A DNA stretch of 64,000 nucleotides from Vermamoeba vermiformis (lineage: Eukaryota), in the NCBI GenBank assembly GCA_045837725.1, contig JBEWZL010000300.1, positions 1-64,000 on the forward strand. The letters run 5' to 3'. Position numbers and translations under genes: made by a program. Within the stretch, counting starts at the first letter, position 1; the number at the start of each line of letters is the position of its first letter. Shown here piece after piece: positions 1 through 64,000 of this stretch. The notes beneath the pieces are model-generated. The model saw nothing but the letters and a program-made list of their open reading frames with translations, was not told the origin of the DNA and made no database searches.

Positions 1-2150
1 GGCCCCAGCTCCGTGGTATCTCCTAGGCGTAAAATTAGCATCAGTTAATTAAAATATTAATATATAAGGGGGATCACTTACCTTTAAGGCAATCGATGCC
101 CCGTATAGAAATTTTAGCTGATCGAGACGCGTTGGATCCCGATCTCGTAAATGTTCAACAGAAGTCTCCTTCGCCATTTCTATTGATATAATGCGTTAGT
201 AATGGATAATGTCTATATGTATATGTACTTACCGTCCGCAGATCGGCAATGTAATGGATCTAATAACGCGAGAAGATCGCGTTCGAGATCCGTCCCGTGT
301 AACTTTTAACGCCTAAATAAATAGCATTAGAATATTAAATAGTAATAACATAATAAATTTAAACTACTTACGCTTGAAGAATTAGCGGGGATTGAGCGAT
401 TGACTTCGCGACGATCCGCACATCACGTCTGCGCAGACAACACTGAAATAATCTATAAATTAACGATTATTATATTGTATTGATAATATAATAAGCAATG
501 ATTTAAACTTTGCACGAGCACGAAGCTCGATCTGATATCTCTAATTTTTAAAAATTTAACTTGATTTTTAAATGATTAATCGAGGCATTGGAATGATTAT
601 TTTATCGCTATTGAATATATTTAATTACTTACTGAATTATTTCGAGGGTCTGGGCGGATTCGATCTCGCCATCAAGTTACCGACCCCGTCGGCGAGCAAT
701 GGTGATCGTCCCCGCAGCGGGAAACGAGCGGAAGGCACCAATATACCACAATACGACCATTGGTGGTCGGGATCTCGCGCATCGAAAGTGACTGGAACTT
801 TCGATCGCGTTAAAAATTCGTAACAATAATCTAAATAAAAAATTACGTGTTAGAATATTGTATTTAATATAATTTGATAAATATAAGTTCAAAATCCGGA
901 TAAAATCCGAGCACGAAGCTCGATCCGGATCTGATTACATTTTAATTGAAAATTTAAAAATTGAATTTACAATATTGTAATTATATAAATGGTGGAAGGA
1001 TATTAAAAAAATTATTACCTTAAATTATCTCGGTCACTGCACCGAGATCTGATCGCGTTTTTGTTTGCGATCTTAAAGCCGCGCTGGAACGACGCTGATT
1101 GTCGTTTGGCGCGTGTGTGTTAATAAATAATAAGCTATTTAAATAAACAAATCGACCCTTGTGGCCGATCTGTTGCGAATCCGAGATTCGCTACGGTCAA
1201 TCCTCGAAATAACTCGCGCTGAACGGCCGTCGTGGCCGTGGCGCGTAACTGTCTGCTGTTAATAAGCCATAATAAATAAATATAACGACCTTTGTGGTCG
1301 TTCTGTTGAATTACTGATGCGAAATAGCCCGTGCGCCATTTTCGCATCAGCTCAGATTTGTAATATCTCGCGCTGGAACGGCTCTGATGCCGTGGCGCGT
1401 TACTATCAGCTGTAATTTAACGTTGTAATACCAACAAATAAATAAATCGACCCTTGTGGTCGATCTGTTGGCTAAAGTTTAAAATAAATGTCAAAACTGA
1501 CGCGTGCGATTTTGGAAATTCCAAATAACTCGCGCTGTAACGGCTCTTGTGCCGTGGCGCGTTACTGTCATTTGGATAATCATCTGAATGAAAATATTGA
1601 ATATTCAATACGACCGTTGTGGTTGATCTGTCGCGACTTAAAGAAAAATTGACGCGTGCGATCTTGTCTTGCTGGTAATCGCGGCAGAAATTCTTAAAAA
1701 TGACTGTCAATCGTATTAATAATGCCAATAATGCCATAAATTGACGCGAGTAACGAGAATCTCGTTAATCTCGCGGATTTAGAATTCGATCGAGGTTTAA
1801 ATCTGACCTCGAACGCATCCAAAAATTAAATTATAGTGTAGTTGTTATTATTACGTACCTGAAATTATATGAGAGCATTAAGTTTCCATTACTCTTCTTT
1901 GATCCGTCATTCTGACAGGACGGATCTCCGCGACGTTTTCTCCGCTTCTTCGCCACCGAGAATTTTTCTGGCATTTTTCCACGTTGATAGTCGGCAGTCT
2001 AAACAATAGGAAATCAATAAAAATCAATAATGAATTTTTCTCTTAAAGTTAGCGATCCGGATCCCCTCGAGGGCCCTGGGGACCCGTCGCTATTTCTCGC
2101 TTACCTCGTCGATTTTATCGGGGACCCTTACTGGTCCCAATAGCTCATTA
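1..2150 (-). other. Spliced minus-strand transcription unit without a continuous ORF (lncRNA, pseudogene or TE transcript); runs off the window
   Basis: Minus-strand donors at ~2104 (GTAAG), ~1858 (GTACG), ~1018 (GTAAT), ~680 (GTAAC), ~371, ~232 and ~81 (GTAAG). Acceptors at ~1999, ~831, ~454, ~313, ~180 and ~23, several with CTAA branch points. Joining the exons by hand gives in-frame stops. Confidence 0.45.
1078..1665. repeat. Four degenerate tandem copies of a ~135-160 bp unit
   Basis: CGCGCTG(G/T)AACG..GCCGTGGCGCGT starts at ~1080, ~1213, ~1368 and ~1529. Each copy is followed by CGACC(C/T/G)TTGTGG(T/C)(C/T)G(A/T)TCTGT at ~1153, ~1286, ~1448 and ~1611. Confidence 0.85.
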
Positions 2151-2200
2151 TTGGAGCTATCTCACCGTACTGTTGCGAAATTGAATAAACTCGTTACTGT

Positions 2201-3544
2201 TCAATTTCGTTCAGTTTGCGCCGATTTTTGCCAGATTTTTTCGGGGCCCCTCTCCGCCTCCAATTTCCGGTCTTTGGGGGCCCCTTCCTTGCTCCCTAAC
2301 CCTAACCCTGTCTTTGTGACCATAGTATTTTTTTTCTTGAAGTGAACCTTTGATTGAATAATGTCTTCCATTGTTGTCTTTGAGAACTCTGATACTGCCA
2401 CAAACTTGTCTTCAGAGCATAGTTTGCCTTCAGCTTTCATCACTGACATTCTCATGGAGTGTTTCTTCAAGTCCCTGGCTGACTTTCTAGCTTTCTTTCT
2501 TTGATTAAGATAGAACTTCTTGACTGCTTTGATTTGTCTCAACCTAATATAGTTATTTTCATTTAACTTAACAATTTTAAGTAGTTTAAGGATACAGCTG
2601 ATGTTAGAGCAAACTGTTGAAGCCATCTTCTTTCCTTTTCTTGTTTTCTTTTTGCCTATAGTTAAGAAGAACTGCTTATTAATATCAATAGACTGAAAGA
2701 ACTTTGCAGGTGTTGGGTAATGATTAGTTAATTTGATGAATGACTTTGTTTTCAAGTCTTTCATCAAAAATATAATTATGGATACTAATGTTGATGATAA
2801 TAGTCTTGAGTTATTGTTATTTGACTCTGAGTCAATCTCCTGAATGAGATCAGCCCAGTACTTAGCCTTGATCAATTTTGATTTGATCAGTTTCCAGTTG
2901 ATTGGCTTAGACTTCTTTTTCTTCTTCTTTTTGATTGGTTCTTCTTCAACTGCCTCTTCAACAGCTTGTTGGATGTTGAATTCTTCAATCTCTTCTTCAA
3001 TCTGTTGCTGCATTGGCTTTGGAATTCTTCTCATGTTCAATGGGTCTGCTCTAATTACTTGCTCTGCTTCTATTTCTTCTTTAGACTCCTTCATTTCACT
3101 TCTTTTTCTCCATCTGTTGACTCTCTGAATCCATTTTCTTCCTTCTGTTGACTTCTTGAGCAGAGCATTCTCCATCCAGAAAACCTCTCTGAACCTAACT
3201 TCTACTTTGTAGAGCAACTTATTGCCCTCAAATTTGAATGAATACACATTAGTAATCTCTCCTCCTAACTCCTCCTCAGCAGTAGGCCTATGGTTATGAA
3301 CCTTTGGTCTATTCCTGGGATTTGTAGCAGAGAAGAGTTCAATGATAGTATATCTATTAGCAGGAGAGTACCTTAAAATGCCAGAGCAGCAGTTGTTCTT
3401 CAAGTGGGGTATCACTGACTTGAACATGAGCTCTTTGTAGCAGAGGGGGCAGTCTACCTGCTTACAACTTAGGTTGAATGAATGCCAGTGAGCCAACTGC
3501 CTGGTCATTTCATCTTTATCAAAGGCTTTGAATATATCTTGCAT
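2201..3544 (-). CDS. Intronless element-encoded protein: Zn-finger-like N-terminus, chromo-like segment, helical (integrase core-binding-like) region; probably truncated near 2330
   Basis: 447-aa ORF. Contains CPLC..HLKNNC, ITNVYSFKFEGNKLLYKVEVRFREVFWMENALL (chromo-like), a poly-K NLS and a basic helical region. The last ~40 aa translate unrelated GC-rich and telomeric DNA. Confidence 0.6.
   Translation of the reverse strand: MQDIFKAFDKDEMTRQLAHWHSFNLSCKQVDCPLCYKELMFKSVIPHLKNNCCSGILRYSPANRYTIIELFSATNPRNRPKVHNHRPTAEEELGGEITNVYSFKFEGNKLLYKVEVRFREVFWMENALLKKSTEGRKWIQRVNRWRKRSEMKESKEEIEAEQVIRADPLNMRRIPKPMQQQIEEEIEEFNIQQAVEEAVEEEPIKKKKKKKSKPINWKLIKSKLIKAKYWADLIQEIDSESNNNNSRLLSSTLVSIIIFLMKDLKTKSFIKLTNHYPTPAKFFQSIDINKQFFLTIGKKKTRKGKKMASTVCSNISCILKLLKIVKLNENNYIRLRQIKAVKKFYLNQRKKARKSARDLKKHSMRMSVMKAEGKLCSEDKFVAVSEFSKTTMEDIIQSKVHFKKKNTMVTKTGLGLGSKEGAPKDRKLEAERGPEKIWQKSAQTERN
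2294..2309. repeat. Short interstitial telomere-like tract (CCCTAA)2CCCT
   Basis: Sequence ccctaaccctaaccct, located at the boundary between CpG-rich and CpG-free DNA. Confidence 0.6.
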
Positions 3545-5670
3545 AGTGTTATTATTAAAAAATTAAAAAGGGTTCCCTTGTGGTGCTGTGTTTTTAAAAA
3601 AACAACAAAATAAATTGGACAAAAAAAATTGATTTGTGATTTGTAACAGCTAGTTTTTCATGAAAAATACATTATGTCTGCAACCTCAGCTTTGTTTACT
3701 GAACCTGCATGTACATTTCATAAGCAAACCAACAAAGCAAAGCGCACTCAATTCTGTTAATTACTAAGGTATTTCAAAATGCATTTTGCCTGGCTTTGAC
3801 AGGGGTCAATAACTTTTTTTTTAAAGCATCACTTTTTGTGATTGATCCTTAATCTGCATGTCATTAGGAGTCTAACACAGCAAACCGCATTGGAATCTGT
3901 TAATTACTAAGGGAGATCAAAATGCATTTTGACCCCAGAAACTTGCCTTTTTTGGCAGGTTGCGTACTCTGCCTGCAGCATCCCAGGTTCAAAACCCACT
4001 GCTTGCAACCATTTTTTTTTTATTTTTTCTTCTTTGTTAAGGCTGCTTATAGGCACTGTTTCATATGTAGTTTAATGTTTTCCATTGCATTATGCCTATT
4101 TCATGGCCTTTCTGCTTGATTCCACTTGTTCCTTCTTATTGCCTGTTTGGTTTCAACTACCTCTGCTACTTGGTCTCATGCCCTTAACTGCAATTTTCCA
4201 CCACTGCCTTGATTACTGTGGTATAATAGCACCTATACAGCACCTTGTATCATCACCCAGTGACTTGGCATTCTCATTACACTTGGCTCTAACTCCTGGA
4301 ATTTTAGGTGCCCAGGTCAACATTGCTCCAATTTTCTCTCTTCAACTCTACTGCCAAAGCCCATCTACTTAGTACAAGTTGTTAGTACCCTTCAAGCACT
4401 AACTGGGGGGACTATTGCTTATGCCCCTTCAGTCCCCATTGCAAGGTGCAAGTCAAGTCAAGTCATGCTCATTGGTGAGCTGAGGCAGGGCCTTCTTCCC
4501 TGCCTCAAAAACTATTACCTCCACCAACATTATCCTAATTCTACTAATCAATGACTGTTGGATGTCCTCCTTGATTGCAGGCAGTCTGCCTTGACCCTGT
4601 CCTTCCCTGATTGCATTTCAGCTCCAGTGGCCTAGATAAGCACGACCTTGCTTCCTTTCCATATCATTTGAGTTTGGTCTTTATATTTACATCCTATACT
4701 GATAGTATATACTATAGGGACATCTTATATAGCATGTTTTGTCAAAATTTTAGCAGATCCAGTGAAAAAACTCCATGAATTGCATATTTTGAATTTATGC
4801 CTATGATTTAAGATGTCCCATGATTATAGTGATGCTATTACATGTCTGATAATATACTTTAACTTTAGTTTTCCAAAAAAACACTTGTTGGAGGCTGTTT
4901 ACCAATCAACTTGTCACCAACTCTCTTCAAACTTCATTTATATCAGCTCTACCACTTGTTTCCCTTGTTTGAAGGCAGTACTACGTCCTGCCTTGATCTT
5001 GTTCAATTGAATTTATGCCAAATATTTGCAAAACCAGTCAGTGCCTGTTCCTTGCTCTTCTTGAGGGGAGGCAGGGCCTTCATCCCTGCCTCAAAACTAT
5101 TACAACCTCTACAAACACGTTATATAGACTTGTATCAATGCTATTATATCATTTCCCTCTGATTGCAGGCAGTCTTACAGCCTGCCTGGTAACTGGTATC
5201 AGAGGAACCAGCTAAATTGCACCTTCTGCAACCAAATCTGCAAATTTGCAGATGTACTATTTTATTAAATTTGTCACCTTTTTCAGTCATTTTGATTCTC
5301 TTTATTCATATTTTGAACCTTTTTTACAAGCAGCGCATCAATTGCGCAATTCGAATATTTTAATTTTTTTTGCACTTTGCCAATCCTTTCCAAAATCAAT
5401 TTTTAAGCTTGTAACAGCATTTTTACATGTATTAAAGGTATTATTTTATTATTCTGATCATCTTTTTTTACCAAAGCCTGTCATCAGCAGTGTCATCTGC
5501 CCTGTCATCAGTTGTTGTCATCGGCACCCAAATTTTCGCAAAATTATTTCGGACTTACCTCAACTTTCTCATCATTTTTGATAATTTGGGCATAATTAGC
5601 CTCCTCTGAAGTGTATTTGGGCAAATTTTGAGACGCGCTGCCCTCGGCCTAGCGGCCTCGGACAGCGCCA
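2310..5670 (-). mobile_element. Putative truncated DNA transposon or integrated element (possibly tyrosine-recombinase class)
   Basis: Sharp compositional block with almost no CpG, an intronless ORF, internal duplications (3705/3854 and 4483/5068) and a GC-rich hairpin at 5635-5668. Boundaries are approximate. Confidence 0.5.
4483..5178. repeat. Two ~105-bp direct repeats (4483-4590 and 5068-5178), each starting with a GAGGCAGGG/CCCTGCCTC hairpin
   Basis: gaggcagggccttc(t/a)tccctgcctcaaaactattac...tgattgcaggcagtct occurs twice. Confidence 0.8.
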
Positions 5671-5863
5671 AAGATCCCATTGTATACTAAAGCAAAAAGT
5701 GAAAGATAAGAAATGTGTAAGACATACACAAGAAAATCAGCAAAAGAACAAAGAGAAGAAATAGTGAAGAAAGCTTTATCTGATAATTTTATAGGAGTAA
5801 TGGAACCATAGGCAATTTGCTAATGGTTGTTTATTAGAGAACAAAAATGGAACAATGGAGCAC

Positions 5864-6445
5864 TCAAATGTTCCTTTCATTGTGCCAGTGCACAGGTACT
5901 GTAGCAAGAAGTAGGAGAAAGTCTTTGGAAAATTGATTCTTCAAATTTTGTCGTGTACAAGGTTGAAATAATGATGTGTTGATGACTTGCTGATCCTCAT
6001 AAATTGTTTGCACGTGCATAATGCACTGTTCAATGTGTTCAGCCTGAGGTACATCATAGTCTTGCTTTTTTCTACTGAACTTTGGCTTGTTTGGAGAAGC
6101 TTCAATTTCATGAGTTTTGCTTCTTTGGTTCAAGGCTTTCTTACCTTTAATTTTTTTGATAAACACTAATGAACGTGGACGAAATGACCCAAGAGCAAAA
6201 ATGTAATAAATAATGAGATAATGAAGCACACAAACAAACATCGTCCTTTTCTCATCCTTGCCAAGGCATGCTCAGGATCAACTATGGACCATCCCATTTT
6301 TGTTATTGCAGTTTATCATGGTTCAGGAATGTATCCCTAATGCCTCACATCACATTAAATTCCATGGTCATTGAACTTGCTTGGAATAACAAAGGGGCCT
6401 CCTTGTTCTTCATATTGCCTCCAACAGTCAGAATAACTAACCATT
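5864..6445 (-). pseudogene. Decayed coding fragment in CpG-poor DNA
   Basis: Minus frame reads VSYSDCWRQYEEQGGPFVIPSKFNDHGI*CDVRH*GYIPEP**TAITKMGWS. The interspersed TAA/TAG/TGA stops are compatible with C>T decay. Confidence 0.35.
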
Positions 6446-6586
6446 AAAAAACACAGCTTAAACATAAGCTAGCTCAAAAGGGTTTGGCACCAATACTAAT
6501 GCTCCACCAGCTAAGATTGTCTTTCCATTGCTGCTGGGTGGAAATTCCTTCTACACATCATACAAAACCCCCCAATTTTATTCAAA

Positions 6587-9500
6587 TTACACTTTTCTAC
6601 CAGTTTGCTTTTGAATATACTGCTTATCTGCCTCAGTCAGCTCATTGAAGGCAGACTTGGCTATAGATGTGAAATTTCTAGAAAAGCATTAGCTTAGAGC
6701 ATAGAACTATACAAATTGAAGTGTTACCTTGCAATATAATCAACACACTCCTTTAGCAAATCCTTTTGGCTATACAATGAAGCAAGTGTTAGCAACTGGC
6801 AAACATTGGTCTTGTTGATCAATCGCTTCAAAATTGATTCAGCAAAGTTTTGAATTGTCTCCAACCAAAATTCATGCGCATGCACAAAAATCTGCCACCA
6901 TGTTAGAATGAAAATCCAGGTCAACACTAACATACCTCTGCAACTTCCACAACATCGTCATCTACAAATGTCATCTTGTCACTGTAGATATATGCAAGAA
7001 TTCGTTCAAATGTTGAGCAGCTAATGTCATGAAGTTCAATAGCCGTTGCCGCACCTTCTTTCCAGAACGACCCTGGATGGAACATATTTCTAAAATACGG
7101 GCACCGTGCACTGAAATCAAGTTAGACTAGAAACGCACATAATACTGTTTACCTTAAGATAAATTTGTGCAATTTGTACGCTTTCTGCTCAACTTTAACC
7201 TCAATATCTGAAAATTCGGCCATCGCCTGGATTTGTGCGATTTCGGTGGCTAACGTGGAGTACGTAGCATATTGTTTCTGCCAATATTAGTACGTAAATA
7301 CGATAATCTTGATCGATTACTCACAACACCCAACATAAAGTAGCACTGATCTTCCAAAAATTTGAATTTGTAACGCGCTGCAAGCTTGGCTAAAATGTCA
7401 AAATCGACCCCATCGATGTTCGTTTCAAACACGCTGTCGCAGTAGATAAACAGCAAGAAGACTGCCAAACAATGAATATGTGCTGGTTATAATTAATCGA
7501 TACTTACGTCTGAATTCTCTTGGCGGCACTCCTTTTACAGGTATCTCGCGGAGTTTCGGATCTGAAGCAAACAACTTTCGGAAGTATTCGCTGCGTGCAG
7601 CTAACACTATTTTGTTCACCAAGAACTCCCGAGTAACACCATCGTGTTGGACAACAAATTTCAAATCAGAAAACGCATTTGACATGCCAGTGATAAAAGC
7701 TTGAGACAGGTCGCGCGACATTAGTCCTAATCCGTCTAAAAAAAATTAGCCGTCGAAATAAGAAATAAGCTGAACCTACCAGAGACCAAGTACATTGGCT
7801 GTTCAGGGTTTGACACCTGCACTATTTTGGCAAATTGTCGTGCTGGATATTCAACAGTGACCATCGCACAACGATCAACCCCTCCTTTCAGCACACCAAT
7901 GTGTTCTGGCAAAAGTCAGTTACCAGTTTACACCACTTATCACGATAAGCACTTACCAGTGGCAATCATAATAATTGATGATGCGCATTCGATATCAAAG
8001 ACTTTACCCCAAAAATCCTGCACACTAATCAGTCGATAGGAGTCTCGGTCCCAATAGAATGCAATTGTTTTGCTCCTCTCGTAATACACAAAGAAAGAAT
8101 GCTGGCCTATTAAAAAAATATTATTTTGTGCGTTTTGCTTCACGAAGTTCTTACTTGCAAATATCTTAAACGGCGTGTATCGATAAAGCGTTCGAATCTG
8201 TCGTGCGTAGGCATTTGGTTCGTCCTCATTCACACTCCCAACCAGATAGAGTTCGTCTGAACATCAGGTTAATACGTAAAGTTTAGACTTAAGAATTACC
8301 TTGTGTTGCAGCCAAGCTGTACCCCGCTCCTGCAGCAATGTTGTAGACGCGGTATTTCGTTAATTGAGGCAATAAAGCCGGTACCATCATATCTAAATTG
8401 CCATCTTCGCCTGTTGCCATTTGTCCGAACGCTCCGCTGCCAAAGCCCCAAACTCGCCCGGCCGCTGATCATCAGATTAGTCATAAAAAGATCATAGTGC
8501 ACTTACAATCGAGACAAATAGTGTGGCTACGTCCGCAAGCAAGTTTTGTGATCCGATTGTTCTGAAGGCCATTGAATTTCACAAGATAAGGCTTCGGACG
8601 GGAGTACGCTTGTTGACTCGTTGAAATTTGGTCGAGAACTGCAACCTCATAGCCGAGCTTTCCATTCGACACTTGGCCCCACGCGTAGACATTGCCGCTC
8701 TCGGTAAGTGCAACCGTATGGAACTCACCAAAATCTACTTGTTGCACCTTTTCACCAATGGGTAATTGCACTCTTTGAGGTGTTCTTCGGCGTAGAGTGT
8801 CTTCAATATAATTGCCACATTGTCCGCATTCATTACTGTAAAATTGTTAATAATCAACCAGCTTTGCTGCTACTTACTTTCCGAACATCCATAGGTTTCC
8901 ATCCGCCGTTAAAATCGCAGTAACATCGTATTTCTGCTTCGCGAAAACAATGTTGGGAAGCAACGACAACATTTCGTCCACAACAATGTCATAAGACCCG
9001 TTGACCGTGTTCGTGCACACCTCGCGGAAAACCATGCCGGTTGTCTTTGTGGTATTTTGATCTTCGTTTTTAATACTCGTGGGCGGTGGCATCGCTTCTT
9101 GGATCGTAGACAAGGGCTTTTCAGTAGTCGATGGAGCAACAGGGATATCTCCTTTCCGCTCCATTTCAACTGACAGTTTCAGCTCACGTGATAACTTCAA
9201 TGCCGCAATCTTTTGTTGAAGTTTCTTCTCTTCTTCACTTGGTGGAACTCTTTCAGGGATAACCGATAAGTTCACATCGACTTTGTCTCGTCTTCGCTCT
9301 CGCTCAATATCGTTTCCTAAGAGGTCGTATTTGACATGATCCAGAAGCGCATTGATGCGCAGTTGTGAAGCATTCGTATGATTAATTAACAAACTAGGCG
9401 GCGTTGAGGTAGGTCGTCTAAACCATCGCTCTAGCTGCATCGAAAAATTCTCCGTAGTTTGCTCCAATTCTGTTGAACAAGCGTTAGAAAGAACGAAACA

Positions 9501-11723
9501 AAAACGATATAGATACCTTGTTGCAAATAATCGAACATATCCCGATCTTTGTCCTTCGGGAAAAAGAAGCCAAATGCATAAGAACAGCTCAAAATTTGTC
9601 GACAAAGGACCAACTGACTGGCTGCCTCCAAGCCGTACTCGAATAAAGGGTTCTTGTACCTTTGCAAGGTATTATACAGCACTTTGACCATTTTCTCCGC
9701 AAATATTTTTGATTGTTGATGATTTTCGTAGCGAATCACTAAAAGCGATTAGCAAGCATTACAAAAACAACGAAAACTTACAGTGGTGGTTGTAAAACGC
9801 TGAATCGTCCATTTTTCTCTTGGTCTCGTCGTCGTACGACACAAGAACTCGCCCTTTGGGACGATTGCAGACATAGAAACCCGCGTGGTCAGTCCACGGA
9901 CCATTGCACACCCAACAGAATTCATACTTGCAGCGCTACAACTAGAGTTAGACTTTAATTCATAATGAAATCTGACATACACGGCACGTCATATGATTGC
10001 AGCCTTCGTTCTTTTGAATAAACCTAAACATGTCCGTCAATAGCGGCAAGTGCAACGTGGAAACTTACACTTTACATTTTGGGCAGAGTTTTGTGTTGGT
10101 TCTTAACCACGCCAAACTCTTCTCTTCATCCAATCGTGACGACTTGGTGAAGTCAGCTAGCATTTGGCATGTTGCTGGCGCGTGCGTTTCCCTGCAAATT
10201 AATCAACACATGGCTTAAAATATACTAACGTACGTGTTGCACTCGAAGCAGAAGGCATAGCCACACGAGCACTTTGCGTAGTTGTTGTACAAAAACTCCG
10301 ACTTCACGACGCAAGAGTAACGGCAATACTTTCCAGGGCACCAGCGAAGGTAGGGATTGCAGTCGACATAATTCTAATTACGTTAATATGAGAATACATT
10401 ATTTTCCTCTTGCCTTCAATAACAGAATGGAGTACATATTGTACGTTGGCTTATCCACTAACTGCTTCACGATATCCTGACCAATCACTGTTTTGCAATT
10501 GTAACCAGGGCAAGTAATGTCGTAGCTGCGACCCTCGTCACGGATTTTGAGTGTCACATAAGAGCGATAGCAATCTAAAGACATTAGTAAATTTACTAAA
10601 CGTGCGCTAAATTGAATATTACCCTTGCAAAACGCGTGGTTACAGGTTTCTAAGAATACGATGTCGTCTGGCTCCAAGTCATCCGTCATGCATAGCTCGC
10701 AGGAGGAAATAGGAACCGACGAACTCTTGTTGAGCGCTGAGATATTCAAGCCAGCCTCTTCTAACGTTTCTTTTGGAAATGATAGGTAGCGAGCCATAAC
10801 CCTGCAAGTGTTAAGCGTGTATCAGCATTATGTAATCTTACTTATCGGACCGCCACTTAAAGTGGTTTAACAACATTTGGGCTACTCCTCTTGGCACGGA
10901 GAGTACTTCGGTGAGCTAATCGACAGTGAGCCAGTGACAATTACGCATGGGTTAGGGTTCAACTCACCTTTAATACGTCCTCTTGTTGAATTTGAACGAG
11001 TTCTTCGGGGCTGTAAGAAACAGAATCTATTTGTGGACGATCGGGGATCTCTCGACTAGCCAAAAGAGGCTTCTCCGACGATTCAATCAACTCGTTGCCA
11101 GAAAAATTACAGAAAGCCAGAGGAACGGGTTGTTCATCGACTGGCTGCACGACTATTACCTCTGGCTGCTCCAAAGCTATTAGAATATTGTCGCAATAAA
11201 TATTGGCGGCTACCTTTGGAGCAGGAGACTGCGAACTTTCCAAGATCGGATCTGATTGCTCTTCGTTCATCGTTCTATTAACGTTTACATGATTATCCGC
11301 GAGCCAATCTTGAGCAAACGTTAACAAGTCAAAAATCATTACTGAACCAATGAGCTCTTCTGCCTAAAAAGACTACTAAGTAAACGTTATGAATAGACTG
11401 CGTTTACCTTATTTGCCATCGCACTTTGTAAATTGCTGATAATTTTTCCATCCAATAATACTTGTATCGATGGCACTTCGTTAGGATAAGCATTGCCACG
11501 TGTAATCGTGATGCACACTAAATTCAAAAAAATTGAAATTTAATTTTTAAAATAACTGAGCTGATTGTTCAAAGATTGGAAGAAAGCCAAAAATCATACC
11601 ATTCAATAACTGATTTTGTGGCACATTATAATTGTAAATACACTCGCGATCAGATCCAAACTGAATTTCATCGTTGTAGATCGCTAATAAAGCTTCGTTT
11701 TCGAGGGCTATCTCCGCGTCCAT
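6587..11723 (-). CDS. RWD - RBR (Ariadne-type) E3 ubiquitin ligase fused to RCC1 repeats and two BTB domains (multi-exon)
   Basis: RWD: ENEALLAIY, AYPNEVPSI, AEELIGSVMIFDL. RING1: CELC..CNHAFC..CPGYNC. IBR: LRWCPG..CSCGYAFCFEC..HAPATC. RING2: TKLCPKC..IQKNEGCNHMTC..FCWVC. Ariadne domain: IRYENHQQS..QLVLCRQILSCSYAFGFF. RCC1: GEFHTVALTESGNVYAWG, ACGRSHT. BTB: FSDLKF..NKIVLAARSEYF and FSDIEV..HKFILSARCPYF. Confidence 0.85.
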
Positions 11724-11972
11724 TTCTAAATAAATATGCTTTCAATATTGCTTTACAATCAACTTGGCATTGTAGCTAGGCCATGATTTTCTGGTTAAAA
11801 TCGCCAATCTATTGAAGTTGCAACAACTCCGATTCGGTCAAGGGAGGATAACTGGCTGCGCCAAATGAGACCGGCTGAAACATTTCGTTATACCGATGGA
11901 CGTCTCGACTTCTAGCTCTCACATGGAATTAATATTTCTATTTGTTTATTTACAGCTTAAATATACGAAAAC

Positions 11973-13059
11973 TTATTTGGGGAGAACCTTGGTGTGCTTA
12001 AGGAAGTCCTTGTATTTCGCTAAGATAATGGAGAAGACACCGAAGCAGATCAACAAGATGGAGATCAAGAACAGCCAAACCTTGCCACCCGGGTTCCGTT
12101 GCAACTCCAGCAAAGCACCTGAATAAGCTACATCAGAGAACGAACAAGAAAGGACGAAAAAGATATGTTAACTTACCACCAAGACCGAGGTTGACAAGCT
12201 GGTGATCACCAGCCACTTTGAAGTACAAATACGCGAGCAAAAAGTAAGTTATCGCTCTGCCAACGTAACCTAAGTAGCCCAAAACCATAACAAGACGGCG
12301 GGCCCAAAGAGGGATCTCCCATTCCTTTAATTGTTTGCGGAACTTGCCTCGGATCGCGTTTTTAAGTTGGAAAGCCCCAGAGAGGGTGAATAAAATACCA
12401 AAAATGATGAAGAAGGCAATACCTCCAGGAGCGTTCAGAATTTTGGCGCTCCAGCTATTCCCCGGACCACCACTGCCACCAGAAACACCACTACCACGGC
12501 CAGTCAAACTGAGAACAACGGATGTAGCAAAGTAAGCGTAGAGGAAAGCAGACCAGATGGGAAGCAAACGATAAGTCAAGATTCTCTTCCATCTTTTCTT
12601 GTTCGGGTCATCTGAAATGCCACTAATTGCTTCGTACAAACGCCACAAGGCGTAGGCGTAAAGTCCAATAATAAGGATCCACAAGATCCATTGACCGCTG
12701 GGCTGACCAGCCAATACTTTTAAATCGATTAGCGACCCGGACAGTACATTTTTATCGTCAAAACTTACGTTCAACGACACCATTCTTGTCGGGAGTAGGT
12801 GCGGTATTACTCCAGCAAGCTGTCATTGCCAAAGCCTAAAACCAATTAGCTTCTATCACTTGAAGCAATACTGTAGAATACTTACACCAATGATGATGTA
12901 AATCACACCACGAGTAATGTAGCCGATCCGGCCGAAAGCACGAGCCCAACGAGGGTTAATCTTTCGTTGCACTCGAGCATCATTGCGGTCCATAGCTTGA
13001 GCAGCTTCGTGGCCTGCTCCTTTAACTTTCTGCACGGCATCACCTGCGTTATCTACCAT
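11973..13059 (-). CDS. DUF1206-like multi-pass membrane protein (3 exons)
   Basis: ARAFGRIGYITRGVIYIIIG, LKVLAGQPSGQWILWILIIGLYAYALWRLYEAI and GALLELQRNPGGKVWLFLISILLICFGVFSI follow the repeated DUF1206 pattern. Confidence 0.75.
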
Positions 13060-13758
13060 GTTTGTTGTTCGTTGTTGTTTTGTTGAGTTGAATGAAGCTG
13101 ATGAAGAAAGAATTAATTTAAAGTGCGCAAATAACAATTCTACTGGAATCGTACCGAAGATATCTTGCATATTTCAACAAATTGCGCATTCACAGGCCTT
13201 GCAATACTCAAAAAGGAATCGGTATAACGAGGTGCCGATCTGTTGGCCGGAAGTGCCCCGTGTTTGCACCGGAAATCGAGCTCGATTAATGAGTTTACTG
13301 ACATACTCGACAAGGTCTTCGCCATGCTGTCTCAACTATCGGCAACTACTGCGAAGAGAGGTTCATTCGGCAGGTTCTTCGAGAAATTTCACGTAAAAAG
13401 CTCGGGCCAACTGTCATCCTGTCGTAAATCGGCACTGCCATGATGCGTTATCTATGATCATCTTTCAAAAAATCACATCATCTTTGTTCACCGGTTATTT
13501 AGCTGATTTTCTGGAAGTACTAAAATTAACACAGATTTTTTTGCGATATAAAAATTAAATTAATTATTGCGGTGTCTAAAATTATATTTGCAATAATTTT
13601 GCGTCCCTGCTCCGCAATATTACCAAAAAATTGGCATGGAATTAGATTGTAAATTAGACTCAATGCGAATCCTAGCAGCAAATCTCGACCGAGCTTACGG
13701 CATACAGATCAAACGAAACCTACTTTACTTTTGTGGTAATATACAAGCAACGCCGTGA

Positions 13759-16700
13759 TTACTGGTTCAACATTTTTTCTTGCTCGAGCTTCAACTGAGC
13801 TAATTTGGCTTGGTACTTCTGCGCTTCGTCAATACGTCCTTGGCGTTCATATAGATCCGCAAGATTCTTGTAACGATTGAGCACGTGAGGATGGTAATTA
13901 CCGAGCGTTCTTTCAGAGATCTCAATTGCTTTTTTAAACATTGGCTCCGCCTTAGTATAATTAAACTGATTTTTGTATACTTGAGCCAATCTACACAACG
14001 AAAATCAGTACGTGCCAAGCGCAGATCTAAATTGATCAAAAATTACCCGTTCAAATTCTCCGCGACTTCGGGGTGTTCTTCGCCAAATAATCGACGATTA
14101 ATCTCAAGAGCACGCAAGTATAACTTTTCAGGCCCTTCGTAATCATACCGGCCTAGACAAAATGTGTTTAGTAACTTTGCACCGGTAAAAAAGCAAAATT
14201 TACCTTGTTTTCGATAAGCTTCCGCCAAATAGTTGAGAGTTAGAGCAACTTTTTCGTGATCTTTACCAAAGTTCTTTTCGAAAATAGCAAGAGCTTGTTT
14301 ATGCAACTCGATACCTTTGTCTAAGTCGCGTCTAGATTGAGCGAGGACGATGGCAAGACTAGCGTGCAAGTGTCAAAAAAAGGTACGTAACTGAGTGTAT
14401 TATTGTGCAAAGACATACCCGTTCAAATTGCCCGCAACAAGCTCGTGTTCCTCGCCGAATAACTTCTTGTTGATGTTCAGAGCTCTTTCGTAGGCAGCCC
14501 ACGATTTATCCCAGAGCTTCAATTTGCGATACACCACACCAAGGTTGTGCACGTAAAGAGCAACCTTGGGATGCTCAGATCCGTAAACCTTTTCGATAAT
14601 TGAAAGAGATCTGCTGTAGAAAGCTTCGGCCTCGTCGTATCTACCGCGCTTCTTTGAAATCATGCCCAACGCGTTCAAATTTTCACTGACCTCAGGATGA
14701 TCCGCACCGAGATACATCTCGTTCAAGCGTAAAGCCCTGGCAATTATTAGAATTGCAATCGAGAACAATTTCAGCTCATACCTCTTGTAAAGCTCGGTAG
14801 CAGCAGTGTACTTCGCTTGGATCGAGTAAACATCAGCCAGGTTGTTCGCAAAGGAGGCGATCTTGTTGTGCTCTGGATCGAATACTTGCTCGATGATGTC
14901 GATAGCCCGCTTAATGTGCTCTATAGCTAGATCGTACTCTCCTCTATGCTTTTCAATCAATCCAAGAGAGTTCAAGTTCTCTGCAATTTCAGGATGAAGG
15001 TCCCCGAACTGCTTCGTGTTGAGCGCTAAACTGCGTTGATACCTGCCACGGTCATTAGTAAGGTCAGAGTAATATTATGATCTTACAGTTCATAGGCCGT
15101 TGAGCTCTTGCCGAGTTTACGCTCCACATCAGCCAAATCCGTACAGATCAGGGCAATTTTGATGTGATCGGCACCGTAAACCTTCTCTACGATATCCAGT
15201 GCTTGCAAGTACAATGGTTTAGCCTTTTCGTACTCTCCTTTCTTCTTCAGTACACGTCCTAAGCTGTCCAAATTTTCGGCCACACTCGGATGCATTTCGC
15301 CGTAAGCGTGACGATTGATGTCCAAGGCTTTAACATACAACTCCTCCGCATTATCGTACGAAGCTTGCTTTCGATAGATATCTGCAAGAGTTTGCATGTA
15401 CATGCCAACAGTGGGGTTGCTCGGTCCGTAGAAGCTTTCGGCAATCTTCGTAAAGATTAGTCCGGTTCGAAATCGTTTGAGAAAGTCATTACCTCGATAG
15501 CTTTTTTATATGCCAAGATAGCAGCAGCAAAGTTACCGCGCTTCTTGTTGATGAAAGCGATAAGCCAGATCGACTGAGCTGTAGTGGGGTGATTTTCGCC
15601 ATACAACTGCGTTCTCAGCACCTTAGTCTTTTCTGCATTTTGCAAAGCGACATCATAAGATGCTTGCTCGGCCTGTAGCGCTGCATAATCATACAAGAAG
15701 TTTGTATACTCCGCAGATTTTTCACCGAAATTTGACTTGAATACAGAATGCGCCATTTCGAAAACTACGAGTGCCTTATTTTGCAAGTCAGTACTAAACT
15801 ACTTAATGCTATCGACAACATACCTTTGAAGGATTTCCAGAGTCTCTCAAAAAGTTGGCAATTTTGTAGCTCAACAAAGCAAACTCGGTTGGCTTCGTGT
15901 ATTGCAATGCTTGAAGAGATTTCAAGTATAATTCTGGCGCTTCGGACAGAGCTTTTCGATAGTGTCAGAACTCGTCTAATATTGTATCTAAGTGCTTACC
16001 TTTGGTCATTTGCCAGTACTTCAAAAGCTGGTATTTGGTGAAGTCGTTGTAAATCATCTTGAACACCTCAATGTCAAGCAAGAACTGCTTCATTCTCGCC
16101 GCATCGTTGATGAACATCAAGTGAGATGGATACTCACTGACTTTACGTGGTGTCAGGGACTTCTCATGGAAGAAATTGGCAAGCAATCTATGGTAATGCG
16201 CTTCGGTAGCAGGGTCGTCCAAGTATCTCTCCTTAATTGCCTGAAGAACACTCTGGTGAGCAATTGAAAGCAGACCCGAAGTGTCAACAAGTGCGTCCTT
16301 CGCAGCATCCACGAAAGAACTCCAAGTGGCTTGCTGGGCTACATTGGTAATTCCGCTTAGCTCGGACTCCAAAAGGCCGTTGTTAGAACAGTAAATCAAG
16401 CACAAAACATCTTTCACGAACTGCTGTGTGAAGTCTTTCTCCCATTGAACAAAGATTTTCTGTGTTTGTCAGTTAACATGTCGATCGACTCGCGAATTTA
16501 AACTTACGTCTTTGAACAGCGAAGTCAAGTCTTTCGCGCGCAAAAGATCGACGATAAACAAAGTCAACTGGTCATACTCGCCAAAGACGCGAAGCTGGTC
16601 GAGTATAGCCACCAAGAACAACGGATTGGCCGTTTGCTTCGAGTCGACCAAGTGGAAGATTTGCTCATGACTCAACTTCTTGCTGAATCTGCTCAAGAAC

Positions 16701-18860
16701 GCTTCGATCAGTTGTCTCTTCTCTTGATTCTTCAACGAGTCCAACTGAGAATAGGAGGTGAGTTAAACTATACCCTACAGTTGCAACTAACTTACGACTA
16801 ACGAACTAGTCCAGCCTTTTCTTGCGCAGGTGTCATACATTGTAGATTCTGATGATACAGTAACGATGACACGCACGTTATTCGGGAATAAGCCAGGCAA
16901 CCAGAGCAGACTTTTTCCCTTATCTTCAATTTGATCGAGGCCATCGAGCACCACAACCTGCATAACACGGTTAGAAAACGCTGGATACGTTTCGCTTCAA
17001 CGTACTGTTCGTGTTTGACCGCTGCACAATGCAAGCCACTCAGACAAACTATGCATCAGCTCATCGGGATTGGATGGAATGTCTTTTACAATGTTGAATC
17101 GCTTCTTCAAGCAACCCAACACGTAGCGAAGCACGGTATTGACATCATTGTGTAACACTCCGATGAAGTCAACAACAATGCCATCGGCCAAGTTCTTTTT
17201 CTTCTGTTCGAGCCACCACGAACTAATGAGCGATGTCTTTCCTGAACCAAGAGGACCCGTAATAACGAGGGGAGTCGATGTATTAGATTCTATGTGCGAT
17301 TCGATTGTGCTAAAGTAATAAGGCTTTCCAATGTATAGATCTGCCTTGTCCAGGGCAATATCGTATTGTGCAGACAATTCACGATCTATTTCATCAAAAC
17401 CTTCGGCCTCATTCAGCGGGAAGTCACTGTGAAAGTTAGGGCGTAGCTAATATAACGCAGAAACTTACCGCTCGATCATAGCAGTCAAATCTTTTAAGAT
17501 CTGATCGGCGACTTGTTCGGGCGTGCGATAGTCTTTGCAAGGCAACTTGCTGTACTTGATCCGTGCTTTCAGATCAATTAACTTTGATCTTTCGTATTCG
17601 CTCTCGGGTTCATAATCTATTCAAACATTAATAAATAGTTGACTTACTACGGACTACGCACTTTTTCTTTCAATGATGTCAATACCGTGAAGGTATTCAG
17701 GATCTCGCAAGTAAAACAAGCTGTTCGTGCTGAGCTCGGGGTAGAACAACGAGCCATACAACATCTCAAGCTCGGTCACACTTCTGTCTGTGTAGGAGGC
17801 GAGCCAAGGATGCAGCTGTTGCGCTTCTTCAAAGCTCTGCCTATAAATAGCAATTTTGATTAATTACCAAATTTGGTCAAAACAGGATCATGACCATTTA
17901 AGGTGAATTTTGAATGCACTCAACGTTAAAATACTCACTGCAATACTTTGTCCATAATAGCTCTGTTTTGAGTCCAACCGTATCGTTCTCCGAGCAAACC
18001 AATCATGTAAGGACGACAGTGATCGATCTACCACGAGATTAATAAATGTATTGATGCACCCAATGGATATTCGCTTGCTCTATTAAACTTACCTCATTTA
18101 AACACAATGAAATAACTTTGCCTCCTGCGGACTCTTCGCTTGTGATACCCCATCTAAAATCTACCCAAAATTAATTATAAAATCGCAAATTAAAATTGAA
18201 TCACACTTACCAACATAAACAAAATTGACTTTGCGCTTCGCACAAACACGCTTGATCTCAGGGAAAACTTTTTTAACTAACAAGTTTCGCTCTTGCTGCA
18301 TATCCCTAAATAAATGTTAGAATACCTGAAACTGTTGTGCTTCTAAGGTATACACAGCCTTACTTAAACGTTGATGAAACAAACAGCTTGATATTTCGAG
18401 ATTTCTTGTTGCGTTCAGTTAACTCGCGAATGTGCTCGAATGAGGGTTTATCCACATATTCTACAGAAGATAGAACGGGTATCTCAGAACTACGTCCAAT
18501 GGATCCGCTGTTCTGTAACGAATCCGTGCCGAAACCTAAAAATAAAATTAAAGACCGATCTAGAAAATTTCCTTTTTAACAAAAGAAAGGAAATAATACG
18601 CAGATAACGTATGAGAACATTCGTGGTAATAGAAATAAATTTTTCAGATTGTCCCTTCAAATAAAATTCAAATTGTATTACTTGTTGAATTCCGTTTCAG
18701 GATCGTATGCAGACTTATTTGTGCACTTACTTCCACTGCTTGATAAATCAACTTCTTGCTCGAATCTTGCATACAGCTCGGTCTTCCTAGCTTCATAATC
18801 CTCTTGGAAGATAAATCCTGATCTAAATAAATCCTCTAGCTTTTCGAGCTCTCTTTGCAT
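13759..18860 (-). CDS. DUF4062 - NACHT/AAA NTPase - TPR protein (nephrocystin-3/TEP1-like architecture) with a SHOCT-like N-terminus
   Basis: LFVSSTF.DMQQER, DFRWGIT, CLNEIDHCRPYMIGLLGERYGW; Walker A GPLGSGKTS; Walker B VVVLDGLDQ; many 42-aa kinesin-light-chain-type TPRs (YGEMHPSVAENLDSLG). Confidence 0.88.
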
Positions 18861-18983
18861 GCTGATGCTTGCGTTGTGTCACCCTTTACGTAAAAATAAA
18901 TTAACAAGAACAAGAACAGGCCCACGAACAAAACTGTAAACATGTCCCTTTCTTTGTTGCCACTTTTTCTCGATCTTGACAAC

Positions 18984-21900
18984 ATGGCTAAGTGTGGGGC
19001 TTGTAACGCCTCCACCCAGGACTGTCACACACTATTTGCTTGCACAACATGCGCCGATCCGCACTTCTTACTGTGCGCATCTTGCGAGCCCATGTCAATG
19101 ACGTACCATCACTGGCGTCATAGTTTCCTTCTTATCGAAAATTATGATATCCAAAAGCAAACAAAGGCACCACATTTTATTGCGAATCTTATCACCAATA
19201 ATAAACTTAACGGTAAGCTGACAGATTTTACATCTGAAATTTGGTTGCCGGCTGCCCACCAAGCTTTTGAGGGCCCCAAAAAATATAATTTGCTTACTGC
19301 GTCTAATTTTTAATGGATTGACTTCCAGATGAGGCATACAACACTATTATCACGAAGAAACACAACCAAAAATGCGACTGTTGCTTAGGATCAATCCACG
19401 GCATTAAATATCAGTCGGTGCCTATTTCTACAACCGAGAAAAAAGTAAATTTGTGCGATTCTTGCTTTCACTTGCCTCATCGACAAGATGATCCCCAATG
19501 GTCCCAAATCTTTCTTTGGGTGAAAACAAGATCCTTATTCATGTTAACACAGCAACCTTTAAAGTCATTCCAGGCACGTAGTTTGTTTTACTGCTCGTCG
19601 TTGGACGTTAGCTAAATTATTGACAGGCCGTCGATCTGAAGCAAGACATCGTTAATAATATGCCCCCCGCGTCCAATAAGGCACCTGTTTCGAATAACAA
19701 AAAATCCACTGCTACAGAGAAAAAGGCAAATGGCTACGAGTATAACGCAGAGGACAAAGCTCAAGGTCGTTACACTCTCTACGAACCGAACTCAGAGAAA
19801 GGTGACGACGATATTGACAGCCAGCCTGGACTGCGCACCGGAGTTTATACAAAGAGCGACAACAGCTCTCAAGCTCCGGATAAAGGAAGATACGAAGACA
19901 ACGAAGAGCTGTACAAGGATTCTTACGAGGACAACGAAGAACAGCAGACCAGCAACAAATCAAAAGGGTATTATGAAGACACTCAATACGACACTTATAG
20001 CTATAACACAGACAAATCGTCCACACAGAAAAATTTGTACGAAGATAACAATGAAGAACCTAAAAGCAAAGGATATTATGACAGTAGTAAGGACGCGTCT
20101 TATAGTTACAATACTGACGATAGCAAGGTACCACCATCAAAAGGGAGCTACGAAGATAACGAGGAAGAACAGGAAACGCCATTAAAAGGTTACTACGAAG
20201 ACAATAAAGATGACTCGTATAGCTACAACACGGAGAAACAGCCGAGTCCCAAATCGAAGGGTTATGAAGACAACAAAGAAGATTCATATAGCTATAATGC
20301 AGACAAACAGCCCAGTCCCAAATCAAAAGGCTATTATGAAGACAAAGAAGATTCCTACAGCTACAACACAGAGAAAGAACCGAGTGGCAAATTGAAAGGC
20401 TATTATGAGGACAGCCAAGATGAGTCTTACAGCTACAATGCAGATGACACCACAACGGACAAGCCTGGATACGAATCCAAAGGTCGTGCACCCAAAACCG
20501 AGTACGACGATGGGTATGCCTATAACTCTTCGCACTCTGAAGGAAAAGTTACTCAGACTCCAACCGCCACCGACGGATATGGCAACGAAGACAGCTACGG
20601 TTACAATGTACAATCTGAAGGAGGCACTTACGTCGATAACAGCGAGGCAGAACATGATAAGAAACCAGGAAAAGGATCATACGAGGACGATGACTACGAG
20701 AGCACCGACAGCGATCACTCGGGTGCTGAACCATTTGAAGTGCATCAAGGAGGCTACTTGCAAGGCGATGACGAGGGAGAAACACAAGACGGATATGGTG
20801 CGCACTACAAAGATCGAACTGGATTTTACAAGGACAACGAGAAACCGCCACTCGATGCCTCAGCTCCGATACCCGTGCACCCACCTAGACCCGTAGCACC
20901 AGGTACTGTTCACTTTCTTATTCGCTTTCGTTCTAACTCTATGCAGCTGCGAACGGCGCTCGTGACTGGAATGAAGAGTTTCAAAACATTCAGATTATGG
21001 ATGACTCGACTCCTGAAGCTGCACTGGAGAAGTTGTATCGCATGCACATGCTTTCGAAAGAGTTCACGGAAAAGGCTGTTAAGCTTGGCAAGACCATTAT
21101 CGAAGAGGTCGACAAGCCAGCAGATCAGAAGACTATCAAACCCAAGAATATGGGAGGTGTTGCCGGTGGTGAGAAATACTCCGAGCAAGGCATCTTTTTC
21201 AAGTTCGCCATCGATTTGTTCAAGATTTATGGTGGCGATGAGTTCGCTATCAAAGCGGCCGGTCTCGAGTTACAAGGATTGAAGTGCTTGCTCCAGACTG
21301 GCATTAAGGGATTGCACTATCCGTTGATGATTCTTATTGACTACCGTGGCTATCGATTAATTGGTAAGTGCACGATCGCTACCACCAAATAGTACTAATG
21401 CTGATCTAGCTACTAGCATGCTTCCGCTTGACGCAAACTCGCTGATTTACGGTAGCGGTGATGGTGCTAAGACAATTAAAAAGGAAGACAAGACCTTCAG
21501 CAAGTTAATGAAGCAAGTTGGTGCGAAGCTCAATTTGAAGAAACATCAGGTAGCTTTTGCATTTTAGACTTACTGATCGTATTAACCTTTGCTAAGGTCG
21601 GTTTTGGCGCCATTACTAAACGGCTGTATGCTCCGGCAGACATCGAAGGTCATCGTGGCAAAGATGGACGCTATTACCTGCTCGATACGGCACGTCTGTT
21701 CCCCGCTGAGCCTCCTGCCAGAAACTTAACTGGCCTATTGATTCATGCCTACGATAGAACTCGTGACGAGCGGTAAGTACCTAGTCATTGATACGCAAAA
21801 ACTAAAATTTAATTGCGTAGTTGGCAACCACTGCCTGAGATATCTTACGTGCCCAGTCTCGTCTCAGACAAGCTCATGCGCCAACTCGATGAGTATCTAA

Positions 21901-24900
21901 ATAGTGATTACGAAGTACCAGTCAAAGTAAGCTACTTATTTACAACCACTTTAAATTTAACCTAACACCTATCGCAGATCGAAAGCGAAGAGTTTCTTGA
22001 CGGCACGATGTACTACACTAACAGAGGTCCTATCAACATTCGAGCCTCGACACTGTTAGGCAAAGTGATTCAGGGAGACGTTGTTCTTGTCATGAAGGGC
22101 CGCAAGGGTTCATTTTTGTACAATTTGCTGCGGTAAGTCAACACCATTACACTCCTCTTCAACAGATATTAATTGTTCGACACAGACCCGAACTCGTTGC
22201 CAGTGCGAAGACTCCGCTATCAAGTGACTCGTTCTCACCTTTCGGACGACACGACGGCGCTATCCACAACAAAGAAGTGGAGAATGCTTGGTTCTCGTTT
22301 ATCGAATCTGTGCCTCAAAAACTCGAGACGATGGTCACGGAGTTAGAAGACTTCCTTCCCGACAGATTCACGCGCAGCTTGCACAGATACGGAATCAACT
22401 TGCGACACGTTGGACTCATCAGGTCTCTCAGCAAAAGCAACTACATTGCCAAGCAAGCTCTTGTCGAGATGATCACAAGAATTGCCAAGAACTACGTCAG
22501 GTACGAAAAATTGTCAGAATGAGTATTTTCTTAACACCATTGATAGAAATCGAGTGCGCACGTCCAAAGCTGACGACATTAAAGAGATTATCGTGAATCA
22601 CTTCAATTTACTGCTTGGAAAGGGTGATGCGTCGGACTTTTTCTGGAGATTTGCGATTAAGGTACTCTACGCCAAATCTATTATCGATATCTAACTTTGT
22701 AATTATTTAGACGCAAATTGAAGCAAAATTTAGCAAGGCAAGTTTGGCACTCAACTTGGACGAAAGAAAGTTCCAGTTCGATCTGCGCGACATTATCAAC
22801 AAATTGGCCTTGTTCCAAGTAAGCTCAACTAATAGATAGATGATTCCGATGTAATACTAATGCAATGTAGGTCCTGCAAGAGAAGATTGGTGTTCGCTTT
22901 AAAGACGAAGTGCTCGAGAAACTCTCACTGAATCCTCAGCTGTTAGAGACCGCTTATCCATTCAAACTTGATGATATTGACTCCATCCAAGTGAAGGTCA
23001 AGCACTTGCTCGAGCCTGATTTGACCGAAAAAATTATGGCGTGGATCAAAGAGAACTCTACCGACAATAACATTTTCAATCCGATCAAAGCTAGTCCTTA
23101 TATGGACAAGTTTAGCATTCCGAACACTGAGGTAAGGCGTATCAAATTACTTAGTTGGCTTTCGTTATAACTTCTTACAAGGTCTGCCATATGCTATTGA
23201 ATCAAGCGTTCCGTTTGTTGCAAGAAAAAGATTACAATCAATCAATTGCTCTGATTGAAAAGGCTCAAGAAATTGTCGAGGGAGTCAACCTCTTGCCGAT
23301 TGAAGTCATTCTGAAAATACAATACATAAGGTACTGATTTCACCCCGTTAAATTTTCGTCGCTAACACTGTTTAGGGGCTGTGTTGCTTTATTCAACAGA
23401 AACTATGACCTCGCCAACAAGCACCTCATTTGTGCCTACAAAATCATTACTTCAGTAACGCGCACAGTATCGTAAGTCACTCTCATAATAATAACTATCA
23501 GTCTAACTTCATGGCAGCAACGATAAATTCGGTCGATCTGATCGTCCGTTCCTTTTGCTAATTCTCAACATGCTTTTGAAGTCGGTTTATGACAGCGGCA
23601 ATCGATTGGGCGCTTTGTATTACTCTCTTCAATTCCTGTGCTTTTGGAAACAGTTCCCGTGTCACTGTAAGTTCGCAAGAATTGAACGCGCTAATTATTT
23701 ACGCTGCTGCAGTGCACGAAGAAAATATGCTCTCACTGTTCGGCTATCAACTGCCAATTGCATTGCAGAGTTTACCGGCAATTGCCGGGGAGGGTAACTG
23801 GGCAATCTATCCTGGCTATGAAAAAAGTTTGAATGGCTTTAAACATGTAACAAACGATGTTCAACAGCATCTAATTCGCTCACGTAAGTTTACTTACTCT
23901 TTAAAGCTTGATTCTAATCAGCGACCTCAGTGCTGATGGAACAACGAAGTGGTTTGCTCAGCTTGTCCTCGTTGATGCACAGATTGGATACCAAGCTTGA
24001 CCTTAGCTTGGATATCAACCCATTCATCCGTTATTACAAGAACCTGCACATTTGCCCTCGATTCATCAAGGCGAATCAGTCACAAACGGTCAAGGTAGGA
24101 CATTACGCGATTGGTTTATTTAATAACACCTGAAGGTATACTTGTACGGAGCAACAACGGCTCGACTCACGGTGAAGAACTCGGCTGGAAAACCTGTTTT
24201 TGTGTCAGAAGTTTCCTTCGTTGACTTTGCCACGGAGTTGGTGCTTGATCTTGAGCCCGGCGAATTTACGATGGAATCGGAAGTGATGCTGATGGATAAG
24301 CGCTCGAATAACTTTATAATGAATTCGACGGCTCATTTTTCAGTCATTCCACCACAAAGTAAGCCCTCCTTCGTGTTAGAGCTCGTAATAATGTTTGTTT
24401 TACAGATGGATCGTTTAACTTCCTGCTTGGTTATGACCGCAAAAACGAAGTACCAGTCACATTTATTGTGCCCGATGACAATCCAGTCGAACGCGTCGCT
24501 GTGCACAGCTTACAAAAAATACCACAGGGTTCTCAACCGCGGTCGAGTGAAGATGAAACTAATCCAGTGTTCTATGCAATCAATCGACTTGGAGAAGTCT
24601 GGGAAATGACATGTAAGCCGTATAAGAGTTATATTTGGCCTATTAACACAATCCTAGATGCAAAGCCCATTGCTAGCAAAATAGCCTCGCTGTTACCTTG
24701 GAAGGTCGTGCAAATCGAACAAAGCAGCACGCATTGCATTCTCTTGGCTGCCACTGGCGAAGTGTTTACTTGGGTGAGTTCTATTAATTATCACTTGTCC
24801 ACCCCGAGCATTAATTTACCTACTTCCTTAGGGAACTTCGGAATATGGAGAACTCGGTCATGGTGACACTTCAACCAGATCTGATCCACGATTGGTCGAA

Positions 24901-27648
24901 AAGCTCAAAGGTGTTAAGATCAAGGTGAGTTCGCGAACTGTTTATGTTCCAACTTTTACTGACTTCACACAGCGAGTGTTTGCTTACTGTCAACGGTCAT
25001 TCGCTCTATCAGAAGACGGCGTCTTGTACGCTTGGGGAAGATACGCGAACAAAGGTCACAAGTCCGCGTACTTGCCCATGATCTACGACGCGATCAAGAG
25101 CTCTGTTGTTCACGTCGCTGCTTGTCGGGACATTCGTAACACACAAGATTCTCTTGTCAAGACGGCTGCATTCACCACTGAAACAGGCCACGTATATTTT
25201 TCTACTGGGTAAGTAGGCACCATTAATTGATTTGACCCGTGCTCCTAACATTTCTTCTCTGAAGTAACGAGGATACCATACCAAGCGTCATCTTGTGCGA
25301 TTTGATAGCCGATAGATTTATCGTTGAATGTGCTGTTATGGCAGACAGAGTTCTCGCCTTGGACGTGCACGGCAATCTTTCATGCCTCAAGTAAGTAGTA
25401 TAGACGGCCTGTCGTTGAGAAGAATGCCCGTTAACCCTACTTTATCACAGAAGCCACAACTTTGGCGGTGAATTCTATGAAGACAAGCGGGATGTTAGAA
25501 AAATGTATTTGCATGGTCTGCCAGTCACTTCGATCGATCCTTCAGTCGCAGAAGTTTCCGCAGCACTCACTGCAACAGGCGATATTTATTTGGAAGACCG
25601 CAATCGAGAATTCAGCCACAAGATGCTCCCGCACTTGTTCTACCAAGTTCATGGTCACACGATCAGTCACTTCAGCTGCACTCGCGATCACTTGATTGCT
25701 GTCCCGGGCCCTGCTGTAAGCCAAATTTCTTACCCCGCTAAACGATCCTAATATTATTTTAGCCGTCGTTACCTGTAATCCCTCCATCTGTGTTGCAGCA
25801 AAGAAAGATTTTGGAGACCGTTTCAGGTGCCTTAACCAACACTCGACTCGAGGTCAAGATCGAAGATTTGATCATCAAAGTATTCTGGGCCTCACCGCTT
25901 ACAAAAAGCGACAGATTCGCCATCTACCTGCACGCAGTAGACCCGCCAAACCAAAATGTCAAGCGTACGTACTTCAAAGCTCTTCTCTTTCTACTCACTA
26001 ACCCGGTCTCAAAAGGGTACGGTGCGAGTTCCCAAACAGCTGAAACGCAACAAGAAGGCGAAGTGTGGTTCTCGACCATGTTTGCTCCTGATGAATATAT
26101 TATTAAGGACAAGATCCGCAAGCATCCCTTAATGAATGCGCCCTCTGGTGCTTACTATGTTTCGCTTGAAGTCAACGACAAAGAAATGGCAAAGTCAGCG
26201 CAGTTCGTAGTTGATTTCACGGGTAAGCTCGACCTTGAACGACACAATAGCTAAACGGCTAACTTAACACTCTTTAAGACCCGCAAATGGTGCTCGAACC
26301 AAATCTCGATGAAGTTCGGCCAGGCCAACCAATCACGTGGAAGTTCTTCACTCGTTCTTACAGAACTACCGAGATGATTCATATTATGTAATAACTGACT
26401 CTTCCCTCAACTTTAAATTGGTCTAACATTGTGTCTGCTAGTGACGTCGACAGCGATATGTTGGTTATGGCGGAAATGCCCACATCGGAGAATGCGCGCA
26501 AAAAAGGAACTATGACATTTGCGCACCCTATGGAGGGCTGCAGGTACGAAGTGCGTTATAACAAAGACCCCATGCTGACTTTAATAGGTACTACGCGAGA
26601 TGGAGCTTCACGTACACGACAGACGAAAAGCCCGTGCAACAATTCTTGATGCGTAGTCGCGAAGTGGTGGTCAAATTAGCGCAAGATTATATCAGTAAGT
26701 TTCGCGGCTCGTATAAAGCACCCACCTTAGTTGACCCTCTTGATATAGCTGAGAAAGATGTGCTCGAACTTAACGTGTCGCAATCGCATGTCAAGCCGTC
26801 GAGTACCATCAAAGTGTCTTGGAAATTAGCCCCGTCATTCAAATGCTCCTATAAGGAGGTGCTGGCTATTGCTAATGTAAGCGTTGACGAATTAGATGTA
26901 AATTTACACCGCTTAACCCTTCTCTACAGAGCTCCTGCAAGATGGGATACTCAGATTGGATGAAGATTAGCCAAGTAAGTATACCGTCAATTATGAGATT
27001 CGGATGATCAATGCAGCTAACTCTTGAATACAGCCGAAACAAATAATGACCTCGGAAGGAAGTGCCGAGCTGACTGCACCGCACGAGGAAGGAGAATACG
27101 TTGTTGGCATTATGCTCAATGGCATTGGATTCAGCGGTAGGAATAATTATTGATTTTTATTTACCTATACTGGAAATTGATTAATCTTTCTGTTGCAGGT
27201 CAGAAAGTCAAGACTGTTCCACTCCTCGTGGACGCGAAGGCACCAGATCCAGTCGTCGAAACACCCGCTGTTCAACAGGCACCAATCGTGCTTGCGGTTA
27301 ATAACAACAATAATGCTGGCGGTCATAGTCAGCAACTTCTCGAGTTCGCCAGTATGAAGACAGAGTTTGCCTCGTGGAAAGATTTCTTCGTGCACGCGGG
27401 AGTCAACAACGCAGAGATGTACGGACAAGTCGCGACTGCTATCAACATGCCCGTGTCACTCATCCCCGTGGGTACGTAACATTCGGCGAACAGATCGCAA
27501 TATTAAATATACTGACTTGTATGTAGCTGATTCGTTCTTGATTGCCAAGCTCGGTATTGTAGACATGCAGGATGTGGAAAAAATTCTCTTGAAAGCGTTG
27601 CAGATCCGTGAAGCGAGAATAGCGAAGATGATTATTGGGATGAAATAA
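18984..27648 (+). CDS. Large Clu-domain protein with N-terminal ZZ-type Zn fingers, Tyr/acidic repeats, TPR, RCC1 repeats, Ig/SKICH-like segments and a SAM-like C-terminus
   Basis: CGAC..CTTC..LCASCE..HHWRHSF (ZZ); GGVAGGEKY..GIFFKFAID..AAGLELQGL..LHYPLMILIDYRGYRLI and DIEGH.GKDGRYYLLDTARLFP (Clu); LHRYGINLRHVG; HCILLAATGEVFTWG..GELGHGD (RCC1); WKDFFVHAGV..LGIVDMQDVEKIL. Confidence 0.8.
19870..20720 (+). repeat. Coding tandem repeat of ~20-aa units (KSKGYYEDNKEDSYSYNTEKQPSP)
   Basis: Recurrent GY(Y)ED / SYSYN motifs in ORF 19660..21282, with matching DNA repeats (tatagctacaa, ccaaatcaaaagg). Confidence 0.85.
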
Positions 27649-27797
27649 ATAATCTGCCTTGTTAACAAGGATAAGGCCATGTATGTAATTTCATAACTTT
27701 ACCAGAATCTGGGACAACACGACAAGTGTCTTTCTGGGGACAGCACCCCAAAAAAACCGAAAGCGACTTATTTTTGACGGTTCATGCCACGCCTACC

Positions 27798-28952
27798 ATG
27801 CGTCAGCGTCGATACAAGCCTTGTGTATTTTTTTTGCTGGCCGCTTGTGTTGGGCTCAATGTTTTGTGGTGGTTAGCGGCATCCTCTTCAAAATCGGATG
27901 TTGAGATAACCTACCCTCTGAAAATATGTGAAGTGGCTATTGGCATTACTACCACCGCCACCTATAAAGATAGAGTGCAGATGCAAGAAAAGACTTGGAT
28001 TAAAGAAATGTGCGCAGAGAAGTCTAATTATCGCTTCATTACCGACGAAAAACCTGACAATAATAATTATATTTTTTCTTATTGTCCAAACGACTATAAT
28101 TCAGTATGCTGCAAAACGGCAGATCTAATTCACAAAATATACGAAGTATTTCCACAAAAGAAATGGTTCATGAAGTGCGACGATGATTCCTACGTTGTAC
28201 CCAATAGAGTGGTGGATTTTTTATCGACACTTGACCCTAAAGAACCGATACTAACCGGATGTAAGTCTCAGCGCTCCGTCGCTATTAAAGACTCGATAAA
28301 TTGATATATTTTATCATATTTAACGAAGATCAATCACAATACTATTTTATTCAATAAAAAACATAATTTTTTACGTAAATTAACTCCGGATCTCGAAACG
28401 AATTTCTTAACTTTTTTTCTTTAGTGCCGTACTATGTAGTTCTCGAAAATATGTGCACAATACCACGAACACGTCACAATTGTACCGCTGGAAGTCAACG
28501 CCCTCATATTGGTGGCGAATTCAATTACACTGCTGCAGACAACTTTGCGTACCCTGCCGGAGGTATTCATCACGTCATAACGCAATCAAATTATAACTCA
28601 TAATCAACAGGGCCTTGCTATGCTTTCTCAAATGAATTAGCACGTCGAATGGTGAAGTACAATGTCACAAATCACTACTCAAAGTACTGCAACAGCGAGG
28701 CTCCGTTCGAAGATTTAATGATCTCACGTATCGGTAAGTCTTAAAATGCCCTACAATATGTCGTATTAACTCTATTTTGTAGCTCATGATGTCGGTGGTT
28801 ATGTCGTGGATGGATCGCGGTACTTCGATCAAGATCCAGCAAAGAAAGAAACAATTAAATCCGACACAACGTGTTGTTATCACATGTGGGATAATACATG
28901 GAAGCAAGTGGACAAAATTCACGCTGAGTTGCATTCATCAAGCCCAGAATGA
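27798..28952 (+). CDS. GT31 (Fringe / core-1 beta-1,3-galactosyltransferase-like) glycosyltransferase
   Basis: N-terminal TM anchor; KWFMKCDDDSYV (DxD motif); FAYPAGGPCYAFS; FEDLMIS. Confidence 0.8.
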
Positions 28953-29096
28953 GCCACTACCGATTGTTATTGTAAAATTTGTAAATAATTGACTCGAAAG
29001 CACGTGCAAAATGACCCGATTTATTTCGTTCCAAGGGCCCACGGAATCATCATTAGAAAGTTGGACTCTTCTATTTCTCCGCAACCAAATGTTAGG

Positions 29097-30041
29097 TCAA
29101 AGTCCCATGTCAACTCCAATAATACTAAACAGCCCATTATAATAAGATGCCCAAAAAGCGTGGCGTTCATTCCCCACATCAAAATACACGCCCTTCAAAG
29201 CCACAAGCGACGAAATGACCAACCCTGCGCCAACTCCCATAACTAACAAAAACCATCTACTTTCCAAGAAACCTCTTGCAATCTTGGTTCTCAATAGCCT
29301 ATCAGACGCCTGTATCAGTCCAAATGTCATGTGATACAGGCCTGCGATGCCAATCAACGCAGCGGGCACAAAAAACAACCCAAATCTTTGCAAAGTGAAT
29401 GAGATCAACGACAAGTCTGCTTTGTACTGATCACCGAACATCACACTCGGCAGTCGCAAGCCCATCAAATGCATCGGAACCAACAGGCCAAGAATGTACC
29501 TATTGACAAGCAAGTTGAGACGACTTTATCGACACTACTGCCTATGTATATTGTGTCATTGCAGTGTTGTTAACTTACGCCGAGTATCGATTCAACTTCT
29601 GGGCCGTGGTCAGAGGCTTAATTGCTTTTGGATTCTTTTCCCGAGCCCATCGTCGCACAGTGAGGATTGAATTGGCGAGTATGTGGATTATTAGACTACC
29701 CATAACTACGAACGGCTCAACGTAAGGGTTTTGGTAGTACAACCTGCACTCGTGTTAGTAAACCCGTACGGGTTACTGAGCAAGATCGTTCTTACCTAAA
29801 CAATGCTTGTACTTTCTCGGCCGAGGCTAAGCCAAAATGAGCGAGCCCAACATTGAGCAGATGGAGGAAAACAAACGAAGCGAAAGCTACGCCACTTAAA
29901 ACTATTAAAAAGTCAATTTTGCTAAAAATTTCAACTGGTTAAGGTCCAGCGCTCTATTATTTAATTTTAGTTCTTACCTTGTAATTTGATTAGGCTGTTC
30001 GTTGAAAATATTTTGTCGAATACGCTTGTAGAAGAGCTCAT
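29097..30041 (-). CDS. MCP1/DUF1691-like multi-pass membrane protein
   Basis: SGVAFASFVFLHLLNV, LYYQNPYVEPFVVMGSLIIHI, GLLVPMHLMGLR and GLYHMTFG, with conserved intramembrane His residues. Confidence 0.7.
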
Positions 30042-30560
30042 TGTGGATTAATTTGACCAGATTAGCTTAAAAAAATTAAAAATGGCTACTGATGCACCCT
30101 TGTGTTGGCATTAATATGTTCTCACTGCGAAACAAAATTAATAAATGACGGCTTCGGTAGAATTTCCTTTTTGGAGAAGCGCCGTTTTGCCGTGTTGATC
30201 GACTCCAGACCAAGAGTTGTCTCGCTTGTCTATGTATATCGACGCTACCAATAAGATTACGGTGAACGACAGCCACGCGAGTGTGAGTGAAGTGTGGTGT
30301 TGAGTAAAAACAAAATAGATCGAGTGAAGTCATTTTTGTTTTCAGTCTCCGAGGAGCAGCCACACGTTAACAATCGTGTATTTAACACCTGTTGTAAATA
30401 TTTAGCATTACACAGCTTAAAATGTTCAGTGGAATCGTTCACAGATACTGCTCACGATCAGCAAGCCGGTATTTTTCTACATCCAAGCAATCAGCGGAGA
30501 GTTACAAAGATAAAGTCTCAAAATCTTTTAAAGAAGCTTGGAAAGAAGAACAAGACAATA

Positions 30561-31115
30561 ATGGACGAGGTAATTATCTGTAAACAACCAGATTCTGCGA
30601 TCCGCTCTCAGGGCAATAGAGCTTTTATCCTATAATATTTAATGGCATAAAAGAGTTATGTGGCGCTACAGATATGATTATAATCTCTTCTATTATTTTT
30701 TTACAATTTTGAAATATTTTTTGTCCGTGACATCCAAACTTACTCTCTAATCGCAGGCCTCATCTTCCCCGCCCTATTTACTGTTGGATTTATTTTATAT
30801 TATTCGTCTGCCAAGGATAAAGAACGAAGATTAGCAAGCAGAGCGGAAGAAGCTGAAAGAGAAAGCAAAAGTACGAAAGAGGCGCTTAATGAAGCCAAGC
30901 AAACTATTAGACAAAAAGAAGCACACTTTGAACAATATAAAACCAATCTCCGAACTGAATTTGATGCTCAATCTGCTTCGATCGCAAAGAACCTACGAGT
31001 AAAAGAGAACGTATTGAAGCAAGAAATTACAAAAGTATTGGATAAAGTCGATAATACGGCTATTTCGCCTATTCAAGAAAAAACAACGAATACCACGAGC
31101 GAATCCAAACAATAA
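30561..31115 (+). CDS. Small TM plus coiled-coil hypothetical protein (5' exons uncertain)
   Basis: Exon after the acceptor at 30757 reads LIFPALFTVGFILYYSSAKDKERRLASRAEEAERE...ESKQ*. ATGGACGAG|GTAATT lies upstream. Confidence 0.5.
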
Positions 31116-31187
31116 ACGTAAGTTTACTGCAGATCTCATCAACACGTAAAGATTACACTATTGACGGCAGTGCTAAATACGCACATA

Positions 31188-31594
31188 CTACGCAGTATGT
31201 TGCTTTTGCATTCTTTGTTGTTGCAAGAGCGTGTCGTCGAACTTTATGCCGGCACCTCGGAGACGATCCATCAAAGTTCCGTCATCACGAGCCTTCTTAG
31301 TAGCGTCTTCGCCACCGATGAATTGACCATTAATGTAGACATAAGGGACAGTAGTCTGCCTAGTCTCTGTCGTCAATTCTTTGCGAAGCAAATCCGCTTC
31401 CTTTTCCTCTACAAATAGATGTGAGAAAGTCTGACTTTCTAGGACCAATAAAGCCTACCTAGGAGGTCCAAGTTGACGCGCTTGAAAGGGATTGAAGACG
31501 TGCTGAACATGTGGCTCACACCGTTCGTGTGCTCACAAGTACTTTTGCCAATGACAAGGACTTTGTTCTGGGTTTTTAAATCATAGACATTCAT
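31188..31594 (-). CDS. Glutaredoxin with an atypical CEHT active site (2 exons)
   Basis: KVLVIGKSTCEHT..., QTTVPYVYINGQFIGGED. Confidence 0.8.
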
Positions 31595-31830
31595 TGCTGA
31601 CTGTTGCTGTTATGCAATTTAAAGGTTTTCATTGGACGCTTTTATCTTTTTTCGTGCTACGGTACGAATTTTGATAGAAATTTACTTTCGCCAGTCAATT
31701 TGCCTGAAAATCGATAAGAATTGCTGCCGAGCGAACGAAACAAACGCAGTAGATTTGGTCTTGTTATTTGAACTAGGTGTAATACAAAAACGTTTATGTA
31801 CAAATTAAACAAAAATTACATCAGATCTGA

Positions 31831-33430
31831 TCAATAACGACGGATCTTTTGAGGAGCAGGATAGTCTCGAGAAGTATTCGAATACGCTAGCTCTAATTTC
31901 ATATCGTCGGGTTCTTCATCGCTAGAGCTGTCATCGTCATCCTCATCACTGCCCTTCTTGTCGTCTTTCTTCTTGTTGTTATTCGGGTTGAAATTCTTCC
32001 AATCAAATCTATGAATTGACCCTTCGCGTTTAATAGGTGCAATCTTTCCAGGATCATATTTCTTTTCAATCTTCGCTTCTTTGCCGTCTTTTCTCTTCAC
32101 CACGTCAAAGTTGCTCTCTTCTTTCTTTTCAGTGTAGCCGTTCTTTGCAGCTTTATTTTGTTCGTCTTCTTTAACTCGATCAAAGTAACGAAGTCTAGCT
32201 TCGCGTGTGGAGTGATTGACATCGAAAACCATGCCGCTGTCTACAAATAATTGCATCAGCATCAATTACTAAATAATTAAGAATATTCCAAAGTTTACTT
32301 ACCTTCGATTAGTTTCTTCTTTCGTTCAATTTTCTTTTGGCGGTCATATTGCTTTCGCCAGTAGCGGTGCTTATTAGTTTCAGCTCCGTACTCCGCTAAT
32401 CTCTTCTTGTAGTCATTCTCGTATTCTGTAGCGTATAGTGGAAGCCACAAACGATCGTCATCTAAATAGCACTATTAGTTTCCAGAACGGCACGGGATCT
32501 TCCAGAATCCGAAAAACAATTTCGTTTCAAAAACAATTAAAAATATTAATAAATAGAAATTAGGCACTTACTTGATATTCTCCAATAATTTTTGTTAGCC
32601 AATGAGGCCGAAGTTAATTCAGGTCCGGGTAAACGTCTGAAAATATTCAAAATAACTTCGTCTGGCAATTCTATCTCCATTTTATTGTTCTCCATCTGCT
32701 AAAATGTATTTGTTAGTAATTTATTAAGAAAAAAATTATTTGGGTGTTTGTCTTAGGTACTAAGGATCAGAATTATTACAACTCCGAGCCACAAGAAAGA
32801 TCCAAATTGCTTACATTCTTATGACGTGTGGTCTACAGGTTTATGTGATGGTGAAAATGATCTTGTTGCAAACGTGAACTGAAATACTTGTTTTTGGCAC
32901 GTGCCCACGATCGCCTCGTCACCAATTTGCTGCGTCACCCGTTTTTGGTCAAATCCGTAATACTAGAATATTGCATTATGGCTCGAATTATTTATATTAC
33001 ATCGGTGAGTGTTGTATGTACAGCTTTCGAATCTATTTACAAAACTTCCAGAATACTCTGCGCTGGGAGTCTACAAGTTTTCCAGAATATCTGCCTGCGA
33101 TACTTGTCCGCCAATATCTGGGCGATCAAAAGAAAGATCTTCAAGCTTTATATCTGTATCGCTCGACTCGGATGGAGATGTGGGCACAGACTCGATACGC
33201 TTTGTGCTGACCTTAACCGGCCCCATATCCATACTCTCTGTTCTATAGAACTCATTTTCTTCGTGAATATCTGTCTTATCGAGCTCTAAAAAGCGACTAA
33301 TGTGGATCATGTCCATTACAGCTTGATCGCGACTCAGATCTGGTGGAGTGAGTCGAACGGAAGTGCCGTCGTTGAGATCGAACCTAGCATAAATATTATC
33401 CTCTATTCCGTTATTAGCCGCACGTGCCAT
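31831..33430 (-). CDS. Hypothetical multi-exon protein with a charged low-complexity C-terminus
   Basis: ORFs 33071..33430 and 31831..32265 plus intervening exons flanked by GT/AG (e.g. DDRLWLPLYATEYENDYKKRL). The internal splice path is unresolved. Confidence 0.5.
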
Positions 33431-33672
33431 CGCTTACATTAGTCCAGATGTGTTGACGAAGCCAGAGCGCTGTGTGTAAACGCGGATACGTTTGATTGAC
33501 AGTTTGCTGGACAAAAAACATTGTCGTAAGTACGTTGTGCGTTAAAAACGATAAAATTTGTGTTTTCGTAACGGATTCAAGAATTCACGGCCAGGGTTGA
33601 GAAAATTATCAAAAAGTTGACCCAGGCCGTTCAAAAATAAAAAGACAACAGACGGCCAAGGCAAAAAGGTAT

Positions 33673-33757
33673 CGACGCCGATGGGATTTGAACCCACGCG
33701 GGACTTCGTCCCAATGGCTTAGCAAACCATCACCTTAAACCGCTCGGTCACAGCGTC
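33673..33757 (-). tRNA. tRNA-Ser(GCT)
   Basis: Reverse complement GACGCTGTGACCGAGCGGTTTAAGGTGATGGTTTGCTAAGCCATTGGGACGAAGTCCCGCGTGGGTTCAAATCCCATCGGCGTCG: acceptor stem, GCT anticodon, long variable arm, T-loop GGTTCAAATCC, and a downstream T5 terminator. Confidence 0.95.
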
Positions 33758-35233
33758 ATTTGTTGAAAGTACGCCAGCGGATCAAGGGTGGTCGTGCAAA
33801 AGACAAAAGGACGATCATAAACGTGGGTATTATATATTATTACAAATTATCATCGTGAGAATTGTAATTTCAATCAAAGTTCAAAAAAATTTCATCCGTT
33901 GCTGAGCGATAATTAATTGTAAATTAAATAGACGATCATTCTACTTACCTAATCTGCGCTTCATTTAGTCCTCTCGAGAAGGGAAATTCTTCTTCTATGT
34001 AAATACAGTCCCCGTGCTTCGGGATCGTGATGAAGGTGTAAGGGTAGGTAAAATAGAAATAATAAATAAAGAAGAAAAACGGTGCTACGAGTACTAGGCC
34101 CAGCCACCACCTGAGAGAAAATCCAAGCTAAAAATAACGAGTAAGTAAGAACATGCTCGGAAGTATCAAGATCTGAAACTGTCGACCGTAATTTCAAAAA
34201 AATAGCCAATAGCGATACGATAAAATATTGTAATTATCGATTCATAATAATAATGAAATAAATAAAGCGAATTGATTTCTTTTTCTGTCGAGATTGCTAA
34301 CGAAAAATCGCAAAACCAATTCAGGGACATACCAGGACGCATATTAGAAGCCAAAATACTATTATCATAGCACCTGTTTTATGTGCTACGTTCGGTGGGT
34401 ATTTACGATACAGCGTGCCTCCATCTCGCTCGGGATCTTCCTCATTTATCTCCGTGCAGAAGAGTCTCAACGTGTTCTTGAATATTGTTGTATCGCACTT
34501 CATGTTGGTATGCACGCAATGTTAAATTGAATCTGAAGTGACTTCTCTTCGAGCGCGTGTCGCGCTCTGTAGAAGGAATTTCACTGCTCGTTCAAAAAAT
34601 CTTGCCAGCCACGCAACAATCAATAATTAAAATTTAGACCATTTACGCGAAGCTGTGACTGACGGCTTACGTGAGTGTTATGCTGCGCGTCGAAATTAAT
34701 ACCCACTTAAGTAGTGTTATACTCGAACAATAACAATAGTTGGCTATTAAGCACAGCTAGAAAGCCGGGATTCGTGTGCAATCGATATCATAATAATTGA
34801 TCTGAAAGCAAAATGTGTCGTGATCCAAATTAATGTGTCTCGTCCTCGTGAAAAAAGAAACAACAAACAAACCTGCCTGGTAATTTTTCTTCGGTTCCAC
34901 ATGGCCTGAAAAAATTGGAAAACGGCTAGTAGAAAAAGGCGGGAACGGATGTAGCTACCTTGTTTTCGAAGAATTTATTGCCTTAATAAATTTGATATCA
35001 AGGGAGGCAATACGGCAGAACGTGTTTTTTCGTATCTACTTTCAGTAAGTTCACTCGAACACTCTTCCTCATATTTCCACCGCCTGACATCTTGCTCTTT
35101 TTGTGCTGCGTGCATTTTGATGGCCACAGATAATTGTAAATGCTTAAAATTATTACTCAGCGTAAATATTATAAATAGTTTTTGAAATATTTATAGCGCG
35201 AGTATCGAACTAACCGTTTCTTTTTCGAATCTA

Positions 35234-36993
35234 GTGCATAGAGTTACCAAACCAAGTTTAGTGCTGAGCGGTGTTTTCAAAGAGGACCGTGCCCAAATAA
35301 AAGCTAAATTGGAGAGTAATGGATATACGGTGCGCGACAGATTGTTGGTCGGCAGTCAAAAGGTAAGCAGATCGATTAATCTGTCGTTAAAATTGGAGCT
35401 CAATGATTTTAGGATTGCTACCTGATGCTGGGAAAGGATTTCAAACAGACCAAGTTGACCGATGCTTTATTGGCAAATATTCCTGTTGTCAAGCCAACTT
35501 TTTTCGAAGCAATCGTGACCAAGCCCGATCAAGTACCGGATCCTTCGGTGCACGCTTACAAAGCCGCTCTTCCTCGTAGAAGGCAACACAAGGACTCGAG
35601 GAGATACTATAGCAACGATCAGAAGGTCCCTGCGAAGGGTGAGTACTCGGATTCGTTTCGAAAAGTTATCAACTTTGGCCTACGTACTAACCCTGGGCCA
35701 ATTTTGCAGTCAAACAATGCCGTGCAATGACTCGCAAGGTAGTAGCACTAGAGGGCCAAATTGGTGTTGGCAAGAGCACGCTCTGTGGTAAAATCAAGGA
35801 GCTTTTCTCATCTGATGTTGCCATCTACAAAGAACAGACCAACGAGCTTTTCTTAAAGCTCTTTTATAGCAACCCTGTAAGTATCCTTCTACATTGAATA
35901 CTAATGTCCTTCAACGACTCACGAAATGTCCAGGCCAAGTACGGATTCGCTTTCCAATGGGGCATGTTGAAGACACGCGTTTATCAACTGCGATTGGCTC
36001 AACAAGACATTAAACACGGCAGACACCCCGACAAACAGTTCTTCTTCTGGGACCGTTCTATGATTGGAGACTACACCTTCGCGTTGTGGTACGTACCGGA
36101 GCAAGCGAGATATTTTTCCTTTCAGGACAGCGCCACTGACAGTTCTCTCCTCTAGGAACCACCTCTTGGGAAGTATCTCACGCGAGGAGATGGACGTGTA
36201 CGAGAGTGGTAAGTCTAGACTTTTGAAACTCGTCAAATTACCGTTACCGCTTGAAAGATTCGGATTCGAATCTTCCAGATGCGCAACATCTCTCCTTTTC
36301 TTGCCTTTGCTTATCACTTTAGCTGGATTACTTATCATACTATTACCAGAGTTCGGAGGCAGCATGAAGGAGTTCGACAAGATCCCGTTCTTGAAGGACA
36401 TTGGCCTCTTCGTGTATTTGAACGACGAGCCTGCTCAATGCAAGTTCCGCGTCGAGCAACACCGCAAGAACGACTCTGAACAGGGCATCCCCTTGCCTTA
36501 CTACGAGGGCATTGATGATATGCACTTCTTCCTGTTCGTCTTCAAGCTGTTCACGAATCCGAACCGATCGGCTGTTGTTCTCAACTGGGGACAATACAAC
36601 GACGCTGAGAACACTCTTGACCTCTTCAAGAACGTTATTGATGGCAAGATTAAAGCTCCCACCGTCCAAATCGTTTCCAAAGCGGATGTGCAAGCCGCTA
36701 AAGCTGCCAGCAGACGAACGAATGCCTCGTACAAGTTCTACAAGACTGAGGCCGAAATCCTAGCCGCCTTCGAAGAAATTAAAGGAGAGGAAAACGTCGA
36801 TAACATGAACGAAGTCAAGCCTACGTACGAGCAAGTTTTCATTCCGATGGATTTGCTCACGATCCCCGCCGAAGAGAAGAACATTGTTGCAAACGACTAC
36901 GACCTAACCTTCTACCGCAATGAATTTAAGCGAGTAGTTTTGTACCACTTGGCGCACTTTGAGAACGTCAAGCTGTACAAAAGCCGAGACTAG
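35234..36993 (+). CDS. BRCT-domain / deoxynucleoside kinase fusion (true start likely further upstream, ~34830-35240)
   Basis: BRCT-like LVLSGVFKEDRAQIKAKLESNG..TKLTDALLANIPVVKPTFF. Kinase motifs VALEGQIGVGKST, FLKLFYSNP.KYGFAFQ, WDRSMIGDYTF, VYLNDEPAQCKFRV..R...EQGIPLPYY. Confidence 0.8.
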
Positions 36994-37366
36994 ATGCGAA
37001 ACAGAAGTTCTTTCGTGCTTTTCAGCGCGATTAAGAACCCTCCCCTTGTAATAAACACTTGTACATATATTGCCTCCAAATAAAAGCCATGTCAAACGAA
37101 CGAGGATTGCAAAAATGTAGTGTAACAGCATTTGGATGGCGGAGTTGTAACGGTTTCATAAAAAATCTACGAATCGTAGTAAGGCACATGTAATAAGAGC
37201 GGAATACCTTTCCCTTATAGATTCACAAAGATTGCGCACTCTGATTTCGTTGGAGATTCTCAGTGATTTTATTGAATCATTTTTTTTAACGTTCTTCATT
37301 GAGAAGCATAACGCGACTGCTAACTCGTCGGTGAATTTTTAAATATTAATTTACACCGAGCACAAA

Positions 37367-39073
37367 ATGCAAGCGATTAAAGTGGTTGTTGCTGGAGATG
37401 GATCAGTCGGCAAGACTTGCTTCATGATTAGCTTTACTTATAAAGCTTTTCCTCAAGAGTACATCCCCACGGTAATATTTATTAGCGGTTTTGAAATTAT
37501 GCAAATTTTAGAATAACTTGTATTTTGTGTTGAAAGATTCGGTTAATATTTTTCAAATTGACGCTATTTTATTGACTTGTCGCTTCCTTTATTATAGGTG
37601 TTCGATAATTATAACGCACTGATGGAATGTGAAGGAAGAACGTTCAATTTAGGTCAGATCGTATACTCGAATTTTCAAATTATTACAAAAAATCTAACCA
37701 ACGTTTCTTGCAGGTCTTTGGGATACTGCCGGTCAAAGCGACTTTGGTACGCTAATAATAATATTTTTAGTACTATTTTAAATCATAAAACGGCGAATTG
37801 GCAAGATCGCGGGCCATCTGTTTATTTGTACTCAGCGAAAACTATTAACTCAGTACTCAATTATTTTGTCACCAAGCTAATGTTATTTTACAGAGAAATT
37901 GAGACCTATGTCCTATGAAGGCGCTGACATTTTCTTGTTGTTCTACTCCATTATAAATCCAACTTCCTTCGAGAACATCAAAGAAAAGGTACGGTTATTT
38001 TTAATTACGCTAAATATATTATTTTTGCTAAGCTGACACGATGCAAATTCAAATTTAATTTGTAATTTGGCATTTGTTTCAATTTTTATTTACGCGTAGT
38101 TATTGCAACTATTTAATCCTGTTATTATTCATATTTTAACACCATATTTTCTTAGTGGTACGGCGAAATTCGTCAATATGGTGCCAACACACCTATCCTA
38201 TTGATTGGCACGAAGGTCGATAAGAAAGATGACCCTGAAGTGCTCGAAAAGCTTCGTTTGCAGAAACAAGAGCCGGTCACCGAGGCTCAAGCGAAGAAAT
38301 TGGCAAAGGAAATTGGTGCTGCGAGCTACTTGACCTGCTCGGCGAAAGAAGACCAAGGCATGAGGACTATCTTCGAGGAGGTCGTGCGTATTGTAGTCAA
38401 CGCGAAGATGGGCAAAAAGGCCGGCAAGCAATGCTGGAGCATCAATTGCCGCAAGAATTTGCCCGCTGTCAACGGTCCTAAAAAGGTAATTTTTTTAAAA
38501 TGATTAGCCCGTTCTCGAACACTATCGACCGACCCAACGCTGCAATAGCGTGTACTAATATGGTATTTTTCAGTACAAGTGCAGTTCGTGCTCGCACTGG
38601 TATTGCAGCAGCTGTATTGAAGTCTGGGAAGATGGCTGGAAGGGCTGCCCTCAATGTAAGTATACTAGTCTTAGTAATTGACATTATATATCAATATCGC
38701 ACTACGCGTCGTCATCAAGGGTGGTATTAACTCTATAATGTTAGGCACATTGGACGAGGCTGCTGCACGCAAGCGAAAAGGCGAGAAGTTGCCCGATGTC
38801 AAGAAAAAATACATCCAAAAGGAGGACAAGATTGAGTACAGCAGTGACAGCGAAGACTCTGACAACGAGCCAGTGAGCAATACTAACGGCCCTGAGAGTC
38901 CTACTACCGAGAAGAAGGAGAAGAAGAGCAGCAAAAAGGCTCGATCTGGATCAAAGTCGAAGATTGGTGAAAGCAGCAGCAGCGCCAATTTGAATGCTAG
39001 TGCCAACAATAATAACGAAGAAAAGAAAGACAAGAAGGACGAGAAGAAAGAAGAAAAGGAAGAAAAGAAATAA
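37367..39073 (+). CDS. Rac/Rho-family GTPase with a C-terminal 8-Cys Zn finger and charged tail
   Basis: [42 protein letters not shown]; then [22 protein letters not shown]; ends KKEEKEEKK*. Confidence 0.9.
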
Positions 39074-39267
39074 GAGATCTTGACTCGTCTCGTTCTGAAA
39101 GAGCCATATGCTTTTCTTCAATTTCAATTTGTAATAGTCGGTTTATTAACGTTAATAGTACTTTTAATGGTGCTGTTAGCGCATGTACAAAATTTTTATA
39201 GATCATAAATCACATTAGCAAACATAGAGCGTGCACAACTAACGACTTATGCAATAAATGCATTAAA

Positions 39268-41303
39268 ATGGATATGTTAACAATATTTGACTTGCCTGAC
39301 GAAGTACGTGGTTGTTGAGCTGGACTGCTGACGATCAATCTGACAATTTGTTTGATCCAGGTGCTCGTCAGGACGTTTATGTTTTTAGATTTAAAAGACC
39401 TTGCAATATTGCCTTGCACCAACAAGAGGATATGCCAGTTAGCTCAAGAGAGATTGCTATGGAAGAAATTGTGTATGTCATCTGCCTTCTAATTTTTAGT
39501 TTAAAATTTATTGGCATAATTTAACCACGGAATTAAGATTATATTCGAGTATTTCCAATTATATAATTTTTAAAAATTAATACAACCAAGATTTTGTCAT
39601 CGCGATACATTAATGCTAATTTCTCCGCTTTAATAGACAAATCAACTGCATCACTCACTAGCAGGTATTATTTTGTATCATCTGAAAGTAATCCGGCGAC
39701 GTTTGGAAAAATTCGGTGCGGTGGCAGGTCAGCTCAGCGAAGCAATTAGCGCCAGGTACTACCACCTTTGTTGTAATTAAAATTCTCGTATTTGCTAATA
39801 ATAGCATTAACAGTAAAAGAAATATGGAGTAATCAAGTTGTGCCTGTTGGCGACACGTTAATCGGCCGAGAAGATAACGTGCTCGTCTTTGATATCGGCT
39901 CTTACGCGCTAAAAATAGGAAATACGACGACACTACATCCTAATGGAACAATTCCGACTATTTTAGGCACTCCTAAATACCCCAGGTAAGTTAAAGTAAC
40001 TTCGGATCTGGTGCATTCGTCATGTTTCTAACAATCTTCATAGCTACATGATCGGCCTCGGGCAAAAGCAATTGTATCTTGGAAATGGAGATCTCGAGGC
40101 CAAGCGAGGTGTACTCAATATACATCGACCAGTGCATCGTGGAGTTTGCACGGATTACAACAAGTTTGAGGGACTAATGCACCATTGTTTTTACGTGGCA
40201 CTGCGCCGTGCACCTCAAGAGTCATTCGTACGTAATTTCAACGATATTTTACTTATAATAACAAAGTGTAGGTGTTCTTATCGGAGCCGTTCCACCGTCC
40301 GATGGTTCAGAAAGAAGATGTGGGCTATGTTTGAAGAACTGAGCGTGCAAGGAATATACGTAGCGCCATCGGGACTGTTGTCTTCGGTTATTGTGACATT
40401 AAAGGAAATGGCCTCGTAGTAGAAATCGGAGATGGTGTCACGCAAGGTAAGGAGACGATCTAATTTGCCGTTACTAAAAGCTCATTACAGTTGTGCCCGT
40501 GATCGACGGCAAAGTGCATTTGCATTGTGTGGTCACAGAGAATATAGGTGGTTATGACATTACGACTCATTTCATTAATCAACTGAACAACCGTGGGCTT
40601 GGTTTTGACTCGGGCGTGCATTATCTTATTGCCGACACTTTGAAGGTACACCACCAAACATATATGTCCTACTATATCAAAAAACTTATGCTTTGAGTAG
40701 CCTAACTGTTACGTGTCGCAAGATTTCACGAATGAATTGATCGAGTTTAAAACAAAGCCGTACGATAAGCAGCGAAGAGTAGCGATGCCCGATGGAAATT
40801 TCATCGATTTAGAAGACGAACTGATTACAGCGCCTGAAGTTTTGTTCAAACCAGAGCTGGGACATTTGCCTGCACGAAGTATTGTCAAGTTGATCGAGGA
40901 CTGTTTGAACCGATGTGAAACTGCTTCCAGAGATTCCTTATTGGGAAATATCTGCATCACAGGTACACTCCCTCCGGCTTTAATAAGTATTTAGGCAATG
41001 ACGAATAATCGTGCTATATAGGCGGTGTATCAGCGTGCACATTAGGGCTCGGAACACGACTAGAAAATGAGCTCAAGTTGCTGTACCCTTCAACTCCGGT
41101 CATGGTGCTCGAGAAGGGAAGGTTTGCAGCGTGGAGTGGTAATATTGTCATAGTATTATAATAACCAGAGAGCGATATTAATATTTTACGTTGGCATAGG
41201 TGGTGCGATGATGGCTCGAAGATTATCAACTACTGATCGTTGGGTAACGCTCGCGCAGTACCAAGAAGTTGGTCCGCAAGTTGCGCGTATGGCGTTCATA
41301 TAA
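39268..41303 (+). CDS. F-box / actin-related protein, with two apparent frameshifts at ~40290 and ~40383
   Basis: Spliced DLPDE|VLVRTFMFLDLKDLAILPCTNKRICQLAQERLLWKKL (F-box); LVFDIGSYALKIG, VVEIGDGVTQVVPVIDG, IGGYDIT, APEVLFKP, NICITGG, FAAWSGG (actin fold). Confidence 0.8.
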
Positions 41304-41452
41304 ATAAATGGGTCCCTAGGGCAGGGTTGTCGTTACCGTTGGCCAAATCCATTTTTCAATCATCAAATCAATGAGGTGACCACAACCACAAGTACCTTTT
41401 GTAATTAATTTCACTAAAAACGTTTAGTGATCATAGTACATTCGTTAGGTTT

Positions 41453-42609
41453 ATGGTAAGTATTCGGTAGATCAACCGAAGAACTTGATCTCGATCCAAT
41501 ACCTGATCGCAATTAGGCATTATTTAATTTTAGAAAATATGTAAATAATTAATATACTAATATATGCGCTCAGATGAAGGATATCTAGGATTTACAAATT
41601 TGATCAGAGAAAAATAATGGAAAAGAACGAGGATCTGTCAAAACAAATAGCAGAGAGCGATTAATACACCTGATGTAAATAATAATGAAGATAAAGAAGA
41701 AAATAATGATCAAGAAAAAGAGAGTTACGTTAAACGAGGCAAGATCCGGATCGACTATTTGATGGACGACATAGAAAACAAGAGTGGTTACGTTAAAGAA
41801 TGGATTAACAAGCCTTTCTTGCATAAAATGCGCGCAGATCCTAATTTTAGAAGATTATTGAACCATAATAAGCTCGAAAAAGAAATGAACGAATCCTACA
41901 TGGTTTACAAACAGACCAAAAACTTGCTCAAAAAAATTGGAAAATCAGCAGATGACGAAGACATAGTCATATTTGATGTCTGTTCGGGCAAAGGATTCAC
42001 ATCGGTCCTATTGTCGTTACATTTTCCGAAAGCCCGGATCTACATGGTCGACAAATGGACGAAATTGAATTTGGAACACTTAGCTAGCTTGCCGCAAGTC
42101 ACATTTGAAAATTTCAATATAACTAAGAGCGATTTATTGAAGTTTGTTAATGATCGTGCCCAAGGCAAATTCGGTAAGTCAAACCTGTAGGATCCATCCG
42201 CCAATATTGTTTATAAATTAAATTGTTTGCGGACTGTGAAATTAGACCAATTTTATATGTATTTGGCATTTATACTAATTTGGATTGTTTTGCAGGGTTA
42301 TTTTTGGGGGTCCATCTGTGCGGTGGCTTGTCAGTCCGATTTATTGACATCTACAATCGCTGCGATTGTTTAAGAGCAATGGTATTGTCACCTTGTTGCT
42401 TAGATAAAAGAAATACGAAGTTATTGCAATTGGCAAAGACGACTAAGATAGATAATTATCAGTTATGGACTACAGAATTATATTTGCAGATTAAAAAGTC
42501 AGAAAAAGATATAAAATCGGATGATAGAGTCGAAACTGATAAGGATAAATTCATCGTTGCAATTAAACACGACAATTTCAATAATACAAGGGCGGTACAA
42601 GAACACTAG
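41453..42609 (+). CDS. Class I SAM-dependent methyltransferase (Methyltransf_32-like); start uncertain
   Basis: IVIFDVCSGKGFTS (motif I), IYMVDK, GVHLCGGLS, LSPCC. Confidence 0.75.
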
Positions 42610-42950
42610 CTCGATCCAATGACGTTGAAGAAGTTGTACATAAACGAAGGCTTGTATAATATAAATATTATATGATATTATGAAATAGACGTAAGATTTT
42701 GACAGTGAATATTACGGAACAAGTTCGCTCTGTGTTTTTTTGCCTCGCGTACGGAATTTCAATAAAAATTCTTCCGATTGCCGATGCAATATTAAATTTG
42801 GCAACTAATACAAGCTAAATACCAATGAGAATTGAAGTTAGCTGACGTAATTTTGCCTGAAAAGTTACGAACCGAAACGATAAAAGCGAGTCTTTTTCTC
42901 TTTTGTAATCATTCAAATCAAACAACTAACACTCAACAACTCAATACGAA

Positions 42951-43169
42951 ATGGAAAACATCAAGAACGCCGCTAACGCCGTCACCAACAAGGTCTCTGA
43001 AATGGGCCACCACGCTCAAGCCGAATCCGCCAAGGATCGTGCCATGGACCCCAACAGATCCGCCACTGAGCGCGTTGAAGCTGGAGGTCACGCCATCAGC
43101 GAGAAGGCTAAGGAGACTGTCTCTGGTGTCAAGTCTGACCACTACAAGGAACAAGCCAAGCACGCTTAA
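42951..43169 (+). CDS. Grg1 (glucose-repressible)/LEA-like small hydrophilic protein
   Basis: MENIKNAANAVTNKVSE...KDRAMDPNRSATERVEAGGHAISEKAKE, strongly biased codons, CAA-rich 5' leader. Confidence 0.75.
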   Translation: MENIKNAANAVTNKVSEMGHHAQAESAKDRAMDPNRSATERVEAGGHAISEKAKETVSGVKSDHYKEQAKHA

Positions 43170-43415
43170 ACACATCTAACTTGTTTGTCTTCCGAATAAA
43201 CTAGAAACTTGTAGATATATCTATTTATACGCAGCTACTGCCTATTATTTTTCGGCCCTAAACGTGCGCACTGATTGTTCGTGGAGGCCTGAATCAATGA
43301 AGTTGTTACGTAATGGATTGGATCAGATCCAAAATTTATTCACAAACGAATTGAAGCAAGTAATATTAGAAGCTCTTAAGGCATCTATGCACTACTATAC
43401 TTTCCTAATATGGTT

Positions 43416-43978
43416 CTATTTCTTTGATTGCATGAAACAATACAAATTGAATACGCTGACGACTGCGCCGAGTGAGCTGACAATTAAAGGCATGGTCTTC
43501 TTGCTTTGCAAGTATCTGTTACCCATAAATACTGTCAACAAGGCAGAAATACCTAAAATAGGAATAATTAAGTTAGTTGTCCGTTTCGAGCAAAGTAAAA
43601 ATCAGATCACGTATCGACGAAAAGATTTTCGTGACTTACCAATGCTCAGAGGGTATCCAAAGCTAGGCTTCGTATCCAATTGAGATGAGGCGTAGATAAG
43701 AAGGGCACCAGCGACGCCACCACTGACAAGAGAAGGGATGGAGCGTGCCTAAATTTAATTTGTTTAAATAATTATCTAAAATTATTATAATCTGTGCAGC
43801 AAAAAGTAAATAATATATATAAAAGGTAAATGAGATAATATTAATTTTTCTAAACTTTTGAACCCAATAAACTCCGTTCCGAGCAGATGTGACGTCTTAC
43901 CTTAGCGTAGCCCATCAAACCACCAGCGAGGAGCAACGCACCATAAATACCGGTCAAATACGCAGAAGAGTCAGACAT
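43416..43978 (-). CDS. TMEM14-family membrane protein (3 exons)
   Basis: YGALLLAGGLMGYAK|ARSIPSLVSGGVAG..GISALLTVFMGNRYLQSKKTMP. Confidence 0.9.
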
Positions 43979-44681
43979 TGAAATCAGTTGTGGTATTAGT
44001 GTTTCAGAAAATTCTTTTGTGATCCTAAAATTGTTCGAATGGATACGTGTGTCCAAGCTGACAAATGAAATTGACCAAACAACAGTTACTATCTACGTAG
44101 TTGCAGTGTATCTCGAATCGGTAACAATTTGCGAGCATAAGTTACTTTGCGTGTAACAAAGCTTTCAATAAATCGCATGTACAGTCAACACAGAGCCGCG
44201 GCAGAGTCGATGAGTCCACGCGAGCACTTCTGTAACTCGGTGGGGAAAGTAAGGATTACACTGGCACCTTCAACGTTTGGATGGATGGAATTTTGGTTGC
44301 AGTTAATAATTTGCCGTAAAGAAAATTTCGTAGGATCGTGTAGTGGCACTCTATTATACTCAACGTACATACTTATCATCTAGATTAGTTTGGCGGGAAA
44401 ATTTGGATGGAGAGAAATGAGAGTCGGTCTGCTTCCGAAGACAACGTAGAGAAGTGTACCTTTCGATTACAGCGCTGTTTGGGTTTTTGACTGAAAAGAT
44501 TCCTTGAATCGAGTTTGATGCCATTTCCAGCATTGCCACGTGAAATCAACGAAAACAGGTTTTTTTGACCAATCAAATCGCGGTTCAACCAGGGCGGATT
44601 CGTTGAAGGAAAACTTTAAAAGGAAAAGAATGTTCTGCCGGAGTTCTTCAAATCAAAACTCAACCACAACACAATACAACA

Positions 44682-44846
44682 ATGGAAGTCACTTTAGTCA
44701 ATATCAACGGAAATGTCTACGCTCACGGTGGCACCAACACCAATGGTTCCCTCGGCACTGGTGAAAACTGCGTCTTCTGGATTAATGCTGGTCCTGCTCC
44801 TGTAGCCGAGGCCGTCGACTTGTCTTACCTCTCGTTGAATCAGTAA
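44682..44846 (+). CDS. 54-aa microprotein resembling a single RCC1 repeat (may splice onward at 44843)
   Basis: MEVTLVNINGNVYAHGGTNTNGSLGTGENCVFWINAGPAPVAEAVDLSYLSLNQ*. The CAA-rich leader and biased codons resemble those of the Grg1-like gene. Confidence 0.55.
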   Translation: MEVTLVNINGNVYAHGGTNTNGSLGTGENCVFWINAGPAPVAEAVDLSYLSLNQ

Positions 44847-45288
44847 GGAGCTCGAGTTCAAGCAATAAGTTCTTCCTCATTGGAATTACTGTACTTCGAG
44901 AATAAAAATTATTTGTACCATTATCGGCATCTTTTTCCCTATTGTTCCAAAATGTCGGCGCATTAAGGGATAACATCTTCCATAGCTTCGCTACTAATAG
45001 GTCAAATTTTGGCTTTTTGTTAGTACGGCCGTTAAAAATTAAATTAATTAACGCAGATTGAAATTCGCATACAAAAAGTGGACAGCATTCCATTATTCAT
45101 CTTGTTATACACCGATATTAGGGCTTACTCGCAGGAAGACCAGGAGCAGCACGGTAGTAAGTAACGGCCACTATTTACAATTTATGTACAGATCTGGTAC
45201 AAATATGTATCGTCATTGAAGTACCACGCATTAGTTCGTCGAATTTACAAATTGAGCCCGTATTTAGTTCTAAAGACTCGGTATTGAA

Positions 45289-46021
45289 CTAAGCTTCGTC
45301 ATCTGCTTCGTTAAATCCGAGCGCTTTGAAACACCCTAAAATGTACTCATCCAGGGTTACCTACGCGTAAAGGTATTATAATAGAGCTCGTTGGTATTAC
45401 GGCACGCTTCATACCTCTCCGTCGCCATTAGCATCCAGATCTTGCAACATTTTCAGCCAGTCTTTCTTAGGTATCTAGAAGTCGTCAGAAATTTGAAAAG
45501 AAGCTATTATATAGTATCTATATGGGCATTCGCGTTAAAGAACAAGAAGAACCACTTCTAAAAGCGGTATCCGATCGGGATCTCCGGTAACTTACGCCTA
45601 ATTTTTCCCATGCGCCTTTTGCTGTAGTGATAGGTATCACACCATTCTTATTTTCGTCTAGTAGGTGGAAGTCTTTTAAAAATCGCTTTTCTATTAAGCT
45701 GACGAATTCGTGAAAATCGATCCTGACAAAATTGACGTCAATACTCGTAATAATTCAAAAAAATTGTATATGCGTACTGTTCATCATGATTTTTATCTAT
45801 CAAGTCTATTTCTTTCAGGATCTCTACCCGGGGCATTTTTAGAAATTCCTAATTATTAATGAATTAGATCCGGCTTTAATTTTTAGGTCTTCAACTGCTA
45901 TACTTGCATGCAATTCATTTACATCTATCACTCCATCACCGTTTTTGTCTAAATGATCAAAAGCTTTTCGGATGTAGGGTTTGTACGCGTGAGGAGCATG
46001 GCGGGGGCTTGTTTGACCCAT
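45289..46021 (-). CDS. EF-hand calcium-binding protein (multi-exon)
   Basis: AFDHLDKNGDGVIDVNEL, IDKNHDE.IDFHEF, FHLLDENKNGVIP, LDANGDGE|VTLDEY. Confidence 0.85.
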
Positions 46022-46503
46022 TATTTACACTTAAAATATATCCGCTGTTGTTTATAGTTGGAATTGCTGAAATGATGGTGCGGAGCAAGAGATTTTGTTC
46101 CTTCAAAGGCCGTAAAAACTTTCGTGTGACTTTCAGAACGTGTGTTTCTGAAACTACTGGTGGAAATCACCCGAAGAATAAATGAAACAATAAATATATA
46201 AGTTCAAATATATAGTTTCCGTTATCGTGCTCCAATGGTACCCGGATTTCAGTAATTCTTCTTACCGAATGCGGTACACAGCAAAATTTTCATTGAATTG
46301 AGACGCTATCAACTGTCTTTATCCAATCAATACATTCATTGATGCATTGACACTACTGACACGCGTTATCGCTAGCGTGTTGGTATATATTAACGAGAAA
46401 TATTGAAATATAGAGCGCATCTATCTAAGGTTACTTACGATCGTTTGACACGTATAAATAAAATTCGAGCAGTTTATTCGTGTTTAATTTTTGAATGATA
46501 TAA

Positions 46504-48970
46504 TTAATCTATCATATCAACAGCACCATCAACATCCATAGTTTCTGTAAATACGTCGATTAGATCCGGAAATAAACAAAGCGTAGTAAGGCTACTCACC
46601 ATCTTCATTACGGCACTTTGAGCTAAACAATTCTCTTCTAATCTCGGGTGTAATGGAGTGATGATATTTGTTGCGCAGCAATAATTTCAGCTTTTCTTTT
46701 TGTTCAGGAGTAAGATCCGTTTTGTATCTATTAAAAAATGTTAGTCATAGCTCCGAATGCCCAATATGGACAATATTATTATAAGGTAATACCTTTGAGC
46801 GAAGATCAACACGCATTGATGCCAGAGAATAGGCAATTCTCTTCGATCGTGCTACGAATCCGGATTAGAACCGAAAATATTCAAAGAGTATAATTGTTAT
46901 CCTTACAGTAAATCCAGCAAAGTGTTCTACAATTGCATCAACGACACGGAACGGCAAGGCGTATTTTTTATCCAAAAGAATTTTCATAAAGATTGATGTC
47001 GCGCCACTGTATTCCATTTCAGCCAACTGATAATAATATTAATATGATGGCCATATAGATTATTATGGGTCCATACCTTTAATAAAGCTACGGCACTGTG
47101 TAATACGGGGACTGAAACTCTTCGCAAAACAGATCCGACAATAACTGCTTCTCTCAACGTGCAATCGCCAGACTAATATCATAAATAAGTATATTGCCTC
47201 TATAATATAGCTATTAGTGTAATTTACCTCAATAAGAGGGAAAAGAATGCCCTTGTAGAACGCATCCGGTTTGAACAACGCTTTCTTGAGTGACATGTAC
47301 AAATGCCAGTTTAATTTCTTATTGTTGAGAATATCGTCGCGAATTCTAGGTAAAAGTACCAAGAAGTAATATCTAAAAGAAACAAGATTAAAACGAGCGG
47401 CCATAAAGCGCGATCCAAAAATTGGATTATTGGTTCAATTCAAATAATTCGGTATATAATATAGCTAATATTATACTTACCGTTGAGCCATCTTAGCGTT
47501 GAAGTTAGAAGCAAAAATTTTTGTTGCAACACGAACACCGGATGCAGACCAGTTTTCGGGGTGAGTGTAGTACAAGACTTCTTCCCAGTTAGTCAAAGAT
47601 GGAATGATTTTAAAGGCCTTGGGGACCTATATCCACGAATATAAGTATTGAAATCATGATATATTATACAAGTTGTAGATCACGCGTCAAAGTCACGGAT
47701 CTACAATATTTTTGAACTACACTTACTTTGCCGGCAGTAAAGTTACGCATAATTTCTCCGACTCTATGATGATAGGTTATATTAGTATTATATTTATTAG
47801 AGATAAACGCTAAAATGTAACTTACTGAGTGTAAACTTCGATAATCTTAGGATTGATAGAAGGAACTGCATTAAAAATTAGAAACAATTCATTACTATAT
47901 GGCAAATAAAGGTAGAGTATAATTAGTAAAGTATATATATCGATTTTCTTTGTCGCAAGGAAATTTTGCGATCGAGTCTTTTTTGTAACGTACCAGGACC
48001 GCCTCCAGGAGTACTCTTAGGCACGAGTTCTAATTGCTGTTCCTTTTCTTTAATTTTTTCCATAATTATATCGGCCAACGAACGGCGTTCAGTGGCTTGA
48101 GGCTTGTTGAACGCAGCCATCACTCGTTCATCTTCAGGATCTACCTCCTACGGATTTATAATCGTCAAGTAACGAACATGTATGAAAGATATTAATAAGG
48201 CATATTATTTTGGCAAAATAAAGCCAAAATATGACCAATTTGTTAGATCAGATCTATTTTCGCCGTGACTAACGCTATTGCCCTTATAATAATATTCGCT
48301 AAATTGAAGTACTTACAATTTCTTCAACATCTTCGTCATATTCCTCTTTGAAAGCTTCATCGTCGCTGTCAGATTCTTGATCGGAATCTAATTCAGCAGC
48401 AGTGTATTTTCCAGCAAGTTTGTTATTAATTGGTCTATATGAATATTAAACATTAAAATGATGTCGATAGAATTAATTTTCGCGGATCTTAAACGCAGAT
48501 CGCATCCGTTAAAAATTCAGATCCAGTGTCATTAATTGCAATTAATATTGTAACGTACTCCTCATCACTGATATTTTCTTCTTCTTCTTCTTGTTGCTTG
48601 CGGACTTGTTTCAACAGCTTTTGACTGAGTTCTTTGGGCAGGTAGTTAGGTTTCTAGATTAAATCCAACAATTAATTTATTTGCAGCAATTGAACTAATA
48701 CCAGCATCGCGAAATTTATTATATTATTTTAGTCCTCGATTTTGAATTTCACGATAAAAATTATTGATGCGATCCGAAATACGATCGAGTCATTTCCCAC
48801 AAGAGTAAAATATGTATAATGGGTCCTATTATTACCTCAACTTTTTTTGCTTCTTTCTTATCAACAACACGCTTTTTGATTCCCTTCGTCTCGATTTGAT
48901 CGGCTCTGATCTGATCATAGAGCGGATCGTGTCGTTGTTGCTTCGATTTTGATTTAGGTGCCTTGCTCAT
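46504..48970 (-). CDS. BYSL: Bystin (Enp1), 40S ribosome biogenesis factor
   Basis: [78 protein letters not shown]. Confidence 0.95.
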
Positions 48971-49104
48971 CTTGTATGTTGCTTGTAAGCGAGATTTGCT
49001 CGAACTAAAGTTCCACTCCGGGCCAAAATTTAGCACGCAAAAATTACCGCCAAATATTTACTTAATCCTGCCATGAAGCACCACAACTGTCAACAAGCGT
49101 TAAT

Positions 49105-51845
49105 ATGAACCAAATTGGAGGGGGTAAATAAGCTACGAGTTATGAATAAGATTCAAGGGCAAGGAACTTTTGAATTTTTTAAATAGTTATTAAAATTTTC
49201 AACTGGTTTGGATTGATTAATTCAATATTGGCTATTTCTCGTAATACTCTCTTACATAATACACTTTGTAAGCTGAATTTACTTAATTAATATCATTTTA
49301 GGTCAACCCCAAGAAGATGCACCTTCAGAATCTCAAGACAGAAGACGAGCGAGGGCTTCGGAAGACAATAACAAAGAACCTGCCAAAAAAAAGAGGAAAA
49401 TTGATGATCTAGAGAGCAGTAGTTCTTTTGGGTTACTGCTTGCAGTCGATGAGACATACCAACTTGCAGTAAGCGACGCTGGCGAGGTTAAAGATAAAAA
49501 TATAGCAGCGACTGCTCCTCTTTCAAGCAAATTTAAAAGTAACCAAACAATGGCGCGTTACTAGCAACTAATTGCATCCACAGCGGGTACTAACGAATTT
49601 GCTAACCTCCTGCGGGAAAATGGAATCAGTCCGAGAACTACTCCTATTGTTCCCATGCAACCGACTCAAGTGCCTTGGCGGAACATGGAAGTTGACGATT
49701 TAGTAGCCTCGTTCATAGCCAAATTTCCATCAATGGTAAGTTTCGGTAAAAAAACCCGAGTCGACGCGCTAATAACCGTACTCGTTAGCTTACTTCGAAT
49801 GATGAGGATAGGCCAAGGGTTTGGAATGAAATCGAAACCGAAATACTCAACGCTGTAGTGGAAGGGCTGAGTCTTGACGACATTCACTCTGTTTTGCCCG
49901 ACTTGATGTCTGCGGGCTCATGGAGAACTGCAATAGTTTCTGCAACGTCATTGACAGACAAGAACTATGAGCGAGATTACACTGCTCAAGTATACGGGCA
50001 GTACTTCGAGCCGTTCCTGCTAGATCTAAATCATAAGGCGTAAGTAAAGCAAAATTGCGGCCTGTCAGTAATTTAATTACAATAGGTGCACTAATATGCC
50101 ACTACCGCCACCATTCGAGAAATATAGAAGAAAACCCGATGCTCATGCATTTGTGAACTCGACTTTGAAAGAATTCATTTTCTTCCTTCGTGAAGACAGT
50201 CCCGTAAGAACAGACAACGACGCAGATGTTCACAAAGATCTTCACAAGATTGTACAACTCATGCGATGTGCACTTCGATTGCAAACACTGATGTTAGACC
50301 CGAGCTACAAAGGTCAGAGAACGCTGTACTGCTTTGGCATTCTGAGCAGCGGCCTCAAGTTTCGGCTGCTACAAATGAGCGTGGTGTTGAAAACAGAGCA
50401 AGATTACACATCGTCGAAATTTATGTTATACATTGATAATGGTTTGCTTGATCTCAATTTTGCGCTGGTCGACGTGGACGAAAAACGCGCAAGGCTGACA
50501 AAATGGCTGAACTGGCTGTCTGTGATTAGAAGCTACGGATTTCATTTGAAAAAGTTACTGGAGAGTGGCGAATGGCAACTGAACACAGAGTTGTTGGAGT
50601 GCAAAACCACTGCAAAGACTGGGGTTGTTCACGAGAGTGCTAAGAACAAGGAGGGTGATAAAAATGAGCAGACTAACGAGAAAAACACCGACGAGGTCAA
50701 TGATGCGATACTGGCTGCAATTGTACAGGCAGTTGAGGACAAGAGATATCGCGTGCTTCACGAGGTAAGGCCATTTATTTCGTCTAACTGCTCGTACGCT
50801 ACATGAGGCAACCGTGAGATTTCAAAGATAGAATTGCTAACTATCCCACCAGGATGGTGGAAGCGACAAGAGAGTAGTGGCCGTTTGTACCTGCATAGGC
50901 CGCATTCGTGTCTTTGCGGTGAAGATCTTTGGTGTCGAGTCTCGAAAACGGTCGCGTGAAGTTGAAGTGATGAACATGCTCGGAAAACACCCGCACATCA
51001 GCGAGATACTCGCCTCGACCACATTGAAGAGTACGTACTGACTGCACTCTAGATAAGGTTTGGCTGACTGATTATGTAGCCGGCGAATTAATCGTTGTTC
51101 AACCATACTACCCACCTTCCTATGATCTTCTTGGTTACGATGAATACTGCCAAGTCTTTCTTCACCTTGCCAAGGTACGTGATCACGTGTCACGTGTCAG
51201 CGCCGCTATGAGTGTAAAGAGAACTAACTCTTATTATCATAAGGGTCTCGAACATATTCATGAGCGAGGTGTCATCCATGGTGACTTCAAGCCTGCAAAC
51301 TTGATTACTACTAAGGACCGTTACACGCGTATCATTGACTTTGACTTCAGTCTCAGAATAGGTACTGGTACGTAATCCCATTCGGTGACCTTTACCTTAC
51401 AACCAGATTACGACGTTTATGTTGAGCACAGTACTAACTTACAGCTTGCTAGACGGCTGGAACCAGGTCGTCGGCACATCCGGCTATCGTGCTCCAGAAA
51501 CGTACGACAAAAAGAACAATAAGCTCACGCCCAAGATCGATATTTGGAGCTTGGCGATGACTATGTGTCGTTCTGTAAGACGTTGCATATCGTTGGCTTA
51601 AATACCTCAATGCTGATACTAACAATTTGATTTGCAGTTCGGATCTCTTGCCGATGAATTGGATCCGCTGAAAAAGCATCAGATCCTGTTGGAGCAGCTA
51701 CGCTTCAAGTAAGTGCTTTGCTAAGAAAACAATTTCTTATACTTATAGTGTAACAAGCGTTTTTCTGGCCCCACTTCGCGTGCTGCTCGTGAAGATGATT
51801 GAATTGAATCCCCACAACAGCGCGTCAAGTTCGCCAAGCCATTGA
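49105..51845 (+). CDS. REase-like (PD-(D/E)xK) domain plus Ser/Thr-type protein kinase, Crinkler-like, copy 1 (frameshift at ~51820)
   Basis: NLS KKKRKID; RRKPDAHAF..FFLREDSP..DLHKIVQLMR..CFGIL; kinase FAVKIF, REVEVM, HGDFKPAN, IIDFD, GTSGYRAPE, DIWSLA. Confidence 0.7.
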
Positions 51846-51852
51846 ACTGGCC

Positions 51853-54775
51853 ATGCAAGACAAAGACTACGCACACATTCTTTGGAGAGTGAGGACTTCA
51901 GATGAAGAGCGCGACAAAAAAAGGAGGAGACTTGACGTAGCTAATAATACTTCCGCTTTATTAGCGGATGCAACAAATCAACAAGCTGGCGAGGTTACGG
52001 TTGTCCAAGAGAAGATACAACAGGATCTAATTGCAGAGAGCGAGCAACAAAAGGCGGAAGAGCTTGAAAATAAGGAAGAATTAGTACAGAATCCAGAGGA
52101 AGAAAACTCATTAGACTCGTCGGAACTCCGTAAGTCACCGCTATTCAGCAGATTTAAATCCGATGACATTCTTGAACCTACAAAAAGATCAATATTTAAC
52201 CGACATACTGCCTCAGTTCCTACGACCTTAGATGACGGAGTTGCAAAGACAAAGTACGTCTCGATACCCAAAGAGTGGGGTCTCGACTCTGCTTATTGCA
52301 AGATTGATGGCCAAGAGTACGCTTTAGTTAAAGTAATTCTAAAATCGTTTTATTAACAAGAGATCGTCATTTAGTGTTTACTTTAAAGACCTCTTGAAAG
52401 AATACGGAATCTACCCCGCATTTTTTCCTATTGTAAAGATGGACCTGCGTGCAGTACCTTGGCGAGCGGCGGGTAGTACAGCAGAAAATTTGGTCGTTTC
52501 GGTTTCAAGTAAATTTCCGATGTTTGTAAGTTTAAGCGTTAACTTCGCACATTTTAGAAAGTCTAACGATCATTCCGCTAGATTACTGCTAATGACAGCG
52601 AGGAGAGAAGAACGCTCTTAAACGAAATCGAAACCGAGACACTCAGTGTTGCAAAAGAGTTTGGGGCTGGCGCTATTTCTTTTCTGCCAGACTTTGCGTC
52701 TGCAGGCTCATGGAGAACTGCGGTGCGGTCTGCAGCGTTATCAACGACCAAGAATTCTGACCAGGATTACACTGTGCAAATGTATTTTGAACCGTTCCTG
52801 GCAGGTCTGGAGCACAAGGCGTATGTAACGAAAATAGAGGTTAGATTGACACGCGTACTTACCATTACAAATAATAGGTGTAGCAGCATGCCTCTACCAC
52901 CGCCGTTTGAGAGCCTTAATCGAAAGCCCGCTGTTCGCGGATTCGTCAAAACGAGTTTGAAAGAATTCATTTACTTTCTTCGTGAAGACAGTCCCGTGAG
53001 AACAGACAACAACACAGATGTTCACAAAGGCCCTTTCAAGCTTGTGCAACTCATCCGATGTGCGCTTCGATTGCAAGCACTGATGTTGAGTCCAGACTAC
53101 AGTGGGAGGACGTTGTACTGCTTTGGCATTCTGTGCAACGGACTCAAGCTCCAACTGTTGCAAATGAGCGTGACTTTGAACTCACTTAAGGACTACGCAT
53201 CACCAATCTTTAGCTTGTATATCGAGAAAAAGCAACTTGACCTCGGTTTCACTGAACAGACCACCATGGATGTCATCCATTCACGCCTGACAAGATTGTT
53301 CAACTGGCTGGCCGTGATTCGAAGCTACGGATTTCACTTGGATCAACGGCTCAATAGTGGCCAATGGTTGCTGAACAAAGAGATGCTCAAGTGCAACACA
53401 AGTCTCGCTGACTCTCCTGCCAAATCTACGGCCAAGCACCACGTGCAAAATAAAGAGAAAGATGACGAGGTTGATCACAACACGAGCCCTCAAAGAGATC
53501 AAGATAGGCTTGGCAGAACTCCAAGACAGCTTAATTTCGATGCAGTGGCTCAAAGAAAGAGCAATAATAACAACAACCGGACTACCGATGGGATAAACGA
53601 CGCAATATTGGCTGCGATTGTACAAGCGATTGAAGACAAACGATACAGCGTACTTCACGAGGTAAGTCCATTTAAGTATTAATTCGTTGCGAACCATCAT
53701 TACTAATTGTTTTCAACAGAACAATAGTCGTGACAAGAAAGTAGTTGCGTTGTGTACCTTAGTTGGTCGTGCTCGTGTCTTTGCAGTGAAGATCTTTGGT
53801 GTCGAATCACAGAAGAGGTCGCGTGAAGTTGAAGTGATGAAATTGCTCGGAAAACACCCGCACATCAGCGAGATACTTGCCTCGACCACATTGAACTGTA
53901 CGTTGAATATCATGTGAGCTAATCTAATTAATTATTGACATTTAGCTGGTGAATTGATCGTCGTTCAACCGTACTACCCGCCATTCCCTCACAAGAACGT
54001 CTGTTACGAAAAGTTTCGTAAAATCTTTCTTCACGCTGCCAAGGTACGCCTGATTGTTTTCCAAAATGAAAGAGCTGACAGTATTGTTTAGGGTCTTGAG
54101 TACATGCATGAACGAGGTGTCATCCACGCAGATTTAAAGCCTTCAAACATGGTCTTTGATGCAGACTGCCACACGCGCATAATCGACTTTGACTGCAGTC
54201 TGAGAATCGGCATTGGTAAGTGAACCGAGAGCAAGGCTTTGCTGACGTGCCTTCCCTTTAATTTTCAAGCACTCAAGCGTCGTGCAATCAAGTACTGACT
54301 TTCATCTTGCCTAGATGGTTGGAACGAGTTTGTTGGGACAGAAGGCTTTCGTGCGCCAGAAACAGAAGAGTACGACAAAAAGAACGAGGTCACACCGAAG
54401 ATCGATATATGGAGCTTGGCGATGGCAATGTGTTCGAGTGTAAGCTCTTTGTACACGTCACGCACCGCTGAACTGAACTAATTGGCATGTTTTGACAGCT
54501 TTCAATGATTGGCGAAGAAGAGAAAGATTCTCTCAAGAAGCGCGAGCTGCTGTTGAAGCTTGTGAGTCCCGAGTAAGTACCTTCCCGTAGTTGCTAAATT
54601 AAACAAAACTCTCACGTATTTTTCTAGCGAGTTCTTTGCTCCCCTTCTTCTGTTGCTCGAAAAGATGGTAGAGTTGAATCCAGAAAACAGACCTACTGCG
54701 CGGCAAGTGCGTGAAGCGATTGAGCTGTCAATGCAAGGCAAAGACTACGCACACATTCTTGAACCAAACCAGTGA
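51853..54775 (+). CDS. REase-like plus protein kinase, Crinkler-like, copy 2
   Basis: Paralog of copy 1 with the same intron positions; RKPAVRGF..REDSP; HADLKPSN, IIDFD, GTEGFRAPE, ENRPTA; ends YAHILEPNQ*. Confidence 0.75.
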
Positions 54776-55063
54776 CAGCTACGTACAATGACAACAAAGA
54801 GAGTGAAGTTACGAAGCCAGCTAACGTCACCAAGTCGCCAGACCAACGAGAACTAGCACGTGCAAGTTGATGAGGCGTGGAAACATTAAGCCTTGAACAA
54901 ATTACAAGGTGACACGGCCGTGTACAAAGTTCAAGGCAAGGGTTAAAATTACACGTGACTTTCTGACCGGTCAGAAACTTTTTTATTGCCTCCCGTTTGT
55001 GACGAAAAGGGGAATTGTTTTGGCTCGATCGAGTGCACCACAAAGAATTTACAGTGATTAATT

Positions 55064-57127
55064 ATGACTGGGAAAATACCTCCTACAGACGTGTTCTTAT
55101 ACCTAATTTCAGACAAGAACAATAGCATCCTGACAACTAAATCCACTGCGCAACGATTTTATTATCCAGCGGGCTATACGGAATTACCAACATTTGCAAC
55201 AAAAAATTTCTCTTATACGAATGATAATGGTACGTGATAAATGAATTTAGAGCACATCTAACCTGTAAAATATTTTAAAAATTTTGTGTAAACTTACTAA
55301 AGCTATGCAATACGAAATATGACACAATATCGGTATTATATTGGTATCGGTATTAATTATAATATTTTTCTTTGTTAGAATTGATTGTTCTTGCTGGCCG
55401 TACTTTCGACGATAATTTCTCGACTTTGAAACGTGGTGCCGTGCATTATTTGTGCTTGATTAATACACCACCATTTGGTGCTGGTTGGAGGTAATATCAA
55501 ATATAATATAATTGCGGGACAATCAAAATTTCGAGTTTTTTTTTTTGCCATAGTGATCTTCAAGATCCTTGTAGCTTCGTTAAAATTTCGCTTATATATA
55601 TTGTTATTATAGGAATACAAACATATGTTGCTTCTTTGTCGAAGTAGAATCAGCTTCAGTTCCGGACTACTCGTGGATCAACAAGAAACTGATCTTGACC
55701 GAATTTTACAACTACAACATTAGTTTGACGCCCGAATCCAAATATTTGATCGAAAAATTCTCAGAAATTGAAAATAATACTGCTAAATTCGTCGAAACAA
55801 TTCAGAACGAAATGAAAAATTTCGAGCTTGGCATTACGATCAAATTAGAATACGCGCCGTATATTCAGAACATTCCTATTGATTCAAATACGCTTTCGCC
55901 ATTCGATAAGACCAATTTGTTGATTTTTGGTGCCGGATCTGAACGACTAATTGTGGATCCGGGCGCGAATGACCAAGGCAAGGATCACTTCAGGAAGATC
56001 TTGCAGAATTTGAAGAAAGAAGGCGTAGAAAAGTTAAAGGTGTTCATCACGCACTTACATAGAGATCATATTGAAGGCTTGGACGTCGTCGAACAAATTT
56101 ATCCGGATGCAGAGGCAAGTTTTTAGGTTAAGTTATTGTTATTAATTTTCATGGAAATATTAAGCTAAAAATCGATATTAGCATCATTACATTATATATA
56201 TATTAATGGTACTACCGTCAAATAACGAAGTTGTAAGCGCTTCAAGTTTTTTGTATTTTTGTAACGGCCTTGCTCGTCGCTCGTATAACTCTATATTAAC
56301 TCGTTATCATATAGTTGCTCGGTCATAAGAAGAGTTTGGATAAAATCAACTCGCATTTGAAAAAAATCGAGTACACAACGGAGAATATGACCGAGGCGAT
56401 CAAGATCCAAGTTGGAGCCATGGAAATAGAAGCTTATTATACTCCTGGACATACAGGTACGAATTATATTAATATAATCGTAGCATTGAATTGTTTTTGA
56501 TTCATCGAATGTTCTAGATGGTCATATGATTTTGTTCGATAAGAAGTCGAGGATTATGGCTGCAGGTGATCATATTGTAGGCTTTGGCTCGTCTATATTA
56601 GATCCTGAGTCGTAAGTGTATATCGAAGAAATAATAAGACTTAATTCATGAAACCAACAATTTTTTTGTTCGGATGTGGATTTGGATCTGACCTTATTTT
56701 TTGTAGTGGAGGCGATATGATCCAATATTTGAATACTACGGAGTTTATGAAGGGTCTATTAGCGAGCAAAGCTATTCCCGCGCACGGCGGCATATGCTGG
56801 ACTCCTAATCAATTATTGCAACTTTACATCGACCACAGAAAAATGAGGTAGGATTAATTAACGCGATATTTGCAGAATATTTATTCCTTATATGGTAATA
56901 ATCCCTTATTTAGGGAAGAACTCGTTTTGAACGCGTACAATGAAGGCAAAAGATCGTTGGATGATATTACTAAGGCTGTATATGCAGATATTAACGAGAA
57001 GATGTTGCCGTGGGCGAAAAGAAATGTTTATTTGCATTTGTTGAAATTGCAGTACGAAAATGCGATAGATCCGACCATCGATTACGAATCTCAGAAACCG
57101 AAGCGGTCAGAGATTCCTCGAGAATAG
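55064..57127 (+). CDS. Metallo-beta-lactamase-fold hydrolase, LACTB2-like
   Basis: LIVDPG, THLHRDHIEG (HxHxDH), TPGHT.GH, AGDHIVG, PAHG, YIDHRKMREE, and a C-terminal winged-helix-like segment. Confidence 0.85.
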
Positions 57128-57450
57128 GAATAAACGCTATGCGTGCGTGTTAATATCTCCGATCAAGCTAATGGATATTTGGATGAGACATCTGTTGTCG
57201 TTTTTAAAAAGCGGATTTGGCTTGCAAAATGTGAATTCGAAATTGAACGTGTTAAGTATGCTATTAGGTTAGTTGCGTATTGACGACTACATTGGAATAC
57301 TCATAGTAATATTATTAGGGTTCTATAGACGCGTCTAGAAGCTTACTTCAATGAGTGACGTGCCCTGGTTGACCGGATGTGCATCTATAAATATCTTTTT
57401 TTTATTCTGTTTCAAACAATTATCGTTTTAGACCACGAAAGTAGCTCACA

Positions 57451-58201
57451 ATGAACAAGGTCGTGTTACTTTGCTTTATCGCCGCTGTTTTGGCTGTCTC
57501 AGTCAACGCTCAACAAAGATTGAATCACCAAGAGGCTTTGAACCGCATCCGCGCTGCTGGTGAGTTTAATTGTTTCGTCAATTATAACAGCTTATTAATA
57601 TTTCAACTTAGGTATTGGTATTGTTTCCAGCGGTGGTTGCAGTAACAGAAACAATGGAAGATGCACTTCCTTGGATACCATTCTTGCTACTACCATCAAC
57701 GGAATCATTGATTTCCGTCGTCGCTCTGGTTGCCCTGTGACAATTACTGGTGGCACTGAGGTAAATATTCGGTTATTTTAGCTTCGAGTTTAACCTTCAA
57801 ATTGCAATTTAATTTTTATGACATTTACAGCAAAATTAGCCCTAATTTTAATCCTCGTGCTATTAAATTGACCGCTTAATAATATGGTGCCATTTATTTG
57901 CACATTTGACCATAATTTAAGTGAACATTTTTCTCGATCGAAATTGATTTTTCCTGTCGCTGGATTAACTGCCTACTTAAGTACCAATTACTAATTAATT
58001 TTGCAGACTGGTCACGCTGGTGGTCAATTCTCTCACTGGAACGGCTTCAAGGTCGATATTGCCTTGAACCAATGCGTCAACGATTTCATCCAAAGAAACT
58101 TCCGTGCTAATGGTCGTCGTGGTGATGGTGCTGCTTTGTTCTTGGACGGCAGAAACATCTACGCTCGCGAGCGCAACCATTGGGATATTACTTACTTCTA
58201 A
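57451..58201 (+). CDS. Secreted protein of a Streptomyces/fungal-type family; probable Zn peptidase with Hedgehog/DD-peptidase-like motifs
   Basis: Signal peptide; SSGGCSNRNNGRCTSL, ITGGTE|TGHAGGQFSHWNGFKVD, YARERNHWDITY; two introns. Confidence 0.8.
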
Positions 58202-58955
58202 GCACAATTTTTGGTTTGAGCAGCTTTCGGATCTCGATCGCTCTGGCCAAAGGATTCTTGTTAGAGGTTCTTTTGACTTAATAAAGGCTCTATTTAGCAT
58301 AAGTACGCTTCTTCATTATTATTAACCAAATCGAGGCCCGCAGTGGGATCCCAATTTCGCAAGCAAAAAACAGTTACCAACTTTTCTTCTTGTTCCAAGG
58401 TTGATAAAAAATTAAAAAATAAATAGGTCAAACTACTGGATAGTCCCTTCCTCACAGAGGACCGAGAGGAAACGTTCATCAACCATTGAGGCTCGTACTC
58501 AACAGGACCTAGATCCGCTGAGTCCGCAGCGCTCAATGAACCTTCCCGCTCAAGACATCCAGCTGCAGTTCATCATCCCTATTGAGAGATTTTGCCATGT
58601 GTGAAAGACACGACATGACAGACCTTACTATAGAAATGAATCCTGAAAGTACGGTCCAATAAGCGAGCTGTTCAGCTGCAGTTTTTGATTCCGAAGAGAA
58701 AAGAACTGAAACCAATTATGGGAGGCATAAAAAACACCGTTCACGAATGCCTCGCAGAAGCTGGGCAAAGAAAGGTTTCAGAAAATTCTTGCGCGATCCA
58801 GGATCTGGGTTAGAAGAGCAAGTTCGACTGAAAAATATACCACTATTAGAGTTGCGCTATAAGTACTTAAAACAGAACGACAATTTGTTCAAAACCGTTT
58901 AATTACATAATTTTTACAATTTTTTTTGAGATCCGAGCTGGTTGATCTCGTTTGC

Positions 58956-60524
58956 TTAAGGAGCTTTGTTCGTGTTGTTATTATTAGCTACGACATCGTT
59001 TTTCTTGAACGGATCTTCGATGTTCCATTCGCCATTCTTAGGATTGTATCGGAGCTCGTAAATGACGTTAAAGTCGTTTTGTAGCGGGATCTCCAAGTCA
59101 ATCGGCGTCTCATTATAATTGCCAAAAAAGAAGACTTTGATGTAAGCTGTTTGATAGGCCTTCAGATCCAGCTGGAACTTCAATTTTTCAGTTTGAACGG
59201 CTGTATCTTTCTTATTGTACTTGTACTGCAAGCCCTGGATGATTGTTGCTGGAGTGCCATCCACGTCAATGCCGCTCAATTCCAATTGGTCCAATTTTTT
59301 ATCAACTTTAATTCGTCGACGCAAAATGAACGGTGGAATTTCTAAGCCGAGTTCTTTCATGAGCAGAGTCATGACTTGATCCGTCTTCGCGTGGATCACC
59401 ATTGCTGCATCACTGTCCAAATGAGTTTTCTGCAAATTTACAATGACCAATCGTTTGCCGTTGTTAGCGACCTCTTCCGGCATTGCATTTGCAGGGCTGA
59501 CGGTCAAGCTGGATCCGAGTACTAACATCAGATCTGAGGCTCGAGCGTTCTCAAAGCCTCGCTTCAAGGGCACTTTGGGCAATGTTTCACTGAAATTGAT
59601 GATTGTGTCGTGCAAATCTCCGCCGCAAGATACACAAGTACGGCCGGTCTTGTGATCATGAACGCTGTGTTTGTAGCTCGCTACGGCTCGGAAATCTCGC
59701 AAATATTCTTTGCCGCACGAAATACAGCGTTCCAAGTTGGAATTGCCGTGTAATTCTGAGATCTAAAAGAGATCAAATTTAGTAACCAGATCCACATCCA
59801 TAAAAAGACGTTCAAATATTATTGACTTACCTTTTCTGGCAACATGCCGCTACGTCTATGCAAACCATCGCAATTTTGGCTGATTAAATACTTGAGGTAT
59901 CCTAAGAAAAAAGTTATTAATGACTACTTCCGTGGATCGAGCGTAGGAAAGAGCTCAAATAGGATTATTTATTAATTAAAAATTGCCGTAAAAATTATTT
60001 CATATTATTTGCGTTCAATTTTCATTGTAGATCGATAAAAACGGATCACGCGACTTACCTGTATTTTGCAATTGGACCAAGCTCATATGAGTGGCAGTGG
60101 GCATGGCTTTCAAGGATGATACGGAACGAGTTGGTTCTTTGCCTTGAGCGCGAAGAGTCCAAACACCAGTGGGACCTCTGAAATCTGGAATTCCTGATGC
60201 GATCGCGAAGTTAGCGAAAAGTTATTGAAAAGAATTTTAAACGGTATAATAAATTATTATAAGTGATGGTCATGCTGAATTTCAACTTGGAGTGCGAAAA
60301 AATTAACAAGCAAAAATGAACGTCAATTTTTGAATTTTTTCCGTAAAGACCAAATCCGCAAAATAATTACCTGCTGAAGTAGAGACACCTGCACCTGTGA
60401 ATGCAGTGAAGTGTTTGCTAGCTTTCACCCATTGAGCAAGTTGTTTGACTTTCTCCATGACGACGTTATCGGGATCGAAGTGTTCTTTAACTGCTTCGGG
60501 ATCTTTGTGTGCTGACCAAGACAT
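58956..60524 (-). CDS. Class IV sirtuin (SIRT6/SIRT7-like) NAD-dependent deacylase
   Basis: FTGAGVSTSA|GIPDFRGPTGVWT, SQNCDGLHRRSG, ELHGNS, CISC..CVSC, LHDTIINF.E, LGSSLTV, IVNLQKT. Confidence 0.93.
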
Positions 60525-60935
60525 TTTCTTATTTATTAGAATAGGTCCTCTTGTGGTTACTACTCGATGTTCTTATTGAAATTGAAGTTGTTCGTTCACG
60601 ACGCTATAAAAATCAGTCGCGTTGACCAAAGTTTGACCTAGTCAGCACTAGCGTCGCGAGGAAAACGAAAAAAATGGTGAAAAGTATTCCTGTAGTTATG
60701 AGAACGATGATATTTTTGGCCTGGATTATTATTGAGTCTTGGATCCAGATCTGTGTTCGAAAAGTTGAACGACACATCCAAGTCGAGCCGTGACCTTCAC
60801 TTTTGCTCGAATATTCAAGTAAAAAAGAAATTTGGAATTTTCTAGCGATACTATAGGGTATTAACTAAGAAGTAAGCTTGGAAAAGTGCAATTAGGTTTA
60901 AAGACCTACATCTGATCGTCGCTACAATATTCAAT

Positions 60936-63310
60936 TTAATTGAATAAATTCGGTTTCTTACGATTATATTGTCGTACGGTAATGGGACGTGGCTTAGGTC
61001 CTCCTTGTTGCTGTTGTTTCGGTGTTACATGGTAGGTCACATTTACGATCGGCTTTGGGTAGCTTGCTGTCCCTAATTCTGGCAGCCAATATTTTACGTA
61101 TTCTTGTTTTGGATCTGTATAATGATAGCAAGGCATTAATATTTAATTTTTCGATAATGAAGGTAAGAAATTGGATCAAGAGATCAGCGAGATTGCACGC
61201 AAATTGTAAATTAAAAAGACTTACCGTACATCGTCGCTTGCTTAATAACGTTGAAATATCGATCTTCGCGAGGGTCAGTGCCAACACCAGCGACGTACAG
61301 CCAATTTCCGTAGTTCGAACACGTATCGTAGTCGAGCAGCATTGCTTCAAAGAACTCAGCGCCCTAAAATACCAAGAGTTTAACTATATGTAACAAGGCG
61401 TATGCACATGAATTACTAGTAATCGTACCATTCGCCAGTCCACGAACAGATCCTTTGTTAGAAAACTCGCAACGTTTTGTCTTCCTCTGTTACTCATAAA
61501 ACCAGTGGCATTTAACTGTAGCATATTAATATCATAGAGTATGCTTATCTATACGGTTTAATACTAACCTCTCGCATATTGGCGTCTACGAACGAAAGTC
61601 CAGTAACTCCGTCGCACCACTTTTGGAAGTTGTTTTTATCGACTAACCACTTCTTTTCTTTATAATTGCCATGGTACTTGGTTAATCCATCCAGCTGGTA
61701 TATTTCATTGCCGTATTTGACCATTAAAAATTTAAAGTAATCGCGCCAGAGTAGCTACAACAGCATTAGTCACGTGACACCAAAACACAAAACTACACTC
61801 TGTAACAAGCTTACCTCGAAGATTAAATGACCAGTTGATTCATTAGCAACAACTTCTCGTTCAAATCTGCGAATTTCGTGGTAAAGATGACGCGCGGAAA
61901 TGCAACCTGAAACACATCCAGCAACGTTAGGCACACTCATCGGAGTCGATAATAGTATAGTACCTAAAGCTAGCCAAGGGGAGTACTTAGAAGAGTAATC
62001 CATGCCTAACAGACCATTGCGCGTGTCTTTGTAAGTTCGGATCAACTTAGATTTCCAAATATAGTAATGCGATCTGTCGAGGGCAACAGTTTCGCCACCA
62101 TTGAAAAATATCGGTGTTATTGCACTATTCTCACTTCTTGCCTTCACATTGGTGTTGCTCTGCGCGTCATTACTTTGTTGAACAGGCAATTCTTTGCCGG
62201 TCTCCAAGTCGTAGTTGTACTTCTTTGCGTGATACAGCCAGTGCGTTACGTTCTCATCGCCGCCTAGCTGGAGTAGTTCAAGCACTGATGGCATATAGCC
62301 TTTGTAGAGCTTAGTTTCAACGGGTACAATGTCCTAGTCAACGTTAGTTTGACACGTGTCAAACGCAGCTATGGCAACAACTTACGCCTTTTTTCGGTGC
62401 AGGCACTGGTTCCCTCACGTCGTAGTCGCTGCCCTCTACGCGCTTTCGGAACTGCGTGAATACGTTCAACGCTTCTGAGCCCTGGTTAAGCACATTAGTG
62501 ACGGACTCTCGAGAGATATGTTCTCAGTCATTAGTACCTTTCCTTTGGGATCAAACGGCAATTCTGAAATGTGATGCATTGTTTGGCCTCCCCAAACGGT
62601 CTTCAGCGGTCTACAAAGTTTTTGTTAGACTTAAATGTTCACGCATTAGGCATAGTTAATGTACAATACGTACACATTCTTGACTTTCAAACGCTTCACC
62701 AGTCGTTTTTCAACGCGCAGTTCTTCATCGCAAACTTCTCGGTGACTGTACACGCCTTCAACGGAGATATTTTCTGAAACGTAGATCGGAGTAAATAAAT
62801 TGAAATATGAGTGAGAGTTAGAGTCGTACCTTGTGCCAAATCGTTTACCATATTATCTATAATATCTTCAGGGTTGCCTATTCTTACGGTAAGATCACTT
62901 CCGAGTTTCTTGAAGGATTCACGGAGATCTCTGTCGAAAAAATGAGCTTGAGTTTGCTTTACTTCAAATGTAATTTCGTAAATTGGTACTTACTTTACGC
63001 TTTCGAGTAAAAATCTAGTTTTATGCGGACTTGAACGAGGCAGACCGAAAAAATGTGTTTTTTGAAATTGTCTTGGATCGAAGCAGTAGAGAGGAATTAT
63101 TCTGCGTCAAGAAAAGCTATTAAATACGAAACTAATAAAAATACGAAATATTTTTTGGTACCTTCCGTTTGTAGCTTTAATAGCATTAGTTAATGGCTCG
63201 TGATCGTGAACTCTCAGATCAGTCCTAGTAAAATAAACAAAATTAGCAAAATTAATTATATATTTAGTGGAATTTACTTACTTGAACCAAACAATAGCTG
63301 CAGTCTTCAT
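60936..63310 (-). CDS. Cryptochrome DASH / photolyase family
   Basis: [74 protein letters not shown]. Confidence 0.92.
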
Positions 63311-63517
63311 TGCTTGCCGGATTTGCATAAACTTGTTACCTAGGCTGGTTTTATTTTAGAATATGATGCTTGGTGTTGTTATGCGTTTAGTGGAGTTAAA
63401 ATATTCAGGCAATTGACAAAAGTGATGTGCGATCGCATGATGTCTGATTTGATCCGGAAATTTTTTTACCATAAAAGGAAAAATTGATTTTATTACCTTA
63501 ATCTGCCTGGTATACCA

Positions 63518-64000
63518 CTACGTGACGATATTTGACTTCTTTGGTGATATATCCATGCCTAGGTCTGTGTTTGCAAGCATAAAAATGTTGATCCAGATCG
63601 CTGAAGGTACGGATGTTATCTTGCATAAATTATGAGCCAAAATGACCAAATCTCTTCGTTTTTCATCTGCTGCTACTTTCTTTCTCATATCCAATAGTAC
63701 CTTATAGTACTTCTTGATGTCATTATGGAGGTACTTGTCGAATTCGCGCGGGAACTGGATCCAGATCCGTTCCATCTTTGCTGTTTTCGGCGAACCTTCT
63801 TTTGGTAATCTGAATATAATTGGCTCAAAATACTTCTTGAACATTGTATGGTGTAATAGCTCTTTGATTTTGATTCGTTTCTGTGGGTGATAATTCAACA
63901 TGCTCTCTAATAACGGCAGCCAATTGACCGTATTTTTGTCTTTGGGCATAATTTTGGCCAATTTTTCAGTTAATTGACCTTCAGAGCCCTGAACAGGATA
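63518..64000 (-). CDS. C-terminal part of a protein kinase (partial, runs off the window)
   Basis: LLESMLNYHPQKRIKIKELLHHTMF (subdomain XI); open frame to the window end. Confidence 0.7.
   Translation of the reverse strand, partial: YPVQGSEGQLTEKLAKIMPKDKNTVNWLPLLESMLNYHPQKRIKIKELLHHTMFKKYFEPIIFRLPKEGSPKTAKMERIWIQFPREFDKYLHNDIKKYYKVLLDMRKKVAADEKRRDLVILAHNLCKITSVPSAIWINIFMLANTDLGMDISPKKSNIVT

Follow-up and report, generated by a model that had tools for sequence, protein, structure and literature searches.

The question raised by this locus is whether one polypeptide joins an Ariadne-family RBR ubiquitin ligase to a module of RCC1-like and BTB domains, or whether two neighbouring genes lie here end to end. 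We analysed a window of 64,000 nucleotides from Vermamoeba vermiformis (contig JBEWZL010000300.1, positions 1 to 64,000 of the forward strand) and built a gene model from the DNA, which begins with an ATG at 11723 and ends with a stop codon at 6589-6587 on the minus strand; the limits given in the earlier note, 6587 and 11723, are exactly this stop and this ATG. The introns measure 40-82 nt (21 GT-AG and one GC-AG), and internal stops are absent across all 1369 spliced codons, including those between the RBR and RCC1-BTB halves. The domains follow one another in the order RWD, acidic linker, UBA-like, RING1, IBR, RING2 (with Cys444) and Ariadne helices, and then a linker of about 120 residues, the RCC1-like domain, a first BTB domain, and a second BTB domain with the helices that follow it (Table 1). 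The observation of an Ariadne RBR and an RCC1-BTB-BTB module in one gene is confirmed, and we are highly confident that the architecture is encoded as a single polypeptide.

Table 1. Features of the fusion gene, with nucleotide positions in the window and residues of the 1369-aa model
Feature	Residues (aa)	Position	Strand	Remarks
Whole coding region		6587..11723	-	23 exons, 22 introns; spliced 4110 nt, 1369 aa
RWD domain	1-104	11286..11723	-	exons 1-3; Pfam RWD on P0155
Linker 1	105-200	10998..11285	-	acidic, weakly conserved
UBA-like domain, Ariadne family	about 201-245	10771..10997	-	Pfam UBA_ARI1
RING1	269-321	10495..10701	-	aligned with ARIH1 RING1
IBR	349-403	10167..10373	-	Pfam IBR
RING2/Rcat	431-467	9885..10085	-	Cys444 at 10001-9999 in GCNHMTC
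Ariadne helical region	about 490-622	9330..9818	-	ends in exon 12; ARIH1 alignment
Exon 12, junction exon		8878..9469	-	Ariadne end, linker 2, first RCC1-like strands
Linker 2	623-740	8976..9329	-	conserved charged 623-675, variable 676-722, conserved RCC1-like lead-in
RCC1-like domain	about 741-1063	7781..8975	-	3 canonical repeats and about 125 degenerate residues
BTB domain 1	1064-1185	7325..7735	-	Pfam BTB on exon 18
BTB domain 2 and following helices	1186-1369	6590..7277	-	Pfam BTB on exon 21
AATAAA		6577..6582	-	5 nt past stop codon

Two orthologues from another organism, P0155 and P0156, have 1338 residues each and the same domain order, and our model is 76% identical to P0155 from end to end (1017 of 1334 aligned positions). 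No further protein with the RWD-RBR-Ariadne-RCC1-BTB-BTB architecture was found in the protein databases searched or in the literature searched for the architecture. The architecture is thus rare in the databases searched, where it was met only in a narrow set of related organisms. In the ESM Atlas the nearest clusters resemble RCBTB1 (score 0.76), which is no more than a lead.

The two halves meet in exon 12, which contains 196 open codons and is flanked on either side by a GT-AG intron. The alignment with ARIH1 extends to orthologue residue 563, which corresponds to about residue 594 of the 1369-aa model, and the Pfam RCC1-like match begins about 25 residues ahead of the end of the exon; both points lie within exon 12, and therefore the modules share one exon. 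The stop-to-stop ORF at this place (8874..9671, minus strand, 265 aa) holds ELEQTTENFS, LLDHVK and TAILTADGNLWMFG in one frame, which bears out the earlier claim of one gene rather than two neighbours. The ORF on which that claim was based, 8874..9605, lies within this longer ORF, whereas the exon proper runs from 9469 to 8878. Chance is not a credible cause of the shared exon, because this exon and the 4110-nt frame as a whole are open and match an independent 1338-aa model from end to end.

An artefact of the gene model would arise if the locus gave two products, an Ariadne ligase on its own and an RCC1-BTB protein on its own, through alternative splicing, a promoter inside the gene or cleavage. 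Half of the introns (11 of 22) are seen as spliced joints in RNA contigs (run X1), among them the intron directly downstream of exon 12, where 8878 is spliced to 8835. The contigs cover 8556-9295, including the part of exon 12 from 8878 to 9295, and then show a gap at 9296-10373 that is compatible with two products. The linker of the orthologue appears to carry an intron that is absent here (inferred from the 159-aa ORF pieces P0152, P0153, P0157 and P0158), and therefore the orthologue fusion rests on a predicted splice, which is a second point in favour of separate products. However, the contigs of the RCC1-like domain extend 5' to 9295, upstream of both linker Met codons (Met678 and Met721), contig depth in X1 is similar for both halves, and no stop codon separates them. 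The sole AATAAA on the minus strand from 6300 to 11900 stands after the last exon. The first part of linker 2 is conserved at the protein level (83% identity to P0155 at 623-675, with 30% at 676-722 and 89% in the lead-in), and the 26 differences seen only in X1 (18 synonymous, 8 non-synonymous) include no insertion or deletion and hence no frameshift; six of the eight non-synonymous differences cluster at aa 693-718 of linker 2. We consider two products very improbable, and return to the single chain.

As had been proposed, the RBR half belongs to the Ariadne family, and it is of the ARIH1 type. Residues 164-563 of P0155 align with ARIH1 104-515 (E 7.7e-60), other matches being ARIH2 (E 4.2e-50) and CUL9 (E 3.3e-35), and UBA_ARI1 (PF21235) scores 28.8 bits on exon 4, above its cut-off of 26.9, and 32.7 bits on P0155. 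The RING1-IBR-RING2 triad with its RING2 Cys aligns whole with ARIH1. The Pfam matches of RING1 are weak and below their cut-offs, while Pfam IBR reaches 33.6 bits on exon 7 and as much as 69.9 bits on P0155. The RING2-type models IBR_1 and IBR_2 both match on exon 10 as well as on P0155, where IBR_1 scores 51.8 bits. The catalytic Cys is intact, as the earlier note had stated: the motif GCNHMTC, with Cys444, lies in exon 9 (10023..9981) and aligns with the catalytic motif of ARIH1. The putative Ariadne helical region is 91% identical between the orthologues, and residues 2-123 of P0001 align with ARIH1 389-515 and likewise with ARIH2 363-463 (E 3e-4 to 6e-4). The Pfam Ariadne model (PF19422) gives no match on P0155 at E up to 1. 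Among the autoinhibition positions of ARIH1, F430 and E503 are kept as F and E and E431 is replaced by Ala; passages of PMC7904520 describe relief of autoinhibition by mutation of these three residues. In the UBA-like domain, V123/I124/W140 of ARIH1 pair with I/L/W; these residues of HHARI are required to bind neddylated CUL1, and loss of the N-terminal 100 residues abolishes or reduces CUL1-NEDD8 binding, as excerpts of PMC3817463 have it.

The N-terminal RWD domain is likewise upheld by a Pfam RWD match on P0155 6-99 (E 7.3e-10, 39.5 bits, cut-off 22.8), which is absent when the exon pieces are searched singly. The acidic linker that follows has a net charge of -12 over 96 aa; it is 60% identical to P0155, and its alignment contains 31 gap columns. 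The RWD domain raises the possibility of a ligase of the RNF14 kind, in which it would dock GCN1 at stalled ribosomes and so place and activate the RBR instead of a cullin, a role compatible with coupling to CUL3 as well as with autonomous activity of the RBR. The domain itself is real by Pfam and its residues are 77% identical between our model and P0155, the closest solved relatives in the PDB are RWDD1 (E 6e-4) and GCN2 (E 4e-3), and RNF14, an RWD-RBR protein, binds GCN1, most likely via its RWD, according to parts of bioRxiv 10.1101/2022.03.21.485216. Yet GCN1 binding is not universal among RWD domains, and the RBR core is ARIH1-like, with UBA-like and Ariadne regions. We judge a ribosome or GCN1 ligase of this kind to be improbable.

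In the C-terminal half, Pfam RCC1, RCC1_2 and WD40_RLD match on exons 13-14. A closed RCC1 propeller is built of seven repeats; on P0155 there are three Pfam RCC1 repeats, at 716-917, and WD40_RLD scores 124.9 bits, under its 150-bit cut-off. The approximately 125 degenerate residues after the three repeats are 57% identical between orthologues, and an AlphaFold2 single-sequence model has a mean pLDDT of 35.7, too low to be of use. The RCC1-like domains of HERC1/2 match with E 1e-21 to 1e-25. Pfam BTB (PF00651) scores 38.5 bits on exon 18 and 35.1 bits on exon 21, and 111.5 bits in two stretches of P0155. CUL3-adaptor BTB domains are marked by a phi-x-E contact loop and by helices after the BTB (the 3-box). 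In the alignment of BTB2 with KLHL3, W-K-E stands opposite M-S-E, a position that we take to be the CUL3-contact phi-x-E motif, and the BTB2 alignments with SPOP and IBTK continue beyond the BTB core. The loop of BTB1 is shorter, and the motif could not be placed there with confidence. The proposal of an RCC1 region with two BTB domains is thus borne out, and the half is collinear with IBTK, which PMC4447969 reports as a substrate receptor of a CUL3 ligase.

If these likenesses extend to function, the protein would be an Ariadne-family RBR ubiquitin ligase bearing its own IBTK-like substrate-receptor module. The RCC1-like domain would bind the target, and BTB2 with its following helices would dimerise and dock the N-terminal end of CUL3. 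The neddylated CUL3-RBX1 end could then engage the UBA-like and Ariadne regions, either in cis or on the dimer partner, which would kink the Ariadne helix and free RING2; RING2 would receive ubiquitin from an E2 sitting on RING1 and hand it to the target on the RCC1-like domain. The long, partly disordered linker 2 would be what allows the chain to span the cullin from one end to the other. Such a mechanism, with two E3 functions in one chain, appears plausible from conserved residues, and we advance it tentatively, as something short of probable. The F430 and E503 positions and the V/I/W positions of the UBA-like domain, kept or conservatively replaced, would fit it, as would the two BTB domains, the W-K-E of BTB2 on the M-S-E of KLHL3 and the collinearity with IBTK, and CUL9, in which a cullin is fused to an Ariadne RBR, is a known precedent for such a fusion.

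Several features point the other way, and some of them would also suit an autonomous RBR ligase, whose RCC1-like and BTB domains would only bind targets, localise or oligomerise the protein, with CUL3 uninvolved and any autoinhibition lifted through self-association or a different partner. Of the three residues that matter for ARIH1 autoinhibition, one is Ala here, and the acidic N-terminal region of HHARI, required for cullin binding, is replaced by the RWD domain and a weakly conserved acidic linker. BTB1 has no clear CUL3-contact loop, and many BTB domains only oligomerise. The missing match to the Pfam Ariadne model on P0155 and the presence of only three canonical RCC1 repeats likewise speak against the CUL3-coupled mechanism, as does the X1 contig gap. 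On the other hand, BTB2 and its helices resemble CUL3-adaptor BTBs (KLHL3, SPOP, IBTK) rather than transcription-factor BTBs, with KLHL3 the best BTB2 match and Kaiso weaker, and the UBA-like residues for binding NEDD8-cullin are conservatively kept. We regard an autonomous ligase as somewhat unlikely. The CUL3-coupled mechanism can be extended to one in which BTB2 recruits neddylated CUL3-RBX1 and so switches on the attached RBR, which ubiquitylates the target held on the RCC1-like domain, and the RWD, of GCN2/RWDD1 type, adds a third input from GCN1 and the state of translation; this fuller scheme is also on the unlikely side.

Ariadne RBR ligases and cullin-RING ligases work as two-enzyme assemblies. 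A chain in which the RBR is joined to a receptor-like BTB module would provide natural genetic evidence that ARIH1-type ligases and CUL3 receptors are partners, and, if the mechanism is true, this natural fusion would act as a 'Rosetta stone' for the cooperation of RBRs of the ARIH1 type with IBTK-like CUL3 receptors. It would also offer a compact system in which to ask how neddylation releases the RBR and over what distance the catalytic domain has to act, and the additional RWD suggests a possible connection with signalling through ribosomes or GCN1. The value of the system would be limited, as the architecture was met only in a narrow set of related organisms and the biochemistry is predicted from sequence.

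Each part of the protein resembles a known system. ARIH1/HHARI has the UBA-like domain, RING1, IBR, RING2 and Ariadne region in the same order, and its catalytic Cys motif is shared. ARIH1 has about 557 residues and ends after the Ariadne region, whereas the fusion protein extends about 750 residues further; the former has an acidic N-terminus in place of the RWD and acidic linker, and E431 where the latter has Ala and lacks the Pfam Ariadne match. We know of no RCC1 or BTB domains in RNF14. The N-terminal RWD followed by an RBR with a catalytic RING2 Cys is shared with RNF14/ARA54, as part of bioRxiv 10.1101/2022.03.21.485216 describes it, and in domain order the earlier equation of RWD-RBR with the RNF14 architecture stands. 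It fails for the RBR core, which is closest to ARIH1 and carries UBA-like and Ariadne regions, RNF14 being judged here by its published description; because the RBR is overall most similar to ARIH1, we rejected assignment as an RNF14 orthologue.

IBTK likewise has three Pfam RCC1 repeats and after them two BTB domains, with 27% identity in the RCC1 region and 25% in BTB2 and the following helices, collinear with IBTK 714-912, whereas it has N-terminal ankyrin repeats and no RBR. The similarity is low (pairwise E 7e-12 and 1e-11), and common descent of the whole module is therefore not established. RCBTB1/2 also combine RCC1 repeats with BTB, but with a single BTB domain and without a ligase domain. 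HERC1/2 join RCC1-like domains to a Cys-dependent ligase domain, which is HECT and not RBR, and they lack a BTB domain.

To our knowledge, CUL9 (PARC) is the sole natural covalent fusion of the Ariadne RBR and cullin-RING systems described so far. Both CUL9 and the protein studied here combine, in one polypeptide, an RBR of the Ariadne type with a component of a cullin-RING ligase. According to PMC11257990, CUL9 is vertebrate-specific, and neddylation of its cullin part activates the RBR. The fused partner in CUL9 is the cullin, whereas here its place is taken by a module resembling a BTB substrate receptor, and Pfam finds no cullin domain in P0155. The idea of a hard-wired cullin-RING/Ariadne assembly thus has a precedent in CUL9, and the novelty in comparison with it lies in the fusion of the RBR to the substrate-receptor side.

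The fusion gene was modelled by reading the minus strand and testing splice sites. The model starts with an ATG at 11723 and stops at 6589-6587, exactly at the limits (6587 and 11723) drawn in the earlier note, and has 23 exons separated by 22 introns of 40-82 nt, most of which contain a CTAAC-like branch site. Once spliced, the gene reads through 4110 nt (1369 codons) without an internal stop. Twenty-one of the introns have GT-AG ends, and the remaining one, intron 6 (10413..10374), appears to be of the GC-AG type, with GCAAGA...TTAG over 40 nt of the minus strand. At its junction the orthologue protein aligns without a gap, and no joint in X1, a run kept as contigs, falls at the site. The six-frame listing gives a minus-strand stop-to-stop ORF at 8874..9671, and a single frame of this ORF holds both the end of the Ariadne region (ELEQTTENFS...LLDHVK) and the RCC1-like TAILTADGNLWMFG. 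The claim that one open exon carries both modules is thus borne out by this ORF and by exon 12, and the RING2 motif GCNHMTC, which had been described as intact, is present in exon 9 with the catalytic Cys at residue 444. The alignment with ARIH1 ends at residue 563 of P0155, a full-length orthologue from another organism, which corresponds to window residue ~594 inside exon 12, and roughly the last 25 residues of that exon already belong to the Pfam RCC1-like match.

Location of the features of the fusion gene, of its orthologue P0155 and of the neighboring genes (window numbering unless P0155 is named)
Feature	Location	Strand	Details
Junction exon (exon 12)	9469..8878	-	residues 577-772
UBA_ARI1	exon 4	-	Pfam, 28.8 bits (cut-off 26.9)
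IBR	exon 7	-	Pfam, 33.6 bits, above cut-off
RCC1	exons 13, 14	-	Pfam, 66.0 and 33.5 bits, above cut-off
BTB	exons 18, 21	-	Pfam, 38.5 and 35.1 bits, above cut-off
RWD	P0155 6-99		Pfam, E 7.3e-10, 39.5 bits (cut-off 22.8)
UBA_ARI1	P0155 171-210		Pfam
RING1	P0155		weak Pfam matches
IBR	P0155 310-372		Pfam
IBR_1 (RING2-type)	P0155 396-434		Pfam
Three RCC1 repeats	within P0155 716-917		Pfam
BTB, two stretches	P0155		Pfam
DUF1206 membrane protein	12133-12822	-	Pfam, E 2.1e-12; upstream neighbor, same strand
Nephrocystin-3-like ATPase/TPR gene	~14400-17446	-	large ORFs: TPR_12/TPR_10, nephrocystin-3 TPR and helical, ATPase domain
CLU/eIF3_p135-like gene	~19624-22522	+	eIF3_p135/CLU exon match at 22022-22522
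Fringe-like glycosyltransferase exon	27675-28304	+
Sir2 exon	58956-59762	-

A comparison of exon 12 with longer proteins returned one match among 1333 candidates, the 898-aa relative P0001 (73% identical), which derives from a 3182-nt contig. The 90%-identity cluster of P0001 has eight members, among them P0155 and P0156, both of 1338 aa and automatically named 'ariadne-1' by their source. Aligned end to end, the spliced window model and P0155 are identical at 1017 of 1334 aligned positions (76%), and 31 of the 39 gap columns lie within linker 1 (residues 105-200). All insertions and deletions lie away from the exon junctions, so that an independent gene model backs all window junctions at the protein level, including those of the GC-AG intron and of an in-frame 48-nt intron (8154..8107). 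Identity to P0155 is 91% in the Ariadne region, 83% over linker residues 623-675, 30% over residues 676-722 and 89% in the lead-in to the RCC1-like domain. A MAFFT alignment (A2) of P0001, 13 window exon pieces and IBTK was dropped as misaligned, with 6 of the 13 pieces at most 45% identical to P0001, compared with 74% in the whole-protein alignment.

Four ORF pieces of the orthologue (P0152, P0153, P0157 and P0158; 159 aa) begin within the Ariadne region, read through the site of window intron 11 (9470-9516) and, after '...ELKLSG', reach a stop. At this end, just past '...ELKLS' (window ~9165), the window sequence is not interrupted by an intron. The orthologue genome thus seems to lack the window's intron 11 and to carry an intron in the linker, a pattern suggesting both loss and gain of introns in the fusion gene between the two species. 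The fusion in the orthologue genome rests on a predicted splice.

The assembled contigs of X1 are labeled only 'RNA?', and their records match the gene at 99% identity or more (seven records) or at 95-99% (five records). They contain 11 joints, all GT..AG and on the minus strand, that skip exactly 11 of the 22 model introns, and we therefore regard X1 as derived from spliced RNA, either of this organism or of one very close to it. One contig of 575 nt joins 8878 to 8835 and extends to 9172, and a second carries coverage to 9295, upstream of both Met codons of the linker (Met678 and Met721). X1 depth is zero over 9404-10373, none of the pieces listed lies within 9296-10373, and no RNA record connects the RBR half to the linker. 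The differences seen in X1 alone number 26 (18 synonymous, 8 non-synonymous), with no insertion or deletion listed. Between 6300 and 11900 the minus strand has a sole copy of AATAAA, 5 nt past the final stop. An arrangement of two adjacent genes was rejected on the grounds of the open frame, the conserved linker and the single poly(A) signal, and the Ariadne RBR and the RCC1-BTB module very probably form a single polypeptide.

Six of the eight non-synonymous changes in X1 fall at residues 693-718 in the variable linker 2 (window 9044-9118, minus strand), and nearly all of the X1 differences outside these residues are at third codon positions. Certain X1 contigs match the window exactly and others deviate from it by ~3%, a pattern resembling a mixture of two alleles or strains. 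A second copy of the gene in the window was rejected, with tblastn matching this locus only and finding no second copy of any gene part within the window.

The neighbors of the fusion gene are unrelated genes, in a eukaryote with very short introns. From their predicted domains, the ORFs at 14400-17446 resemble an ATPase-TPR gene of the NPHP3 or NLR kind. A 552-aa open frame (19624-21282, plus strand) has no Pfam match and lies just upstream of the eIF3_p135/CLU exon, and because it adjoins that exon it is probably part of the CLU-like gene. An X1 contig at 11765-11915, between the DUF1206 gene and the ATG of the fusion gene, would be 5' UTR if it belongs to the ligase gene and 3' UTR if it belongs to the DUF1206 gene.

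Pfam was run with curated cut-offs on 22 window exon pieces, on which neither RWD nor Ariadne was matched. In P0155, Pfam found no cullin domain, and its Ariadne model gave no match at E up to 1. Among solved structures, residues 164-563 of P0155 match residues 104-515 of ARIH1 (E 7.7e-60), a span reaching from the UBA-like domain to within the Ariadne domain, followed by ARIH2 (E 4.2e-50) and the RBR region of CUL9 (E 3.3e-35), with HOIL-1 and parkin matching far more weakly than these three. An AlphaFold2 single-sequence model of P0001 was unusable (mean pLDDT 35.7, pTM 0.24, 830 of 898 residues below 50). The text of PMC7904520 describes ARIH1 mutations at F430, E431 and E503 that relieve autoinhibition, and a 'switch-helix' kink formed by F430/E431 upon CUL1-RBX1 binding. 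In the alignment of ARIH1 with P0155, these three residues correspond to F, A and E of the fusion protein, and the Glu equivalent to E503 is located in exon 12 (TTENFS). V123, I124 and W140 of the HHARI (ARIH1) UBA-like domain, described as required for binding neddylated CUL1, correspond to I, L and W. By these sequence features, the RBR half looks like an ARIH1-type enzyme.

The RWD domain is closest to the solved RWDs of RWDD1 (E 6e-4) and GCN2 (E 4e-3). RNF14, itself an RWD-RBR ligase, is described as binding GCN1, most probably via its RWD domain (bioRxiv 10.1101/2022.03.21.485216). From this likeness and the RNF14 precedent, an input from GCN1 or the ribosome through the RWD domain is a real possibility, as a rival to activation through a cullin or as a feature added to it. 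The earlier note had likened the RWD-RBR half to RNF14, and the RWD domain is indeed present (39.5 bits in P0155), but the core is ARIH1-like, for which reason an RNF14 orthologue was rejected. A HERC-like ligase was also rejected, the protein having no HECT domain.

The best match of the BTB2 exon (exon 21) is KLHL3, whose M-S-E is aligned to W-K-E of the fusion protein, a loop that is a candidate for the CUL3-contact 'phi-x-E' motif. The C-terminal half of the fusion protein is collinear with IBTK (27% identical in the RCC1 region and 25% in BTB2 and the following helices), with a weak match for BTB1. IBTK is reported in PMC4447969 as a substrate receptor of a CUL3 ligase, and RCBTB1 is reportedly linked to CUL3 (PMC4974088). 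Based on the ARIH1-type features, the IBTK collinearity and the KLHL3 loop alignment, we infer that BTB2 may dock on CUL3. Once docked, CUL3-RBX1 would use its neddylated far end to contact the UBA-like and Ariadne parts, either within one chain or between the two chains of a BTB dimer. RING2 would be freed by this contact, with the RCC1-like domain presenting the target; linker 2, of ~120 residues, could conceivably span the cullin. We propose such CUL3-coupled activation of the Ariadne ligase within one chain as a tentative reading, somewhat short of probable. Counting against it are the Ala at the ARIH1 E431 position, the lack of a match to the Pfam Ariadne model, the replacement of the acidic HHARI N-terminus, the ambiguity of BTB1, and the presence of only three canonical RCC1 repeats.

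The main protein searches were word-based and length-restricted. Residues 1-300 of P0001 matched only P0001 itself among 3033 candidates in a search of proteins of 493-1572 aa, and P0155 matched 10 proteins at E <=1e-5 among 7195 candidates of 735-2342 aa, of which the P0001 cluster alone has the RBR side together with RCC1 and BTB. Of the remaining nine, one is a 908-aa chytrid protein in which Ariadne parts are duplicated, six combine ankyrin repeats with RBR-type IBR domains (and, in three cases, a Pfam Ariadne domain as well), and the last two are IBTK and an RCC1 protein. Outside its own cluster, the RBR side has its best named match, at 31% identity, in a chytrid fungus protein. The 908-aa chytrid protein (P0159) has two UBA_ARI1 and two Ariadne stretches in Pfam and, on this pattern, looks like a tandem-duplicated Ariadne ligase or two merged genes.

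When P0001 was compared with 1.84 billion representatives, the best 150 were almost only long proteins (~800-7200 residues; best score 470.5 bits), every top-matching stretch fell in the RCC1-repeat region of P0001, and the only short match was a 134-aa fragment at 74% identity. None of the 32 Pfam-scanned representatives (all <=1578 aa) had IBR or BTB, in a search that was swamped by RCC1-repeat matches and was not able to reveal weak fusions. The nearest ESM Atlas clusters, RCBTB1-like at 0.76 and so below the 0.9 level, are leads only. When metagenome contigs were scanned with exon 12 and with an alignment of this analysis (A1), tblastn confirmed none of the 298 and 101 pattern matches obtained. 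The RNA reads of runs X8-X10, which come from a third and more distant relative, are 90-99% alike, and 28 of 29, 30 of 33 and 26 of 26 of them fit only in part; they touch both halves, including the exon 12 to 13 splice, they have no joints, and the fusion is not visible in them. On this evidence the architecture occurs in the window organism, in X1 (a near-identical strain or allele) and in a single further species (76% identity), and these searches found it nowhere beyond those three.

The full-text literature matches, outside subscription journals and domain-architecture databases, were reviews or single-component studies and included no description of an RBR-RCC1-BTB protein. The earlier note knew of no described protein with this architecture, and the protein searches added only the P0001 cluster; the observation made from the DNA is confirmed and its interpretation partly supported. 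The closest known concept is CUL9, a cullin fused to an Ariadne RBR, a combination termed unique in the abstract of PMC11257990. What is new relative to CUL9 is that the Ariadne RBR is joined to a receptor-like module in place of the cullin, with an RWD domain in addition.
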